This document shows, one piece after another, positions 1-61,239 of a DNA stretch of 61,239 bases (its first letter is position 1; the number at the start of each line of letters is the position of its first letter). The position numbers and the translations under genes were made by a program. The notes beneath the pieces are model-generated. The model did not search any database. It was given only the letters and a program-made list of their open reading frames with translations, and had not been told where the DNA came from. The stretch is from Archaeoglobi archaeon. Lineage in GTDB: Archaea > Halobacteriota > Archaeoglobi > Archaeoglobales > Archaeoglobaceae. The stretch spans positions 1-61,239 of the forward strand of contig JAPDIX010000038.1 in the NCBI GenBank assembly GCA_029259345.1, written 5' to 3'.

Positions 1-181
1 GGTGAAAAAGGAGCTTTTCGAGAAAATCAGAGAGGAGATTAAAAGGGCAAATCCATCAACTGTTGATGAGCTGAAGACCATTCTGGAGAAATACAGTTTG
101 GGAGAGAGCGCGATTCCTGCATTTGGATTCAGGATAATGTGGATAGGGCTTGGTGAGGCGAAACTGGAAAAGGTTGATTAG
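1..181 (+). CDS. 3' end of a CDS entering from the left edge (possibly DUF790 family)
   Basis: Frame 2 is open from base 2 to TAG at 179-181 (VKKELFEKIREEIKRANP...FGFRIMWIGLGEAKLEKVD*). The family guess rests only on the C-terminal pattern. Confidence 0.5.
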   Translation, partial: VKKELFEKIREEIKRANPSTVDELKTILEKYSLGESAIPAFGFRIMWIGLGEAKLEKVD

Positions 182-188
182 CGTTTAG

Positions 189-1952
189 CTACTTTTCCTT
201 TAACCGTTTACTTATCAACTGTTTCACAGCCAAGAATATTGCAGAAAATATCGCGGTGAACATGATCACCTTTATGTAGTCGATTGTAATCCCTTGTTCT
301 GACGTTGTTTGAACATTCGACTCAGCCTGAGTGACGGTGGTTGTAGTTACAGGAGTGACAGTAGTTGTGGTAACCGCGGTGGTTGTGGTTGTAGCGTATT
401 CCGTTTTTTCTGCAAGAGTGGATTCAGCCGGGGTGATTTCATTAGACTCTTTTGTAGCCTCTTCTTCAACAGCAGTCACTTCTTCCGACACCGTCAGATA
501 GGCTCTGTAAGTTTTGAGGTTTAGCTGCTCTCCATCCGAGCTATAGACTTTTGCATCATGTATGTTCAGAGCAACTACTCCCGGCTTTTTCGTCCGGAGT
601 GTTAATGTAGCAAGGGTTAAGTTTTTGCCGATCTCCGTCTCATTACCAAATTTAGCTGCATGTAGCATTGCATAGCTCGTGGACACGTAACGGTCTATTG
701 TGGATGCCCAATCTGGAAGTTCAACAGAAACTATCTCTGCAACGTTCTCTGACATTGCAAGAGATACTGAAAATTTGTAGGAACTGACTCTTTTTGAATC
801 AGCGGTGATGTTAAAGCTAACCGTTGAATTGGGTGGCACTTCATAGCTTCGCGGGTTGAAGTGTAATCTAACGTACTCTGCCTCATCTTCACTCCCGCTA
901 GTCAGCCATATTTCTTTTTTAACGAGCATATCATCATGTGCCTGCAGAATTTTTGAGTAGTAGTAGTTTGGGTCAAGATCATAGTAATCTACTGCAAGTG
1001 ATTTTGCAGAGATTGTAGTTGTCAGGCTGGTGTCTCTAACGTAAATCGCATACTTCCCCTCGCTAAGTACCGCACTTTCGAATTGGACAGCAGCTCTTCC
1101 GTCCTCGTCGAGATATGCTTTCTTTGCCACAACATAGTTCGTACCCACCAATGTCACCAGAATACCATCATAGCCATAATCGTAAACCCTATTGCTCTCT
1201 ATTCTTACCACAATTGGGTTTCCTAAGATAATCTCATCTGAAACATCCACATTTAGTGTAGGTTTTGAAATCTGCACAACAACAGACCTCGAATCCCAAA
1301 CCTTTCCACCAAACTTCAGAAGAACATCCATAAGATATTCCCCTGGCTGTATAACGTCAGAGATGTCGTGACTGAGCTCGTAACCTTGTCTAAGGTTCAG
1401 GTCTATGTTCACCTCATATATCGTATCATCAACTTTATTTGCAACCTCCAGATTTTTAACTGCAACCACATCGGTATTTTTGGCCAGAATTCTAATCCCC
1501 AAAAAAGTTTCACTGGGGTTTGCAGTTTCTAGTGTTGCTCTTATTCTTGTTTTCCCTTGATAAACCAGTTCAGGGATTTCGAGGTTTAATATCTTAGGTT
1601 TGACAACCTCAAACTCCTCAAAATACTCAATTGGCTCTGTATCATTAACCAGTACTTTCACAAGACAAGTTCCGTCCTTCCAGTTTTCTGGAATCTCAAA
1701 TATCCATTCAGTTGTTCCGCATGTCGAAGTTAGACTTTCTCCTTCACCCTCGCAGAGCTTGTATGCATTTTCCTGACATACTACCAGAATTTCAAAGGGT
1801 TTGTTTGTCGCTTCGTCAATTGAAACATAAATTCTTACAGAGTCACCAAGATTGACAAAATCTTTGTCAATGTAGATATTCACGGCTCCCTCTGTAGGGA
1901 TGATCACTGCTATAGCTGTAAGAATGAGCGCCAATGGCGCCAGTGATTTCAT
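189..1952 (-). CDS. Secreted, C-terminally anchored surface protein with cohesin-like domain and Thr-rich linker
   Basis: ATG at 1952 gives signal peptide MKSLAPLALILTAIAVIIPTEGA. Ig-like beta-rich domains, a cohesin-like segment (LHFNPRSYEVPPNSTVSFNI...LATLTLRTKKPG), a poly-Thr stalk, then a TM helix and basic tail. Confidence 0.75.
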   Translation of the reverse strand: MKSLAPLALILTAIAVIIPTEGAVNIYIDKDFVNLGDSVRIYVSIDEATNKPFEILVVCQENAYKLCEGEGESLTSTCGTTEWIFEIPENWKDGTCLVKVLVNDTEPIEYFEEFEVVKPKILNLEIPELVYQGKTRIRATLETANPSETFLGIRILAKNTDVVAVKNLEVANKVDDTIYEVNIDLNLRQGYELSHDISDVIQPGEYLMDVLLKFGGKVWDSRSVVVQISKPTLNVDVSDEIILGNPIVVRIESNRVYDYGYDGILVTLVGTNYVVAKKAYLDEDGRAAVQFESAVLSEGKYAIYVRDTSLTTTISAKSLAVDYYDLDPNYYYSKILQAHDDMLVKKEIWLTSGSEDEAEYVRLHFNPRSYEVPPNSTVSFNITADSKRVSSYKFSVSLAMSENVAEIVSVELPDWASTIDRYVSTSYAMLHAAKFGNETEIGKNLTLATLTLRTKKPGVVALNIHDAKVYSSDGEQLNLKTYRAYLTVSEEVTAVEEEATKESNEITPAESTLAEKTEYATTTTTAVTTTTVTPVTTTTVTQAESNVQTTSEQGITIDYIKVIMFTAIFSAIFLAVKQLISKRLKEK

Positions 1953-2017
1953 AAAGAGGGGGAAATTTAAAATAATATTAAATCTAACCTTCAAAAGAGA
2001 AATTACACACTGGCAAA

Positions 2018-3247
2018 TCAGGCGCCAAACTTCTTTGCAATGTTTAGAAGGTCGAAGGCGATGTTCAGCAAATCCATGCCTCTTATCCTGCACAGCCCTC
2101 CCTTGTAGGCTTCGAATTCTGAGAAGCTCTCCACCTCGTCTCTCCTGACATCCTCGTGGACGATGATTACGGGAACGGGATCTGCTGTGTGGTCTTTAAC
2201 CTTAACTGGAGTGGAGTGGTCAGCAGTTACAATGAGGCAGGTTTCTGAGAAGTTGAGGTCGAAAAGGGTTGAAATTCTTTCGTCAAGCTTCTCTATAAAC
2301 TTCCTTTTGCCATCAAAGTCTCCATCATGTCCGAGTTCATCGGTGGCTTTTATGTGTAGTAGAATTACGTCATGGCTTTTAAGGGCATTTTTTGCAGCCC
2401 TGAACTTGGCTTCAAGGTCTGTGTTCTTGTTTCCGGTTGCACCCTCAGGAGTGACAACATCAGCTCCAACGATCTTGCCAACACCCTTTATCAAGGCGGT
2501 GGCTGTTATAACACATAGTTTCAACCCGAACCTCTCTTCAAAGCTGGGAACGTGAGGCATTTTTCCTGCACCTCTCAAGAGGAGGGCGTTTGCTTTTGGA
2601 AGTCCCTTATCAGCCCTCTCTTTGTTTAAAGGGTGCTCATCGAGAACTTCATGAGCTTTCTGCATAAACTCGTTCACAATTTCAGCCAACCTCTTAGCCC
2701 CCTCCTCCTCACTCAAGGCCGTGCATTTTTTCACCTTCTTACCCACGGCCTTGGGATCGGTGTCTGAAACTTTTTCTGAGAGGTTTTCTCCCCTGAAAAC
2801 AATAGCTGCTCTATGACCTGTTCCCTTCTCGATCAGAAACTCCACTGGCAGCCTTACTTTATTCCTTATCGCCTCAATAAGCTCCTCTGTGTTTTCAATC
2901 CTACCTGCCCTTCTGTCCACCACAACCTTGTCGAAGATTTTACCCTCGCCCTCAACAGTAGCAAAGTTTATCCTGAAGGCGATATCACCGGGTTTAACCT
3001 CAATTCCAACACCTGCCGCCTCTATTGGGCCCCTACCAGAGTAATATCTGTAAGGATCGTAACCCAGCAGTGCAAGATGGCTTGTATCACTTCCCGGTCT
3101 GATCCCCGGGGCAATGGTATCCATTATTCCGTTAATTCCCATCTCAGCCAATCTGTCAAAGTTTGGCTTGTTCGCAACGCTTAAAGGAGTTTTTCCGTCA
3201 ACAGGCCTATCAGATAGTCCATCCACGACAACGAGCAGGACTGGCAA
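2018..3247 (-). CDS. apgM: 2,3-bisphosphoglycerate-independent phosphoglycerate mutase (archaeal type)
   Basis: Motifs VVDGLSDRP, PGSDTSHL, DELGHDG, TADHSTP, HTADPVP. TTG start after a G-rich SD. Confidence 0.95.
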   Translation of the reverse strand: MPVLLVVVDGLSDRPVDGKTPLSVANKPNFDRLAEMGINGIMDTIAPGIRPGSDTSHLALLGYDPYRYYSGRGPIEAAGVGIEVKPGDIAFRINFATVEGEGKIFDKVVVDRRAGRIENTEELIEAIRNKVRLPVEFLIEKGTGHRAAIVFRGENLSEKVSDTDPKAVGKKVKKCTALSEEEGAKRLAEIVNEFMQKAHEVLDEHPLNKERADKGLPKANALLLRGAGKMPHVPSFEERFGLKLCVITATALIKGVGKIVGADVVTPEGATGNKNTDLEAKFRAAKNALKSHDVILLHIKATDELGHDGDFDGKRKFIEKLDERISTLFDLNFSETCLIVTADHSTPVKVKDHTADPVPVIIVHEDVRRDEVESFSEFEAYKGGLCRIRGMDLLNIAFDLLNIAKKFGA

Positions 3248-3302
3248 GCTACCCCCCCACAAGTTATTCCATTCGAGATGTGGAGGGGTGAGGGTAATAA
3301 AA

Positions 3303-4769
3303 CTATTCCATCGACTTAAGGTAGCTATCTCTAATTCTCACGAATTCTCTGTAAACATTCTCGTAAAAACGCCTGTTCTCATCAATCGGGTTGACTTCAG
3401 TAAACTCTGGCAGAAAAACATTCAGAACATCTTCAATACCTGCAAAATACTCGCTTCCAGAGGCTGCAAGTATCGCCGCCCCTCTTGCCGTCGCCTCAAC
3501 GTCTGATGAAACCAAACATCTCCTTCCTGTAACATCCGCGAAAATCTGGTTCCAAAGCCCGCTGTTAGCCGCACCACCATCGAGTCTAAGTTCCTCCACT
3601 TCAACACCTATCCTCTCCATAATTTCCACGTTGGTTCTAACTTCAAAAGCTACAGCCTCCATGACAGCTCTCGCTATGTCGCCCCTTGAATGAGCGAGGG
3701 TTAAACCGCAAATTATTCCCCTCGCATTTGACTTCCAGTGTGGACAGCCCGCACCTGAAAAGAACGGGAGTATGAAGAGCCCTCTCGCTCCTATCCCTGA
3801 CTCTTCAGCCTCTGCGTTTACCACTTCATACCCCTCTCCATGGTAAAACGACTTCTTTACCCATGAAAGAAGGCTTCCTGTCGTAAAAATGCTCACTTCG
3901 CCAACGTTCACTCCCGGCAAAACGTGGGAGGAGTAAATGATCTCTCCGTAATCCTTAACACTCTCAACCGGAGCAACCATGAAGGTCCCGGTTCCAGTTG
4001 TAGATTTTACACTGCCCTCCTCAACAACCCCCTGAGCGAGGGCAGAGCATTGCTGATCCCCTCCCCCGGCAACAACAAGCGGCTTGCAATTGATGCCCAG
4101 CTTTTCCGCTATATTTCCCCTTGTCCCCCCAACAAACTCTCCTGAATTCACTAAATCTGGCATTAATGAGAGGTCAAAATCAAAGGCAGATGCTATCTCA
4201 TCCGACCATCTCCTTGACTTTAAATCCATCAGCATAGTCCTCGAAGCGTTGGAGTAGTCGGTAACCACTTCTCCAGTAAGCTTGTAAACAAGGTAATCGT
4301 GAACGAGCATCAATTTCCAGCTTTTTTCGATAACCTCAGGTTGATATCTCATCCACCAAAGTATTTTTGGCAATGAAAAGTACGGATCGGGTTTTAAGCC
4401 TGTAATCCTCGCAACACTTTCTTCTCCAATCTTCTCTCTGACAAGCTCAACCTCCTCAACACACCTCCTGTCCTGCCAGACTATCGCTCTGGTAACAGGT
4501 TCACCGTCTTTACCAACTGGAACCACAGTCTCCCTCTGATTTGCTATAGAGATGGCTGCAATACTATCTTCAGCATTTGCAATTTTAACCGCCTGCCTGC
4601 AAGCGTCTACTACGCTGTTCCACCAGTGTTCCGCGTCTTGCTCAACCCAGCCCGGTTTTGGATAGTATGTCTCAAATTCTGAATAACTTTTTGCAATAAG
4701 ATTGCCTTCCAGATCGTAAACTCCAACATTAACGCCAGTAGTCCCAGCATCTATGCCCAGAAAGTACAT
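3303..4769 (-). CDS. FGGY-family carbohydrate kinase (xylulose/glycerol kinase-like)
   Basis: LGIDAGTT, PGWVEQD, NQRET, WQDRR, DYSNASRT, GDQQ, DGGAANS motifs. Confidence 0.9.
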   Translation of the reverse strand: MYFLGIDAGTTGVNVGVYDLEGNLIAKSYSEFETYYPKPGWVEQDAEHWWNSVVDACRQAVKIANAEDSIAAISIANQRETVVPVGKDGEPVTRAIVWQDRRCVEEVELVREKIGEESVARITGLKPDPYFSLPKILWWMRYQPEVIEKSWKLMLVHDYLVYKLTGEVVTDYSNASRTMLMDLKSRRWSDEIASAFDFDLSLMPDLVNSGEFVGGTRGNIAEKLGINCKPLVVAGGGDQQCSALAQGVVEEGSVKSTTGTGTFMVAPVESVKDYGEIIYSSHVLPGVNVGEVSIFTTGSLLSWVKKSFYHGEGYEVVNAEAEESGIGARGLFILPFFSGAGCPHWKSNARGIICGLTLAHSRGDIARAVMEAVAFEVRTNVEIMERIGVEVEELRLDGGAANSGLWNQIFADVTGRRCLVSSDVEATARGAAILAASGSEYFAGIEDVLNVFLPEFTEVNPIDENRRFYENVYREFVRIRDSYLKSME

Positions 4770-5566
4770 CAAATCACCTCTTCAACCCACCTCAACATGT
4801 CTGATAAAACGATTTCCTTCTCAGTTTCATTGTGAGGTTCATGATAGAACCCGTCGTAAGTTACAAATTTGCAGTATTTTCCTGCCCTCTCAGCAAATCT
4901 TTTGCTTGCCTCGTAAGAGGTTATTTTGTCCGCATTTCCATGAATTAGCAGTATGGGCTTTTTGAGCTTATCTGCATTCATTAACGCCCATTTTCCGGCA
5001 TTCAAGGACTCAAGAATGAATTTGGCGGAAATCTTGTTATGGACAAGCGGGTCGTTAATGTAATTCCTGACAACTTTCTCATCTCTGCTAATGAGTCTCG
5101 GGTCTATACCGTTTGAGAAAGTAAAGGAGGGTGCGATAGCGTTGAAAACTTTCAGGATGAAGTATATTGGTTTAGAAAGATCTTTTGGCAATGCAAGGAA
5201 GGGTGCAGAGATTATCCCACCAGTCAAGTCAGAGCTCCTTCTTAGAAGGAAATTGAGAGTAAGATTTCCACCCATGCTGTGGCCGTAGATAATTTTCGGA
5301 CATTCATAGTTGCAGTTATCGAGGAAAATCTGGATATCATCCATCAGCAAATCATAATCTGCATGCCCCCTCTTCCCCTCTGATCTGCCATGTCCTCTTA
5401 AATCGAAGGCTGCAAAAGAAAAACCGTGCTCGTTGAAGAATTTTGCCACATGCTCGTACCTGCCACAATGCTCACCAAGTCCGTGAACAAGGCAAATTGC
5501 AGCTTTTGGGTTCTCAACATCCCATCTTCTAAAATAAAGGCTTAGACCGTCTTTGGATTTCAACAT
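4769..5566 (-). CDS. Alpha/beta hydrolase, monoacylglycerol lipase/lysophospholipase family
   Basis: HGLGEH, DLRGHGRS, GHSMGG nucleophile elbow, HGNAD, HEPHNE. Confidence 0.9.
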   Translation of the reverse strand: MLKSKDGLSLYFRRWDVENPKAAICLVHGLGEHCGRYEHVAKFFNEHGFSFAAFDLRGHGRSEGKRGHADYDLLMDDIQIFLDNCNYECPKIIYGHSMGGNLTLNFLLRRSSDLTGGIISAPFLALPKDLSKPIYFILKVFNAIAPSFTFSNGIDPRLISRDEKVVRNYINDPLVHNKISAKFILESLNAGKWALMNADKLKKPILLIHGNADKITSYEASKRFAERAGKYCKFVTYDGFYHEPHNETEKEIVLSDMLRWVEEVI

Positions 5567-5570
5567 CGGT

Positions 5571-5891
5571 TTATCCTAAACATAAAAGATTAAAATTTTT
5601 CGCAACCTCTTTGATAAAGAGATAAGCCAGAACTGCTGCTATTATCGAAATTCCAAAATTCCTCGATTTGTAATATGCTAAGGCTGTCAGAATTAGGGCT
5701 AAAAGTCTTACCGAAAGTTCATGAGGTTCGAAAGTGAATGTTGAAGTGACAAACAGAGCAGAGATGATTGATGTCGAAGACAGGGTGAAGAACTCCTTTG
5801 AACTTTCGGAATCTCCGAAATTAAACTTCATTGGCAAGAACCTCATCAGGTAAGTCCCCAGAGCAACGATGAAGATTGCAATCTCAATCAT
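5571..5891 (-). CDS. azlD: AzlD-family branched-chain amino acid exporter small subunit
   Basis: GTYLMRFLP motif; small hydrophobic protein directly downstream of AzlC. Confidence 0.8.
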   Translation of the reverse strand: MIEIAIFIVALGTYLMRFLPMKFNFGDSESSKEFFTLSSTSIISALFVTSTFTFEPHELSVRLLALILTALAYYKSRNFGISIIAAVLAYLFIKEVAKNFNLLCLG

Positions 5892-6519
5892 TTCTCCACC
5901 CCGCAAGTAATGGGCCAGCTATCGCCGCCACAATGATGCCGAGAGAGCTTAAATTTACGAGATGAAAGGCTAAGGCTACAACTCCACCACCAAAAGCCGC
6001 TCTTAGATGTCTTTCCTTCAAATTGGGTAGCAGCAGGACGAGAAAAAGGGCGGAAAGAGAGAAAACGAGGGCTGAGGAAATTCTGTCATCGAGAAGAAAT
6101 GCTGAGCCTGCAAAAACCCCAATGGCTGTCCCTCCCACCCATGCAGAGTAAGCCCCAACCTCAAGCCCAATCAAAAACCTTTCATTCTCCTTCAAATTTA
6201 CAGAGGTTGCAAAAACCTCATCAGTGAGTCCGAAAGCTGAAATGTAGGGCATTCTCAGCCTGTAACTCTTAGAAATAATGGAGCTGTAAACGATATGTCT
6301 TAGATTGAGTAGTAAGGGAACGGGAATTGCGGTAAAGATGGATTTACCACTCAGAGTTATAAGGGCGAACTGGCTTGCCCCGGCAAAGATTAGGATTGAT
6401 GCAAGCAGCGTTTCCAAACTGCTAAAACCGAGATTTTTTGCTACCATTGCAAAGGTAAAGGCCACTGGAAGGTAGGCAAGGACGATAGGGAAGCTGTATG
6501 CCAAGCCCTTCCGGAACAT
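5884..6519 (-). CDS. azlC: AzlC-family branched-chain amino acid exporter permease
   Basis: FAGASQF, LNLRH and LTDEVFA signatures. Confidence 0.9.
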   Translation of the reverse strand: MFRKGLAYSFPIVLAYLPVAFTFAMVAKNLGFSSLETLLASILIFAGASQFALITLSGKSIFTAIPVPLLLNLRHIVYSSIISKSYRLRMPYISAFGLTDEVFATSVNLKENERFLIGLEVGAYSAWVGGTAIGVFAGSAFLLDDRISSALVFSLSALFLVLLLPNLKERHLRAAFGGGVVALAFHLVNLSSLGIIVAAIAGPLLAGWRND

Positions 6520-6595
6520 GCGGTGATTTTATCGTCTGACTTTTTATTCTTTTTGAAGTGAAAATTTTATTAATAATTTTCAACACACAGGAGGC

Positions 6596-7957
6596 GTGAA
6601 GGACGTGCTAATTGTTGGTGCTGGTGTAACTGGTAGCTTTATAGCCAAGGAGCTATCAAAATACAAGCTGGACGTGGTTGTTGTTGAGAGGAAGTCAGGA
6701 GCAGGTTTGGATCAAACAAAGGGGTGTTCTGGAATCATACATCCGCTACAGCTTCCCTTTGGTTCACTGAAGAGCAAGCTGTGCCTTAAGGGAAATGCAA
6801 TGATGGATGAAGAGGCTGATGAACTTGGATTCACCTTCAAAAGGGTTGGGCTAATTCTTGTAGCAACCAACTTCATAACCTTCCTCGCCATACCGCTCAT
6901 TCAGCTATACTTCAAGGTAAATGGGGTTAAATCCGGAAGGTTGAGCAGGAAAAAAATTCTCGAGATGGTGCCCAACATCAGAAGAGATATATGGGGTGGC
7001 TTGTTCTTGCCAACTGCTGGAGTGGTAAATCCAGTGGAGATGACAGCCTGTGCAATGAGATTTGCCAAAGCCAACGGTGTAGAATTCCACTACGATTGTG
7101 AAGTGACAGGCATCGAAAGGAAAGGAGAGGGGTTTGTTGTAAAAACCACAAAGGGTGATTTTGAGGCAAAGTGTGTCATAAACTGTGCTGGTCTGTATGC
7201 CGATGACATCGCGAAAATGGTTGGATATGACATGGAGATAACTCCCGGTAAGGGCACCCACGTAGTTTTTGAGGAGAGGGGTTTTTCCAACCATCTGGTC
7301 GTTGCCATCCCCCTTAAGCCGAACAAGAGGACCAAAGGTGGCGGTGCTCTAATAGGATTTGACGGTAAACCCATTTGGGGCCCGAATCTGATAGATGTTG
7401 ACAGCAAGGAGGACACATCGGTGAAGAAGAGGGAAGTTATGGGAATTATGGAGAAGTTCTCACCGCTATTCAGAAGAAAACCAGAAGGGGTTGTTGCATT
7501 TTATGCTGGTCTAAGGTCAATAGCTGGCAGAGATTTCGTGATCAATCAGCCTGTTGAAGGTTTCATCAACGTTGCTGGAATACAAAGTCCTGGACTGACA
7601 GCAGCTCCAGCCATCGCGGAGATGGTAATAGAGATGCTCTCATCTGTTCTGAAGCTGGAAAGAAAGGAAGAAATCAGAAAACCGGAATGGAGAAGGACTG
7701 CTGAGATGTCGGATGAGGAGCTTAAAGAAGCTATTGCCGAAAATAAGGATTTTGGAGAGATTATATGTGTGTGCAACATGGTAAGCAAGGCAGAAATTCT
7801 GAAGGCTTTGGAAGAGGGTGCATGCTTTGATACTGTTAGACACCTCACATGGGCAGGAATGGATTGCTGCAAGTGTCATGCTGACATCTTTAAGCTGATC
7901 GAGGAACGTGAGGGCAAAGTGAAAAAGGAGATGGAAGGGAGTGAGATCATATGGTAG
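6596..7957 (+). CDS. FAD-dependent oxidoreductase, glycerol-3-phosphate dehydrogenase (GlpA/LhgO)-like, with C-terminal BFD-like [2Fe-2S] domain
   Basis: GAGVTG Rossmann motif, SGIIH, INCAGLYAD, AGIQSPGLTAAPAIA, and IICVCNMV...CCKC. Confidence 0.85.
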   Translation: MKDVLIVGAGVTGSFIAKELSKYKLDVVVVERKSGAGLDQTKGCSGIIHPLQLPFGSLKSKLCLKGNAMMDEEADELGFTFKRVGLILVATNFITFLAIPLIQLYFKVNGVKSGRLSRKKILEMVPNIRRDIWGGLFLPTAGVVNPVEMTACAMRFAKANGVEFHYDCEVTGIERKGEGFVVKTTKGDFEAKCVINCAGLYADDIAKMVGYDMEITPGKGTHVVFEERGFSNHLVVAIPLKPNKRTKGGGALIGFDGKPIWGPNLIDVDSKEDTSVKKREVMGIMEKFSPLFRRKPEGVVAFYAGLRSIAGRDFVINQPVEGFINVAGIQSPGLTAAPAIAEMVIEMLSSVLKLERKEEIRKPEWRRTAEMSDEELKEAIAENKDFGEIICVCNMVSKAEILKALEEGACFDTVRHLTWAGMDCCKCHADIFKLIEEREGKVKKEMEGSEIIW

Positions 7958-8652
7958 CCATAATCGGAGCGGGTTATGCAAGTCTGACGGTTGCAGAAAA
8001 GCTGTTGGAAGAAGGGGTTAAGGCTACAGTTTACGATTTGAAGGGAAAGGGTGGAGAGTTTGCAGTCTTTGCACGAATTGAGGAGCTGAGAGAGCTATAT
8101 GAAAAGTTCATCGAGAGAATAGAGGAGAGTCAAGTTGATGTCGTGAGAGGATTTGTGGCTTCTACTAATCCCTTACGGATAGTATCTGATAGGGGTGTGG
8201 AGAAAAAAGAGGAGAAGGAAGTTTTTGTTTGCACAGGGGCTGTAGACTTGACGCCTGCCGCATCAGAGGTTTACGGTAAAAGACTCGCAGGGATATACAC
8301 CCTTGAAACTGCCATCAGGTTGCTTGCCGATGGTAAGAGAGTTGGAAAGAGAGTTTTGATTCTTTCAAGGAAAGATGAACGAATTGTCAGTGCCATTGAG
8401 AATCATTTGACCAGAAAGGATTACGAAGTGGAAGTTCTGCATTCCGAAGAACCCGTTGAGGTTTACGGGAGCAAAAGAGTTGAGAGGGTAGAGATTGCCG
8501 GAGAGTCAGTTCCCTGCGACACGCTGATTGTCTACGGGGGTAGAAAACCCTTTAACCCGAGAAAACTTGAGGGAATGCTTGTGGGAAACGTTGTAGAGTG
8601 CACATACGACTACGAAAAAGTTTATAGAAATGTTCAGAGGATTATGTTCTGA
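7951..8652 (+). CDS. NAD(P)/FAD-dependent oxidoreductase (partner of GlpA-like enzyme)
   Basis: VAIIGAGYA, VCTGA, G-x-R-x-AGIY. Overlaps the upstream gene. Confidence 0.75.
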   Translation: MVAIIGAGYASLTVAEKLLEEGVKATVYDLKGKGGEFAVFARIEELRELYEKFIERIEESQVDVVRGFVASTNPLRIVSDRGVEKKEEKEVFVCTGAVDLTPAASEVYGKRLAGIYTLETAIRLLADGKRVGKRVLILSRKDERIVSAIENHLTRKDYEVEVLHSEEPVEVYGSKRVERVEIAGESVPCDTLIVYGGRKPFNPRKLEGMLVGNVVECTYDYEKVYRNVQRIMF

Positions 8653-9644
8653 GCATAACCGCAGTTGGGACATTTGGGAGGCTTATCTTTCGTCAGATTT
8701 ATATTGTAGATATAAAATCCTTCCCTTTCAATCAACAGCTCTCCGCAGTTTGGACAGTAGGTATTCTCATATCTGTGCCCCCACACGTTGCCAGCATAGA
8801 CGTATTCAACTCCTACATCCTTTGCAACCTCTACTGCTTCTTCAATTTTCTCCACCGGCGTCCTCGGTTTGTCCAGCATCTTGTAGTCAGGGTGAAATCT
8901 CGAAAAGTGGACGGGAATTCTTTTGCTTATGGAGACAACCCACTCTGCAAAATCCTTCAGCTCCTCTCTGCTGTCGTTTTCTCCGGGAATTATGAGGTAT
9001 GTAAGCTCAAGGAATATTCCCTTCTTGTGCATATACTCAACACTCTCAAGAACTCTGTCAAGCTTTGCTTTGCATATTTTGGAGTAGAATTGTTGATTAA
9101 AGGCCTTCACGTCAACGTTTGCAGCATCCAAGACACCATCAAACTGGTCAATAGCCTCTGGGGTCATGTAGCCGTTTGTAACATAAACAACGTAGTAACC
9201 GGATTCCTTAACAAGTTTTGAGCTATCGAGGGCGAATTCGTGCCAAATGGATGGTTCATTGTATGTCCACGCCACACCATCAGCTCCTCTCTCAATGCAC
9301 ATTCTCAGAACTCTATCAGGGTCAATTTCTCTTATGTAGGCATAATCAAGGTCTGCAAAAGCTATCTCATAGTTCTGACAGTGCAGACAGCGGAAGTTGC
9401 AGCTCACACCCCCAAAGGATAAAACCTTGCTGCCCGGCTTGAAATTGTTTAGGGGTTTCTTCTCAATCGGGTCGAGAGCAATGGATGAAACAATCCCATA
9501 ATTATAAACTTTAAGGACACCTCCATCGTTTTTCCTCACCCTACAAATCCCCCACTTACCATCCTTCAACTTGCATCGGTGCCAGCAGGTGTTGCACCTT
9601 ACCTCTCCATTCAATCTCTCATAGAGGTAAGATTCCACGATCAT
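8634..9644 (-). CDS. AmmeMemoRadiSam-type radical SAM enzyme (PFL-activase-like)
   Basis: CNFRCLHC radical SAM motif, N-terminal C-x2-C-x3-C, DPIEKKPL, TYNEP, C-terminal CPNCG twice. Confidence 0.9.
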   Translation of the reverse strand: MIVESYLYERLNGEVRCNTCWHRCKLKDGKWGICRVRKNDGGVLKVYNYGIVSSIALDPIEKKPLNNFKPGSKVLSFGGVSCNFRCLHCQNYEIAFADLDYAYIREIDPDRVLRMCIERGADGVAWTYNEPSIWHEFALDSSKLVKESGYYVVYVTNGYMTPEAIDQFDGVLDAANVDVKAFNQQFYSKICKAKLDRVLESVEYMHKKGIFLELTYLIIPGENDSREELKDFAEWVVSISKRIPVHFSRFHPDYKMLDKPRTPVEKIEEAVEVAKDVGVEYVYAGNVWGHRYENTYCPNCGELLIEREGFYIYNINLTKDKPPKCPNCGYAQNIIL

Positions 9645-10633
9645 AGTTCCTCCCAGACCTCCTTAATCTCTTTGGCGTAATCCTCCGGGAGAAAGAAGAT
9701 AACACTCTCGTCATGAAGCATTTTTGGATAGAATACATCGCACCAGTAGTACTTACTGAAGGGTGTTCGTGCAACTATATGGAAGTTCGTTCTGAAATGT
9801 TCTCCCAGTCTATCTGCACAATAAAGCGTAAAGTTGAAGGAGTTGAGGTTCTTGCTGTCGTAATACCTCAAAACCTTTACTATTCCTTCTGAGAGACCCC
9901 TCAGTTGCTCAAAACTCATTTTGGCAAACTCTTTTTCCTCTGGGATTGCTACAAAGTGGAAAAATCCCTTTGGAGCAAAGGCTGCAAGCCACTCCGTCTT
10001 CTCAGTCCTGCCTACGTATCTCTCTCCTTCCTTTTCAATCTCGACCAGCTTCTGCCAGTAGTCCGTGCCATTACTCTCCATAAATTCGAGGGCACTCCAG
10101 TCAAGTCTTGCAAAGTAGTCTGTGGAGACGTCGGATATCATAACCTGAATGTGTGGATGCATAATGCTGCTTCCTGCGGGCTTGAGGAAGTTCATTCCGA
10201 TGGTGATGTAGTATTTCCCTTCTGGAATTTTTTTGATGTAGTCCTGAATGAGGATGAAGCTGTCAACAAAGTGTTCTGGTTTAAACTCGGACAGTTTCAG
10301 GAAGTGGGCTTCCGTAATTCTCAACACAAGAGAGTATTTGGAGTATGGCATCAGATTTGAAAAGAGGATGGCCTCCCCTCTTTTCCACAGCTCACCATTC
10401 ATGATTTCTGGATCGCGGGCTGCCATCTGCTCGATTCTTTCAGGACAAAAAGGACACCAGCTACTCGTGCTTACGATCTCTTCTTCAAAATCTCCACCCT
10501 GTATTGGAAAGTCCTTTTTTACAATCCTCGACGTTTGCAGAGTCAGGGGATCGTATCTCACCTCAACAACGCTCTCGTCAATCTTGCCACCAACAAGAAC
10601 CTTCGAAACTTCAACCTCCTTTCGGAACTCCAT
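9641..10633 (-). CDS. Galactose-1-phosphate uridylyltransferase-like (HIT/GalT) protein
   Basis: RYDPLT, CPFCP, AGSSIMHPHIQ (HxHxQ). Confidence 0.8.
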   Translation of the reverse strand: MEFRKEVEVSKVLVGGKIDESVVEVRYDPLTLQTSRIVKKDFPIQGGDFEEEIVSTSSWCPFCPERIEQMAARDPEIMNGELWKRGEAILFSNLMPYSKYSLVLRITEAHFLKLSEFKPEHFVDSFILIQDYIKKIPEGKYYITIGMNFLKPAGSSIMHPHIQVMISDVSTDYFARLDWSALEFMESNGTDYWQKLVEIEKEGERYVGRTEKTEWLAAFAPKGFFHFVAIPEEKEFAKMSFEQLRGLSEGIVKVLRYYDSKNLNSFNFTLYCADRLGEHFRTNFHIVARTPFSKYYWCDVFYPKMLHDESVIFFLPEDYAKEIKEVWEEL

Positions 10634-10704
10634 GTAGGTTATTGATTATCAAAGATTTAAAGATTATGAGCAACATTTAAAGTTCTTGAATCTGAGATTG
10701 AGTA

Positions 10705-11253
10705 ATGAATATAGATGAACTGCTCCTCCTCATCGAGAAAAACCGCATGCAGTTATCGAAAATTGATGATGAGCTCTACACAAAAATTAGAGAAAGAATC
10801 GCCGAGCTTGAAGAACTCAAGAGGTCTGCAGGTGATTCTGACTTCTTTAGATTCGAAGACGAGATTAGGACTTTAAGAAGAATCCAGAGGAAAATTTTTG
10901 AGCTAAGAACAGGGAAAATAATCAGTGCTGCATGGGCTGAGGTGTGCGGACAGCAGGTAGGCAGTGATGTTGAGAATATGTGTATCCATGAAAGATATTT
11001 TTTCAAGAGACTTATGGATGTAATCAAAGAATTCAAAAAGACAGTTTTCGAGGGAGAGGGTGGAAAAAGAGAGGACAGAGTTCTTGTAAGGATTAAAAAG
11101 GATGTTGAGATACAGGGAAGTGACGGAAAAACATATAAATTGAGGAGGGAAGATATGGTTACACTCCCTCAGTTGAACGCTGATGCTCTGGTAAAAGGTG
11201 GTGTCGCTGAGAGAATTGAGGTGAAAGAGGATGAAGTATCCCAAGAAGGTTAA
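10705..11253 (+). CDS. DNA replication factor GINS (Gins51)
   Basis: LRTGKII, E-N-M-x-x-x-E and DGKTYKL-x2-EDMVTLP. Conserved position upstream of L44e. Confidence 0.85.
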
Positions 11254-11512
11254 GACGTTCTGCAGGTATTGTGGAAAACACACGCTACATGAAGTGGAGA
11301 GGGTTAGCAAGGGGAGAGCAAGCTCACTGAACTGGATCAACAGGCAGAAAAAAAGGAGGGGCAAGGTAGGAAACCTTGGAAAGTTCAGCAAAGTTCCGGG
11401 AGGAGATAAACCGACGAAGAGGGTGAATATCAGATTTCGCTGTACTGAATGCAAGAAAGCCCATCACCGCCCAACATGGAGGGCAAAGAGATTTGAGCTT
11501 GTAGAGCAGTGA
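11231..11512 (+). CDS. rpl44e: 50S ribosomal protein L44e
   Basis: [20 protein letters not shown]...[15 protein letters not shown]. Confidence 0.97.
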
Positions 11513-11522
11513 GGTGATTACC

Positions 11523-11711
11523 TTGATTGCGAAGAGTAGATTCGTGAAGGTCAAGTGCCCAGATTGCGAACATGAGCAGACAATCTTCGACCACCCTTCA
11601 ACCGTTGTAAAATGTTTGATATGTGGAAGAACTTTGGCTGAGCCCACGGGTGGTAGGGGAGAAATAAAGGCAGAGATTCTTGAGGTTGTGGATGAGAGTG
11701 TAGTTGAATAA
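11523..11711 (+). CDS. rps27e: 30S ribosomal protein S27e
   Basis: [18 protein letters not shown]...CLICG...PTGG. TTG start after SD GAGGTGA. Confidence 0.95.
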
Positions 11712-14038
11712 TCAACTCACCACTTCCTTCGTCACCTTTGCAATGTCCATTTTTGAAACGTGTTTGGCTGAGGGGAACAAAGCAGCCAGAACTACCAAAT
11801 ATACAGCAACAACCGTGAAAGCGTAGGTTCTGGGAAAGATCAACATCGGAAGGTAGTAGAGTTCACTCTCGAAAGACGTAAAGAAGATGTAAGCGGTGCC
11901 ATAAGCTACGGGAAGTCCTATTGCAAATCCCAAAATCCCGATAAACGCGCTCTCAAATATCAGCGAAAGTGTGATTTCTCTCGGAGTGTATCCGAGCATT
12001 CTGAGTGTTGCAAACTCCCTGCTCCTCTCTATAACGTTTATACTTGTTGTGTTGAATATTGACGCAAAGCCCAGCGAGGCGCCAAACATGAGCGAAAAGG
12101 TGATGAAGGCGTAGAAGAAGCCCATTAGCTCTCCGATGGATTCCTCTGCCTCCTGGATTGTGCTAACCTTCCTAACCCCATCCATTTCCCTGATTTTCTC
12201 CGCCACTTCATTGATTCTGCCATCCTCAACATCCACGACAACTGTGTTGAACCCATCCACGCCTGAAATTTCATTGAAGTAGTCGAGGCTCGTAGTGGCA
12301 ACGGAAAGGAGTGGTATTAACTCCAATCCTCCAACTTCGGCCTTTAATTTACCAAATTCCGTGTAAATTGACACTTTCTCCCCTTTAACTAACGAGAGGT
12401 TTTTCATGGAAGTCTTTGAAAAAATTATACCCTCACTTGGAACTGTCTTCTCCCCATCGGCATTGTAAACGTTGTATAGATTCTGGTAGTTGGATGCGAT
12501 AAGCAAGGTTGAAGCAACGCTTCCACCCTTCTCAACAGCTATACTCGTCTCAACAAGCGGCTCTGCAAGCAAAACACCATCCATCCTTCTTATCTCCTCA
12601 AGCACCTGCTTTTCGCCATAACCATCCAGGTTTACTTTGATGTCGTAGGCGTAAACTTTCCCAAACTGAAGCTGCATCACGTAATCAAAGGAATCAACAA
12701 AAACCATCGAGCTCAGGATGAGGGACGTGCAGGCGGCGACGCTGAAGAGAGAAATGGCCGTTCTCTTCCTGTTCCTGACCAGATTTCTTACATCCATCCT
12801 GAAAATCAGCCTTGTCCGCAAAATTCTGCTGATGATTGCGTCTAATTTAACTGCCAGACCTTCAGAAAAAGTTTCTTCGACATAGCCCCTCAGAGCCTTT
12901 ACTATGTCAACTCTTGAAGCCTGAAATGCCACCAACAGCCCTGAAAGGAGTGGTGTTGAAGTTCCAACGATCATTGAGGCTGCATAAATTTCCAGATGGG
13001 GTTTTGAGATGAAGTAGGGCAGATTCAGGAAGCGTACGTATTCAGTCGTCAGAATTTGCGAACCGATGAAGCCTGCAATAACCCCCGTAACTGAAGCGAA
13101 AAAGCCGATAAGTAAAGGGTACTGGAGATAGTGCGACAGTATCTCCTTTCTTGTAAAGCCAATTGCTCTCAGTATGGCGATATTTCCCATTTGCAACCTT
13201 ACGATCCTTGAGAGCAAAGCGTAGGTTGAAAAAATTGCGATCAGCATGAAAAAGGCCGGAAACATTACTGAAAGAGCCTGAAATCCATCGAGGTCTTCCT
13301 TAAGCAGTCTCCGACTAACCTGCGTTTCGTCAGTGTGAAACTCCTCAACTCTCTCTCCGAGGACAGCCAGTATTTTTCTGAGCACCTCTTCCTTTTTGTC
13401 CTCATCCACAACCCTTACCTTTACCTCATTGTACCTCAGCCCGGCAGAAATCATATCGTCCTCGGGAACGTAAACTATGGCGTAACTGCCGGGAGAGGGA
13501 GTGAATGTCTCCTCTCCTTCCTCAAAAATTAGAATAAATTCTGGAGAGTAAACCAAGGCCGAAATAGTTTTGGTATACTTCACATCGCCAAAACCAACAA
13601 CGAGGGGTGTGTTAGTCGTCAATCCATGATAGTCGGCGAATTTTTTAAGCACAGCAAACCCCCCCCTTCAGCGATGTATAGGCGATTTATCCTCTCGTTC
13701 TCCGGCAGTGATATCACCAAGGCCGGAATATCCCTTCCGTTAACGTAGACGCTACCATGCACGGCAATTCTGGGTTGGACTTCGAGAACACCATCAATTT
13801 TCTTTATCTTCTCCAAATCTTCGTTTTTAATCTCGATTGCCTTTACAGAGATGTCCTCAAAATCGCTGCTCTCGTAAAAGCTCTCGTAGGTGTCGTGAAG
13901 GTTGAGGTAGGAGAGATAGAAGGAGCAGAAAATCGCAACGCCGAGGACCAGAATGAAGGTTGTGGCGATGAATAATCCCTTCTGAGTCTTAATATCTCTG
14001 ATAAGCTTGAGTCTTAGAATTTCACCACGTGATTTCAT
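11712..14038 (-). pseudogene. FtsX/MacB-type ABC permease split by a frameshift in a G8 tract
   Basis: ORFs 13619-14038 and 11712-13652 are the N- and C-terminal parts of one permease. One extra G in the run at 13659-13666 gives EGGG-FAVLKKFADYH. Confidence 0.85.
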
Positions 14039-14717
14039 CCGCCTTCACCGGAGTGGGGTTCTCGACAACCCTCTCAACCCTCCCATCCCTCAGGTAAACC
14101 ACCTTGTCTGCGATTGGGGCAATTGCAGAATTATGCGTTACAAGAATGAAAGTTATCCCCTCCTTTATGTTAATCTCCCTCATAACACCAAGAATTGTCT
14201 TACCCGTCTCGAAGTCGAGGCTTCCCGTTGGCTCATCTGCAAGAATCAGCGGAGGATTTTTAACCAGTGCTCTGGCTATTGCTACCCTCTGCTGTTCCCC
14301 ACCGCTCAGTTCAGCAGGGAAATGGTTGGCTCTCTCCTTCAATCCAACGGCTTCCAGAACCTCCTCAACATCCCTTGGCCTCTCCACCAAATCCGCAGCG
14401 ATTTCAACGTTTTCTCTTGCAGTTAGGGTTGGAATAAGGTTGAAAAACTGGAAAATAAATCCAACGTTCCTTCTTCTGTGCATTGTCAGGGCATCATCGT
14501 CGTAGTCCGTAATGTCTCTGCCATCAAAAATAACTCTGCCCTTCGTTGGACGGTCAATGCCGCCGATGATGTTGAGCATCGTCGTCTTCCCGCAGCCTGA
14601 GGGGCCAAGCACGACAACAAACTCCCCCTTCTCGACCTGCAGATCGACACCCCTTAGCGCATTCACCTCAACTTTTCCCATGACGTAGGTTTTCCATACC
14701 TCCTTGAGCTCGATCAC
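14022..14717 (-). CDS. ABC transporter ATP-binding protein (LolD/MacB-like)
   Basis: GPSGCGKT, LSGGEQQR, DEPTGSLD, VTH. Confidence 0.95.
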   Translation of the reverse strand: MIELKEVWKTYVMGKVEVNALRGVDLQVEKGEFVVVLGPSGCGKTTMLNIIGGIDRPTKGRVIFDGRDITDYDDDALTMHRRRNVGFIFQFFNLIPTLTARENVEIAADLVERPRDVEEVLEAVGLKERANHFPAELSGGEQQRVAIARALVKNPPLILADEPTGSLDFETGKTILGVMREINIKEGITFILVTHNSAIAPIADKVVYLRDGRVERVVENPTPVKADEITW

Positions 14718-16147
14718 CTTTTACTCCTCCGATAGAGCCAGATTGCTACCCCTAAGATTACCAGCACAATAACTGCAAAAGCAGCCCATTCAAACTCACC
14801 GGAAAACACGTAAATGGTAAACTCCTTCTCAACCGTGTGCTTTTCAAATCTCATGTCAAGGTAAGAGATTTCTGCCGCGAATTCGTGATTTCCCGCTTTA
14901 TTTGCCTTAAGCTCGAAGGTGGCTGTTGCGGAATCTCCGCTCTCAAGAGAGCCTATGAAGTAACTATCCCTCCCCTCTAAACCTTCCGGAAGCTTTAGCT
15001 TTACCGCCACCCCTTTCACATCCTGCTCCCCGCTGTTCTCTATTTGAAGGGAGAGTTTGAACGCATTTCCATCAACTATACGCTGAGGAGATGTGTAAAC
15101 TCCAGCCAAATCAATTGATATCGTTCCGTAGTCTGAAACGTAAACTGGAATGCTGTAATCACGGCTGAAGCTACTGCTAATGAAGCTCAAGATTAATTCG
15201 TAGCTCCCGCACTCTTTCGAAGACTTCAGGGAGAAGTTTATAGAGGCTGTCTCTCCTGCCTCCAAGTCTCCCAGAATCTCCCTGTTCTCTCCTTCAAACC
15301 CATCTGGAAGTTGAAGCTGGACAACGGCATCTTTCAGGTCTGAGTTTTTGGCTGTCACAGCAACATTCATTGTGAAGTCCGAATTCGCGTAAATTTTATC
15401 GGGTATGGTTTTTACAACCAAATCAAGCTGGGGCTCAGCGACCACTTCAACCATAACCGGAACTCTTGCTTCTCCTTGATCCCCAAACTCCGTTTTATAT
15501 TTCGCAACCAGATCAGCAGTGTATGTGCCCTTAACAGCGTTTTCATCCACTGAAATCTGTAGAATCACATTCTTCGCTTCTCCGTTCTCCCACGACTCAA
15601 CAAGATACGTCGTGCAGTCGAAAATTGATGAATCCAACGTGATTGTTGCAGTCTCTATTTTCCCACCCATGTTCCGGATTTCGATGCTTTTTTCAACCGT
15701 TTCACCAAGAGCTAAGGTTATTTTCTCTCCCGTAAACAGGAAGGGGGATTCATGGACGAGAAGAGTTAAAACTGAACTCATTCCAAAGCTTTCTCCTGCC
15801 TCATTAACGTATGAGAGAGTTACGTGCAAGGAGTAAACCCCAGATTTTTCGGCAAAAGCCTTTAGCTGAGCAGAGGTGCTTCCAGTTGCCAAGTTACCAA
15901 TTCTCAGGTGGATGCTTGAAGATTTCCCATAACGGGGGTCTATCAGGTAAAAACCGTCCTCCTCTTCGTAAACGGACAGCTCAAGCCCCTTCGCCACATC
16001 TCCAGAATTTGTGATGTCTATGGAGATAACGAAGTAGCCGGGAGAGGGTTGAGACGGGTTTGTGTGGTAATTCAGCGTAACCACCGGCTGAGCAGAGGTT
16101 ACGGCAATTAAGGTCAGCATCAACAACGAAACCAAAAGCAGCCTCAT
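14714..16147 (-). CDS. COG1361-type S-layer-domain protein (Ig/CARDB-like repeats, C-terminal anchor)
   Basis: Signal peptide MRLLLVSLLMLTLIAVTSA, repeated I-x-N-x-G...IGxL Ig modules, C-terminal TM plus RRSKR. ATGA overlap with tetR. Confidence 0.85.
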   Translation of the reverse strand: MRLLLVSLLMLTLIAVTSAQPVVTLNYHTNPSQPSPGYFVISIDITNSGDVAKGLELSVYEEEDGFYLIDPRYGKSSSIHLRIGNLATGSTSAQLKAFAEKSGVYSLHVTLSYVNEAGESFGMSSVLTLLVHESPFLFTGEKITLALGETVEKSIEIRNMGGKIETATITLDSSIFDCTTYLVESWENGEAKNVILQISVDENAVKGTYTADLVAKYKTEFGDQGEARVPVMVEVVAEPQLDLVVKTIPDKIYANSDFTMNVAVTAKNSDLKDAVVQLQLPDGFEGENREILGDLEAGETASINFSLKSSKECGSYELILSFISSSFSRDYSIPVYVSDYGTISIDLAGVYTSPQRIVDGNAFKLSLQIENSGEQDVKGVAVKLKLPEGLEGRDSYFIGSLESGDSATATFELKANKAGNHEFAAEISYLDMRFEKHTVEKEFTIYVFSGEFEWAAFAVIVLVILGVAIWLYRRSKR

Positions 16148-16656
16148 TCTCCACACCTCTCAAAAAATTTTAAAGCCATTTCTCTATATTTTTCTAACGA
16201 CCCTATGTCCGAGAAAACAGAGTATATGGCGAGACCATCGAGCATTGCTGAAAGCGCGAGAGCAGTTTCTCTGGGATGTTTGCATTCCTTGAATAGAGGC
16301 AAAATCCTGCCTAAGCTCTCTTCGAACATCTTATTAATATCTCTTTTTAAGTCCTCAGACTGGAAGTTTAAAGCGTAGAGCATGAATTCTGTCAGTTTTC
16401 TTCTCTCCCTCATGTATTTAGTCCACAAATCCACCAGTTCTTCGATGCTTTCAAAACTCAACTCGTCCAGCAGACTTCTGAAGGCGTGTAGGAGGGTTGC
16501 TCTAATCAAATTCTGCTTGCTCCCGAAGTGATACAACACAAGACTCTTGGAAACCCCGGCTTCTCTTGCAACATCGTTGAGACTCACCTCATAAGGTGGT
16601 TTGGCTGTGTAAAGTCTGAGGGCAGCGTTAAGTATATTGACTGTCTGGTCAGTCAT
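16144..16656 (-). CDS. TetR/AcrR family transcriptional regulator
   Basis: ILNAALRLY...SLNDVAREAGVSKSLVLYHFGSKQNL helix-turn-helix. Confidence 0.92.
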   Translation of the reverse strand: MTDQTVNILNAALRLYTAKPPYEVSLNDVAREAGVSKSLVLYHFGSKQNLIRATLLHAFRSLLDELSFESIEELVDLWTKYMRERRKLTEFMLYALNFQSEDLKRDINKMFEESLGRILPLFKECKHPRETALALSAMLDGLAIYSVFSDIGSLEKYREMALKFFERCGE

Positions 16657-16684
16657 ATACTGACTAAGTGGTCAAAAATATAAA
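16638..16684 (-). promoter_or_regulatory. Two TGACT-N3-TGGTCA pseudo-palindromic operators plus TATA box of the leaderless tetR operon
   Basis: tgactgtctggtca at 16638-16651 and tgactaagtggtca at 16661-16674 flank the ATG (16656). A TTTTATAT box lies at about 16677-16684 on the minus strand. Confidence 0.65.
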
Positions 16685-16740
16685 ATTTTTGGTCTACAAA
16701 ATGACAAAAATGTTAACTACCCTTACTTTTCCGAAACTTC

Positions 16741-18075
16741 GTGACTTTCAGAGAGAAGAACCTTGAAACTCTAATGGGTGAGCCGAGAAAAGCTTTGACA
16801 AAGCTTTCTATCCCAATGATAATCAGCAATTTTGTTTTCACACTGTATATCCTCGCTGATGGAGTGTGGGTTGCGGGCCTTGGACCTAACGCACTATCTG
16901 CAGTTGGGATCTTCTTTCCGCTTTTCTTCATTTTTCTCGCTATATCCTTAGGGCTCAACGTTGGGAGTAACTCAGCTATTTCGAGGAGAATAGGTGCAAG
17001 GGATTTCAGGGGAGCAAGTCTTACCGCAACGCACGCCTTCTTGGTTGGATTTCTTGTTTCAATTCCAATGACTGCATCTGCTCTTCTCCTAACTCCGGCT
17101 ATGACTTTTCTTGGTGCAGTAGGTGAGGTTCTACAGCTTTCCATCGAGTATGGACGAATAATGGTCCTCGGAAGTGTATTTCTGGTTTTCAACAATACCT
17201 CGATGGGAATTCTGAACGGAGAGGGAAACGCAAAAAGGGCCATGTATGCAAACACAATCGGGAGTGTTTTGAACATCATTCTCGACCCAGTATTCATTTA
17301 CGTTTTAAACCTCGGTGTTGCTGGTGCAGCTTACGCAAGCGTTTTTTCAATGATTATCTCATCTTCAGTCTTTTTGTTTTGGTTTTTAACCGGTAAAACC
17401 TTTGTAAAGCCAGAATTTCCCTTTAAATGGGACTGGAAAATTGTCTTTGATTTGTTCAGGGTTGGTATGCCTTCCTCCCTCTCAATGCTTACAATGTCCG
17501 TAGCCTTCATGCTGATTAACCGACTTGTAATCGAAACAGGGGGCAATGTGGGGCTGGCTGCCTATACAAGTGCATGGAGACTGATTCATTTTGGATTCGT
17601 TCCTTTATTCGGAATGGGTGCGGCGTTAACTGCTGTCACCGGAGCCGCTTATGGCTCAGGAAATCCTAAAAAGATTGATGAGAGCTTGAATTACGCCGTC
17701 AAATTGTTGCTGTTAATTGATGCAGCAATTCTTTTTGCAATGGTTGCCTTTGCCCCTCAAATATCTAAAATTTTCATATACACTGAAGCTTCAGCAGTTA
17801 TTTACGAAGAAGTGGTTAAAACAATAAAGATAACAGCATTTATCCTGCTCTTTGCCCCACTTGGAGTTTCCTCAGCATCCGTTTTTCAGGGGATGGGGAT
17901 GGGTGAGAGATCTTTTGCAATTACGATTCTGAGATCAGTTGTTTCTCAGGTTTCTCTTGCCTATCTACTCTCAATCCCCTTCGGATTTGAAGGTGTTTTG
18001 TTAGGCATCGTTTTAGGGGAGGCTGTTGGCTGTTTTGTGGGTTTTGGGTGGGCTAAGTTTACTGTTAGAGGTTGA
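16741..18075 (+). CDS. MATE family efflux transporter
   Basis: LSIPMI, DGVWVAGLG-x2-ALSAVG, NIILDPVFIY, GVAGAAYAS; about 12 TM segments. Confidence 0.93.
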   Translation: MTFREKNLETLMGEPRKALTKLSIPMIISNFVFTLYILADGVWVAGLGPNALSAVGIFFPLFFIFLAISLGLNVGSNSAISRRIGARDFRGASLTATHAFLVGFLVSIPMTASALLLTPAMTFLGAVGEVLQLSIEYGRIMVLGSVFLVFNNTSMGILNGEGNAKRAMYANTIGSVLNIILDPVFIYVLNLGVAGAAYASVFSMIISSSVFLFWFLTGKTFVKPEFPFKWDWKIVFDLFRVGMPSSLSMLTMSVAFMLINRLVIETGGNVGLAAYTSAWRLIHFGFVPLFGMGAALTAVTGAAYGSGNPKKIDESLNYAVKLLLLIDAAILFAMVAFAPQISKIFIYTEASAVIYEEVVKTIKITAFILLFAPLGVSSASVFQGMGMGERSFAITILRSVVSQVSLAYLLSIPFGFEGVLLGIVLGEAVGCFVGFGWAKFTVRG

Positions 18076-18127
18076 TGCTGAGAAGCATCCAGCAACCTTT
18101 AAAAATTTCTGACCAACTAAACGCTGA

Positions 18128-19336
18128 ATGAAATTCAAAATCAAACACACCCTCGACAGAATGCGCGTTGGGGAAGTTAAAACCCGACATGGGAGCTTCA
18201 AAACCCCTGTTTTCATCCCGGTTGCAACCTTAGGTGCCATCAGGGGCTTGGACAATAGGGACTTAAGAGATATGGGTGTGGAAGTCATCCTCGCAAACAC
18301 GTATCATCTCCATCTCAGACCGGGTGACGAACTCGTCAGAGACCTTGGAGGGCTGCATAAGTTTATGAACTTTGATGGGCCAATTGTGACAGACTCTGGT
18401 GGCTTTCAGGCATTCTCCTTGGGTTTTGGGATGGAGCATGGCGTGGGGAAGATAGCCAACAACATATTTCTGGAAGGGTTGAGTGAGGAGAGGCTGAAAG
18501 AAATCCAGGGTAAAAAGCTTGCTGTTGTGACGGATAGAGGTGTGAAATTCAAAGACCCAAAATCGGGCAGAGTAATCGAACTCACACCCAGAAAATCCAT
18601 GGAAATTCAATCAAACCTCGGCTCTGATATCATCTTCGCCTTCGACGAGTGCACATCACCCCTTTCTGATAGAGGATACACCGAGAAGGCACTGGAAAGA
18701 ACCCATAGGTGGGCTGAGGAATGCTTAGAATACTACGATAGACGGCAAGCTCTATTTGGTGTTGTGCAGGGTGGAGAGTACAGAGATTTAAGGGAAAGGT
18801 CTGCAAGATTTATGGCGGATAGAGACTTTGCGGGCTACGGAATTGGTGGATCATTGGGAAAGAGTAAGCAGGATATGCTGAACATTCTGGACTGGGTGAT
18901 TCCTTTGCTTCCGGAAGATAAGCCGAGACATCTTCTGGGTATTGGAGCGGTAGAGGATTTGTTCAACTGCACTGAAAAGGGTGTGGACATGTTCGACTGT
19001 GTAGCTCCAGCAAGATGGGCGAGGAGAGGACATCTTTACATCAGTCCGACTGAAGGTGGGAATCGGGCGAATAAATTCAGAATTCATATCCGAAATGCGA
19101 GGTTCAGGAGAGACACAAAGCCCGTTGACAGAACCTGCGAGTGCCGTGTCTGCCAGAACTATTCCAGAGCGTATTTAAGACACCTTTACACTGCAAACGA
19201 GCTTCTGTACTTCAGACTTGCCACGTATCACAACCTCTTTTTCATCCTGAATCTTATGGAAAATATCAGGGACTCAATCAGGGAGGGTAGCTTTTATGAG
19301 TTGAAGAGGGAGTGGCTGGGAGAAAAATTAAGATAA
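18128..19336 (+). CDS. tgt: Bacterial-type tRNA-guanine(34) transglycosylase
   Basis: TPVFIPVAT, ILANTYHL, TDSGGFQ, FDEC, VVQGG, PRHLLGIG, DMFDC, CECRVC...HN Zn site. No PUA domain. Confidence 0.9.
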   Translation: MKFKIKHTLDRMRVGEVKTRHGSFKTPVFIPVATLGAIRGLDNRDLRDMGVEVILANTYHLHLRPGDELVRDLGGLHKFMNFDGPIVTDSGGFQAFSLGFGMEHGVGKIANNIFLEGLSEERLKEIQGKKLAVVTDRGVKFKDPKSGRVIELTPRKSMEIQSNLGSDIIFAFDECTSPLSDRGYTEKALERTHRWAEECLEYYDRRQALFGVVQGGEYRDLRERSARFMADRDFAGYGIGGSLGKSKQDMLNILDWVIPLLPEDKPRHLLGIGAVEDLFNCTEKGVDMFDCVAPARWARRGHLYISPTEGGNRANKFRIHIRNARFRRDTKPVDRTCECRVCQNYSRAYLRHLYTANELLYFRLATYHNLFFILNLMENIRDSIREGSFYELKREWLGEKLR

Positions 19337-19393
19337 TCACGGAAGATGCTGGGGATACTGATTAAGTGTATACGGAATCGCCCATCGAACGAG

Positions 19394-20194
19394 CTAAATC
19401 ATCACCCCTCCCTCGTCTGCACTGCTTGCAAGCCTTGAATACCGATAAAGACATCCCTTCTTAACCCTCGACTCGAAATCTGGTAGTTTTTTCAGCCCTC
19501 TCTCTATCTCGTCATTGCTCAGCCTGACTTCAAGTCTCCTTTTCGGGATGTCTATCTCTATCTCGTCTCCATCCTCAACCGCAGCAATTGGACCTTTCTC
19601 AGCAGCTTCGGGGGAAACATGGCCGATACATGGCCCTTTTGTAGCCCCACTGAACCTGCCATCTGTGACGAGAGCCACGCTCTCGCCCATTCCTGAGAGC
19701 ATCAGGACGGTGGTTGCCGTAAGCATTTCCCTCATCCCAGGCCCACCCTTGGGGCCTTCATACCTTATCACTATGACCTCTCCCTCTCCAATCTCCCTGT
19801 TTAAAATCGCCGCAACCGCATCTTCTTCTTTATCAAAAACTCTCGCTTCCCCTTTAAACTTCATCATTTTCTTGCTTATAGCGGCAGTTTTAACCACTGC
19901 CCCTCTTGGAGCGAGATTTCCCCACAGAATCGCTATACCACCCTCCTTATGGATAGGATTTTCCAGTGGCTTTATAACATTCTCGTCGTAGATTTTAGCT
20001 TTTTCAGCCATTTCTCCAATCTTTTTGCCTGTAACCGTAACACATTCTTTGTTTATTACTCCCTCTAACCTTTTGAGCATGGCAGGAATTCCGCCAGCTT
20101 GGTGTAGGTCAAAGATCGTATACTCCCCTCCCGGGGCGATTCCGCAGATATGTGGCACCTTTCTGCTGATTTCATCGAAAAGGTCGAGCGGGAT
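19394..20194 (-). pseudogene. ilvD: Dihydroxy-acid dehydratase, C-terminal half only (5' half replaced by the integrative-element junction)
   Basis: [16 protein letters not shown]..., [41 protein letters not shown]. No N-terminal domain or start upstream of 20194. Confidence 0.9.
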
Positions 20195-21096
20195 TAAGAA
20201 TCCAGAAAGAGGAAAGGGAACCCGTGCAACCCGTGAAATTCGATTTAAAGGAATTTTACGAGAAATACAAAGAGGAATTTAAAGAATGGCTTTATAAAAA
20301 AATTAGCAAAGATACAGCAAACAAATATCTGAAGGCTATTGACGATTATCTACCTTCAGGAATCTCAGAACCTAAAGATCTTGCTCCTCATGTTACAAAA
20401 ACCAAATATCTCCCTTTGGGTATCAGGAATTTCTTAAATTTCCTGGAATATCAATATTACATGACTGAACTGGCTGGCTTTTCTTTTGACATTTGGAGGA
20501 AATACCTGCCAACTAAAACAGGAAAGAAAAAAGGAGGAAAGAAGTATATAACCGATAAACACATAAAACAGGCCTATAAGCTGATAAAGGAAAAATGGAA
20601 GGATCCAGTAACGGAAGACCTGTTTAAGTTAATGGTTTACTCAGGAATCTGTTATGAGCATGCTTATAAGCTGTTTAAAACTTTTGATCCTAAAAAACTG
20701 GTTTTCGAAAATAGTTTTGCCATGTATCCTATTGAGGAATTAACTGGAGCTTATGAAGGTGAAGGAACCAAAGAAGGATATATGGCCTTCATGCCTGCTG
20801 AATTTGCCAGGAAACTTGAAAGGCCTAAAAAAATGCTTTCTGTTGGATCCTATAAAGGCCGTTTAAATCCTGGCAGTTAGAAGTCTCCAGAAGATAATCC
20901 AGTAACTCCAGTTAGGATAAGATCCTGGTTCCAAATGCTGGCCAGAAGGCTTGAACTGGATCCTGATGCTGTTGAATTCATGGTTGGCCATGCTCCTGCA
21001 ACTGTTGCCAGCAAACACTATTTAGATAGGCTTGATCTGGCAATAAAAGAATATCCAAAAATAGTTAAGGAGCTTAAGAAGCTGATACCTCCTTAA
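20188..21096 (+). pseudogene. Tyrosine integrase C-terminal part (intC), inactivated
   Basis: The frame continues past TAG (20878-20880) into RIRSWF...FMVGH...SKHYL to TAA at 21094-21096. The catalytic Arg position reads SGIC (TGT). Confidence 0.85.
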
Positions 21097-21148
21097 AGAT
21101 CAAAGAGATGATCCAGGCCTTAAAATGAAAAAATAAGGTTTAACTCTT

Positions 21149-21302
21149 TTATTTTTTCTCTTTCAGTTTATGACCCTTGGCCTTCATCAGGTTAATGAGC
21201 TTATCCTCATCAGTTGGATCCAGTTGAACATCATCAGGAAACTCAATCTCCAGATCTGCTATAACTTCTCCAGTTTCGTCAATTGCTGGCCTAATTTAAC
21301 AT
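21149..21302 (-). pseudogene. Small (~50 aa) acidic ORF of the element, apparently frameshifted just after its ATG
   Basis: Open frame IRPAIDETGEVIADLEIEFPDDVQLDPTDEDKLINLMKAKGHKLKEKK*. The upstream ATG at 21302 is one base out of frame (ATG TTA A ATT). Confidence 0.45.
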
Positions 21303-21349
21303 GGTTCCACAATAGCCCCCATTTATATACCGGGACAACAAGTAGTGTT

Positions 21350-21691
21350 ATGGAACGTCCAAAAACGTCTGTGAACGTCCACAAATCCTCATCAGAAAAG
21401 TCATCTCAGAAGGCTCAAAATCAAAAAAGAAAGCCTCCAAGGAGAAATAAGAAAAGGATGACAATTTGGTTTAAACCTGAAGTCTACGACTGGCTGAAAA
21501 AGAATGTCTCTAATGTATCCGAATTCCTCAATCAGCTTGTAGAATCGGTGAAAAGCCAAGTTCAACCAGCAGTCATCTTAATTTCCAAAATAGACACGGG
21601 CCGGGAGGGATTTGAACCCCCGACTGCGGGATTAAGAGTCCCGCGCTCTGCCTGGCTAAGCTACCGGCCCTTTTTGGTTTGGTTTTGTTAG
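21350..21691 (+). CDS. Integrase N-terminal part (intN) with ribbon-helix-helix-like domain, reading antisense through tRNA-Lys
   Basis: ATG 21350 follows TTTATATA (21322-21329). KKRMTIWFKPEVYDWLKKNVSNVSEFLNQLVE is RHH-like; GREGFEPPTAGLR is the translated antisense tRNA. Confidence 0.75.
   Translation: MERPKTSVNVHKSSSEKSSQKAQNQKRKPPRRNKKRMTIWFKPEVYDWLKKNVSNVSEFLNQLVESVKSQVQPAVILISKIDTGREGFEPPTAGLRVPRSAWLSYRPFLVWFC
21597..21670 (-). tRNA. tRNA-Lys (anticodon CTT), no intron, CCA not encoded
   Basis: GGGCCGG/CCGGCCC acceptor stem, GCGGGA-CT-CTT-AA-TCCCGC anticodon arm, GGTTCAAATCC T-loop. Confidence 0.97.
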
Positions 21692-21697
21692 TTGGGT

Positions 21698-23764
21698 TTA
21701 TAGACTTAACGCCCTTAACTGCTCAAAAACCTTCGCAGCTATACCTTTTCCTATCAGTCTCTCAACCCTCTCTCTGCTTCTGGCCATATCCTCTAAGTTT
21801 GTTATTCCTGCATCATACAGCTTTCTTGCCCTCACTCTTCCCACGTACTTTACCCTCACCAGATCGAGAAGCTCCCCCCTCACGCCATACTTTATCCTCT
21901 CAGTCAGACCAGCAATGCTTTTGTTCCCGAACTCTTCAGCTATTCTGCTCATTGCATTGCTGAGCCACTCTGCAGTTTCAACTATCCTCCTCAGATCGCC
22001 CGGGGCTATCGAATATCTCTCGCATATTCTGTCCTCATCCACCTCTTCAATCCAGTCTTTAAGACAGAGAGCAGTCTTCATCTCCGAAAGGAACCAGTCA
22101 TATTCAGCCGAAAAGTCAGATGGGTAGTATGTGAGTTCATTCCTCAACCTGAAAGCCTCCTCCTCAACCCAAGAATCTGATTTTCTCACACTCAGCCTCT
22201 CCATGTCTGGTGTTCTGCATATCAGGTGTAGTGCTCCAATATCGCTAACCTTCTCTCTGCTAAGAACATCATAGAATATGAAACCGGTCAGTGGGTCAAT
22301 ATATAGCTTTGAGACGAGAGTTCCAAGTTTTGTCGGCACCAGAACATCCTCCTCCTTGATCATTTCCCAGTTTTCGAGCTGTCTGACAACTCTCTCAAGT
22401 TCGTAGCTGAGTGAAATTTCGTTCTGCTTGAAAAAGAAGGTGTCAGCAAAGAAGTCCTCAAGCTCTTCAATTGTCTTGGCATAACCATCGCAGATGATGG
22501 AAAGGCTGTGAAACCTGAGATTGGTTTCAACCCCCAGCTTTGATGTTATCTTCTCAGGTTCGCCGAAAATGTACCTCTGTACTGCCATCTCCCTGTCTCT
22601 GATATTCACACACAGAATTGCCTCTCCGTATTCATCCATCCCCGGTCTTCCTGCCCTACCCGCCATCTGCTTGCATTCTGCAACCTTTATTCTCCTCGAA
22701 AAACCGTCGAATCTGTATATGCTCCTGATTACCACCCTTCTGGCAGGTAGATTAACCCCTGCTGCAAGCGTCGGTGTGGCAACCACTACCTTTATGTTCC
22801 CATTCCTGAAAGCGTCCTCTACTATTTTCCTTTGACTATTCAGCAGACCGGCATGATGGAAGGCTGAACCTTTTTTTGCACATTCTGCAAGTTTTCTACT
22901 CATTTCCCCCTCGTTTTCTTCAAGCAAATCCCTCTCAATCCACTCGTTCTTCACGTACTTCCCTGTTATTTCCGAAAGCTTTAATGCGGTCTTTTCAGCC
23001 CCTTTCCGCGTCGATTCAAAAACGAGAACACCTCCCTCCTCAGCCACAGTCTCTTCAACGAGTTCCTCGAACTTTTTTCTCGCTGAGTTGCTGAATCCAT
23101 AATCTGAAAAAATCTCAAGACTGTTTCCACACAAAATACCCTCATATAGCGGAACTGGTCTCCAGTCACTCGCATAGTATTCAGCATCAAGCCAGTCTGC
23201 TATCTCATCAACATTTGGAGCAGTTGCTGAAAGGCCGATAATCCTTAAATTACTGTTCATCTTTCTCATCTTTGTCACAAGAATCTCAAGCGTGGCTCCT
23301 CTCTTTTCTGAGTCCAGCAAATGTAGCTCATCTATAACAAGACATGTAATCCTCCCAGCCCATCCGGCTCTGTTTCTTATCAGGGAATCTGCCTTTTCAC
23401 TCGTCGTTACAATTATATCGCAGTCTGCAAGATGTTCATCCCTCGCCTCATAATCTCCCGTCGAAATGCCAATTCTAAGCCCTATCTTATTCCATCTCTT
23501 GAAGCTCTCGTATTTTTCACTGGCTAAAGCCCTCAATGGGACTACGTAAAGGCTTTTACCACCTTTAATAGCCTCCCTCACCATTGCAAGCTCGGCGAGA
23601 AGAGTTTTGCCGGCTGCAGTCGGCATTGCAAGCAGCAGGTTTTTGGATGAAAAGATTTTCCCGACTACTTCTGCTTGAGGTGGAAAAAGCTCTTCAATCC
23701 CCTCATCCTTCAGCACCTTAACACCGTAACTCGAAATATACTCTGAAAGCTCCTTAACCTTCAC
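21698..23764 (-). CDS. hel308: Ski2-like ATP-dependent DNA helicase Hel308/Hjm
   Basis: [46 protein letters not shown]. Confidence 0.96.
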
Positions 23765-23838
23765 TGAAACCTAATCAACGGCTGGGAAATAAATGTTATC
23801 CTGAGAAATGTTAAATATCCATGTCTTTAAATTTGAAC

Positions 23839-24540
23839 ATGGAATTCAGTTTCGGTGATAAAAAATTCAGCGCTGAGGTGAGAAGAGCTTCTGATTTAAA
23901 GCCTGTTCTTGCCTTTCCGGATAAGCTCAAGGAAGACTTCGATGCTTACTATATGTTCAGAGACTCCTACAAGAATGAGAGTGACAGGGAGAAAATAGAA
24001 GAGGCCGGGCTGAGATACGATTACACAGTTATCCCCCCGAACAATATCGGAGGGGAGAGCATAAAGACCTATGGACACTACCACCCTGAGGTCGTGGATG
24101 GAATTACATACCCTGAGGTCTATCAGGTTCTTGAGGGTGAGACACTTTTCCTAATCCAGAAAAGAGAAGACAACAAGATTGTCGAGGTCTTGGTTGTGGT
24201 GGCGAAAGAGGGTGATGTGGTTATAGTGCCACCAAACTGTGGCCATGTAACAATAAATCCAACAGAAAAGAACTTAATCACTGCAAACTGGATATGCAGA
24301 GACTTCAAGTCAATATACGGACCTTACACTGAAAAGAGAGGTGCCTGTTACTACTACATCAACGGGAAGTGGGTCAAAAATGAGAACTATGGAGAAGTGC
24401 CCGAGCTAAAAGTTGTAAGACCTATGAACGTCTTGGGTGTCCAAGGAGACATGTATTCACTCGTTAATGACATCAAGAAGCTCGAGTTTCTTACAAAGCC
24501 ACAGAATTATATGGAATTGTTCAAAAGGTGTTTTCAATAA
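23839..24540 (+). CDS. pgiA: Cupin-type glucose-6-phosphate isomerase
   Basis: KTYGHYH...YPEVYQVLEG...VPP-x2-GHVTIN. Confidence 0.85.
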   Translation: MEFSFGDKKFSAEVRRASDLKPVLAFPDKLKEDFDAYYMFRDSYKNESDREKIEEAGLRYDYTVIPPNNIGGESIKTYGHYHPEVVDGITYPEVYQVLEGETLFLIQKREDNKIVEVLVVVAKEGDVVIVPPNCGHVTINPTEKNLITANWICRDFKSIYGPYTEKRGACYYYINGKWVKNENYGEVPELKVVRPMNVLGVQGDMYSLVNDIKKLEFLTKPQNYMELFKRCFQ

Positions 24541-24564
24541 AAAAATAATAGATGTTAAAATTGT

Positions 24565-24768
24565 TTACATGGAGAGAGCAAGCTTAATGTCGTCTGCTGT
24601 AACGGTCTTTCTGCCAGAGTGCTTCGCAATTTCGACTGCTCTCTTAGCCACGGTCAGCGCATAGTCCTCAAGCACTTCGACCATCTTTTCCACTGCATCT
24701 GCACTTACTCTCTCAGCCCCAGCCTTCCTAATCAATCTGTCAACCGGTGCCATCGGCAACTCAGCCAT
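24565..24768 (-). CDS. Archaeal histone (HMf family)
   Basis: [22 protein letters not shown]...[24 protein letters not shown]. Confidence 0.97.
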
Positions 24769-24981
24769 CCAACACACCTCCTATCTCTTTTCGTTACATA
24801 ATTTAGTATTAGGTATATATATACTTTTCTATCGAACTTCCCTCAGAACATTATTTTCTGGATCTCATGTTGTCTGGAAGGTCAGAAGTTGAAACGAAGT
24901 CAACCCCTTTAACCAGAAGGCGGTCAGGAGAAAAATGAAAATGACAAAAAGAAAATATGTTTAAAAATTTAAAATTTATAT

Positions 24982-25302
24982 TTAACCGAAGAGAGCACCA
25001 AGACCTTCAATTGCTTCCTCTTCCTTAGCCTCCTCTTCTTCCTCCTCTTCCTCTTTTGCCTCTTCTTTTGCCTCTTCAGCTGGAGCGGCCGCTGCAGTAG
25101 CAGCTACTGGAGCAGCAGCCATTGGCATAGCAGCCTTCTGGATTGCCTCGTCAATGTTCACACCCTCAAGGGCGGCAACAAGAGCTTTGACTCTTGCCTC
25201 GTCTACTTCAACGCCCGCTGCCTCAAGAACAGCCTTTACACTGTCCTCTGTTATTTCTTTACCGGCGGAGTGTAGCAGGAGAGCCGCATACACATACTCC
25301 AT
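24982..25302 (-). CDS. rpl12: 50S ribosomal protein L12 (aP1)
   Basis: [11 protein letters not shown], Ala-rich hinge, acidic tail ending GLGALFG. Confidence 0.97.
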
Positions 25303-25317
25303 ACCTCAACACCTCCT

Positions 25318-26343
25318 TTAACCAAATAATGTTCCTAAACCTTCAATTGCTTCCTCTTCTTTAGCTTCTTCTTCCTCCTCTTCTTCTTCCTCGACCTCTT
25401 CCTCCTCTTCTTTCTTCTCCTCCTCAGCTGGAGCATGAGCTACAGTCTGAACCAAGCCAGAGAGCATGGATTTTAGTTCTTCATCAAGAGCCTCATCACC
25501 GAGATTTGAGGCGAGGGCAAGCATCTCAGAATGTGCTTTTGCAAGCAAGTCCTCTATAACACCCTTAGCAAAGATTCCAGCATTTAATGCCAGATTCCTT
25601 GCGTCATTGAAAGCTTTGATTATCAGTATCTCAGCCGTCTCCTCAGTTACATAGGCAGCATTCACCGCAAGATTTAGAGCCGTCTGATATGCATTCTGGA
25701 AGTCCTCGAAAACCTTCTCAGTATCTATGGCAAGCACATCCGGTGTTAGAACTACACTAGAATCAAGGATGGCCTTTACGTCAAGACCGATCTTAATCGG
25801 CTTTATATCGAGTCTTTCAAGAGCTCTCGCTACTTCTGGCTTTACAACCTCTCCGGCTTTTACAACAGTAGTTGTTGCTTTAACGACCACTTTGCCCTTC
25901 TCAATCGCAACTGGCAGTCCTGCCATCTGAAGCTCAGCCATCATTGGGCCAGGAGGAATTGGAGTGGGACCTTGTTCAATAACGACATCAATTGGTGAAA
26001 CCTGATTTGGTTTTAGAGGTGAAGGGACCTTTGTGTCCTCCACCATCTTGTAAAGTTTGAAGGGGTTCTCATCAGTAGCAATTATCGCAATCTGATCACC
26101 CAAAAACTCTTTGAGCTTTGAATAATCCCCGCCCAAACCGTCAAGGGCTCTTTCAAGAAGGGTATTTTTCACAACCTTCATCTCTGCTTTTCCTTTGAAG
26201 TCTCTCCTTATCTTCTGCATCTGCCCAGCGGGAACGTTTCTGAATCCAACTATAGCCACGACAGGATGTGATGATATCAGCTTCTTAAGTTCTTCAACAG
26301 TCTGAATCTTCCATTTTGGCGGTGAACCTCTAATTGCTGCCAT
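25318..26343 (-). CDS. rplP0: 50S ribosomal protein L10 (aP0)
   Basis: KVVKNTL, GPTPIPPGP, acidic tail ending GLGTLFG. Confidence 0.97.
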   Translation of the reverse strand: MAAIRGSPPKWKIQTVEELKKLISSHPVVAIVGFRNVPAGQMQKIRRDFKGKAEMKVVKNTLLERALDGLGGDYSKLKEFLGDQIAIIATDENPFKLYKMVEDTKVPSPLKPNQVSPIDVVIEQGPTPIPPGPMMAELQMAGLPVAIEKGKVVVKATTTVVKAGEVVKPEVARALERLDIKPIKIGLDVKAILDSSVVLTPDVLAIDTEKVFEDFQNAYQTALNLAVNAAYVTEETAEILIIKAFNDARNLALNAGIFAKGVIEDLLAKAHSEMLALASNLGDEALDEELKSMLSGLVQTVAHAPAEEEKKEEEEEVEEEEEEEEEAKEEEAIEGLGTLFG

Positions 26344-26991
26344 TTACACCACCCTCACTGCAGGACCCATTGTTGTTTTAACATACACCGACTTTACTAC
26401 CTGAGATGGATTATCATACTTGTTCTCCACGACTTTTAAAATTTCAAGTGCATTGTCAGCGAGTTTCTCAGGCTCCATGTCTCTTCTCCCTATCGGTGCA
26501 TGGAACGTCAGTCTGTCTCTTGTTCTTATCCTTACAGAATTTCTCAGTCTGTCTACGAAGGGTTTGGGATCAGCGAGAGGCGGTATGGGCTGCGGTATTT
26601 TTCCTCTTGGACCGAGTATCGGACCGAGTTTTCTACCAATTTCTGGCATAAGAGGGGCTTCAGCTATGAAGAAGTCTATTGAGTTTGCAAGTTTTTTCCC
26701 CTGTCTCTTATTCTTTGCAAGCTCATCAATCTCCTCAGGAGTAATGACAACGTCTGCTCCAGCTTCCTTTGCCTTTAAAGCTGTCTCACCCTTGGCAAAA
26801 ACGCCAATTTTTCTCGGCTTTCCGAGTCCATGTGGTAGAGTCACGACAGCGTCAATTCTGTTTTCAGGCTTTTTCATATCCACATTTCTAAGATTTACTG
26901 CCATTTCCACCGTTTCAACGAATTTTCTTTCCTTAGCATTGTTTATTGCTTCTTCTATTGACTTTACGAGTTTATCTTTATCCACTATCAT
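26344..26991 (-). CDS. rpl1: 50S ribosomal protein L1
   Basis: RKFVETVE, LPHG, LGPILGPRGKIP, YVKTTMGP. Confidence 0.97.
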   Translation of the reverse strand: MIVDKDKLVKSIEEAINNAKERKFVETVEMAVNLRNVDMKKPENRIDAVVTLPHGLGKPRKIGVFAKGETALKAKEAGADVVITPEEIDELAKNKRQGKKLANSIDFFIAEAPLMPEIGRKLGPILGPRGKIPQPIPPLADPKPFVDRLRNSVRIRTRDRLTFHAPIGRRDMEPEKLADNALEILKVVENKYDNPSQVVKSVYVKTTMGPAVRVV

Positions 26992-27000
26992 TTTGTCACC

Positions 27001-27033
27001 TCCGTAGTCCCGACGGCCTCAGCCTCCTACGGA
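27001..27033 (-). promoter_or_regulatory. L1-binding autoregulatory mRNA hairpin in the rpl1 5' leader, overlapping the SD
   Basis: UCCGUAG-GA-GGC-UGAG-GCC-GUCGGGA-CUACGGA. The asymmetric loop resembles the L1 site, and the 3' stem overlaps SD GGAGGUGA (26996-27003). Confidence 0.75.
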
Positions 27034-27089
27034 CTCCTATGAGGGCAAGGGAGAGATATTTTAAGTTATCGGTTGGGGTTGAGTGTGGG

Positions 27090-27127
27090 TTTTTCTCACC
27101 ATCGAACCACCTCCAGCAGTAACCCAA
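27090..27127 (-). mobile_element. Relic of IS481/ISA0963-like transposase 3' end
   Basis: 27099-27127 is identical to 61135-61163 (29 bp) and translates as LGYCWRWFDGEK. Confidence 0.7.
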
Positions 27128-27268
27128 GTGGTTGACGGAAAAAACCGAGTGGGCGGATAAAATCGAAAGTAGAGATTTTGTGAGGGTAATTGGCAGAACC
27201 GCTCAAAATACGATAAAAGGTCAGTCTTATAAAGGCAAATGTTTTAATCCCTTTAACAATTTCTCACC

Positions 27269-29140
27269 ATGCTCAGTGATGTGGTCAGGGATGCAGAGGG
27301 TGAAAAAGTCTTTCTTCTTGGCAATGAGGGTATAGCAAGGGGAGCGATTGAGGCGGGGATTGATGTTTTCGCAGCATATCCCGGCACGCCGTCATCTGAA
27401 ATTGCTGACACTCTGAGCAATGCTTGCAGACTTCTGAGAGGAAGAATGGATTTTTACATGGAGTACTCCGCAAACGAGAAGGTGGCATTTGAGGTTGCTG
27501 TTGGAGCGTCTCTTGCCGGAAAAAGGGCTATGGCGACGATGAAGCATGTCGGTGTGAATGTTGCTGCAGATGCCCTTTTCAGCTTTGCCTACGTTGGTGC
27601 GAGAGGTGGGTTTGTTCTTGTCACTGCCGATGATCCCTCAATGCACAGCAGCCAGAACGAGCAGGACAACAGATGGTATGGGAAGGCAGCGAAGCTCCCT
27701 GTTGTGGAGCCATCAAGCGTTCAAGAGGCAAAGGACTACGCAAAGTTCTGCTTCGAGCTGTCCGAAAAATACGGCTTGCCGCTGATTCTGAGAACATATA
27801 CAAGGCTTAGCCATGCAAGCGGCATTGTTGAGCTTGGCAAAATCCCGGAGAAAGAATTGGAAAGAGTGGGGTGGGAAAAGCATCCAGAAACTGACGTCGT
27901 TCTGCCAGCCCATGCAAGAAGGTTAAAACCAATACTGCTTGAAAAGCTGAACAAAATTGAGGATTACTTTAACAAATCCGAAATGAACTGGGTTGAGGAA
28001 GGAGATGGGGATGTTGGTGTAGTTGTCTGCGGTCTCAGCTACGCTTACACGAAAGAGGCCATGGAAAATCTGGGAGTCAATCTCCCCATTCTAAAGCTTT
28101 CCTCGATGCATCCCTTGCCAGAAAAACTGATTGAAGATTTTGTCTCACAGATGAAGAAGGTCATAGTTGTTGAGGAGGTTGACCCCTTCGTTGAGCTTCA
28201 TGTAAGGGCACTGGGGATTGCGGAAGTTTACGGCAAGATGAACGGCTACATGCCAATGAACTATGAGTATAACATTCCAAAGGTCGAAGTGGGAATCGCA
28301 AAAGCTCTTGGAATAGAACCGAGCAGAGACTACGAGAAAATTATGAGCGTAGCCTCAAAAATAGCTGCAAAAGCGCCTCCAAGACCCCCGGTTCTTTGTC
28401 CAGGCTGTCCCCATTCAGCATCATTCTATGCGATAAGAAGGATTGTTGACGAGCTTGGAAACGCTGCACTACCGAGCGACATAGGCTGCTACACTCTCGG
28501 AATAAACAAGCCACTTGAGGGTGTAGATATAACCATCTGCATGGGCGCGAGTGTTGGAACTTCTAATGGGCTTGCTCACGTTTTGGAGGACGAAATCATC
28601 GCAACGATAGGTGACTCGACGTTCATACATGCAGGAATCCCGGCACTGGTTAACGCAGTTTACAACGATGCCAAGTTTGTCCTCGTCATCCTCGACAACT
28701 CTACCACCGGTATGACCGGACATCAGCCCCATCCAGGAACTGGTGTCAGAGGATGTGGTGAGAAAGGGAAGGCTGTGAAAATTGAGGATATTGTAAGGGG
28801 ATGTGGAGTTGAATTCGTTGAAGTTGTAAATCCGTACAACGTTAAGAAGATGATTGACACTCTCAGGAGGGCCTTGGAGCATAGAAGTGTTGCGGTTGTT
28901 ATTGCAAGACAGCCTTGTGCAATCCTGTGGACAAGAGCGAAAAGGAGAGAAGGTAAGAAAATAATCCCATATATGGTAACCGATGACTGTACACTGTGCA
29001 TGGAATGTGTTAACACCTTCGCCTGTCCAGCACTGATTTACGACGGAGAGCGGGTAGCAATTGACTCGGCACTCTGCGTTGGTTGTGCAGTCTGTGCAAA
29101 AATATGTCCGAATAAAGCGATAAAACCCAAGAAAAAGTAA
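27269..29140 (+). CDS. iorA: Indolepyruvate:ferredoxin oxidoreductase subunit alpha
   Basis: LLGNEGIARGA, YPGTPSSEI, MKHVGVNVA, SSQNEQD, LCPGCPH, DIGCY, GDST; C-terminal 2x[4Fe-4S]. Confidence 0.95.
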   Translation: MLSDVVRDAEGEKVFLLGNEGIARGAIEAGIDVFAAYPGTPSSEIADTLSNACRLLRGRMDFYMEYSANEKVAFEVAVGASLAGKRAMATMKHVGVNVAADALFSFAYVGARGGFVLVTADDPSMHSSQNEQDNRWYGKAAKLPVVEPSSVQEAKDYAKFCFELSEKYGLPLILRTYTRLSHASGIVELGKIPEKELERVGWEKHPETDVVLPAHARRLKPILLEKLNKIEDYFNKSEMNWVEEGDGDVGVVVCGLSYAYTKEAMENLGVNLPILKLSSMHPLPEKLIEDFVSQMKKVIVVEEVDPFVELHVRALGIAEVYGKMNGYMPMNYEYNIPKVEVGIAKALGIEPSRDYEKIMSVASKIAAKAPPRPPVLCPGCPHSASFYAIRRIVDELGNAALPSDIGCYTLGINKPLEGVDITICMGASVGTSNGLAHVLEDEIIATIGDSTFIHAGIPALVNAVYNDAKFVLVILDNSTTGMTGHQPHPGTGVRGCGEKGKAVKIEDIVRGCGVEFVEVVNPYNVKKMIDTLRRALEHRSVAVVIARQPCAILWTRAKRREGKKIIPYMVTDDCTLCMECVNTFACPALIYDGERVAIDSALCVGCAVCAKICPNKAIKPKKK

Positions 29141-29164
29141 TTAATCACAACACTTATTTAATTT

Positions 29165-29689
29165 ATGTATGAGCTTAGAAGGGCACTGATATTCGGAAGG
29201 TTCCAGCCTTTCCATTTTGGCCATCTCAATGTTGTTAAGTGGGCATTGGATGATTTCGATGAACTCGTTCTACTTGTTGGAATGGCAGATGAGAGTCACA
29301 CACTGCTCAACCCCTTTACTGCTGGAGAAAGAATATGGATGATCAGAGAGGCTTTAAAGGCAGAGGGTGTAAATTTAAGCAGGATTGTTACAGCCACAGT
29401 GCCGACCATGAGCGTTTATGTTGGAAATGCATTTTATATCATCAATCTTGTTCCCAAGATAAAGGCGATAATAACAAGGAATCCAGTTATAGCTCAGGTT
29501 TTCAGCGATGCGGGACTTGAAGTTATATCTCCTCCAGAGTTCGACAGAAGCAAGTTCAGAGGCAGTTACATAAGGAAGTTGATGCTGGAGGATGAAGAAT
29601 GGGAGAGTCTCGTTCCAAAGACTGTCGCTGAGATAATACACAGGATTGATGGTGTTGACAGGCTCAGAAGGGCTGCAAGTATGGATTAG
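29165..29689 (+). CDS. nadM: Nicotinamide-nucleotide adenylyltransferase
   Basis: GRFQPFHFGH, SHT-x2-NPFTAGER, G-x2-IR. Confidence 0.88.
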   Translation: MYELRRALIFGRFQPFHFGHLNVVKWALDDFDELVLLVGMADESHTLLNPFTAGERIWMIREALKAEGVNLSRIVTATVPTMSVYVGNAFYIINLVPKIKAIITRNPVIAQVFSDAGLEVISPPEFDRSKFRGSYIRKLMLEDEEWESLVPKTVAEIIHRIDGVDRLRRAASMD

Positions 29690-29725
29690 CAAAATTTTTA
29701 TGACTCCGCGAGAATGACTACACGA

Positions 29726-29798
29726 GCCGCCGTGGCTTAGCTGGCAGAGCGGGTGATTCGTAATCACCAGGTCGCGGGTTCAAATCCCGCCGGCGGCT
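29726..29798 (+). tRNA. tRNA-Thr (anticodon CGT)
   Basis: GCCGCCG/CGGCGGC acceptor stem, GGTGA-TT-CGT-AA-TCACC anticodon arm, GGTTCAAATCC. Confidence 0.97.
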
Positions 29799-29835
29799 TA
29801 CTTATCTTAGATAGTAAATCCCCCAAGGTGAGATT

Positions 29836-30714
29836 ATGATAAGGGAGCTCATTGAAACAATGAGACCACAACAATGGTACAAGAACTTAATCATATTTGC
29901 TGGTATGGTCTTTTCATCCAATCTTCTAAACTTTCAGATGTGGCCAGTTGTAATTTCAGCGTTCTTTATATTCTGCATGCTTTCCGGGAGTATATATATC
30001 ATTAATGATATCGTAGACGCAGAAGAGGATAGAAAACACCCTAAAAAGTCTAATAGGCCTATCGCTTCTGGAAGATTGAAGACCTCTCATGCTTTGTTAT
30101 TCGCAGTAATACTGATTCTCGTTGCAGGAGTGGGCGCATACTTAATAAATCTCCAGTTTTTTGCCGTCTCAGCTACGTATTTTCTTTTAACTCTATCTTA
30201 TTCCCTATTTCTTAAGCATATTATTATTGTGGATCTATTGGTAATTTCGATTGGTTTTGTCATAAGAGCAATTGCAGGATGTCTAGCAATTGAAGTTCTA
30301 ATCTCTCCATGGCTAATTCTGTGTGCTTTTTTGCTTGCTTTGTTTTTGGCACTTGGAAAGAGAAGACATGAGTTGGTTTTGTTGGGTGAGAATGCAAAAG
30401 AGCATCGCAGAATTCTTGAAGAGTATTCAATAGAAATGCTTGATCAATTGATAAGCATAGCTACAGGGGCACTAATAATATCGTATTCTCTTTATACCTT
30501 TCTTGCGGATAACATGTATATGATGCTCACGATTCCTCTCGTGATTTACAGCCTTTTCAGATATCTATTTCTGGTTCATGCAAACAACTTCAGTGGTGAG
30601 ACGGAAGTGATTTTTAAGGATAAGGGTATGGTGCTCAGCATGATTTTATGGGCTGTTTTGGTAGTTTCGATTCTTTATGGAGTTCCTGATTGGATTAGGT
30701 TTGTGGGAGGGTGA
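29836..30714 (+). CDS. UbiA-family decaprenyl-phosphate phosphoribosyltransferase-like enzyme
   Basis: MRPQQWYKN, YIINDIVDAEEDRKHPKKSNRPIASG, YSLFLKH, GFVIRAIAG, KRRHEL, FRY. Confidence 0.9.
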   Translation: MIRELIETMRPQQWYKNLIIFAGMVFSSNLLNFQMWPVVISAFFIFCMLSGSIYIINDIVDAEEDRKHPKKSNRPIASGRLKTSHALLFAVILILVAGVGAYLINLQFFAVSATYFLLTLSYSLFLKHIIIVDLLVISIGFVIRAIAGCLAIEVLISPWLILCAFLLALFLALGKRRHELVLLGENAKEHRRILEEYSIEMLDQLISIATGALIISYSLYTFLADNMYMMLTIPLVIYSLFRYLFLVHANNFSGETEVIFKDKGMVLSMILWAVLVVSILYGVPDWIRFVGG

Positions 30715-30736
30715 TTGGATTAGGTTTGTGGGAGGG
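30687..30736. repeat. Perfect 25-bp tandem duplication
   Basis: TGATTGGATTAGGTTTGTGGGAGGG at 30687-30711 and 30712-30736. Confidence 0.95.
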
Positions 30737-30746
30737 GGCTGAAAGA

Positions 30747-32321
30747 ATGGTTGGGAAAATGAAAAAAATGAGAGTTAATATAGATGTGTCAAAAGAAAAA
30801 GATAATGTAAAACGAAAAGCGAAAAAGAGAAAAATAAGAAAAAATAAAAATAATAATACAAAAAAACAAATTGAGGCAATCGTATTTATAATTTCTGCTG
30901 TTTATATTGGGTTTTTCGCAAATCTTCACTTCTTTTACGATTGGGATACAGTAAACCTCGCAATAAAACTTAAAGACGGTGTTGACATGGCCGAGGTAGG
31001 CACTATACACTTTCTCGTTCCAATTCTTTCAGGTTCGCTCGTTCCGGTTTTCGATCCTCTCTCCGCATTCAAAATACTCACAGCTATTCTAATGCTGGTT
31101 TTTGTCGTCTCAACGTTTAAATTTGCGTACAATGAGACAGAAGATACTAAACTCGCACTACTAATAGCGTTGTTCATCCTCTTCAACTTCGGCTTCACGT
31201 TTCTTTTGACATCTTTAGAAGATAATATATGGATGTATGCCTTTCTTATGCCATTTACGATATTTCTTTTTAAAGAGAAATGGAATCTTTCTGCGTTCTT
31301 CCTTGGACTTGCCATTCTTGTACATATTCAAGCTGAAATTTTTGTACTAATGTTCGTCAGTTATGTGTTTCTTAAAGCTAAATTATTCCACATTTTTAAA
31401 AATCCAAGAGATGTAAGTAGCTTAATAAGTCTAGCAAAGAAGAACCAAAAATCTATTATATCCACCGCTTTTATTCTTCTTATCCCATTTTTTATATTTT
31501 TCCTATATGCTCTCGCGAATGACATAGCTTTTCAGACACTCATTAGCACTCTCACACTCTCAACATACCACAAGAATCCAGAATGGTGGTATTTCGCTTC
31601 CGACAGAAATATCTGGGAGCAATTACAACTTGCATATGCAGGTTTAGTTTCTGTTTTCGTCTGCCGCTACCCAGAATTTCCACAAATAATGCCCGAAGCC
31701 ACGTACCTAGGAGCCTTCTTCTTTATTCTTCTCGTTTACACTGTTTACATTGCAGCAAAGGGATTTCAGCTGAATTCAAAAGTGCTTTGCACACTCCCTA
31801 CTCTTGTTATAATGTGTGCCCATTCACTGTTCTACGAATCTTGGAACATAGAACGGTGGGACTTCTTACCATTCTTTTTCATACTTTTTGTTACTGTTGC
31901 TTATTCAAATTCAAAAAGAAGAGAACGCCTCTATAAATTGATGCTTGTAATAGTCTTAATTTCTGTGACATTTACATTCGTAAGTTTCGATAGAATGAGC
32001 GGTTTTCATGCAAATCCAGTATACGTATATTCAGATAGGTTGTCTGACATGCTAGATGAAGATTCAATCGTGTTAGAAACGATAAGATCAACATCCGAAC
32101 TAGGACTTTACATCAAATACAAATGTGGAGAGAATGTGATATTTCTTGAAGAGCCTATAGAGGCAGAAATTTTTTATAACAAGAAAATATATTCCTCGTA
32201 TATATCATACAATCGGCTCGCAAAGATGCTGCCAGTTGAAATGCAGCCTGTATGGATAAATGATCTCAATAAAGCCTTCAGTATCGTGCGGTTAAACCTC
32301 AAAACCTATCCAGGGGAGTAG
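30747..32321 (+). CDS. Multi-pass membrane protein, probable GT-C fold glycosyltransferase
   Basis: Lys-rich N-terminus, first luminal loop YDWD, HFL, 10 or more TM segments, soluble C-terminal domain. ATG 30747 follows GGAGGGGG. Confidence 0.6.
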   Translation: MVGKMKKMRVNIDVSKEKDNVKRKAKKRKIRKNKNNNTKKQIEAIVFIISAVYIGFFANLHFFYDWDTVNLAIKLKDGVDMAEVGTIHFLVPILSGSLVPVFDPLSAFKILTAILMLVFVVSTFKFAYNETEDTKLALLIALFILFNFGFTFLLTSLEDNIWMYAFLMPFTIFLFKEKWNLSAFFLGLAILVHIQAEIFVLMFVSYVFLKAKLFHIFKNPRDVSSLISLAKKNQKSIISTAFILLIPFFIFFLYALANDIAFQTLISTLTLSTYHKNPEWWYFASDRNIWEQLQLAYAGLVSVFVCRYPEFPQIMPEATYLGAFFFILLVYTVYIAAKGFQLNSKVLCTLPTLVIMCAHSLFYESWNIERWDFLPFFFILFVTVAYSNSKRRERLYKLMLVIVLISVTFTFVSFDRMSGFHANPVYVYSDRLSDMLDEDSIVLETIRSTSELGLYIKYKCGENVIFLEEPIEAEIFYNKKIYSSYISYNRLAKMLPVEMQPVWINDLNKAFSIVRLNLKTYPGE

Positions 32322-32328
32322 GATAAAA

Positions 32329-32967
32329 ATGAAATACGACCTACACATCCACTCAAAATACTCATACGATGGAATTCTTGAGCCAAAGGATATTATAAAA
32401 ATCGCAATAAAAAGAGGTTTGGATGGACTAGCAATAACAGATCATAATACTGTAAAAGGGGCATTAGAGGTGAAGAAATACGAAACAGATGATTTAAAAG
32501 TAATAGTAGGCTCGGAAATAAAGACAGAAAGAGGAGAAATAATCGGTCTTTTCCTTGAAGAGGAAATAAATTCAAGAGATTTCTGTGAGGTTATAGATAA
32601 AATTAAAGAACAGAATGGGGTTGTTGTTGTCCCACATCCATTTGACAAGTTAAGAAAATCCACATTTACCCCAACAAAAGATGATGTTAAGTTTATAGAT
32701 TGTATTGAGGGCTTTAACTCAAGATGTGTTTTTCAGAAGTATAACAAAGAAGCTATTAATTTTGCTATGAAGCAAGGTTTGAAAATAGTAGCGGGAAGTG
32801 ATGCCCACTTCAGAAATGAAATAGGAAACGCTGGGATTGAGACGAATGAGGAAGACATTAGAAAAGCAATATTAAGTGGGAAAATTAAGATATTTGGTAA
32901 AAGGTCATCGTTAATAAACCATGCAATGACCAAGGCCATAAAATGGTGGAGAAAATGGGTAAAGTAA
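32329..32967 (+). CDS. PHP-domain metal-dependent phosphoesterase
   Basis: DLHIHSKYSYDG, AITDHN, GSEI, PHP, EGFNSR, GSDAH. Confidence 0.92.
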   Translation: MKYDLHIHSKYSYDGILEPKDIIKIAIKRGLDGLAITDHNTVKGALEVKKYETDDLKVIVGSEIKTERGEIIGLFLEEEINSRDFCEVIDKIKEQNGVVVVPHPFDKLRKSTFTPTKDDVKFIDCIEGFNSRCVFQKYNKEAINFAMKQGLKIVAGSDAHFRNEIGNAGIETNEEDIRKAILSGKIKIFGKRSSLINHAMTKAIKWWRKWVK

Positions 32968-34246
32968 TTTCATTGATAGAGGATGATAGCAGATATAAAT
33001 TAACCATTTTTGCCATTATTCTATTTACTGGGTTTATTTTGTGGTATTTCAGAATTTTAATGCTTTTTGGATTGTTTATGAATCCACATAGTCCAAATAT
33101 ATGGTTTGGCGGTTTTAAAGCTTATTATAATGCGGCAAAATTGTATATTGGTGGTGAAGATATATGGGAACACAGGATTTTACTACCCTCCTTTATCTCT
33201 ACTATTGTTCTTACCACTTGCCTATCTCTCCTTTGAGCAAGCATGCTTCATAATAGCTATCTCTAATATATTTCTGCTGATTCTAACGACACTTTTAATG
33301 TCAAAAATACTGCAATACTACAACATTCTCTTGTCTAAAACAGAATTATTGTTCGTGTTTGTTGCAATATTTCTTTTTTATCCAGTGAGCACGTCATTTA
33401 CCGCTGGTCAGATAAACATTCTGATTATATTTCTGATCACGCTATTTTACTATTATATATTTATAAAGAAAGAAAAAAAAGTTGCAAGTGTTATTTTAAG
33501 CATTGCTACAATGATTAAAGTGTGGCCCCTCGTCTTGGTATTTCTGGATTTTATCTCGCCAAAAGCAAAAGGAGTTCTCGTAAAGAGCTGTGCATCGCTT
33601 GGAATGCTAACATTTGTCTTCTTGGCAATCTTTGGCTTTCCTTTACATGTTGAGTTCTTAGATACTCTTTTTGCATTTCAGAATATTCCCCTGCAAATGC
33701 CTGAGGAAGTTTTGCATCCGTCAGACGCTTTAGACACAAATGCAAGTCTTTCCAATATGCTTTTTAAATTGCTATCTCTTTTCGGAGTAAACGACCTATA
33801 TGCAATTTTAATTCTTTACGGATTGAAAATTATTCTTATCTTTATTATGTTGAATTATTTATATCATCTCTATTTTTCAAAAACGGATGAAATTAAGGAG
33901 ATATGTGGATTTACGTCTCTTATAATTCTCATTTTAATGATTTCAAACATTACTTGGATATATTATGGCTCTTTCTTAGTACTCCCTATTGTGCTGCTAA
34001 TGTTCCGTTACAAGTTAAACATGATTGAAAGGAGTTTGTTGGTGCTTTCCATAACGTTTTTCTCGATTCAGCAGTATGTGATCACACTAAAGTAATCTAA
34101 TTGGGGGAGCAGTGAAGTCAGCAGTGTATATAGCAAGTCCGACAACTTATGCCTATTTGTTCTTCTTGGTTCTTACAATTTATATGTTAAGAAAGCAGAA
34201 GATAAGTGGGAAGGGGGTAGAATGTCTTCAAGGAAGAAAATTATAA
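32955..34246 (+). pseudogene. GT87 (DUF2029)-like glycosyltransferase with two frameshifts
   Basis: FKAYY, FYYPP, GQIN, IKVWP, NAS motifs. An AT unit appears lost at 33160-33165 and an extra A at 34089-34091; the repaired frame runs to TAA at 34244-34246. Confidence 0.8.
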
Positions 34247-35169
34247 TTTCCGTAATCGCTGGCGTTGTAGTATATGTAGCGCTCTCGATCTATGCAGATT
34301 TAAGTAAAGTGATTGTTGCTCTTGGTAATTTCAACTGGATGTATCTGCCTCTGATACTAGTGTTAACCTTTCTAAATTATGTATTCAGATTTCTTAAATG
34401 GGATTATTACTTGAGGTTTTTAGGAATAAACATAAGCAAAAAAGTTAGTGCAGGAGTATTTTTAAGCGGATTGTCAATGTCAGTAACTCCTGCAAAGCTA
34501 GGAGAGGCATTTAAGTCATATCTCCTGAAAGAAATAAGTGGTGTTGAGATTAGCAAAACCGTCCCTATTGTGTTTGCAGAACGTATTACTGACTTGATTG
34601 GCTTGATAATATTAGCTTCTGTAAGTTATTCTGCATTTAGATATGGTAAGGAAGTGTTGTTTGTTACGATATTTGTTATCTCAGTCATCATATTAGTCAT
34701 TCAGTCCAAAGAATTATGGCTAAAGCTGATAAACCTAAACTTCTCTCCAATAGCAAAATTCGCTGGAACCTTAAACAACCTATACGAGAGCACTTATACG
34801 CTCTTAAAATTAAAACCTCTGGTTATGGCAATAGCAATAAGCACTTTTTCATGGTTTTTTGAATGTCTTGCTTTGCATTTTGTCCTTAAAGGATTTGGAC
34901 TTGATTTACCCATACTTCTGTCAGTATTTACCTTTAGCTTCTCTACAGTGGCTGGAGCTGTGAGCATGATTCCTGGAGGTTTGGGTGTTGCAGAGGGTAG
35001 CATGACAGGAATTTTGATTTTGACTGGTATACCAAAAGCAATTGCTGTAGCATCAACATTTATAATACGATTTTGCACCCTCTGGTTTGGAGTCCTAGTA
35101 GGAATAATAACATTATCCATGTATGGGTTTAAAATCAACAAAAGTGAGGTGGAAAAATGGCGAGAGTAG
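34222..35169 (+). CDS. UPF0104/AglD2 (lysylphosphatidylglycerol synthase TM-region) flippase-like membrane protein
   Basis: RFLKW, TPAKLGEAFK, ERITD, PGGLGVAEG, RFCTLW. Confidence 0.88.
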   Translation: MSSRKKIIISVIAGVVVYVALSIYADLSKVIVALGNFNWMYLPLILVLTFLNYVFRFLKWDYYLRFLGINISKKVSAGVFLSGLSMSVTPAKLGEAFKSYLLKEISGVEISKTVPIVFAERITDLIGLIILASVSYSAFRYGKEVLFVTIFVISVIILVIQSKELWLKLINLNFSPIAKFAGTLNNLYESTYTLLKLKPLVMAIAISTFSWFFECLALHFVLKGFGLDLPILLSVFTFSFSTVAGAVSMIPGGLGVAEGSMTGILILTGIPKAIAVASTFIIRFCTLWFGVLVGIITLSMYGFKINKSEVEKWRE

Positions 35170-36284
35170 CAATATTGAAAACCTCTTCAGAGAAAGTTCT
35201 GGAAGATTATTCAAAATTGATGCGAATGGTTGATTATGAGAACTCTTTACCAAAAAAAAATAAAACGATACTCAAACTCAACCTCTCTTGGACTCTTTTC
35301 TATCCAGCATGCTCTACTCCCCCTTGGCAACTTGAGGGGACTCTAAAAACTCTGAGAGAGGATGGATATGACGATATATTAGCTGTTGAGAACCAAACCG
35401 TGGTAACACACCCTTGGAAAGGTGCTTACTACAATAAATGGCTCCCCATTCTAGAGAAATATGGGGTTGAATTTCAACCACTGACAGATGTGGAATGGAT
35501 AAGCTATGAGCCTAAAACAGAAATGCTTGCAATACATGAAATCTTTAACGAAATCCTGATTCCGAAAATCTTTGTTGGAAGCAATATGGTTCATTTACCA
35601 ACTGTCAAAACACATGGACATACGACCACAACAGGTGCTCTTAAAAATGCCTTTGGAGGTTTAATTCCAAAATACAGGCATCATGCCCACAAGAAAATCC
35701 ATGAGATTCTTGTTGATTTACTAGCAATCCAGAAGGAAATTCACAAGGGTATTTTTGCAGTAATGGACGGATGTGTTTGCGGTAATGGTGCTGGACCAAG
35801 AACAATGGAGCCCTTTATCGGAAACATAATTCTGGCAAGTGAAGACCAGGTTGCGATAGATGCTGTTGCTGCAAAAATCATGGGATTTGAACCTCTGGAA
35901 ATAGATTACATCAAAATGGCTCATGATAAAGGCCTAGGGGTTGGGGATATTGATCAAATAGAGATAATTGGTATGAGTAAAAAAGAATTTGAGAAACTGA
36001 ACTTTAAATTCAAGGTGAAAAAAAGCCCAGTAATCAAATGGGATCAGATTTTGAGGAAGAAGACTGCAAACATCAAATGGCTACACAAGCTACTGTTTAC
36101 TTCACCCATATTTAAAATATTCATTTTCGCTTCAGAATTTTACCATGACCGATTTTGGTATCCTTTAGTTGGGAAAAAGAAGATAGAGGAGTTTATGAGA
36201 ACCGACTGGGGGAAGTTATTTGAGAAATACGAATACGGAAAATTTCCAGAATACAAGGAGGTGAAAGATTGGGATCCTTATTAA
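35157..36284 (+). CDS. DUF362 domain protein
   Basis: LKLNLS, LPTVKTH, TGALKNAFG, VMDG...G-x-GP, D-x-VAIDAV...MGF. Confidence 0.88.
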   Translation: MARVAILKTSSEKVLEDYSKLMRMVDYENSLPKKNKTILKLNLSWTLFYPACSTPPWQLEGTLKTLREDGYDDILAVENQTVVTHPWKGAYYNKWLPILEKYGVEFQPLTDVEWISYEPKTEMLAIHEIFNEILIPKIFVGSNMVHLPTVKTHGHTTTTGALKNAFGGLIPKYRHHAHKKIHEILVDLLAIQKEIHKGIFAVMDGCVCGNGAGPRTMEPFIGNIILASEDQVAIDAVAAKIMGFEPLEIDYIKMAHDKGLGVGDIDQIEIIGMSKKEFEKLNFKFKVKKSPVIKWDQILRKKTANIKWLHKLLFTSPIFKIFIFASEFYHDRFWYPLVGKKKIEEFMRTDWGKLFEKYEYGKFPEYKEVKDWDPY

Positions 36285-36391
36285 ACTCTCTCACATTCAA
36301 CTCACTCATCGTTCAATTTCCTCCAATCCCGTTCAAACTCCCAAAATACCCACTCATAAAAGTTTTTTAGTTTCAACCCACGAAGAGGGTC

Positions 36392-36586
36392 ATGGATGAA
36401 AAGTTGCGTGAAGGCATGTTCAGGAATCTGAAGATGATGGCCTTTACGGGCACATTCGTCATGAGTTTTCTGATTGCAATGGTGGTTCTGCACTACTCCA
36501 AGGTTGATCTAACCCTTTCTATACTGCTTTCCGCTCTTTTTTCGGTTCTGATAACGATTGCAAGAGTTCTCTCGGAAAGGCAATGA
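36392..36586 (+). CDS. Small two-TM membrane protein
   Basis: 64-aa ORF with two hydrophobic helices and a GAGGG SD-like site. Confidence 0.6.
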   Translation: MDEKLREGMFRNLKMMAFTGTFVMSFLIAMVVLHYSKVDLTLSILLSALFSVLITIARVLSERQ

Positions 36587-36609
36587 TGAATTTGTCATAG
36601 TAGATAATA

Positions 36610-36622
36610 GAAAACTTTATAT
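36610..36622 (+). promoter_or_regulatory. BRE/TATA promoter of the downstream ncRNA
   Basis: GAAAAC-TTTATAT with TATA at 36616-36622, about 20-25 nt upstream of the paired 5' end of the RNA. Confidence 0.65.
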
Positions 36623-36640
36623 GCTTTCGCTCCAACAATT

Positions 36641-36797
36641 ATAGTCGCAGGGTAAACCGGTCTGAGGAGATGCTGATGGGTTGAACTTGGGATTTCGAGG
36701 GTAAAACCTCATGTCCTTGGTGTAAATCCGTTGGAAAACTCTGAAGGGAAACCTGAGGAGTTTTTAGAGTCTCCGAAGCCGGGCCCAGATGCGACTA
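36641..36797 (+). ncRNA. Unannotated structured RNA closed by a canonical bulge-helix-bulge motif (candidate circular RNA precursor)
   Basis: TAGTCGCA/TGCGACTA outer helix, GGGT/GCCC 4-bp helix, AAA and AGA 3-nt bulges, CCGG/CCGG inner helix. Three-way junction inside with G-U pairs, tandem GA and a GAAA tetraloop. Confidence 0.8.
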
Positions 36798-37009
36798 CTA
36801 TTCTTCACTCTAATTCTCTCATCGTTGATGTTTTTCTTAGGAAAAGACGGTCTTACCTCCCCCTATCAAGAGTTTTGATAAGCAGCATATCAGCTGGCAA
36901 CATCCCAGACACAGCCAAAATACCAAAATGTCCGCATCGAAGGTTGCGGACATAGTGAGAACTTTACGGGGAGTGTTGTGGATATAAACATCAAATACCT
37001 AAAAACCAG

Positions 37010-37690
37010 TCAATCTTTTCCGGAACTTTTCCACTTAACACGTGATACTAAGGATGCAAATACCGCTGCTCCAAATCCGTTATCTATGTTCACAACCGCT
37101 ACGCCAGATGAGCAGCTCTGAAGCATGGCGAAAAGGGTTGAGATTCCTCCAAGGTTAACACCGTACCCCACAGATGTTGGAACGGCAATCACAGGAACAT
37201 CAACAAGTCCGGCAATCACTGAGGGCAGAGCGCCTTCCATTCCTGCCACGACTATCACGCTATCAACTTTCTCGTCCCTTATCCTTTTAACCGGTTCAAC
37301 AATTCTGTGCAACCCCGCAACGCCAACGTCATAGAATCTTAGAACGTCAAGACCAAGGTATTCTGCTGTAACCGCAGCCTCTTCAGCAACCGGGATATCA
37401 GACGTTCCGGCAGTCAGCACTGCCACCTTACCAATGACTTCTGACCTTTTCTCCCCAACAACAGCAATTCTGCCACGCTCGTTTATCTCAACCTCCTCAA
37501 TACCTTTGAGAGTCTCAATCTGTTCATCATTCAACCTCGTCACGAGTGTTGACTTTCCTTCTCTCTGAATTTCCTTTATGATTGCGATAAGATCGTCTAC
37601 ACTCTTCCCTTCTGCAAAAATCGCCTCAGGCTTACCTGCCCTCTCATACCTCTCAAGGTCGAGATTGGCTATTTCATCTATTCTCTTCAT
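37010..37690 (-). CDS. larB: Nickel-pincer cofactor biosynthesis protein LarB
   Basis: [57 protein letters not shown]. Confidence 0.92.
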
Positions 37691-40600
37691 GGTACTCCTG
37701 AATTGATTTTACAGTCATGCTTTTATTTTTTATTGCCTCTATAGCCTTTACGGCAGCATAAGCACCTGCAAGCGTTGTGATGTGGGCAACACCGTAATCC
37801 ACTGCCGCTCTCCTTATCATATATCCCTCAGTCCTGCCCCTCTTTCCACTGGGGGTGTTGATTATCAGATCAACCTGCCTGTTGACAATAGCATCAAGGA
37901 TGTTCGGTCTCCCCTGACTCACTTTTAGAACAAGATCAGCTTCCACCCCGTGCTTTCTCAGGAAATTCCTTGTTCCTTCAGTGGCGATTATCTTGAATCC
38001 AAGTTCAATGAACTTCTTTGCGAGCTTCACAGTCTTCTCGTTCTTGTCTCTTTCTCTGACACTGATGAAAACTGTTCCTTCAGTAGGTAGCTTCATGCCA
38101 GCTGCAAGTTCTGCCTTATAGTAGGCAAGACCAAAATCGTAATCCAAGCCCATAACTTCTCCTGTTGACTTCATCTCAGGACCCAAAACAGGGTCAACTC
38201 CGGAAAGCTTGATGAATGGAAAAACCGCCTCCTTCACCGCTACATGCCTGAGCTTAAGCCTCTCTTTAATCCCAAGGTCTCTCAGCTTCCTCCCCGTCAT
38301 GAGCTTTGCCGCTATCTTCGCCAGCGGAATGCCTGTTGCCTTGCTCACAAACGGAACTGTTCTGCTGGCTCTTGGATTCGCTTCAAGAACGTAAACAACA
38401 TCATCCTTCACCGCATACTGAATGTTAATTAGTCCCACCACGTTAAGGCTCAGAGCCATCTTTCTTGTATACTCTACAATGGTCTGAATTGTATCATCAT
38501 CGAGAGACACGGGAGGTAAAACGCAGGCAGAATCGCCGCTGTGAACTCCAGCCTCCTCAATATGCTCCATTATCCCTCCTATGATGACCTCTTCTCCATC
38601 ACACAGCGCATCAACCTCAACCTCGATGGCATCTTCCAGAAACTTGTCAATAAGTATTGGTTTATCCGGACTGACTTCAAGCGCCTCGTTAATGTATCTC
38701 TCCAAGGTATCTTCATCATAGACTATCTCCATCGCCCTTCCGCCAAGCACGTAGCTCGGCCTTACAAGAACCGGATAGCCTATTTTTCTGGCAATTTCCT
38801 TAGCCTCTTCAAGGCTGTAGGCTATACCATTCTCAGGCTGCGGAATTCCAAGCTTGTTCAGCATTTCCGAGAATCTCTCCCTGTCCTCTGCCATATCTAT
38901 TGAGTCAACTGAAGTGCCGAGTATTCTTGCCCCACTCATCTCAAGATCCTTCGCAATATTCAGAGGTGTTTGCCCGCCAAACTGAACTATCACACCCTCA
39001 GGCTGCTCATTCTCGTAGATATTCATAACATCTTCGTGTGTTATCGGTTCGAAGTATAGCCTATCAGACGTGTCGTAGTCTGTCGACACAGTTTCAGGAT
39101 TGCAGTTGACCATTATCGTCTCGTAATCATCCTCCTTGAGGCTGAAAACAGCATGAACGCAGCAGTAGTCAAATTCGATTCCCTGCCCTATTCTGTTGGG
39201 TCCCGCGCCAAGAATCATAACCTTCCTCCTCTCAGTCCTCAGGGCCTCGTTCTCGTCCTCGTATGTGGAGTAGTAGTAGGGTGTTTTTGCCTCAAATTCT
39301 GCAGCGCAGGTGTCAACTATCTTGTAGACTGCACCAACCCCTTTGCCCTTTCTCACCATCCTCACTTCCCTCTCTGTCGTGTTGAAAATGTGGGCAAGCT
39401 GTCTGTCAGAATATCCGAGCCTTTTTGCCTCTCTGATTACCTCTTTGGGCACTTCCTCAATGCTGCATCTTGCCCATGCCTTCAGTTCTTCTTCAAACTC
39501 AACCAAGTTCTTTATCTTCTCTATGAACCAAGGATCAATTTTTGTCAGGTCGTAAATCTCCTCAATGCTCATCCCGTTCTGCAAGGCGTAGCGAATGTAG
39601 TAAACTCTGCTCGCGTTGGGAAATCTGAGCTTTTCTTTTATTTCTTCCATCGTCAATTCCTTGTCCTTGCCATCACATCCGAGTCCGTATCTTCCGATTT
39701 CCAAGCTCCTCAAAGCTTTCTGGAGGGCTTCTTCAAAAGTTCTTCCGATAGCCATAACCTCTCCGACACTCTTCATTTGGCTCCCAAGAACCCAATCCGC
39801 AGTGGGGAACTTGTCAAAGGCAAATCTGGGTATTTTTACAACTACATAGTCAATTGTAGGTTCGAAGCTTGCCGGTGTTTCTTTGGTTATATCATTGGGT
39901 ATCTCATCGAGAGTATAGCCAACGGCAAGCTTTGCTGCGATTTTGGCAATTGGAAATCCAGTAGCTTTGGAAGCCAATGCAGACGATCTGCTTACACGCG
40001 GGTTCATCTCTATAGCCACAACCCTGCCATTCTCAGGATGCACGGCGAACTGAATATTGCTTCCACCGGTCTCAACTCCAATCTCCCTTATGATCTTTAT
40101 CGCCGCATCCCTGAGATACTGATATTCATCATCAGTCAGAGTCTGAGCTGGAGCAACGGTTATGCTATCTCCAGTATGCACCCCCATAGGGTCGAAATTC
40201 TCGATTGAACAGATGATCACAACGTTATCTGCTAGATCCCTCATCACTTCGAGCTCAAATTCCTTCCAGCCAAGAACCCCCTCTTCAATCAGAACCTGGT
40301 TTATCATGGAGAGCTTTAGACCCTTCTTTGCAACCTCCCTTAACTCCTCCCTGTTGTAGGCAATCCCACCACCTGTTCCGCCGAGAGTGAAAGCGGGTCT
40401 TACAACCACAGGGTAGCCAATCTCATCTGCTATGGCAAAGGCCTCACTGATATCACTGGCAACATCACTCTTTGGTACCTCAAGGCCGATTCTCCTCATT
40501 GATTCCTTGAAAAGGTCTCTGTCCTCTGCCTTTTTGATTGCCTCAAACTTCGCACCGATAAGCTCAACGCCGTATTTCTCAAGCACCCCCATCTCAGTGA

Positions 40601-40904
40601 GCCGAACAGCGAGATTTAACGCCGTCTGACCTCCAAGAGTTGGTAGAAGAGCGTCAGGAGTTTCCCTTTCAATTATCTTTGCGACCATCTCTGCATCGAG
40701 GGGTTCGATGTAAACACTGTCCGCCATCTCCGGGTCTGTCATTATCGTCGCAGGATTGGAGTTAACCAGCACAACCTCGTAACCCTCTTCTCTCAAAGCC
40801 TTGCATGCCTGACTGCCCGAATAATCGAACTCCGCTGCCTGCCCTATGACTATCGGCCCGCTGCCTATTACCATAATCTTCTTCAGATCTTCCCTCTTCG
40901 GCAT
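37674..40904 (-). CDS. carB: Carbamoyl-phosphate synthase large subunit
   Basis: [30 protein letters not shown], duplicated ATP-grasp domains, MGS domain. Confidence 0.98.
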
Positions 40905-40908
40905 TCAA

Positions 40909-41985
40909 TCACCTGTACTCCTTCACCATATCCACAAACCTGTCAAAGAAAAAGTAGGTGTCATGAGGTCCTGGACCAGCCTCAGGATGGTACTGGACGG
41001 TTATGAGGGGAATGTCTTTATGAACCAGTCCTTCGACAGTGTTATCGTTAAGATTTATCTGTGTAACCTCAATGTTTTTGGGGAGTGTTTTTTCATCAAC
41101 TGCAAAGTTGTGATTCTGACTTGAGATGAATACTCTTCCCGTTTCAAAGTCCTTTACGGGTTGATTGCTGCCGTGATGTCCAAACTTCAGTTTGAATGTC
41201 TTGGCACCTAAAGCCAGAGCGGTTAGTTGATGACCCAAACATATCCCGGCCATAGGGAGCTTATCTACGAGTCTCTTTATCGTTTCGATTGCTGGTTTTA
41301 CTCTTACAGGATCACCCGGACCGTTTGATATGAACACTCCATCAGGGTTCATTTCCATAATTTTATCAGCAGGATAGTCGTAGGGCACGAGGGTAATGTT
41401 CACCCCCCTCTTCATAAGCTGCCTTACAATGCTCATCTTCACACCGCAATCAACAAGCACAACCTCTAAGTCTCCACCAGCATCCAGTCTCTTCGCTTCC
41501 CGAACACACACCTTGTCAACTAGGTCTATGTCGCTTATAGAGGGTTGCTCAACAGCCTTTTTTACTAAATCTTCCTTCTCAACGTCTCCTACTCCGATTG
41601 CAGCCTTCATGGAACCGTAAATCCTGATCTTCCTCGTCAGCATTCTCGTGTCAACACCCTCAATCCCGGGAACATTGTACTCTCTAAGTAGTTCGTCAAC
41701 ACTTATCTCGCTTCTCCAGTTGCTCGGATGTTTGCATAACTCCCTAACAACAAATCCCTCAACTTTAACCCCATCGCTCTCAAAATCCTCTCTCGTAACA
41801 CCGTAGTTTCCTATAAGGGGGTAGGTCATCATCAAAATCTGTCCTTTGTAGCTCGGGTCTGTCAAAGCCTCAACGTAGCCCGTCATGCTCGTGCAGAATA
41901 CTATTTCGCCCAGTGCATCCTTCTCCGCCCCAAAAGCTCGACCCTCTACATAGGTGCCATCTTCTAAGGCAAGGGCTGCTTTCAT
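40909..41985 (-). CDS. carA: Carbamoyl-phosphate synthase small subunit
   Basis: LTDPSY, SNGPGDP, GICLGHQ, QYHPEA. Confidence 0.98.
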   Translation of the reverse strand: MKAALALEDGTYVEGRAFGAEKDALGEIVFCTSMTGYVEALTDPSYKGQILMMTYPLIGNYGVTREDFESDGVKVEGFVVRELCKHPSNWRSEISVDELLREYNVPGIEGVDTRMLTRKIRIYGSMKAAIGVGDVEKEDLVKKAVEQPSISDIDLVDKVCVREAKRLDAGGDLEVVLVDCGVKMSIVRQLMKRGVNITLVPYDYPADKIMEMNPDGVFISNGPGDPVRVKPAIETIKRLVDKLPMAGICLGHQLTALALGAKTFKLKFGHHGSNQPVKDFETGRVFISSQNHNFAVDEKTLPKNIEVTQINLNDNTVEGLVHKDIPLITVQYHPEAGPGPHDTYFFFDRFVDMVKEYR

Positions 41986-42977
41986 CCGAGCACCTCTTTT
42001 AGCTCTCTAATCACATCCTTAAGCTTAGGAGCATCGAAGAGCTTTTTTCCAGTAACCTCATTGCAGAATGCCCTGTAAAGGTTCGAAACTCCCTCTCTGA
42101 CATCATCCGGAAGCTTCGGCGGAGTTCCTACAGCTTCCCTCCACCCCTCCTTGCCCTTATAGGCCTTTACCCTTTCATACCATTCTGTCTTTCTGTAATA
42201 CTTTCTGAGTAGTTCCTTGCTAACTTCAAAGCCGTTCATGCTGAACCTGCACTCATCAGGAGTGCCCACAGCGTCAACGACCATGAAATTCCTGCTCTCA
42301 TCGAAGGCAACCTCAATCTTTCCATCCTCGTTTTCAAGTCCTGCCTTGCCAACTTCCTTTGTTATAAGTCCATCAACCTCAATAACAAGCTCCTTTAGCC
42401 TATCAAACTCCTCATCTGCAAGCCCAGCCATTTCCTTAGCTTCATTGTAGCTCAGATAGCGATCAACATCTTCAAGCTTCGTGCTGAAATCAACAATCGG
42501 TTTCTCGAGCTTCATGTTCGGCTCTACTCTGTCAAGCCCGAAGTCTTGGGGCTTAACCTTTCCCCTCTCAATCCTTCTGAGCAGCGATGAGCCTTCTGGA
42601 ATGCTGTTCCTGTAGATAATCTCAAGGGGTATCAGGAAGTTTCCGGTGAGACTTTTGAAGATAGAATAATCACCGTTTGCAGGTTTAACAACCCTTACAA
42701 GCTTTATTTCCATCACATTTACGGGTGATTCTATCTCGTCGAAATTCTTGACCTCGCCATCTTCAACAAGGCCAATATAATGGGTCTTTATTCCTTCTTC
42801 ATCCAGCCTTTCGAAGAAATAAGCTGAAACTGTGCAGAGGGCTTTTCCCTTATCATCTATCTTGTCTGGCATCTCTCCGTAATCGAAGACAGAGTAGCGG
42901 TCGGAGAAGAGAAATCTTCCGACTCCGGGAGTATCCGCAGGTTCTTTTATAACAACCAAATCCTTTACGCTCCCCAT
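41982..42977 (-). CDS. purC: SAICAR synthetase
   Basis: GSVKD, FSDRYSVFD, IPLEIIYRN, DGKIE, GTPDECR. Confidence 0.93.
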   Translation of the reverse strand: MGSVKDLVVIKEPADTPGVGRFLFSDRYSVFDYGEMPDKIDDKGKALCTVSAYFFERLDEEGIKTHYIGLVEDGEVKNFDEIESPVNVMEIKLVRVVKPANGDYSIFKSLTGNFLIPLEIIYRNSIPEGSSLLRRIERGKVKPQDFGLDRVEPNMKLEKPIVDFSTKLEDVDRYLSYNEAKEMAGLADEEFDRLKELVIEVDGLITKEVGKAGLENEDGKIEVAFDESRNFMVVDAVGTPDECRFSMNGFEVSKELLRKYYRKTEWYERVKAYKGKEGWREAVGTPPKLPDDVREGVSNLYRAFCNEVTGKKLFDAPKLKDVIRELKEVLG

Positions 42978-42981
42978 CTAA

Positions 42982-43446
42982 TCACCTCAGTTCATCATCG
43001 GCTTTATAAATCTCCTCTTTTTTCCTGTCCTGATAGTTCTTCACTTTCTCCCTGACCTTTTCATCCGTTAATGCTACGATTTTTGCAACAGCCAAGGCAG
43101 CGTTCTCAGCCTCCATCACAAAAAGAGGAGCAACACCTGATGGCATCCTTATGCTTGAAAGAATGTCCATACCGGCAAATCTGTCGCTGTATGGGGGGGA
43201 AGCAATAACAGGTTTTACTGTATTTGCATCTACAAAGCCACTCAACGCGTTGCTTCTTCCCGCAACTGTAACGAATACCACATCGTCCATCTCATATTCT
43301 TTTATTATCTCAAGAACCTTTTGTGGAGTTTTGTGAGCCGAAGCAACTCTTAAAACGCTACTAATCCCGAATTTAGAAAGATTTTCAGCTATTTTTCTGC
43401 AATAATCCAGATCAGATCTTGAGCCCATTATGATTATCGCCTTCAT
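42982..43446 (-). CDS. purE: AIR carboxylase / N5-CAIR mutase
   Basis: IMGSRSD, SAHKTP, AGRSNAL, RMPSGV. Confidence 0.93.
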   Translation of the reverse strand: MKAIIIMGSRSDLDYCRKIAENLSKFGISSVLRVASAHKTPQKVLEIIKEYEMDDVVFVTVAGRSNALSGFVDANTVKPVIASPPYSDRFAGMDILSSIRMPSGVAPLFVMEAENAALAVAKIVALTDEKVREKVKNYQDRKKEEIYKADDELR

Positions 43447-43613
43447 GACTTGCCACCTTTCTAACTTTCATACGCCCAGAGGTTCCTTTAGGCTTAGGAC
43501 TTCACCCATAATTTAAACTTCTCGGTGCCTTAAATTAAAGTTGCATGGAACTTCTCTTGACATATTTGGCTTCTCCCAAAAAATTTAAATTCCTCTCACG
43601 CGATTTATAGGAA

Positions 43614-44852
43614 GTGTCCCAAACAGGTGCTGCTAAACTTGTAGAACTGCTGCTGACAGCAGAAGTATTCAACAGACATGAGGAGCTGACTGAAGACGAT
43701 ATACCCAAGGAAATAAGGAAGCTCCTCTACAGTAAAGGAGGTATAAAGCGTCCCCTTGTAATAAGGGCTGACACAGCCGCGAAATATGCAGGAGAAGTTG
43801 ATCAGAAGCCACCTTTTGTAGATTTAAATGCATTCTCAAAGCAGTATATACTGACATCCTTCGATCTGGCTGTTAAATGGCTTGCATCGAGGGGAATTGA
43901 GCTGATAAAGAGAAATCCAGCTCTCGCCTATTATTACCAGAACTACGATTCTCTTGATGTTTCTTATGAGGAAGCGAGGAAAGCAAATCTGCCAAAACAT
44001 GGGGACAAAGAATGGCTAAAAAGTGTTATCGAGGAGCTTGAAAAGACGGAAGAGACAAAAGAGATGCTGAGTCTTGTAAGAGTGCTCTCACCAGAAGAAA
44101 TACCAATTGATTTCAAGGATGTTGCACTTAGCGAGGAGCAGCTTGAAGAAGTCAGGAAGATCGAAGTTGCAATCGAGGAAAGAAGGTTTTTGAGGAAAAT
44201 TGGACTGTCTGATATTGGCAAACTCCTCTTCATAGGCCCTCCCGGAACTGGTAAAACGACGACGGCAAGAGCTTTGAGTAGAAAACTCTACCTCCCACTT
44301 CTTGAAGTCAAACTGTCAATGATTACGAGCCAGTATTTGGGTGAAACGTCAAAGAACATAGAGAAGGTTTTTGAAATTGCAAGAAAAATGAACCCCTGCA
44401 TTCTCTTCATTGATGAGTTTGACTACGTCGCGAAGATGAGGACGAGCGATGAACATGCTGCAATAAAAAGGGCTGTAAACACCTTGTTGAAGTCCATTGA
44501 TGAGATTAACCTTGTTGAGGATGGCGTCCTTCTTATTGCTGCAACAAATCATCCGAGCCTTCTTGATCCTGCGGTATGGAGAAGATTTGACAAGGTTATT
44601 GAATTTCCCGAACCAGCAGAGGTGATAAGGCGAAGAATATTCGAGATATTTCTGGCAAAAATTGATGGGGAGTTTAACATTGACGAGTTGGTGAAGGGAA
44701 CCGATGGGTTTACGGGGGCAGACATTAAGCTTGTGGTCAGGGAGGCCGTCTTGAAGGCACTGCTTGAGGGAAGGAGAGCATTAACCCAGACAGACCTTGT
44801 TGAGGCAATTAGGGATGTAAGAGAGAGACTTAAGCTCAAAACATCCTACTGA
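43614..44852 (+). CDS. AAA+ ATPase (single-ring, Cdc48-like clade)
   Basis: GPPGTGKT, LFIDEFD, AATNHP...D-x-AVWRRFD, GFTGADI. Confidence 0.9.
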   Translation: MSQTGAAKLVELLLTAEVFNRHEELTEDDIPKEIRKLLYSKGGIKRPLVIRADTAAKYAGEVDQKPPFVDLNAFSKQYILTSFDLAVKWLASRGIELIKRNPALAYYYQNYDSLDVSYEEARKANLPKHGDKEWLKSVIEELEKTEETKEMLSLVRVLSPEEIPIDFKDVALSEEQLEEVRKIEVAIEERRFLRKIGLSDIGKLLFIGPPGTGKTTTARALSRKLYLPLLEVKLSMITSQYLGETSKNIEKVFEIARKMNPCILFIDEFDYVAKMRTSDEHAAIKRAVNTLLKSIDEINLVEDGVLLIAATNHPSLLDPAVWRRFDKVIEFPEPAEVIRRRIFEIFLAKIDGEFNIDELVKGTDGFTGADIKLVVREAVLKALLEGRRALTQTDLVEAIRDVRERLKLKTSY

Positions 44853-44853
44853 T

Positions 44854-45617
44854 ATGATAGTAACTCTTCTTGGAACCGGAGACTCTCCCGGTACGCCGAT
44901 TATAAACTGCCACTGCAAAACCTGTGAGGATGCAAGAAGGAGAGGCTGGGAGAGAAAGCGTTTTTCTGTAATGGTGCAGAATGGGGAGAAGACTGTCTTG
45001 ATTGACACATCTCCAGATTTAAGGAGGCAGCTGCTTGACAATAATGTTGAGAAGGTTGATGCCGTCATCTGGACCCACTGCCATTTTGATCATTTTGGAG
45101 GGTTTGGAGAGTTCTACAGAGTTCAGAACAAGGTTAAGGTTTACACAACACCACGGATTCATGAGGACATAGGCAGATTCATGAGGTTTCTTTCCTATAA
45201 AGCAATCGAGGTTGAGGTTTACAACCCCTTCAGCATAGGGGGAATGGATTTTACGCTTTTCAAAGTCAATCACCCCAGCGTGGAGTCTGTGGGAGTTAAA
45301 GTGGAGTGGAAGGGATACAAAGTAGTCATAAGCGGGGATACAAACATAAGAATCCCCGAAGAAAGCATAAGAGAGATGCAGAACCCCGACCTATTTGTTG
45401 TTGAAGCTCTCGCTCCTACAGGCAGATTCAGGAAGCACATGAACGCAAAGGAGGCACTTAGCCTGGCAAAAAAACTTAATGCGCGAAGGGTTGTGCTTAC
45501 CCATCTCGGCCACTTCTACCCGCCACACACATTGCAATCAAAAACTATCCAGTTGGTGAGGATTATCAGACTTTCTCCTTTGGAGAGGGGAGGTTGAATG
45601 AGTTCTTTGGGGATTGA
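44854..45617 (+). CDS. MBL-fold metallohydrolase, PhnP/YcfH-like; last ~25 codons apparently frameshifted
   Basis: LGTG, CHCKTC, IDTSPDLR, THCHFDH, THLGH. After YPPH (45528) the shifted frame gives IAIKNYPVGEDYQTFSFG... to TGA 45617; the annotated frame stops at 45597. Confidence 0.8.
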
Positions 45618-46545
45618 CATCGGAGGAGCAAATTTGAAGGTTGCCTCAGAAGATGGATGGGAAATCATCTACTTTCCAATGTGGAAAAGGGTTGAAGAGT
45701 TGGAAGATACCTTAAGAGATATTGCAGAGAAGTACTCAGCGAATAGAGCTGGTGTTGTAATGACGGCAGAACTCTCAGACGTTTTCGGGAGCAAAGAAGA
45801 GGGCGTGAGGTTCATTGGAGAAATATGCAGGAGAGTTTTTGAGGATGTCTCTTTCCTTGATGTCAGCGGTAGGCTTTCCCGAACCTTGGATGAGCCTGCG
45901 AAGTTTGCTGCAAGCAACTGGGTCGCTTCAGCAACATTTTTGCTCAGAGAGGGGTATAGAAACTTCCTTTTTGTTGATATTGGCTCCACAACAACAGACA
46001 TAATTCCAGTCACTGACAGAATCGAGGCTACCAAAACTGACTTTGAGAGGTTGAAGAGAAGAGAAATGATTTACGTCGGTATTCTCAGAACTCCTGTTTT
46101 TTATATACTGAAAGAATTTGATTCTGCTCCACTCTGTCCTGAATTCTTCGCCATAACTGCAGACGTGTTTATCGCAACGGGAGATATTACTGAAGATGAC
46201 TACACATGCGAAACTCCTGACGGGAAAGGCAGAGATGAAATATCCTGTCTGAAAAGGCTTGCAAGAACAATCTGCTGTGATCTCGAAGAGATCGGAATCA
46301 ATAAAGCCAAGCAGCTTGCCCTTGAAGCTAAGAAAGCCATGAAAGACTTGCTGAAAGATGCTCTGAGGAAAAAAACAGAAGATTACGGAATTGAGAGAGT
46401 ATTTACCTGTGGGATAGGAGAGTTTTTGATTGAAGAGATTTGCAATGAGATTGGTGTAGAGTTTATCAGCCTTTCCGGTTTGTATGGTGAATACTCAAAG
46501 CTTTTCCCAGCCTTCGCGATGTTAAAGCTTGTCCAAAAGGATTGA
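45598..46545 (+). CDS. Hydantoinase/oxoprolinase-family H4MPT/methanofuran-linked protein (MfnF-like)
   Basis: GIDIGGANLK, VMTAELSD-x-F-x2-K-x-EGV, ASNW, DIGSTTTDIIP, G-x-LRTP, FA-x2-AD, TPDG. Confidence 0.85.
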   Translation: MSSLGIDIGGANLKVASEDGWEIIYFPMWKRVEELEDTLRDIAEKYSANRAGVVMTAELSDVFGSKEEGVRFIGEICRRVFEDVSFLDVSGRLSRTLDEPAKFAASNWVASATFLLREGYRNFLFVDIGSTTTDIIPVTDRIEATKTDFERLKRREMIYVGILRTPVFYILKEFDSAPLCPEFFAITADVFIATGDITEDDYTCETPDGKGRDEISCLKRLARTICCDLEEIGINKAKQLALEAKKAMKDLLKDALRKKTEDYGIERVFTCGIGEFLIEEICNEIGVEFISLSGLYGEYSKLFPAFAMLKLVQKD

Positions 46546-47061
46546 TCTGTATATTATTTCGCATGAGTGCTCCAAATAGCTCAATTTGTTGTATGCATCC
46601 CTTAAGTTCTTTCCTCCCGCATACATTCCGTGGTTTCTGACCACAGCCACGCCTTTTTCCTTTACAACATCTGAAATCAACTCTGCAAGTTCTGGGGAAC
46701 CAAATTGACCCTCGATAACTCTGACTTCGCCAAAGTAGAGCTTTCCTTCCAGATCCATTGGCTCTATACTGTCCATTCTTGATCCTAAAACCACGTTGAA
46801 TACCCCATGGCAATGCACAACTGCAGAGTATTCTGTTTTCTCGTAAATTTTCTGATGAATGATCTGATCAACGGAAGCCTCTCTGGTGAACTCTCCAACT
46901 TTCAACTTTACAAAAGAGTTTTCTGACATTTCATCGAGGTTAACACCGGTTTTCGTGATGTAAATGGTCTCTCCAGTTCTGAAACTCATGTTTCCACTTG
47001 CCCCATCAATTAGCTTGGCTGCTGCAAGAAGCTTCCCCACCTTTATCGCTTCTTCGAACAT
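46522..47061 (-). CDS. Class II aldolase/adducin family protein (fuculose-1-P aldolase-like)
   Basis: SGNMS, H-x2-IY, VHCH, RNHG. Confidence 0.88.
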   Translation of the reverse strand: MFEEAIKVGKLLAAAKLIDGASGNMSFRTGETIYITKTGVNLDEMSENSFVKLKVGEFTREASVDQIIHQKIYEKTEYSAVVHCHGVFNVVLGSRMDSIEPMDLEGKLYFGEVRVIEGQFGSPELAELISDVVKEKGVAVVRNHGMYAGGKNLRDAYNKLSYLEHSCEIIYRSILLDKL

Positions 47062-47146
47062 AGATTCAAGAGAACAAAACATTTAAAAATCTTTTTTACC
47101 AATATATCTTGCCTTAGGGCTATTTTAAAAACTCAAAAAAGAAGTG

Positions 47147-47788
47147 ATGAACATGATGGAAGAGAAAATATATAAAGGAACCACGACCGTAGGCCTCGTT
47201 TGTAAGGACGGAGTAGTGATGGCTACCGAGAAAAGGGCGACCATGGGAAACTTCATTGCCAGCAGACAGGCCAAGAAAATCTATCAGATTGCCGACAGGA
47301 TGGCAATGACTACTGCAGGAAGTGTAGGAGATGCTCAGTTTCTCGCTCGAATTATCAAGATTGAGGCTAACCTGTACGAAATCAGAAGAGAGAGAAAACC
47401 GACCGTAAGGGCTGTTGCAACCCTGACATCAAATCTGCTTAACTCTTACCGCTACTTCCCGTACCTCGTTCAGCTTCTCATCGGCGGTCTCGATTCCGAG
47501 GGGGCGAGCATATACTCTATTGATCCTATAGGGGGGGCTATTAAGGAAAAGGAGGTAGTAGCTACAGGAAGTGGGAGTTTCACAGCTTACGGAGTGCTTG
47601 AAGATAGATTTACTCCAGATACAACAGTTGATGATGCTTTAGAGCTGGCTGTGAGAGCAGTATATTCGGCAATGAGGAGAGATTCAGCTTCGGGAGATGG
47701 GATTGATGTTGTGAAGATTACAGAAGAGGAATATTACCAGCTAAAACCAGAAGAAGTTGAGGAGATACTGGCAAAGTTTAGGAAGTGA
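47147..47788 (+). CDS. psmB: Proteasome subunit beta
   Basis: Propeptide then [26 protein letters not shown]. Confidence 0.97.
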
Positions 47789-47789
47789 G

Positions 47790-49688
47790 ATGACGAAGTA
47801 TTTGGACGAAATCCGCGAGAAGGTCAAAGAATATATTCCGGAAAATGTAAAGGTCAAGAGTATAGAATTTGAGGGGCCTCAGCTTGTCATATATATTGAG
47901 AACCCTCAAGAGTTAGCTGAAATTGACATCGTGAAAAGGCTCGCGAAGGATCTGAGAAAGAGGATAATTATTCGACCAGATCCGAAATCGCTTAAGCCGC
48001 CAGAAGAGGCGAGAGAGATAATAAAGCAGATTGTGCCTGAAGATGCAAAAATCTCAAACATCTTTTTTGATGAAGAGAACGGAGAGGTAATAATAGAGGC
48101 TGAAAAACCGGGTGTTGTAATAGGAAAGCAGGGAACAACATTCAGGGAGATAATGAAGTCCGTTGGCTGGAGTCCGAGAGTCGTGAGGACTCCACCCATC
48201 AAGTCTAAGACAATAGAAAACATCAGAAACTATCTGCTGAACGTTAGAGAAGAGAGATCGGAGATTTTAAAGAGAATTGGAGAAAGGATTCATCGCGGAG
48301 TTCTGATGGAGGAAAAATGGGTCAGGGTTACATTCTTAGGCGGAAGCAGAGAGGTTGGAAGGAGTTGCTACCTGCTTCACACACCTGAAAGCAAGATTCT
48401 GATTGATTGTGGTGTAAACGTCAGCAATTTATCCAGCAACCCTTACCTCTATGTTCCTGAAGTTCAGCCGCTCGATTCACTTGATGCAGTGGTTATAACC
48501 CACGCCCACTTAGATCACTGCGGCCTCGTGCCCCTACTTTATAAATACGGTTATAGAGGCCCGATATATCTCACTCCACCCACGAGAGATCTGATGGTTC
48601 TTTTGCAGCTCGACTTTCTGGAGGTTGCGGGAAGAGAGGGAAGTACAGTCCCATACAATTCCAACCTGATAAGAGAGACTCTGAAACATACAATCACTCT
48701 TGACTATGGTGTCGTGACCGATATCAGCCCCGACGTCAGACTTACCTTTTACAACGCAGGACATATCCTCGGTTCAGCCATAGCACACTTCCACATTGGA
48801 GAAGGACATTACAATGTCGCCTTCACTGGAGATTTCAAGTTTGAGAAAACAAGAATCTTCGACAGGGCAGCAACGAACTTTCCAAGGCTTGAGGCATTAA
48901 TAATGGAAGCGACATACGGTGGAGCAAATGACCTGCAACCTTCAAGAAAGGAGGCAGAGGAAAAACTGGTTGAAATCATTAACAGAACACTCGACAGAGG
49001 TGGAAAGGTTCTAATTCCTACATTCGCCGTTGGAAGGAGTCAGGAGGTTATGATAGTGCTTGAAGAGGCAATGAGAGAGGGAAGACTCAGGGAGACACAC
49101 ATATATCTTGACGGAATGATCTACGAAGCAACAGCCATTCACACTGCGTATCCAGAATATCTCAATTCCCATCTCAGAGACCTGATTTTCTACCACGGGA
49201 TTAATCCGTTCATCAGTGAGAACTTCGTCAGAGTGGACTCACCCTCCAAGAGAGAAGAGGTAATCAGCGACCCATCGCCCTGCGTCATCATCGCCACATC
49301 CGGTATGCTCAATGGTGGGCCTGTTATGGAGTACTTCAGGCACTTAGCAGAGGATGAGAGAAATACGATAGTTTTTGTCGGTTATCAGGCTGAAGGAACA
49401 CTGGGTAGAAAGATCCAAAAAGGATGGACAGAGGTGCCGTTCCCGGTCAACGGAAGGAGAGAGGTCGTCAAGGTAAAAATGGAGGTTGAGACTGTGGACG
49501 GATTCTCTGGACACTCTGACAGAAGGCAACTGATGAATTACATCAAATATCTCAAATCAAAACCCGAGAAGGTCGTTACCGTGCATGGAGATGAGTCGAA
49601 GTGCATCGACCTTGCTTCAAGCATTTACAAGACCTACAGAATCGAAACGAGGGCTCCAATGAACCTTGAAACCATAAGGTTTGTGTAG
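47790..49688 (+). CDS. fttA: beta-CASP ribonuclease aCPSF1 / transcription termination factor FttA
   Basis: Two KH domains, EVGRS, HAHLDH, AGHILGS, FSGHSD. Conserved position after psmB. Confidence 0.96.
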
Positions 49689-50435
49689 TTAAATTCTCTG
49701 TTTCTCCAATACTTCTGACAGCACATTGAAAAGTTCCACAACTCTCCCTATAACGATTACAGCGGGTGCCTCTATCTTCTCCTTTCTCACCCTCTCGGAA
49801 ATCTCAGCGAGTTTTGCAACTATGACTTTTTGCCTCTCAGAGAAGCCTTTTTCAATCATCGCTACTGGCGTTTCGGGACTCTTTCCGTGTTCGATAAGTA
49901 GCCTTGATATCTCCTCAATCCTACCAACCCCCATTAAAACCACGATAGTAGCGTTGAGCTGGGCCAAAGCCTCCCAGTTTAACCTCTCTCTACTCTCCCT
50001 ACCAGTTATAAAAACAACGGCTGGATCGTAGCGACGATGAGTGAGTGGGATGCCAACATTTGCAGGCACAGAAATCGCGGAAGTCACACCAGAAACGAAT
50101 TCAAACGGAATTCTGTGTTTGGCAAGATACTCCGCCTCCTCACCACCCCTACCAAAAATGCATGGATCTCCACCCTTAAGTCTTACAACAACCTTGCCTT
50201 TTCTCGCATATTCAACAAGCATCTTGTTTATCTCTTCCTGACTCTTTCTGTGCTTTCCACTCCTTTTCCCGACGTTTATAACCTCTGCCTTACTCTCCTT
50301 CAGCAAATCTGCAACCTCGCCAATGAGTTCATCGTGGAGGATTATATCCGCCTCTTTTATCAGCTCATAGGCTCTGAGAGTGAGCAAATCCCTTTTCCCC
50401 GGTCCCGCTCCGACGATGTAAACTTTACCTACCAT
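49689..50435 (-). CDS. cobA: Uroporphyrinogen-III C-methyltransferase
   Basis: VYIVGAGPG, RLKGGDP-x-IFGRGGEE, GVTSA. Confidence 0.94.
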   Translation of the reverse strand: MVGKVYIVGAGPGKRDLLTLRAYELIKEADIILHDELIGEVADLLKESKAEVINVGKRSGKHRKSQEEINKMLVEYARKGKVVVRLKGGDPCIFGRGGEEAEYLAKHRIPFEFVSGVTSAISVPANVGIPLTHRRYDPAVVFITGRESRERLNWEALAQLNATIVVLMGVGRIEEISRLLIEHGKSPETPVAMIEKGFSERQKVIVAKLAEISERVRKEKIEAPAVIVIGRVVELFNVLSEVLEKQRI

Positions 50436-51294
50436 ATATCTCTTTCCTCAACATTCTTCCTATTTCCGTAGCTTCTTCAACCGCCCCTTTTTTCGAAAGC
50501 TCCTCCTCTACCCTGACGTATTTCTCGTCAAGAATTTCGCATATCAGCTTCAACTTGCTTTCCGCTTCAGCGTAAACACCGACGGGAACGGCGCATCCAA
50601 CGCCAAGCTCCCTTATCACAGCTCTCTCAACTCTCGCCTCAAGCCAAGTCTTTCCATCATTCAGAAACGAAACAAGGTATTCTTCACCTTTCCGGGTTGC
50701 TACAGCTATAATTCCCTGATTTGCGGGTGGAACTACTGTGTATGGGTCAAATCTCTGATAATTAACTTCTCTATCCAAACCTAACCTCTGCAAGCCGGCC
50801 TCAGCAACCACAATCGCATCGTAATTCCCCTCATTAAGCTTTCTCAACCTTGTGTCCAGATTTCCCCTTAGATTTTCAAATTCCAAATCCCCACGCAACC
50901 TTTTGAGCTGTGTCCTCCTTCTTAGACTGGAAGTTCCAATCACAGCCCCTTTTGGGAGTTCATCTATACTTTCTCCTTTTTTTGAGATAAGGGCATCACA
51001 AGGGCTATCTCTCTCAAGAACAGCAGCTATAACCGTCCCTTCCACCCTCTGGCTCGGAACATCCTTGTAACTGTGAACAGCAACATCAATCTCCCCCTCA
51101 GCAAGCTTGGTATCCAAGGTTCTCACAAAGGCCCCCATTCCTTTGAATTCGTAGAGCGGTTTATCCTTCATCACATCGCCTGTGGTTTTTATGATCTTTA
51201 CCTCAACCTCATAGCGATCTTTCAACCCTTCAACAGCTTTTCGAGTTTGAGCCAACGCCAGCTTACTACCTCTCGTTCCCACAACGAGTTTCAT
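50425..51294 (-). CDS. hemC: Hydroxymethylbilane synthase
   Basis: [39 protein letters not shown]. Confidence 0.96.
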
Positions 51295-52550
51295 ACCGAA
51301 TTACTCACCGCCTCTAGGGTTTTTTCAATATCCTCCTCGCTGTGTGCGTAGCTCATAAAACAGGTTTCGTACTGGGATGGGGGTAGGAAAATACCATTTT
51401 CCAGCATATTCCAGAAGAAGTTCATGTATTCCTCTTTGTTTAGCTGCAAAGCCTCAGCATAGTTTGACGGCTTTCTTCCAAAGTATATGCAGAACATCGA
51501 AGCCATACTCCCCACGTCGCAATCAGCATTCTTGTCCTCGATAATATCCCTGACTCCTGCAACAAGAGATTCGGTAAGTTCATTTACCCTTTCAAGAACC
51601 TTTTCTTCTTCAATAAGCCTAACAGTAGTATAACCGGCTGTCAGAGACAGCGGATTGCCGCTGAAGGTTCCAGCTTGATAAACACCTCCCGATGGGGCAA
51701 CCATCTCCATTATCTCTTTTTTACCACCAAAAATTCCGATCGGTAAACCTCCACCTGCGATTTTACCAAGTGTTGTTAAATCAGGCTTCACACCGTAGTA
51801 ACCCTGTGCCCCACCCAAGGAGACTCTGAATCCCGTAATAACCTCGTCGAAAATTAGGAGCACATCGTTTTCTGCTGTAATCTTCCTTACTTCTTTCAGG
51901 TAGTCTCTTTCCGGAAGTATCAGTGCGGAGTTGCCCATAACAGGCTCAAGGATGAAGGCAGCAACATCTTTGTTCTTCTCAAGAACCTCGACAAGAGATT
52001 CAGTGTCATTAAATGGAACTTGCAGCGTGTTCTTAACAAATTCCTGAGGTACTCCTGCTGAATTCGGGATTCCGTGGGTTGTAGCCCCGCTTCCCGCCTT
52101 GACAAGCACAGCCTCGTGCGCCCCATGAAAGCTACCCTCGACCTTTACAATTTTGTTCTTTCCTGTAAAGCCTCTTGCAACTCTAAGAGATGCCATTGTT
52201 GCTTCACTTCCTGTATTCACAAACCTCAACATCTCCATTGACGGAAAATGCCTTCTTATCAGCTTGGCATACTTTATTTCCAGCTCAATTGGGGTGCCGT
52301 AAATCCAACCCCTCTCAAGCTGCTCCTTTATCTCTCTCTTTACAGCCTCATTAGTGTGACCAAGAATTAAAGGCCCGTAGGCCATGCAGTAATCTACGTA
52401 AACATTACCGTCAGTATCGTAAATTTTTGACCCCTCGGCCTTCACTGTGTAAAAAGGATGTGGCTCGAAGGCTCTCACCGGACTGCTAACACCGCCAGGA
52501 AAGAGCTTTACAGCCTCTTCGTAAAGCCTCTTTGAATTTTTGAGTTCCAT
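51291..52550 (-). CDS. hemL: Glutamate-1-semialdehyde 2,1-aminomutase
   Basis: [38 protein letters not shown]. Confidence 0.96.
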
Positions 52551-52674
52551 AGGGGTGTATTCGCATATCGCCTTAAATCTATTTTCGTGCCCTGACATTT
52601 TTACATTCGCATTTAAAAAGCATAAACCCAAAATAAAGGAAAAAACTTATATAACGCGAACAGACTTAATAGGT

Positions 52675-53967
52675 ATGAAGAAAGTATTGCTCGATGAGAA
52701 TGAGATTCCAAAAGAATGGTACAACATTCTACCCGACCTTCCCGAGCCTTTGCCTCCACCATTGCATCCAGTCACTAAGGAGCCCGTTAAGCCAGAGGAC
52801 TTGGAGCCAATTTTTCCGATGGGCTTGATCAAGCAGGAGATGAGTGGAGAAAGGTGGATAAAGATTCCTGAGGAGGTAAGGGAGATTTACAAAATCTGGA
52901 GACCTACACCGCTCGTGAGGGCTGAAAGGCTGGAAAAGGCGTTAAAGACTCCTGCAAGAATCTACTTTAAATATGAGGGTGGCAGCCCACCGGGAAGTCA
53001 CAAGCCGAACACAGCGGTAGCTCAGGCTTACTACAACGCAAAGGAGGGGGTTGAAAGATTGACCACTGAAACAGGTGCAGGGCAGTGGGGTTCTGCGCTT
53101 TGCTTTGCAACAAAGCTGTTTGATATTGCCTGCACAGTATACATGGTTAAAGTTAGCTACATGCAGAAGCCCTACAGGAGAGTTACGATGGAAACATGGG
53201 GTGGAGAGGTTTACCCCTCACCGAGCAACAGGACAGAAGTTGGGAAAAAGATTCTGGCAGAGGATCCAGACACACCGGGTAGCTTAGGTATTGCAATCAG
53301 CGAAGCAATAGAGGACGCTGCAAAGAACGAAAATACGAAATACAGTCTCGGAAGTGTTCTTAACCATGTTTTGCTCCATCAGACCACCATCGGACTGGAG
53401 ACGAAAAAGCAGCTTGAAGCCGTTGGCGAGACTCCTGATGTGATTATAGGTTGTGTTGGTGGAGGAAGTAATTTTGCAGGTCTCGCTTATCCTTTTGTGA
53501 ATGACGCAAAGAACGGAAAACCTGAGATCATCGCAGTCGAACCTGCAGCCTGTCCCACACTGACAAATGGTGATTACAGATACGACTTCGGAGATGTCGC
53601 TGGCTTGACACCTCTACTTAAAATGTATACTCTCGGCCACGATTTCATTCCGCCACCAATCCACGCTGGTGGGTTGAGGTATCACGGCGATGCTCCGACG
53701 TTATGCATGCTGGTAAAGCATGGTATAATCAAGGCAAGAGCGGTCAAACAGCTACCAACTTTCGAGGCTGGTGTGCTTTTTGCAAGAACGGAGGGTATAA
53801 TCCCCGCTCCAGAAACGAACCATGCTATCAGAGTGGTTATAGATGAGGCTGTAAAGGCAAGGGAGAACAACGAGGAGAGGGTGATAGTCCTCGGATTCAG
53901 CGGACATGGAATGCTCGATCTTCAGGCATACGACGATTACCTCGCAGGGAAGCTTATTGATACCTGA
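52675..53967 (+). CDS. trpB2: Tryptophan synthase beta chain 2 (TrpB2)
   Basis: [36 protein letters not shown]. Confidence 0.95.
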
Positions 53968-54017
53968 GCAGAACTTAAGATTTATTTTTTGTCGTACAGT
54001 CCCCACTTATGCTACAG

Positions 54018-54065
54018 CAGGCTAACGACAAGGAATGGATTCAGGCTAACGACAAGGAATGGATT
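54018..54065. repeat. Perfect 24-bp tandem duplication, intergenic
   Basis: CAGGCTAACGACAAGGAATGGATT at 54018-54041 and 54042-54065. Confidence 0.95.
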
Positions 54066-54125
54066 AGATTAATAACATAACTATACAGAAATTTTTATAT
54101 ATTGCTTTTCTCCAAAATTTTCACT

Positions 54126-55049
54126 ATGAATCACGATTGGAATCCTGAAAATGTGCCAGATATGAGCGGTAAGGTTGTGGTGGTTATAGGGGGTAACAGC
54201 GGTATCGGTTTTGAGTGTGTCAGGTTTTTTGCCTCCAAGAATGCACGTGTCGTCATGGCATCGAGAAGTATGGAAAGAATGGAAGAGGCCACTAAGAAAA
54301 TAAAGGCTGAGAACCCAAATGCTGATGTTGAGCCGATGCAGCTTGATCTTGCAAGTCTGAAATCTGTTAGAAGGTTTTCAGAAGAGTTTAAGGACAGATA
54401 CGACAGTTTGGACATCCTTCTCAACAACGCCGGGATTATGATGGTTCCCTACGGGAAAACTGAGGATGGCTTCGAGCTTCAGTTTGGCATAAACCATCTC
54501 GGCCATTTTGCCCTCACTGGCCTTCTGATTGACCTAATTCTGTCAACCCATCAATCGAGAGTTGTTACGGTTTCCAGCCTTGGTCACAGACGCGGGAAAA
54601 TTGACTTCGACAATTTGATGTACGAGAGGGGTGGTTATGGCTCCTTCAGAGCCTACGCGAGATCGAAACTTGCAAACCTACTCTTTGCCTATGAGCTTCA
54701 GAGAAGATTTGAGAGGATTGGAGCGGACAGTAAATCTCTCGCAGCACATCCGGGAGGGTCAAGAACGAATCTTGACAGGTATCTCCGTGGGAGATTGTGG
54801 TACAAGCTCGTCAGACCATTCGCAAGGTTCGTATTCATTCAAAGCCCTGAAATGGGCGCTTTACCGTTGATAAGGGCAGCAACTGATCCGAATGTTAAGG
54901 GCGGAGAATACTTCGGACCGGGGGGATTTATGGAACAGAGAGGATGGCCTGTCAGGGTTGACTCCAGCAGACTTTCGAAGGATGAAAAGCTGGCAAAGAG
55001 ACTCTGGGAGGTTTCGGAGGAGTTGACGGGGGTAAGGTATTTAGATTAA
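54126..55049 (+). CDS. SDR oxidoreductase, retinol dehydrogenase/WWOX-like
   Basis: GGNSGIG, NNAG, NHLGHF, YARSK, HPG. Confidence 0.92.
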   Translation: MNHDWNPENVPDMSGKVVVVIGGNSGIGFECVRFFASKNARVVMASRSMERMEEATKKIKAENPNADVEPMQLDLASLKSVRRFSEEFKDRYDSLDILLNNAGIMMVPYGKTEDGFELQFGINHLGHFALTGLLIDLILSTHQSRVVTVSSLGHRRGKIDFDNLMYERGGYGSFRAYARSKLANLLFAYELQRRFERIGADSKSLAAHPGGSRTNLDRYLRGRLWYKLVRPFARFVFIQSPEMGALPLIRAATDPNVKGGEYFGPGGFMEQRGWPVRVDSSRLSKDEKLAKRLWEVSEELTGVRYLD

Positions 55050-55093
55050 CTTCAATCGAATCTTTATATACTGGGAGATAATAAGAAAAAGAA

Positions 55094-56032
55094 GTGGACG
55101 CTGAGCAGAAAATAAAAGCTCTACTGGAATCGGCTCGTGATGAAGGGATTTTGCAGAGCGAAATTCATGAAAAGCTTGGACTATCAAAATCAACAGTATC
55201 TGAAATCCTTTCGTATCTCGAAGAAAGTAAAGAGGTATTCAGGAAGAGAATTTCTGGAAAATCTTACAGAGTGTGGTTGTCAAAATACTCTCCACAACCA
55301 TTAAAGGGTGTCGTGAGAGTCGGGATACTTAAGGCGAGCGAATATCCAAAAGTTGTTCAAGCAGCTGGTAAGGTTAATGCCATCATTCGGGTATATGAGA
55401 GCGGTATTGAACTTACTAAAGACCTCGTCCACGGCCATGTTGATATTGCCGCCTCCCCACTCATCACTCAGGCAATCTTCGGAGTTTTGATGAAGAGTAT
55501 TAAAATAGTAAGGAAGGTTGCGATGAATGGCAGTGGACTTGTTTTTTCGAATATTGACTCAGAGTGGTGGGGCTGTTCTGAATTCTCGACGATGGAGAGA
55601 AATCTCAGGAAATATCTTGAACTGAAGAGTTTTGAGGGAAAAATAAGATACTTCAGGTCTCCAGAGAGCATGATAAACTCGCTGCGTGAGGTTAAAGCAA
55701 TCGCCATCTGGGAGCCTTATTTTACAATGTTGGAAGGCAAGAAAGAGCCTTTCAGCGAGGCTATTGGTGATTTTGTTTGCTGTTCTCTCGCATTAAACAA
55801 CACCTTTGCTGAACTCAACCCTGACATTGTGGATAGATTTCTCACCGAGTTTGACAGGGCAAAGGCCGGTAGGAAGGAAGCTGCTAAACTCTCTAAACTG
55901 ATCGGTTTTCCAGCTGAAATTGTCGAAAAGTCCTTTGAAAACTATATATTCGATCTTGAACAGGTTTTCACAGAAAAAGATTTTGAAGACCTAAGATTAG
56001 GAGGTGTGGAAACCATCATAAATTTTGAGTAA
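55094..56032 (+). CDS. Winged-helix regulator fused to a periplasmic-binding-protein-like domain
   Basis: GILQSEI...LSKSTVSEIL HTH; VRVGI, AIWEPY, CCSLA (SsuA/NMT1-like). Confidence 0.7.
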   Translation: MDAEQKIKALLESARDEGILQSEIHEKLGLSKSTVSEILSYLEESKEVFRKRISGKSYRVWLSKYSPQPLKGVVRVGILKASEYPKVVQAAGKVNAIIRVYESGIELTKDLVHGHVDIAASPLITQAIFGVLMKSIKIVRKVAMNGSGLVFSNIDSEWWGCSEFSTMERNLRKYLELKSFEGKIRYFRSPESMINSLREVKAIAIWEPYFTMLEGKKEPFSEAIGDFVCCSLALNNTFAELNPDIVDRFLTEFDRAKAGRKEAAKLSKLIGFPAEIVEKSFENYIFDLEQVFTEKDFEDLRLGGVETIINFE

Positions 56033-56519
56033 GATCACTCAGCTTCAGAATGCTGAGAACCTCAACATCTGATTCCTCTCTGTCAACGACTGTCACTATC
56101 GCTTTAACAACACCCCCACTCTCCTCAACCCTTCTTGCAACAGACAGAGCAGATTTACCTGTGGTGACGACATCCTCAATAATCAAAACCCTTTCCCCCT
56201 CCTTCAAGTCACCTATTCTGTCCCCACCGAGTCCGTAATCCTTCCTCTCTTTTCTGAAGATAATAAGGGGTTTTCCAAGCTTCAGTGATGCTGCAACCGC
56301 AACCGGCACACCACCAAGCTCGACGCAAGCAATTCTGTCAAAATCCATCCCTCTAACAGTCTCTGCAATTTGAGATGCGATCATTTCGAGGATGTCGGGA
56401 TACGTTGAGGCGAGCTTTACGTCAACGTAAACATTGCTTCTCTTTCCTGACGAAAGGATGAAATCTCCAAACTTCAGGGCTCCAACCTCTATCATCCTCT
56501 CCACAAGCCTCTCCTTCAT
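56016..56519 (-). CDS. pyrE: Orotate phosphoribosyltransferase
   Basis: GDFILSSG-x2-S-x2-YVD, RKERKDYG, IEDVVTTG. Confidence 0.95.
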   Translation of the reverse strand: MKERLVERMIEVGALKFGDFILSSGKRSNVYVDVKLASTYPDILEMIASQIAETVRGMDFDRIACVELGGVPVAVAASLKLGKPLIIFRKERKDYGLGGDRIGDLKEGERVLIIEDVVTTGKSALSVARRVEESGGVVKAIVTVVDREESDVEVLSILKLSDLTQNL

Positions 56520-56523
56520 GCTA

Positions 56524-57063
56524 TCACCACGGAACCTCTTTGAATCTCAGCCTGTATGCAATATAATTTATCCCAAGATGCAAAATCGGAGTGATAATGA
56601 CTGCAATAAAAATTATTTCTGCTGAGAAGAGCTCCCAGAATGGGTTGTAAAAGCTCGCAATTGCTAAGGCGACGAGGAGGAAAGTTAGCTGATCAACTAC
56701 AAGAAACTTCGCTCCCCTCTCATATCCCGCCCTCCTCTTTATAAAGCTACCAACACAGTCTCCAAACATTGCTCCGAAGGATAGAAGGAATGTGAGGGTG
56801 AAGAATTCAAAATATGGCAGAGAAGAGAACAGTTCAACATTTATGAGCTTTTCAATCCCATACTGGATATTTGCTGTTAGTATCCCTCCTGTAACGCCAC
56901 CAGCAAATCCCCTCCACGTCTTTCCATCACCGAAAATTCTTTTACCGTCAATAAATTTTTTGCCGAAATCAATAGGCATCCCTCCCCCAGTAACAACTGC
57001 AAAATTGTTCGGTGTGTAGGCTGGAAGGAGGAGCCAGATCGTTTTGAAAAGCAAATCGAGCAT
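56524..57063 (-). CDS. carS: CDP-archaeol synthase
   Basis: PAY-x2-N, PIDFG...DGKRIFGDGKTWRG, GD-x2-GSFIKRR, DQL, KEVPW. Confidence 0.92.
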   Translation of the reverse strand: MLDLLFKTIWLLLPAYTPNNFAVVTGGGMPIDFGKKFIDGKRIFGDGKTWRGFAGGVTGGILTANIQYGIEKLINVELFSSLPYFEFFTLTFLLSFGAMFGDCVGSFIKRRAGYERGAKFLVVDQLTFLLVALAIASFYNPFWELFSAEIIFIAVIITPILHLGINYIAYRLRFKEVPW

Positions 57064-57222
57064 GCCCTTTTTCAGAATCAGATTTTAAATTTTTTTCTAA
57101 GTTCCCCCTGTAAGGGTTATGCTGAAAGATGGGAGGTAATAATGTTGCAGTTCTTAGCTTCTCAGTTCTCCTACTCCCTCACCGTTCCCTTGCAAAAATC
57201 CATGTGTGGATTTCGAAACGGA

Positions 57223-57603
57223 TCACTGCATGGCAGCAACGTTTATTAGTCCATCCTTTTCAAGCTCTTCAAACGACTTTAGCATGGATTCGAAGTTTTT
57301 GAGCCACTCATCAAGGGATTTTCTGGCAATCCTCTTGAACTCTTCAAAGTCAACTGAGTAGTATAGATATTTGTATCCCCCACTCTTCAGAATTCTGTAT
57401 TCTCTCTTAACAAGTCCTTTGTCCATTAAATTTCGAAGCGACTTGTAAACTGTGCTTTCATCTTTTTTGAGTGCTTCTGCAACAAATTCAACGTCGCTTC
57501 CGGGATTTTTAAGCAAAAGTAGATAAATATCCATGTCGAGGCATGAAATGTCAAGAGCACACTTCAATACACATTTGAGATGCGGTTCACACGACTGGTT
57601 CAT
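57223..57603 (-). CDS. TrmB-like winged-helix transcriptional regulator, Cys-rich N-terminus
   Basis: LKC...DIYLLL...VAEALKKDESTVYKSLRNLMDKGLV...GGYKYLY. The start may be a few codons upstream. Confidence 0.8.
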   Translation of the reverse strand: MNQSCEPHLKCVLKCALDISCLDMDIYLLLLKNPGSDVEFVAEALKKDESTVYKSLRNLMDKGLVKREYRILKSGGYKYLYYSVDFEEFKRIARKSLDEWLKNFESMLKSFEELEKDGLINVAAMQ

Positions 57604-57684
57604 TCTATCCACCAATGGTGTTTTTAGATTGCAAGATTTATTAGTTTTCCAACAACATTAAAATATTGGAAACAAACAGAAGTT

Positions 57685-58455
57685 ATGAATGTCTTGCTTA
57701 GCAGAAAGGATACCATTCGCTTCCTGATTCTCTCAGAGTTGATGGTAAATCCAGAATGCAATCAGCGTGATATTGCAAGGAAGTTAAGCCTCACACCTCA
57801 AGCAATTTCTGAACATTTCAAGGAGATGGTAAACGAGGGGTTGATCAACGTTGTTCACAAGGGATATTATGAGGTTACGAGGAAGGGAGAAGAATGGATG
57901 TCGAGAAACCTAATAGACCTCCACCTCTTCAGCGAGGAGCTACTTAAAAAGATTTATTCAAAAACTGTTGTTGCCATAGCGAGAGGCAGGATAAAGGAAG
58001 GGGACATGGTCAGATACTGGTTCGGAGATGGATTCATATTCGCCGAGCGGAGTTCTAAAGGGAATGGCACATCTCTAACATCTGCTGAGGACGGAGAGGA
58101 TGTGCTGATAAAACCAACAGGCAGTTTTGAGCCTCCGGAGAAGGGAGAGGTTATTGTGGTGAAGATTCCGGATGTGACAGAGGGTGGGAGCAGGAGAGTT
58201 GACCTTGACGCATTCAGAGAACTTGTAAAATCCCGCCCGACGAGTATCGTTGTTGCCATCGGTATTGAGGCGCTTGTTTCCTGTAGAAAAATAAGGGTTG
58301 AGCCAATCTTTTTCGGAGCAAAGGAGGTTTGTATAGAGGCTGCACACCATGGTAGTGGAGTAATCGTTGCCTGTACTGAAGGAAGAGTTAACGACCTTTT
58401 AAGGAGTCTGATCGAGGAGGGGTTGGAGTTTGAGATCAAGGAGTTGGCAATCTAA
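57685..58455 (+). CDS. Winged-helix transcriptional regulator with C-terminal putative sensor domain
   Basis: NQRDIARKLSLTPQAISEH HTH, YEVTRKG, P-x4-GGSR. Confidence 0.8.
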   Translation: MNVLLSRKDTIRFLILSELMVNPECNQRDIARKLSLTPQAISEHFKEMVNEGLINVVHKGYYEVTRKGEEWMSRNLIDLHLFSEELLKKIYSKTVVAIARGRIKEGDMVRYWFGDGFIFAERSSKGNGTSLTSAEDGEDVLIKPTGSFEPPEKGEVIVVKIPDVTEGGSRRVDLDAFRELVKSRPTSIVVAIGIEALVSCRKIRVEPIFFGAKEVCIEAAHHGSGVIVACTEGRVNDLLRSLIEEGLEFEIKELAI

Positions 58456-58518
58456 ATTTCTAATTCTTTCTTCTAATGTAGCAAAAATAACTTTAAACAA
58501 TTACAATTAGGAATTAAC

Positions 58519-59679
58519 ATGAGAGTCTTGGTTTTGGGAGGTTGTGGTGCGCAGGGAAGTTTTGCAACTAAGGAGCTTGCAACTTCAGAAGAGTTTTCAG
58601 AAGTGGTTATAGGAGACTACAACATTCGAAAGGCAAGAGAACTTGCATCAAAGTTATCAGAATACGGGGTTGAGGCGAGGAAAGTTGATGTCAGAAACAA
58701 AGATGAGCTTGTGGAGTTAATTAGGAAAAGTGATGTTGTGGTTAATTGCGTGGGCCCTTTCTACATGTTTGGGGAGACTGTCTTGAAGGCCGCAATAGAG
58801 GCGGGCAGGGATTATGTTGATATTTGTGATGATGCTGATGCAACCATAAAGATGCTATCTTTTAACGAGGAAGCAGAGAAAAAAGGGATTGCTGCAGTCG
58901 TAGGGCTTGGAGCAAGTCCGGGAATAACAAACATACTATCAAAAGCAATTGCTGACAGATGCGATGAACTTGATGAGATAAGGCAGTACTGGGTTGTGGA
59001 TAGCAGTACCGACCCAGAAGGTGTTGGAGTGATGTTCCACGCAGCCCATGGGCTGAGCGGAAAAGTTCCCCAGTATATAGACGGTAAACTCGTTAACGTT
59101 GAAGCTGGGAGTGGTGTTGAAACAGTGGAATTCCTGAGTGGTGCTGCAAAAGTTGCTTACTTTGGACATCCTGAACCTGTAACACTTCCAAATTATATAA
59201 AGGTCAAAACGGTGATAAACAAAGGAGGATTTCTTCCGGAGAGAGATTTTAGAATATTTATGCTGATGTCAAAAATGGGGCTATTCAGCACAAGGAGTAT
59301 TTTTGGTATCTCGCCAAGAAAAATCTTCGTTCCGATTCTATCCAGAGTTTCAACCCAGAAAGAGGTCAGGGAGGGGACGAGGACTGCTATGAGAATTGAG
59401 TTTTTATGCATGGAGGGAGGAGAGAAAATTAGATACATAGCCCACCTGCACGGGCATATGGGTCCAGCTACGGGCATGCCCGCGGCTGTAGGGGCTATGA
59501 TGATTGCAAGGAGTGAGGTTGATGCTGTCGGTGTTCTGCCCCCAGAAGCATGTATAGACGTCGAGAAGTTTATTGCAATGGCTTCGAAAAGAGTTCCAGA
59601 AAATACCACACTGATTTTGGAGACAGTTGTGGGCAACAAAGTTGAAAGAAAACCGCTCCTCGAAGCGATTTTAGCCTGA
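58519..59679 (+). CDS. Saccharopine dehydrogenase-like oxidoreductase
   Basis: VLGGCGAQG, VNCVGPF, YVDICDD, GLGASPG, HPEP, GVLPPE. Confidence 0.85.
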   Translation: MRVLVLGGCGAQGSFATKELATSEEFSEVVIGDYNIRKARELASKLSEYGVEARKVDVRNKDELVELIRKSDVVVNCVGPFYMFGETVLKAAIEAGRDYVDICDDADATIKMLSFNEEAEKKGIAAVVGLGASPGITNILSKAIADRCDELDEIRQYWVVDSSTDPEGVGVMFHAAHGLSGKVPQYIDGKLVNVEAGSGVETVEFLSGAAKVAYFGHPEPVTLPNYIKVKTVINKGGFLPERDFRIFMLMSKMGLFSTRSIFGISPRKIFVPILSRVSTQKEVREGTRTAMRIEFLCMEGGEKIRYIAHLHGHMGPATGMPAAVGAMMIARSEVDAVGVLPPEACIDVEKFIAMASKRVPENTTLILETVVGNKVERKPLLEAILA

Positions 59680-59711
59680 GGTTTATTCACTATCCAATTT
59701 ATGGTGTCAAA

Positions 59712-60878
59712 TTAAAAGAAAGATTCAAGAGTTGTCTGCCTGAAAACATAATGCTGCCATCTCCGCCTATCGGTCTCTATTCTTGAAGCAGCTCTCTCAA
59801 ACGCTTCATTGAATGAGTTGAAAATTTCGGGTTTGGTGTTCAACGCTCTCCTTACACCCTCCTCAACCACCCAAACTCCCAGAGGGGCATAGTAGGTGGG
59901 CTTTATTTCTCTAAGAACGAGTATTGAAGCCTGCCTTTTTATCCTCCTTAGATGCTCTAATACCGGCAGGCGGGCGGCGTAATATCCTCCGCTAAGATTC
60001 GAATACGTATTCTTGGGTCTTATATCTTCACAGTCAGCGCCAATCCAGTCCTCTTTTGGACTCCAGAAAGATTTGCGCTGCCAGATTTCGATTAGCTGGA
60101 AAAAGTATCTTTCAGGTGATAGGATTATTTCGAAGTGGTTTCCGAAGTGTTCAAAGCTGAAAACCATTGTGCTGTCAATTACTTCAAAATCCGCTATTTC
60201 CCTCTTGATTTCCTCACCAAGAATGCTGTGTACAGCTGTAATACTCCATCTGGTGGGAACGAGCTTTCTACTCTGCCTCTCTCCAAGCATTCCAGCCGAG
60301 AAAATTTTCTGAAGGTAGTAGGTCGAGAAGCCGTGATTGTGGAGGAGCTTCAACGCCTCATGAGATTTCAGATTGTCATAGTAAACCTTCTCAACCTTTT
60401 CTGGAAGCTTCGGGTTTCCTGCAATTGTCAGTTTATCAACAATTGCCGAGTATCCCATTGGCTGCACAACATCATCAAACTCTGCCCTTTTTACGATTTT
60501 CCGTATCTCTGCCTCTATGTCAACGGGTTTTACCGAAGCCGTGAGTTCCTGAAGCTCCACGATCCGCCTGTTTTCCTCTCTGACATCTTCAACTCTCATT
60601 CTTGTCGAGGTTCTTAGCATTGAGGTTCTAAGCTCGATGACTTCTTCGATGCTCTTCCACAACCAAGGAGAGTCGGCGTAGACAGGGTCGGTGTTCAAGG
60701 CTACAAGTGGGCCAACATAAACCTTCGGATACCCAATTCTGCCAACAAATATGGAGGGAGGAGAGGGATCAACAATTTTGTTATCTATCTTTATGCTCCT
60801 GAGAAACTTGTATTTCTCAACAAGCGGACACTTGCTCCTCCCGCAGAGCAAATTTCCCTTGCATTCGGCACATTTCAC
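59712..60878 (-). CDS. nreA: Nre-family DNA repair protein with C-terminal PIP box
   Basis: CAECKG-x2-LCG-x3-CP, PPSIFVG-x2-GYPKV, LVPTRWSITAV, GGYYA, GVW-x-V; ends QTTLESFF. Confidence 0.92.
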   Translation of the reverse strand: MKCAECKGNLLCGRSKCPLVEKYKFLRSIKIDNKIVDPSPPSIFVGRIGYPKVYVGPLVALNTDPVYADSPWLWKSIEEVIELRTSMLRTSTRMRVEDVREENRRIVELQELTASVKPVDIEAEIRKIVKRAEFDDVVQPMGYSAIVDKLTIAGNPKLPEKVEKVYYDNLKSHEALKLLHNHGFSTYYLQKIFSAGMLGERQSRKLVPTRWSITAVHSILGEEIKREIADFEVIDSTMVFSFEHFGNHFEIILSPERYFFQLIEIWQRKSFWSPKEDWIGADCEDIRPKNTYSNLSGGYYAARLPVLEHLRRIKRQASILVLREIKPTYYAPLGVWVVEEGVRRALNTKPEIFNSFNEAFERAASRIETDRRRWQHYVFRQTTLESFF

Positions 60879-60916
60879 CAGTACTTATTTGAGTTCAAGA
60901 AATATAAATTTAAAAG

Positions 60917-61109
60917 TCACATCCCAAGCATTTTCTCTTCCCATTTCTTGAGATACGCTGAGCTCTGGCTAACGTCTGCGAAAATGCTCGCTGCTCTATC
61001 CACGTCTTCAACCTCCACCTTTCCTGAGTTCCTCATTCTGGCGAACTCAAAGGCTGGGGCAAGAAGTTGGACAGCATACCTGAGACTTGTTTTCTCTCCA
61101 ATATCTGTC
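60917..61109 (-). pseudogene. TIP49/RuvB-like AAA+ ATPase, C-terminal fragment cut off by an IS
   Basis: TDIGEKTSLRYAVQLLAPA...VEVEDV...FADVSQS-x2-YL matches the TIP49 C-terminus. The upstream DNA is transposase sequence. Confidence 0.8.
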
Positions 61110-61239
61110 TGCAGTTTCCTAAAATTATTTCCCGCCATCGAACCACCTCCAGCAGTAACCCAAAACTCTTTCAGGTGGGAGCTTTCTCAGAAAAGCCTGA
61201 CAGGGAGTCTCCAGCTCATCTAAATTGAGACTCATGTGA
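61110..61239 (-). mobile_element. 3' end of IS481-family (ISA0963-like) insertion sequence, continuing beyond the window
   Basis: Minus frame HMSLNLDELETPCQAFLRKLPPERVLGYCWRWFDGGK* is followed by a putative terminus ...TTTTAGGAAACTGCA. The exact end is uncertain by a few bases. Confidence 0.75.

Follow-up and report, generated by a model that had tools for sequence, protein, structure and literature searches.

A probable stand-alone RNA gene of Archaeoglobus with ends resembling the pre-16S processing stem and a predicted circular product

The archaeal splicing endonuclease is known to act on tRNA introns, rRNA precursors, a small number of mRNA introns and a single permuted SRP RNA. A locus at positions 36642-36797 (+) of the 61,239-nt stretch of DNA analysed here (contig JAPDIX010000038.1, referred to below as the window) carries a BHB (bulge-helix-bulge) motif and raises the question of where the motif came from and what its product may be. 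A preliminary description read the locus as a structured ncRNA gene that stands alone on the + strand and has a promoter and a canonical BHB, and this part of the reading stood; its hint that CUGA words are functional elements did not. The same description overlooked that the flanks are a near-copy of the pre-16S processing stem and that the family is narrow, being confined to one genus and missing in near-complete relatives.

Architecture of the RNA gene

The 5′ strand of the BHB (36642-36660) consists of TAGTCGCA (36642-49) as outer strand, GGGT (36650-53), the bulge AAA (36654-56) and the inner CCGG (36657-60); the 3′ strand (36779-36797) consists of the inner CCGG (36779-82), GCCC (36783-86), the bulge AGA (36787-89) and the outer TGCGACTA (36790-97). 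These elements, the GA/GA stem and the two arms, all proposed earlier, are present together in the minimum-energy fold of 36636-36805 (+), which has a free energy of -73.6 kcal/mol and a z-score of -6.72 and is matched in stability by none of 200 shuffles. The fold runs from the outer helix through a central helix of 4 bp, with AAA and AGA as the 3-nt bulges, to the inner CCGG/CCGG helix, inside which lie a tandem-GA stem and then a three-way junction with two arms. If both bulges are cut after their second base, the standard BHB positions (36655/36656 and 36788/36789), the predicted excised piece spans 36656-36788 and is 133 nt long, with the junction GCCCAG/ACCGG, in agreement with the earlier arithmetic; predicted circle lengths among homologues are 127-134 nt.

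Within the insert, the 5′ strand of stem I (CT-GA-GGAGA, 36661-36670) includes two pairs with double changes and faces a 3′ strand (TCTCC-GA-AG) that follows an A-rich junction strand, the two together occupying 36765-36778 in the fold and the alignment. Arm 1 (36673-36734) is a long interrupted hairpin by the fold and the alignments. In its internal loop, GAA (36683-85) faces GTA (36722-24), an arrangement that we take to resemble the loop E/G-bulge motif. Its tip, GAGGGTAAAACC (36697-36708), in which GG/CC closes a GUAAAA loop, is invariant among homologues (12/12 positions in all four homologous genomes), and AAC and GTA words flank it at similar spacing in G000, G004, G006, G007 and G009. 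We also presume a resemblance of the tip to the 690 loop of 16S rRNA (GGUGAAAU), which is an unconfirmed lead. Arm 2 (36735-36764) is a hairpin stacked on arm 1 and is the most covarying helix. The word GGGTAAA occurs twice in the RNA, in the 5′ half of the BHB (36650-36656) and in the invariant tip (36699-36705), and the GGGU of the tip, which never varies, could pair with the GCCC freed at the circle junction. A similar word, GGTAAAA, is contained in the intron hairpin of a tRNA gene at G000:C4:43533-43642, which ARAGORN called tRNA-Ser(gga) and which by eye looks like a tRNA-Asp(GUC) that has an intron and a canonical BHB. The RNA is single-copy, and its tip has one exact copy in the genome. 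Two properties speak against the circular scaffold proposed below: the G+C content of the RNA is only 50-53%, and by calculation the predicted circle taken alone has little stability at 83°C (+1.3 to -3.9 kcal/mol).

Upstream of the RNA, a BRE-like AGAAAA is followed by C and the TATA box TTTATATG (36609-36623, +), and a pyrimidine-rich tract, a candidate terminator, lies downstream (36798-36820, +), both as first noted. The predicted start site (∼36643-36646) coincides with the foot of the outer helix, and the spacing between promoter and RNA is like that of the tRNA, 5S and SRP promoters in the same genome. A BRE/TATA-like word precedes every copy, with 13-17 of 17 positions (36608-36624) kept in the four homologues, and all five genomic copies are trailed by T-rich tails, which are not alignable. 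The kept BRE/TATA word at this spacing and the T-rich tail argue for an independent transcription unit, and as judged from these sequence features the RNA is best read as such a unit rather than as a UTR element. A pseudo-palindrome, ATGATGAATTTGTCAT, lies just upstream of the BRE (36584-36599) and is a possible regulator site; related words precede the RNA in G006 and G004, and not in G007 and G009. A coding role was rejected, as the circle lengths (127-134) preserve no frame and the overlapping 74-aa ORF (36731-36955) belongs to no Pfam family.

How unusual is such a BHB in this genome? A loose BHB pattern gave 99 matches within the window, and a pattern with at most one G-U pair gave 56 matches genome-wide. 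Among 1,654 genome-wide matches to a 5-4-3 bp pattern with at most two G-U pairs, only seven still form the BHB when folded to their own energy minimum, and the window RNA is the most stable of the seven (-0.447 kcal/mol per nt, the next being -0.301); five of the six others, the five examined, sit inside long ORFs. The scan missed tRNA introns, so its counts are no census of substrates. We concluded that the bare BHB motif is common and that the combination of features is rare.

Conservation, distribution and descent

Covarying homologues, for which a search had been suggested, were found with covariance models and patterns. They occur in 5 of 92 Archaeoglobaceae genomes, all of them Archaeoglobus (5/11 genomes of the genus and 5/94 of the order); blastn, two covariance models and three patterns concur on the carriers G000, G004, G006, G007 and G009. 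Two further matches came from metagenomes, one of which (L020) duplicates the G004 sequence and was excluded from the alignments. The latter thus comprise six sequences, from the five genomes and one metagenome contig (L021), four of them from close kin. Outside the genus, none was found among 151 genomes of the phylum by covariance model (19 candidates scored per genome) or in 401 genomes of the phylum by an insert-only pattern. Within the genus, G002, G003, G005, G008 and G010 yielded no homologue at E ≤ 5, nor at the syntenic sites (G001, 54% complete, was left out). Three of these genomes are near-complete (G002, 96%; G005, 99%; G008, 98%), and the RNA is dispensable, because several near-complete relatives are without the gene. 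Thirteen short blastn matches with E ≥ 0.003 were discarded as chance. Of four pattern matches in genome contigs, two were bacterial, and the covariance model rejected both of these. Three pattern searches of viral contigs gave 0, 0 and 32 matches, and of the 32 one was a partial 15-bit hairpin by the model and none was credible.

RNAalifold, run on a MAFFT alignment that had not been fitted to the structure, recovered the BHB and both arms, with double changes in 14 of 57 pairs. In the model-fitted alignment, which leans toward the structure, 94% of cells pair, versus 25-52% with the partners slid, and the outer and central BHB helices are paired in 100% of cells. Changes in the BHB helices run from C-G to U-A, from G-C to G-U and from U-G to C-G or U-A, and many BHB pairs never vary across the six sequences. 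The lengths of the motif are kept in all six: the central helix has 4 bp, and on each strand a bulge of 3 nt lies 3′ of it. Indels sit just inside the BHB and none within it. In arm 2, both sides have changed in 6 of 11 pairs. With six sequences, four of them close kin, this covariation is suggestive and statistically insecure, and the compensatory changes suggest a structure under selection. Among long stretches, conservation is highest in the BHB strands (14-17 of 17 positions), and in G006 and G009 arm 1 keeps 27-33 of 64 positions (<55% identity) and arm 2 keeps 12-17 of 30. At 70°C, the outer and central helices have pair probabilities of 0.82-0.99 in all six sequences. The inner helix is firm in G000, G006, G007 and L021; in G009 a C-A mismatch weakens it (pair probability 0.44-0.58), and in G004 it competes with a rival register (0.43-0.61), and both conditions would hamper an EndA of narrow specificity.

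The window RNA is flanked by a 64-aa gene of no Pfam family and by a convergent gene with an AIR-carboxylase domain. The upstream 64-aa gene is common to the G000, G004 and G007 loci, and the neighbours in G009 and G006 are unrelated, which makes three neighbourhoods. This hydrophobic 64-aa gene (window 36392-36586) is present in 9 of the 11 genomes of the genus and adjoins the RNA in three carriers only. The G009 copy (contig G009:C2, L078:8575-14306) stands at the end of a toxin-antitoxin-like stretch beside an integrase, with genes including a PBECR2/DUF2283 pair and PIN-like ORFs. In G004 only, the 64-aa gene adjoins a tailed-provirus-like region (G004:C48, L080:3826-16011) with a baseplate J gene and a tape-measure-like ORF. 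That region also encodes a 347-aa reverse transcriptase (RVT_1) and looks like it holds a diversity-generating retroelement, with repeats of the 3′ end of the target at ∼4880-5700; the target gene itself (5612-7222, 536 aa) is tail-fibre-like. An IS200/IS605 omega RNA was rejected, as the ORFs scanned beside the RNA in G000, G004, G006, G007 and G009 are of other families and not tnpB or tnpA. In the EndA tree, G006 is the sole carrier among five close kin. The main split of the RNA tree is also that of the EndA tree, which fits vertical descent with losses; this is the simplest reading, and assembly gaps may explain some of the absences. We concluded that the RNA gene is real, conserved, undescribed and narrow in range, with a BHB-released circle by prediction.

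Likeness of the flanks to the pre-16S processing stem

The pre-16S stem of G006 reads CAGCA GAGC AAA CCGG on one strand and CCGG GCTC ATA TGCTG on the other, almost the ends of the RNA itself. The BHB module of the window agrees with the 16S stems of G004, G006 and G024 at 22-23 of 28 positions, whereas the background of 1,653 BHB-shaped genome matches, compared with the same stems, averages 6.4-6.8 and reaches 17-19 at most. Against the 23S stem the module scores 16/28 and against five tRNA introns 6-16/28. In its own genome, the 5′ strand of the RNA is identical to the pre-16S 5′ strand (C78:267-253) at 13 of 15 positions, and its 3′ strand aligns with the 3′ strand of Archaeoglobus pre-16S stems. 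For the wider comparison 16 loci were used (16S flanks L073, L074, L085-L091 and L094 among them), and G032, in which no 16S BHB was found, and G018, which gave only a spurious one, were excluded from the identity ranges. Identity of the six RNA modules to the 16S stems of five Archaeoglobus is 22-25 of 30 positions, to those of other genera of the family 20-25 (two genera) and 14-18 (a third), and to those of six genomes of other families 5-13. The sequence of the pre-16S stem is strikingly conserved across genera of the Archaeoglobaceae (GGGCTTGCCAGCAGRGYAAA...), unlike in the other families of the phylum, which suggests a sequence-level constraint on the stem itself.

True BHB substrates of the lineage share 14-16 of 28 positions, so part of the 16S likeness may reflect a shared preference; the 16S match is clearly above the other substrates, and by sequence the BHB flanks nearly copy the pre-16S processing stem of the same organism. 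The BHB probably descends from the 16S stem by duplication and not by convergence. The central helix of the RNA (GGGY/GCCC) is nearer to the stems of other genera (G023, G024) than to the present GAGY/GCTC of the genus, which suggests that the duplication is old. The insert shows no clear rRNA origin: compared with the G006 rRNA operon, SRP RNA and 5S RNA it did not exceed shuffles, and the best model match in the rRNA operon, near the 5′ end of 16S, scored 14 bits (E ∼0.02), too weak to use.

Predicted processing and possible roles

The gene is very probably real and transcribed. Its transcript, ∼155 nt in length, would start at ∼36643-46. Since the ends are a near-copy of the pre-16S stem, cutting by EndA and joining by RtcB are predicted: EndA would cut both bulges (36655/56 and 36788/89), RtcB would join the piece into a 133-nt circle, and two outer pieces of ∼12 and 8 nt would be left over as an expendable by-product. 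EndA is encoded in 10 of 11 genomes of the genus, including all five carriers, and RtcB in 5/5 carriers. The A. fulgidus EndA is described as narrow in specificity and in want of a canonical motif (PMC6379350), and BHB stems are given as required for circular pre-rRNA in another report, which credits Tang et al. with the first suggestion of circular pre-rRNA in A. fulgidus (PMC7038931). We consider cleavage of the transcript by EndA likely, and somewhat favour the circle as the form that accumulates and works.

Six RNA-seq runs from two studies of a G006-like organism were all available as assembled contigs, which drop such forms, and none of the six showed the junction or a loose end. The contigs covered the whole RNA in X1 and X2, nearly all of it in X3, part of it in X4 and none of it in X5 and X6. 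One X3 contig (depth 5.8) ends at L026:1636, one base off the predicted 5′ cut (1637), and runs through the 3′ cut; a lone contig end is no evidence. Reportedly, Tang et al. 2002 (PNAS) listed 86 A. fulgidus small-RNA candidates; we found no published description of this RNA, and the 86 could include it. In PMC12558985, A. fulgidus RNA-seq was screened only for known circle classes, and Table S3 of that paper contains no A. fulgidus sheet.

Our overall reading, to which we give an even chance, is of an RNA gene with 16S-stem-like ends, a "mini pre-16S", whose product is predicted to be cut and circularised and is likely a heat- and exonuclease-resistant, protein-binding scaffold. The circle would display the GAGGGUAAAACC tip and the GAA/GUA loop; whether these two features are shown to a protein, and do not base-pair with a target, we judge to be about evenly balanced. 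The protein-binding role rests on exclusion (no conserved C/D boxes, no H/ACA pocket, no target that stands out, and normal housekeeping RNAs in the carriers) and on anatomy. Of the three families tried as candidate partners, none tracks the RNA: TROVE scored 0/5, a Lig_C RNA ligase 5/5, and Piwi 2/3 in carriers and 0/2 in non-carriers.

In the strongest rival reading the RNA acts as a dummy pre-16S substrate, whose stem would recruit, titrate or report on the machinery of 16S processing (EndA, RtcB or a factor that reads the sequence of the 16S stem), with the circle as a by-product or a linear form as the active one. This is unlikely in our estimate, and it has some points in its favour: the BHB strands are conserved (14-17/17) beyond the needs of an enzyme that reads structure, they keep the sequence of the 16S stem, and in Haloferax both rRNAs depend on the 16S stem for the control of their maturation (PMC7038931). 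Against it, the covarying arms and the invariant tip of the insert would be superfluous in mere bait, 16S-proximal spacer words found family-wide (e.g., TATTCACC) are missing from the RNA, and several relatives do without it. In a related proposal, which is similarly doubtful, a "mini pre-16S" circle, created when an archaeon copied its own 16S processing stem and bearing an rRNA-like U-turn tip, would couple to or tune ribosome biogenesis by competing for the 16S-processing machinery. If true, the copying of rRNA processing stems would be a general archaeal route to new circular RNAs.

It is rather improbable that the gene is a vestige or a selfish cassette, that is, an internally replaced duplicate of an rRNA precursor that persists without a host function. 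Its patchy occurrence (5/11 genomes of the genus, with G006 alone among five kin in the EndA tree) would agree with such an origin, as would the different neighbours in three lineages and the place of the G009 copy, which closes a stretch rich in toxin-antitoxin genes not far from an integrase. But the gene is single-copy, the RNA and EndA trees share their main split, the compensatory changes and the conserved promoter argue for selection, the insert is without rRNA, SRP or 5S likeness above shuffles, and none is found in viral contigs.

A guide or antisense RNA (box C/D, H/ACA or directed against ribosome-binding sites) released as a circle is very unlikely. The RNA does contain CTGA four times, as had been counted, and an ATGCTGA word like box C′ in G000, G004 and G007; the 3′ bulge (AGA/ACA) reads like an ACA box; and the tRNA-Trp intron is a circular C/D guide (PMC12558985). 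The CUGA words had been mentioned with a hint at box D or K-turn (L7Ae) elements. That idea fails because they are not conserved: G009 and G006 each retain a single CUGA, in positions that differ, and box C is not conserved either. A box C/D sRNA was rejected on the same grounds (the boxes C, RUGAUGA, and D, CUGA, are unconserved), and the tandem GA pairs are without a K-turn bulge. H/ACA sRNAs have a free 3′ ANA box, an open pseudouridylation pocket and a K-turn or K-loop in the upper stem (PMC4652768), and here the AGA/ACA is a BHB bulge before a paired strand and the folds have neither pocket nor K-turn. No complementary target stood out: the best other genome match to the RNA by blastn had an E-value of 0.18, sites complementary to the tip numbered 18 versus a shuffled mean of 10.4 (11 of 100 shuffles being as high), the G006 rRNA operon holds no complement of the tip of at least 8 nt, and the insert has no antisense match to that operon above shuffles; tRNAs were covered only by the genome-wide blastn.

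Other classes fare no better. The Rfam scan bore out that the RNA is not a tRNA, an rRNA or a member of an Rfam family, the only matches in the window being two tRNAs elsewhere; for the linear locus and the most distant homologue nothing credible was found at E-values up to 10, and there is no host tRNA or rRNA around or inside the BHB at the locus. The hammerhead consensus has a CUGANGA core, GAAA, three stems and an NUH site; CUGAGGA is present in five of six sequences and absent from G006, and visual inspection shows neither a stem I nor an NUH in register, so this candidate was rejected. A permuted or degenerate 5S, SRP or RNase P RNA, circularised like the SRP RNA of Thermoproteus, is largely refuted and hardly credible despite a three-way junction and a size like those of 5S and a known permuted SRP RNA with a terminal BHB (PMC4731332), as carriers have normal 5S (5/5), SRP RNA (5/5, one truncated where its contig ends) and RNase P RNA (4/4 carriers tested) and the RNA has no Rfam match to them at E 10.

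How, then, does the predicted scaffold compare with known systems? The Archaeoglobus pre-16S stem has the same BHB geometry and mostly the same sequence on both strands (PMC7038931, PMC7714728), and the same enzymes are predicted to act. The RNA encloses a ∼105-nt two-arm insert, whereas the pre-16S stem encloses a 1.5-kb rRNA; unlike pre-16S, it has its own promoter, lies outside the rRNA operon, has tiny outer pieces and no leader RNA or tRNA-Ala, and is found in only part of one genus. The permuted SRP RNA of Thermoproteus likewise comes from a stand-alone ncRNA gene, in which a BHB is formed between leader and trailer, and the stable circle is the mature form, with a known family, known partners and a sequenced junction (PMC4731332); in contrast, the window RNA belongs to no known family, and its carriers have a normal SRP RNA. 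Small BHB-released circles, as predicted here, are also made from the tRNA-Trp intron, a C/D guide, and the intron in the 5′ UTR of Haloferax HVO_1309 (PMC7714728, PMC12558985). These two are introns of a functional host RNA, whereas the window RNA has no host tRNA or mRNA, and C/D boxes are not conserved in it. BHB-released circular RNAs are already known, and what is new here is a BHB module that is a near-copy of the pre-16S stem.

We take G006, a complete genome, to be likely A. fulgidus from its gene content and its 305-residue EndA, and presumably a cultivable species whose EndA has been crystallised, so that, unlike for most candidates from uncultured archaea, cleavage, circularity and partners are directly testable. 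A gene with a structured circle of no known family as its sole product would add a class to the BHB-processed RNAs, and its visible descent from the organism's own 16S stem would show how such genes originate.
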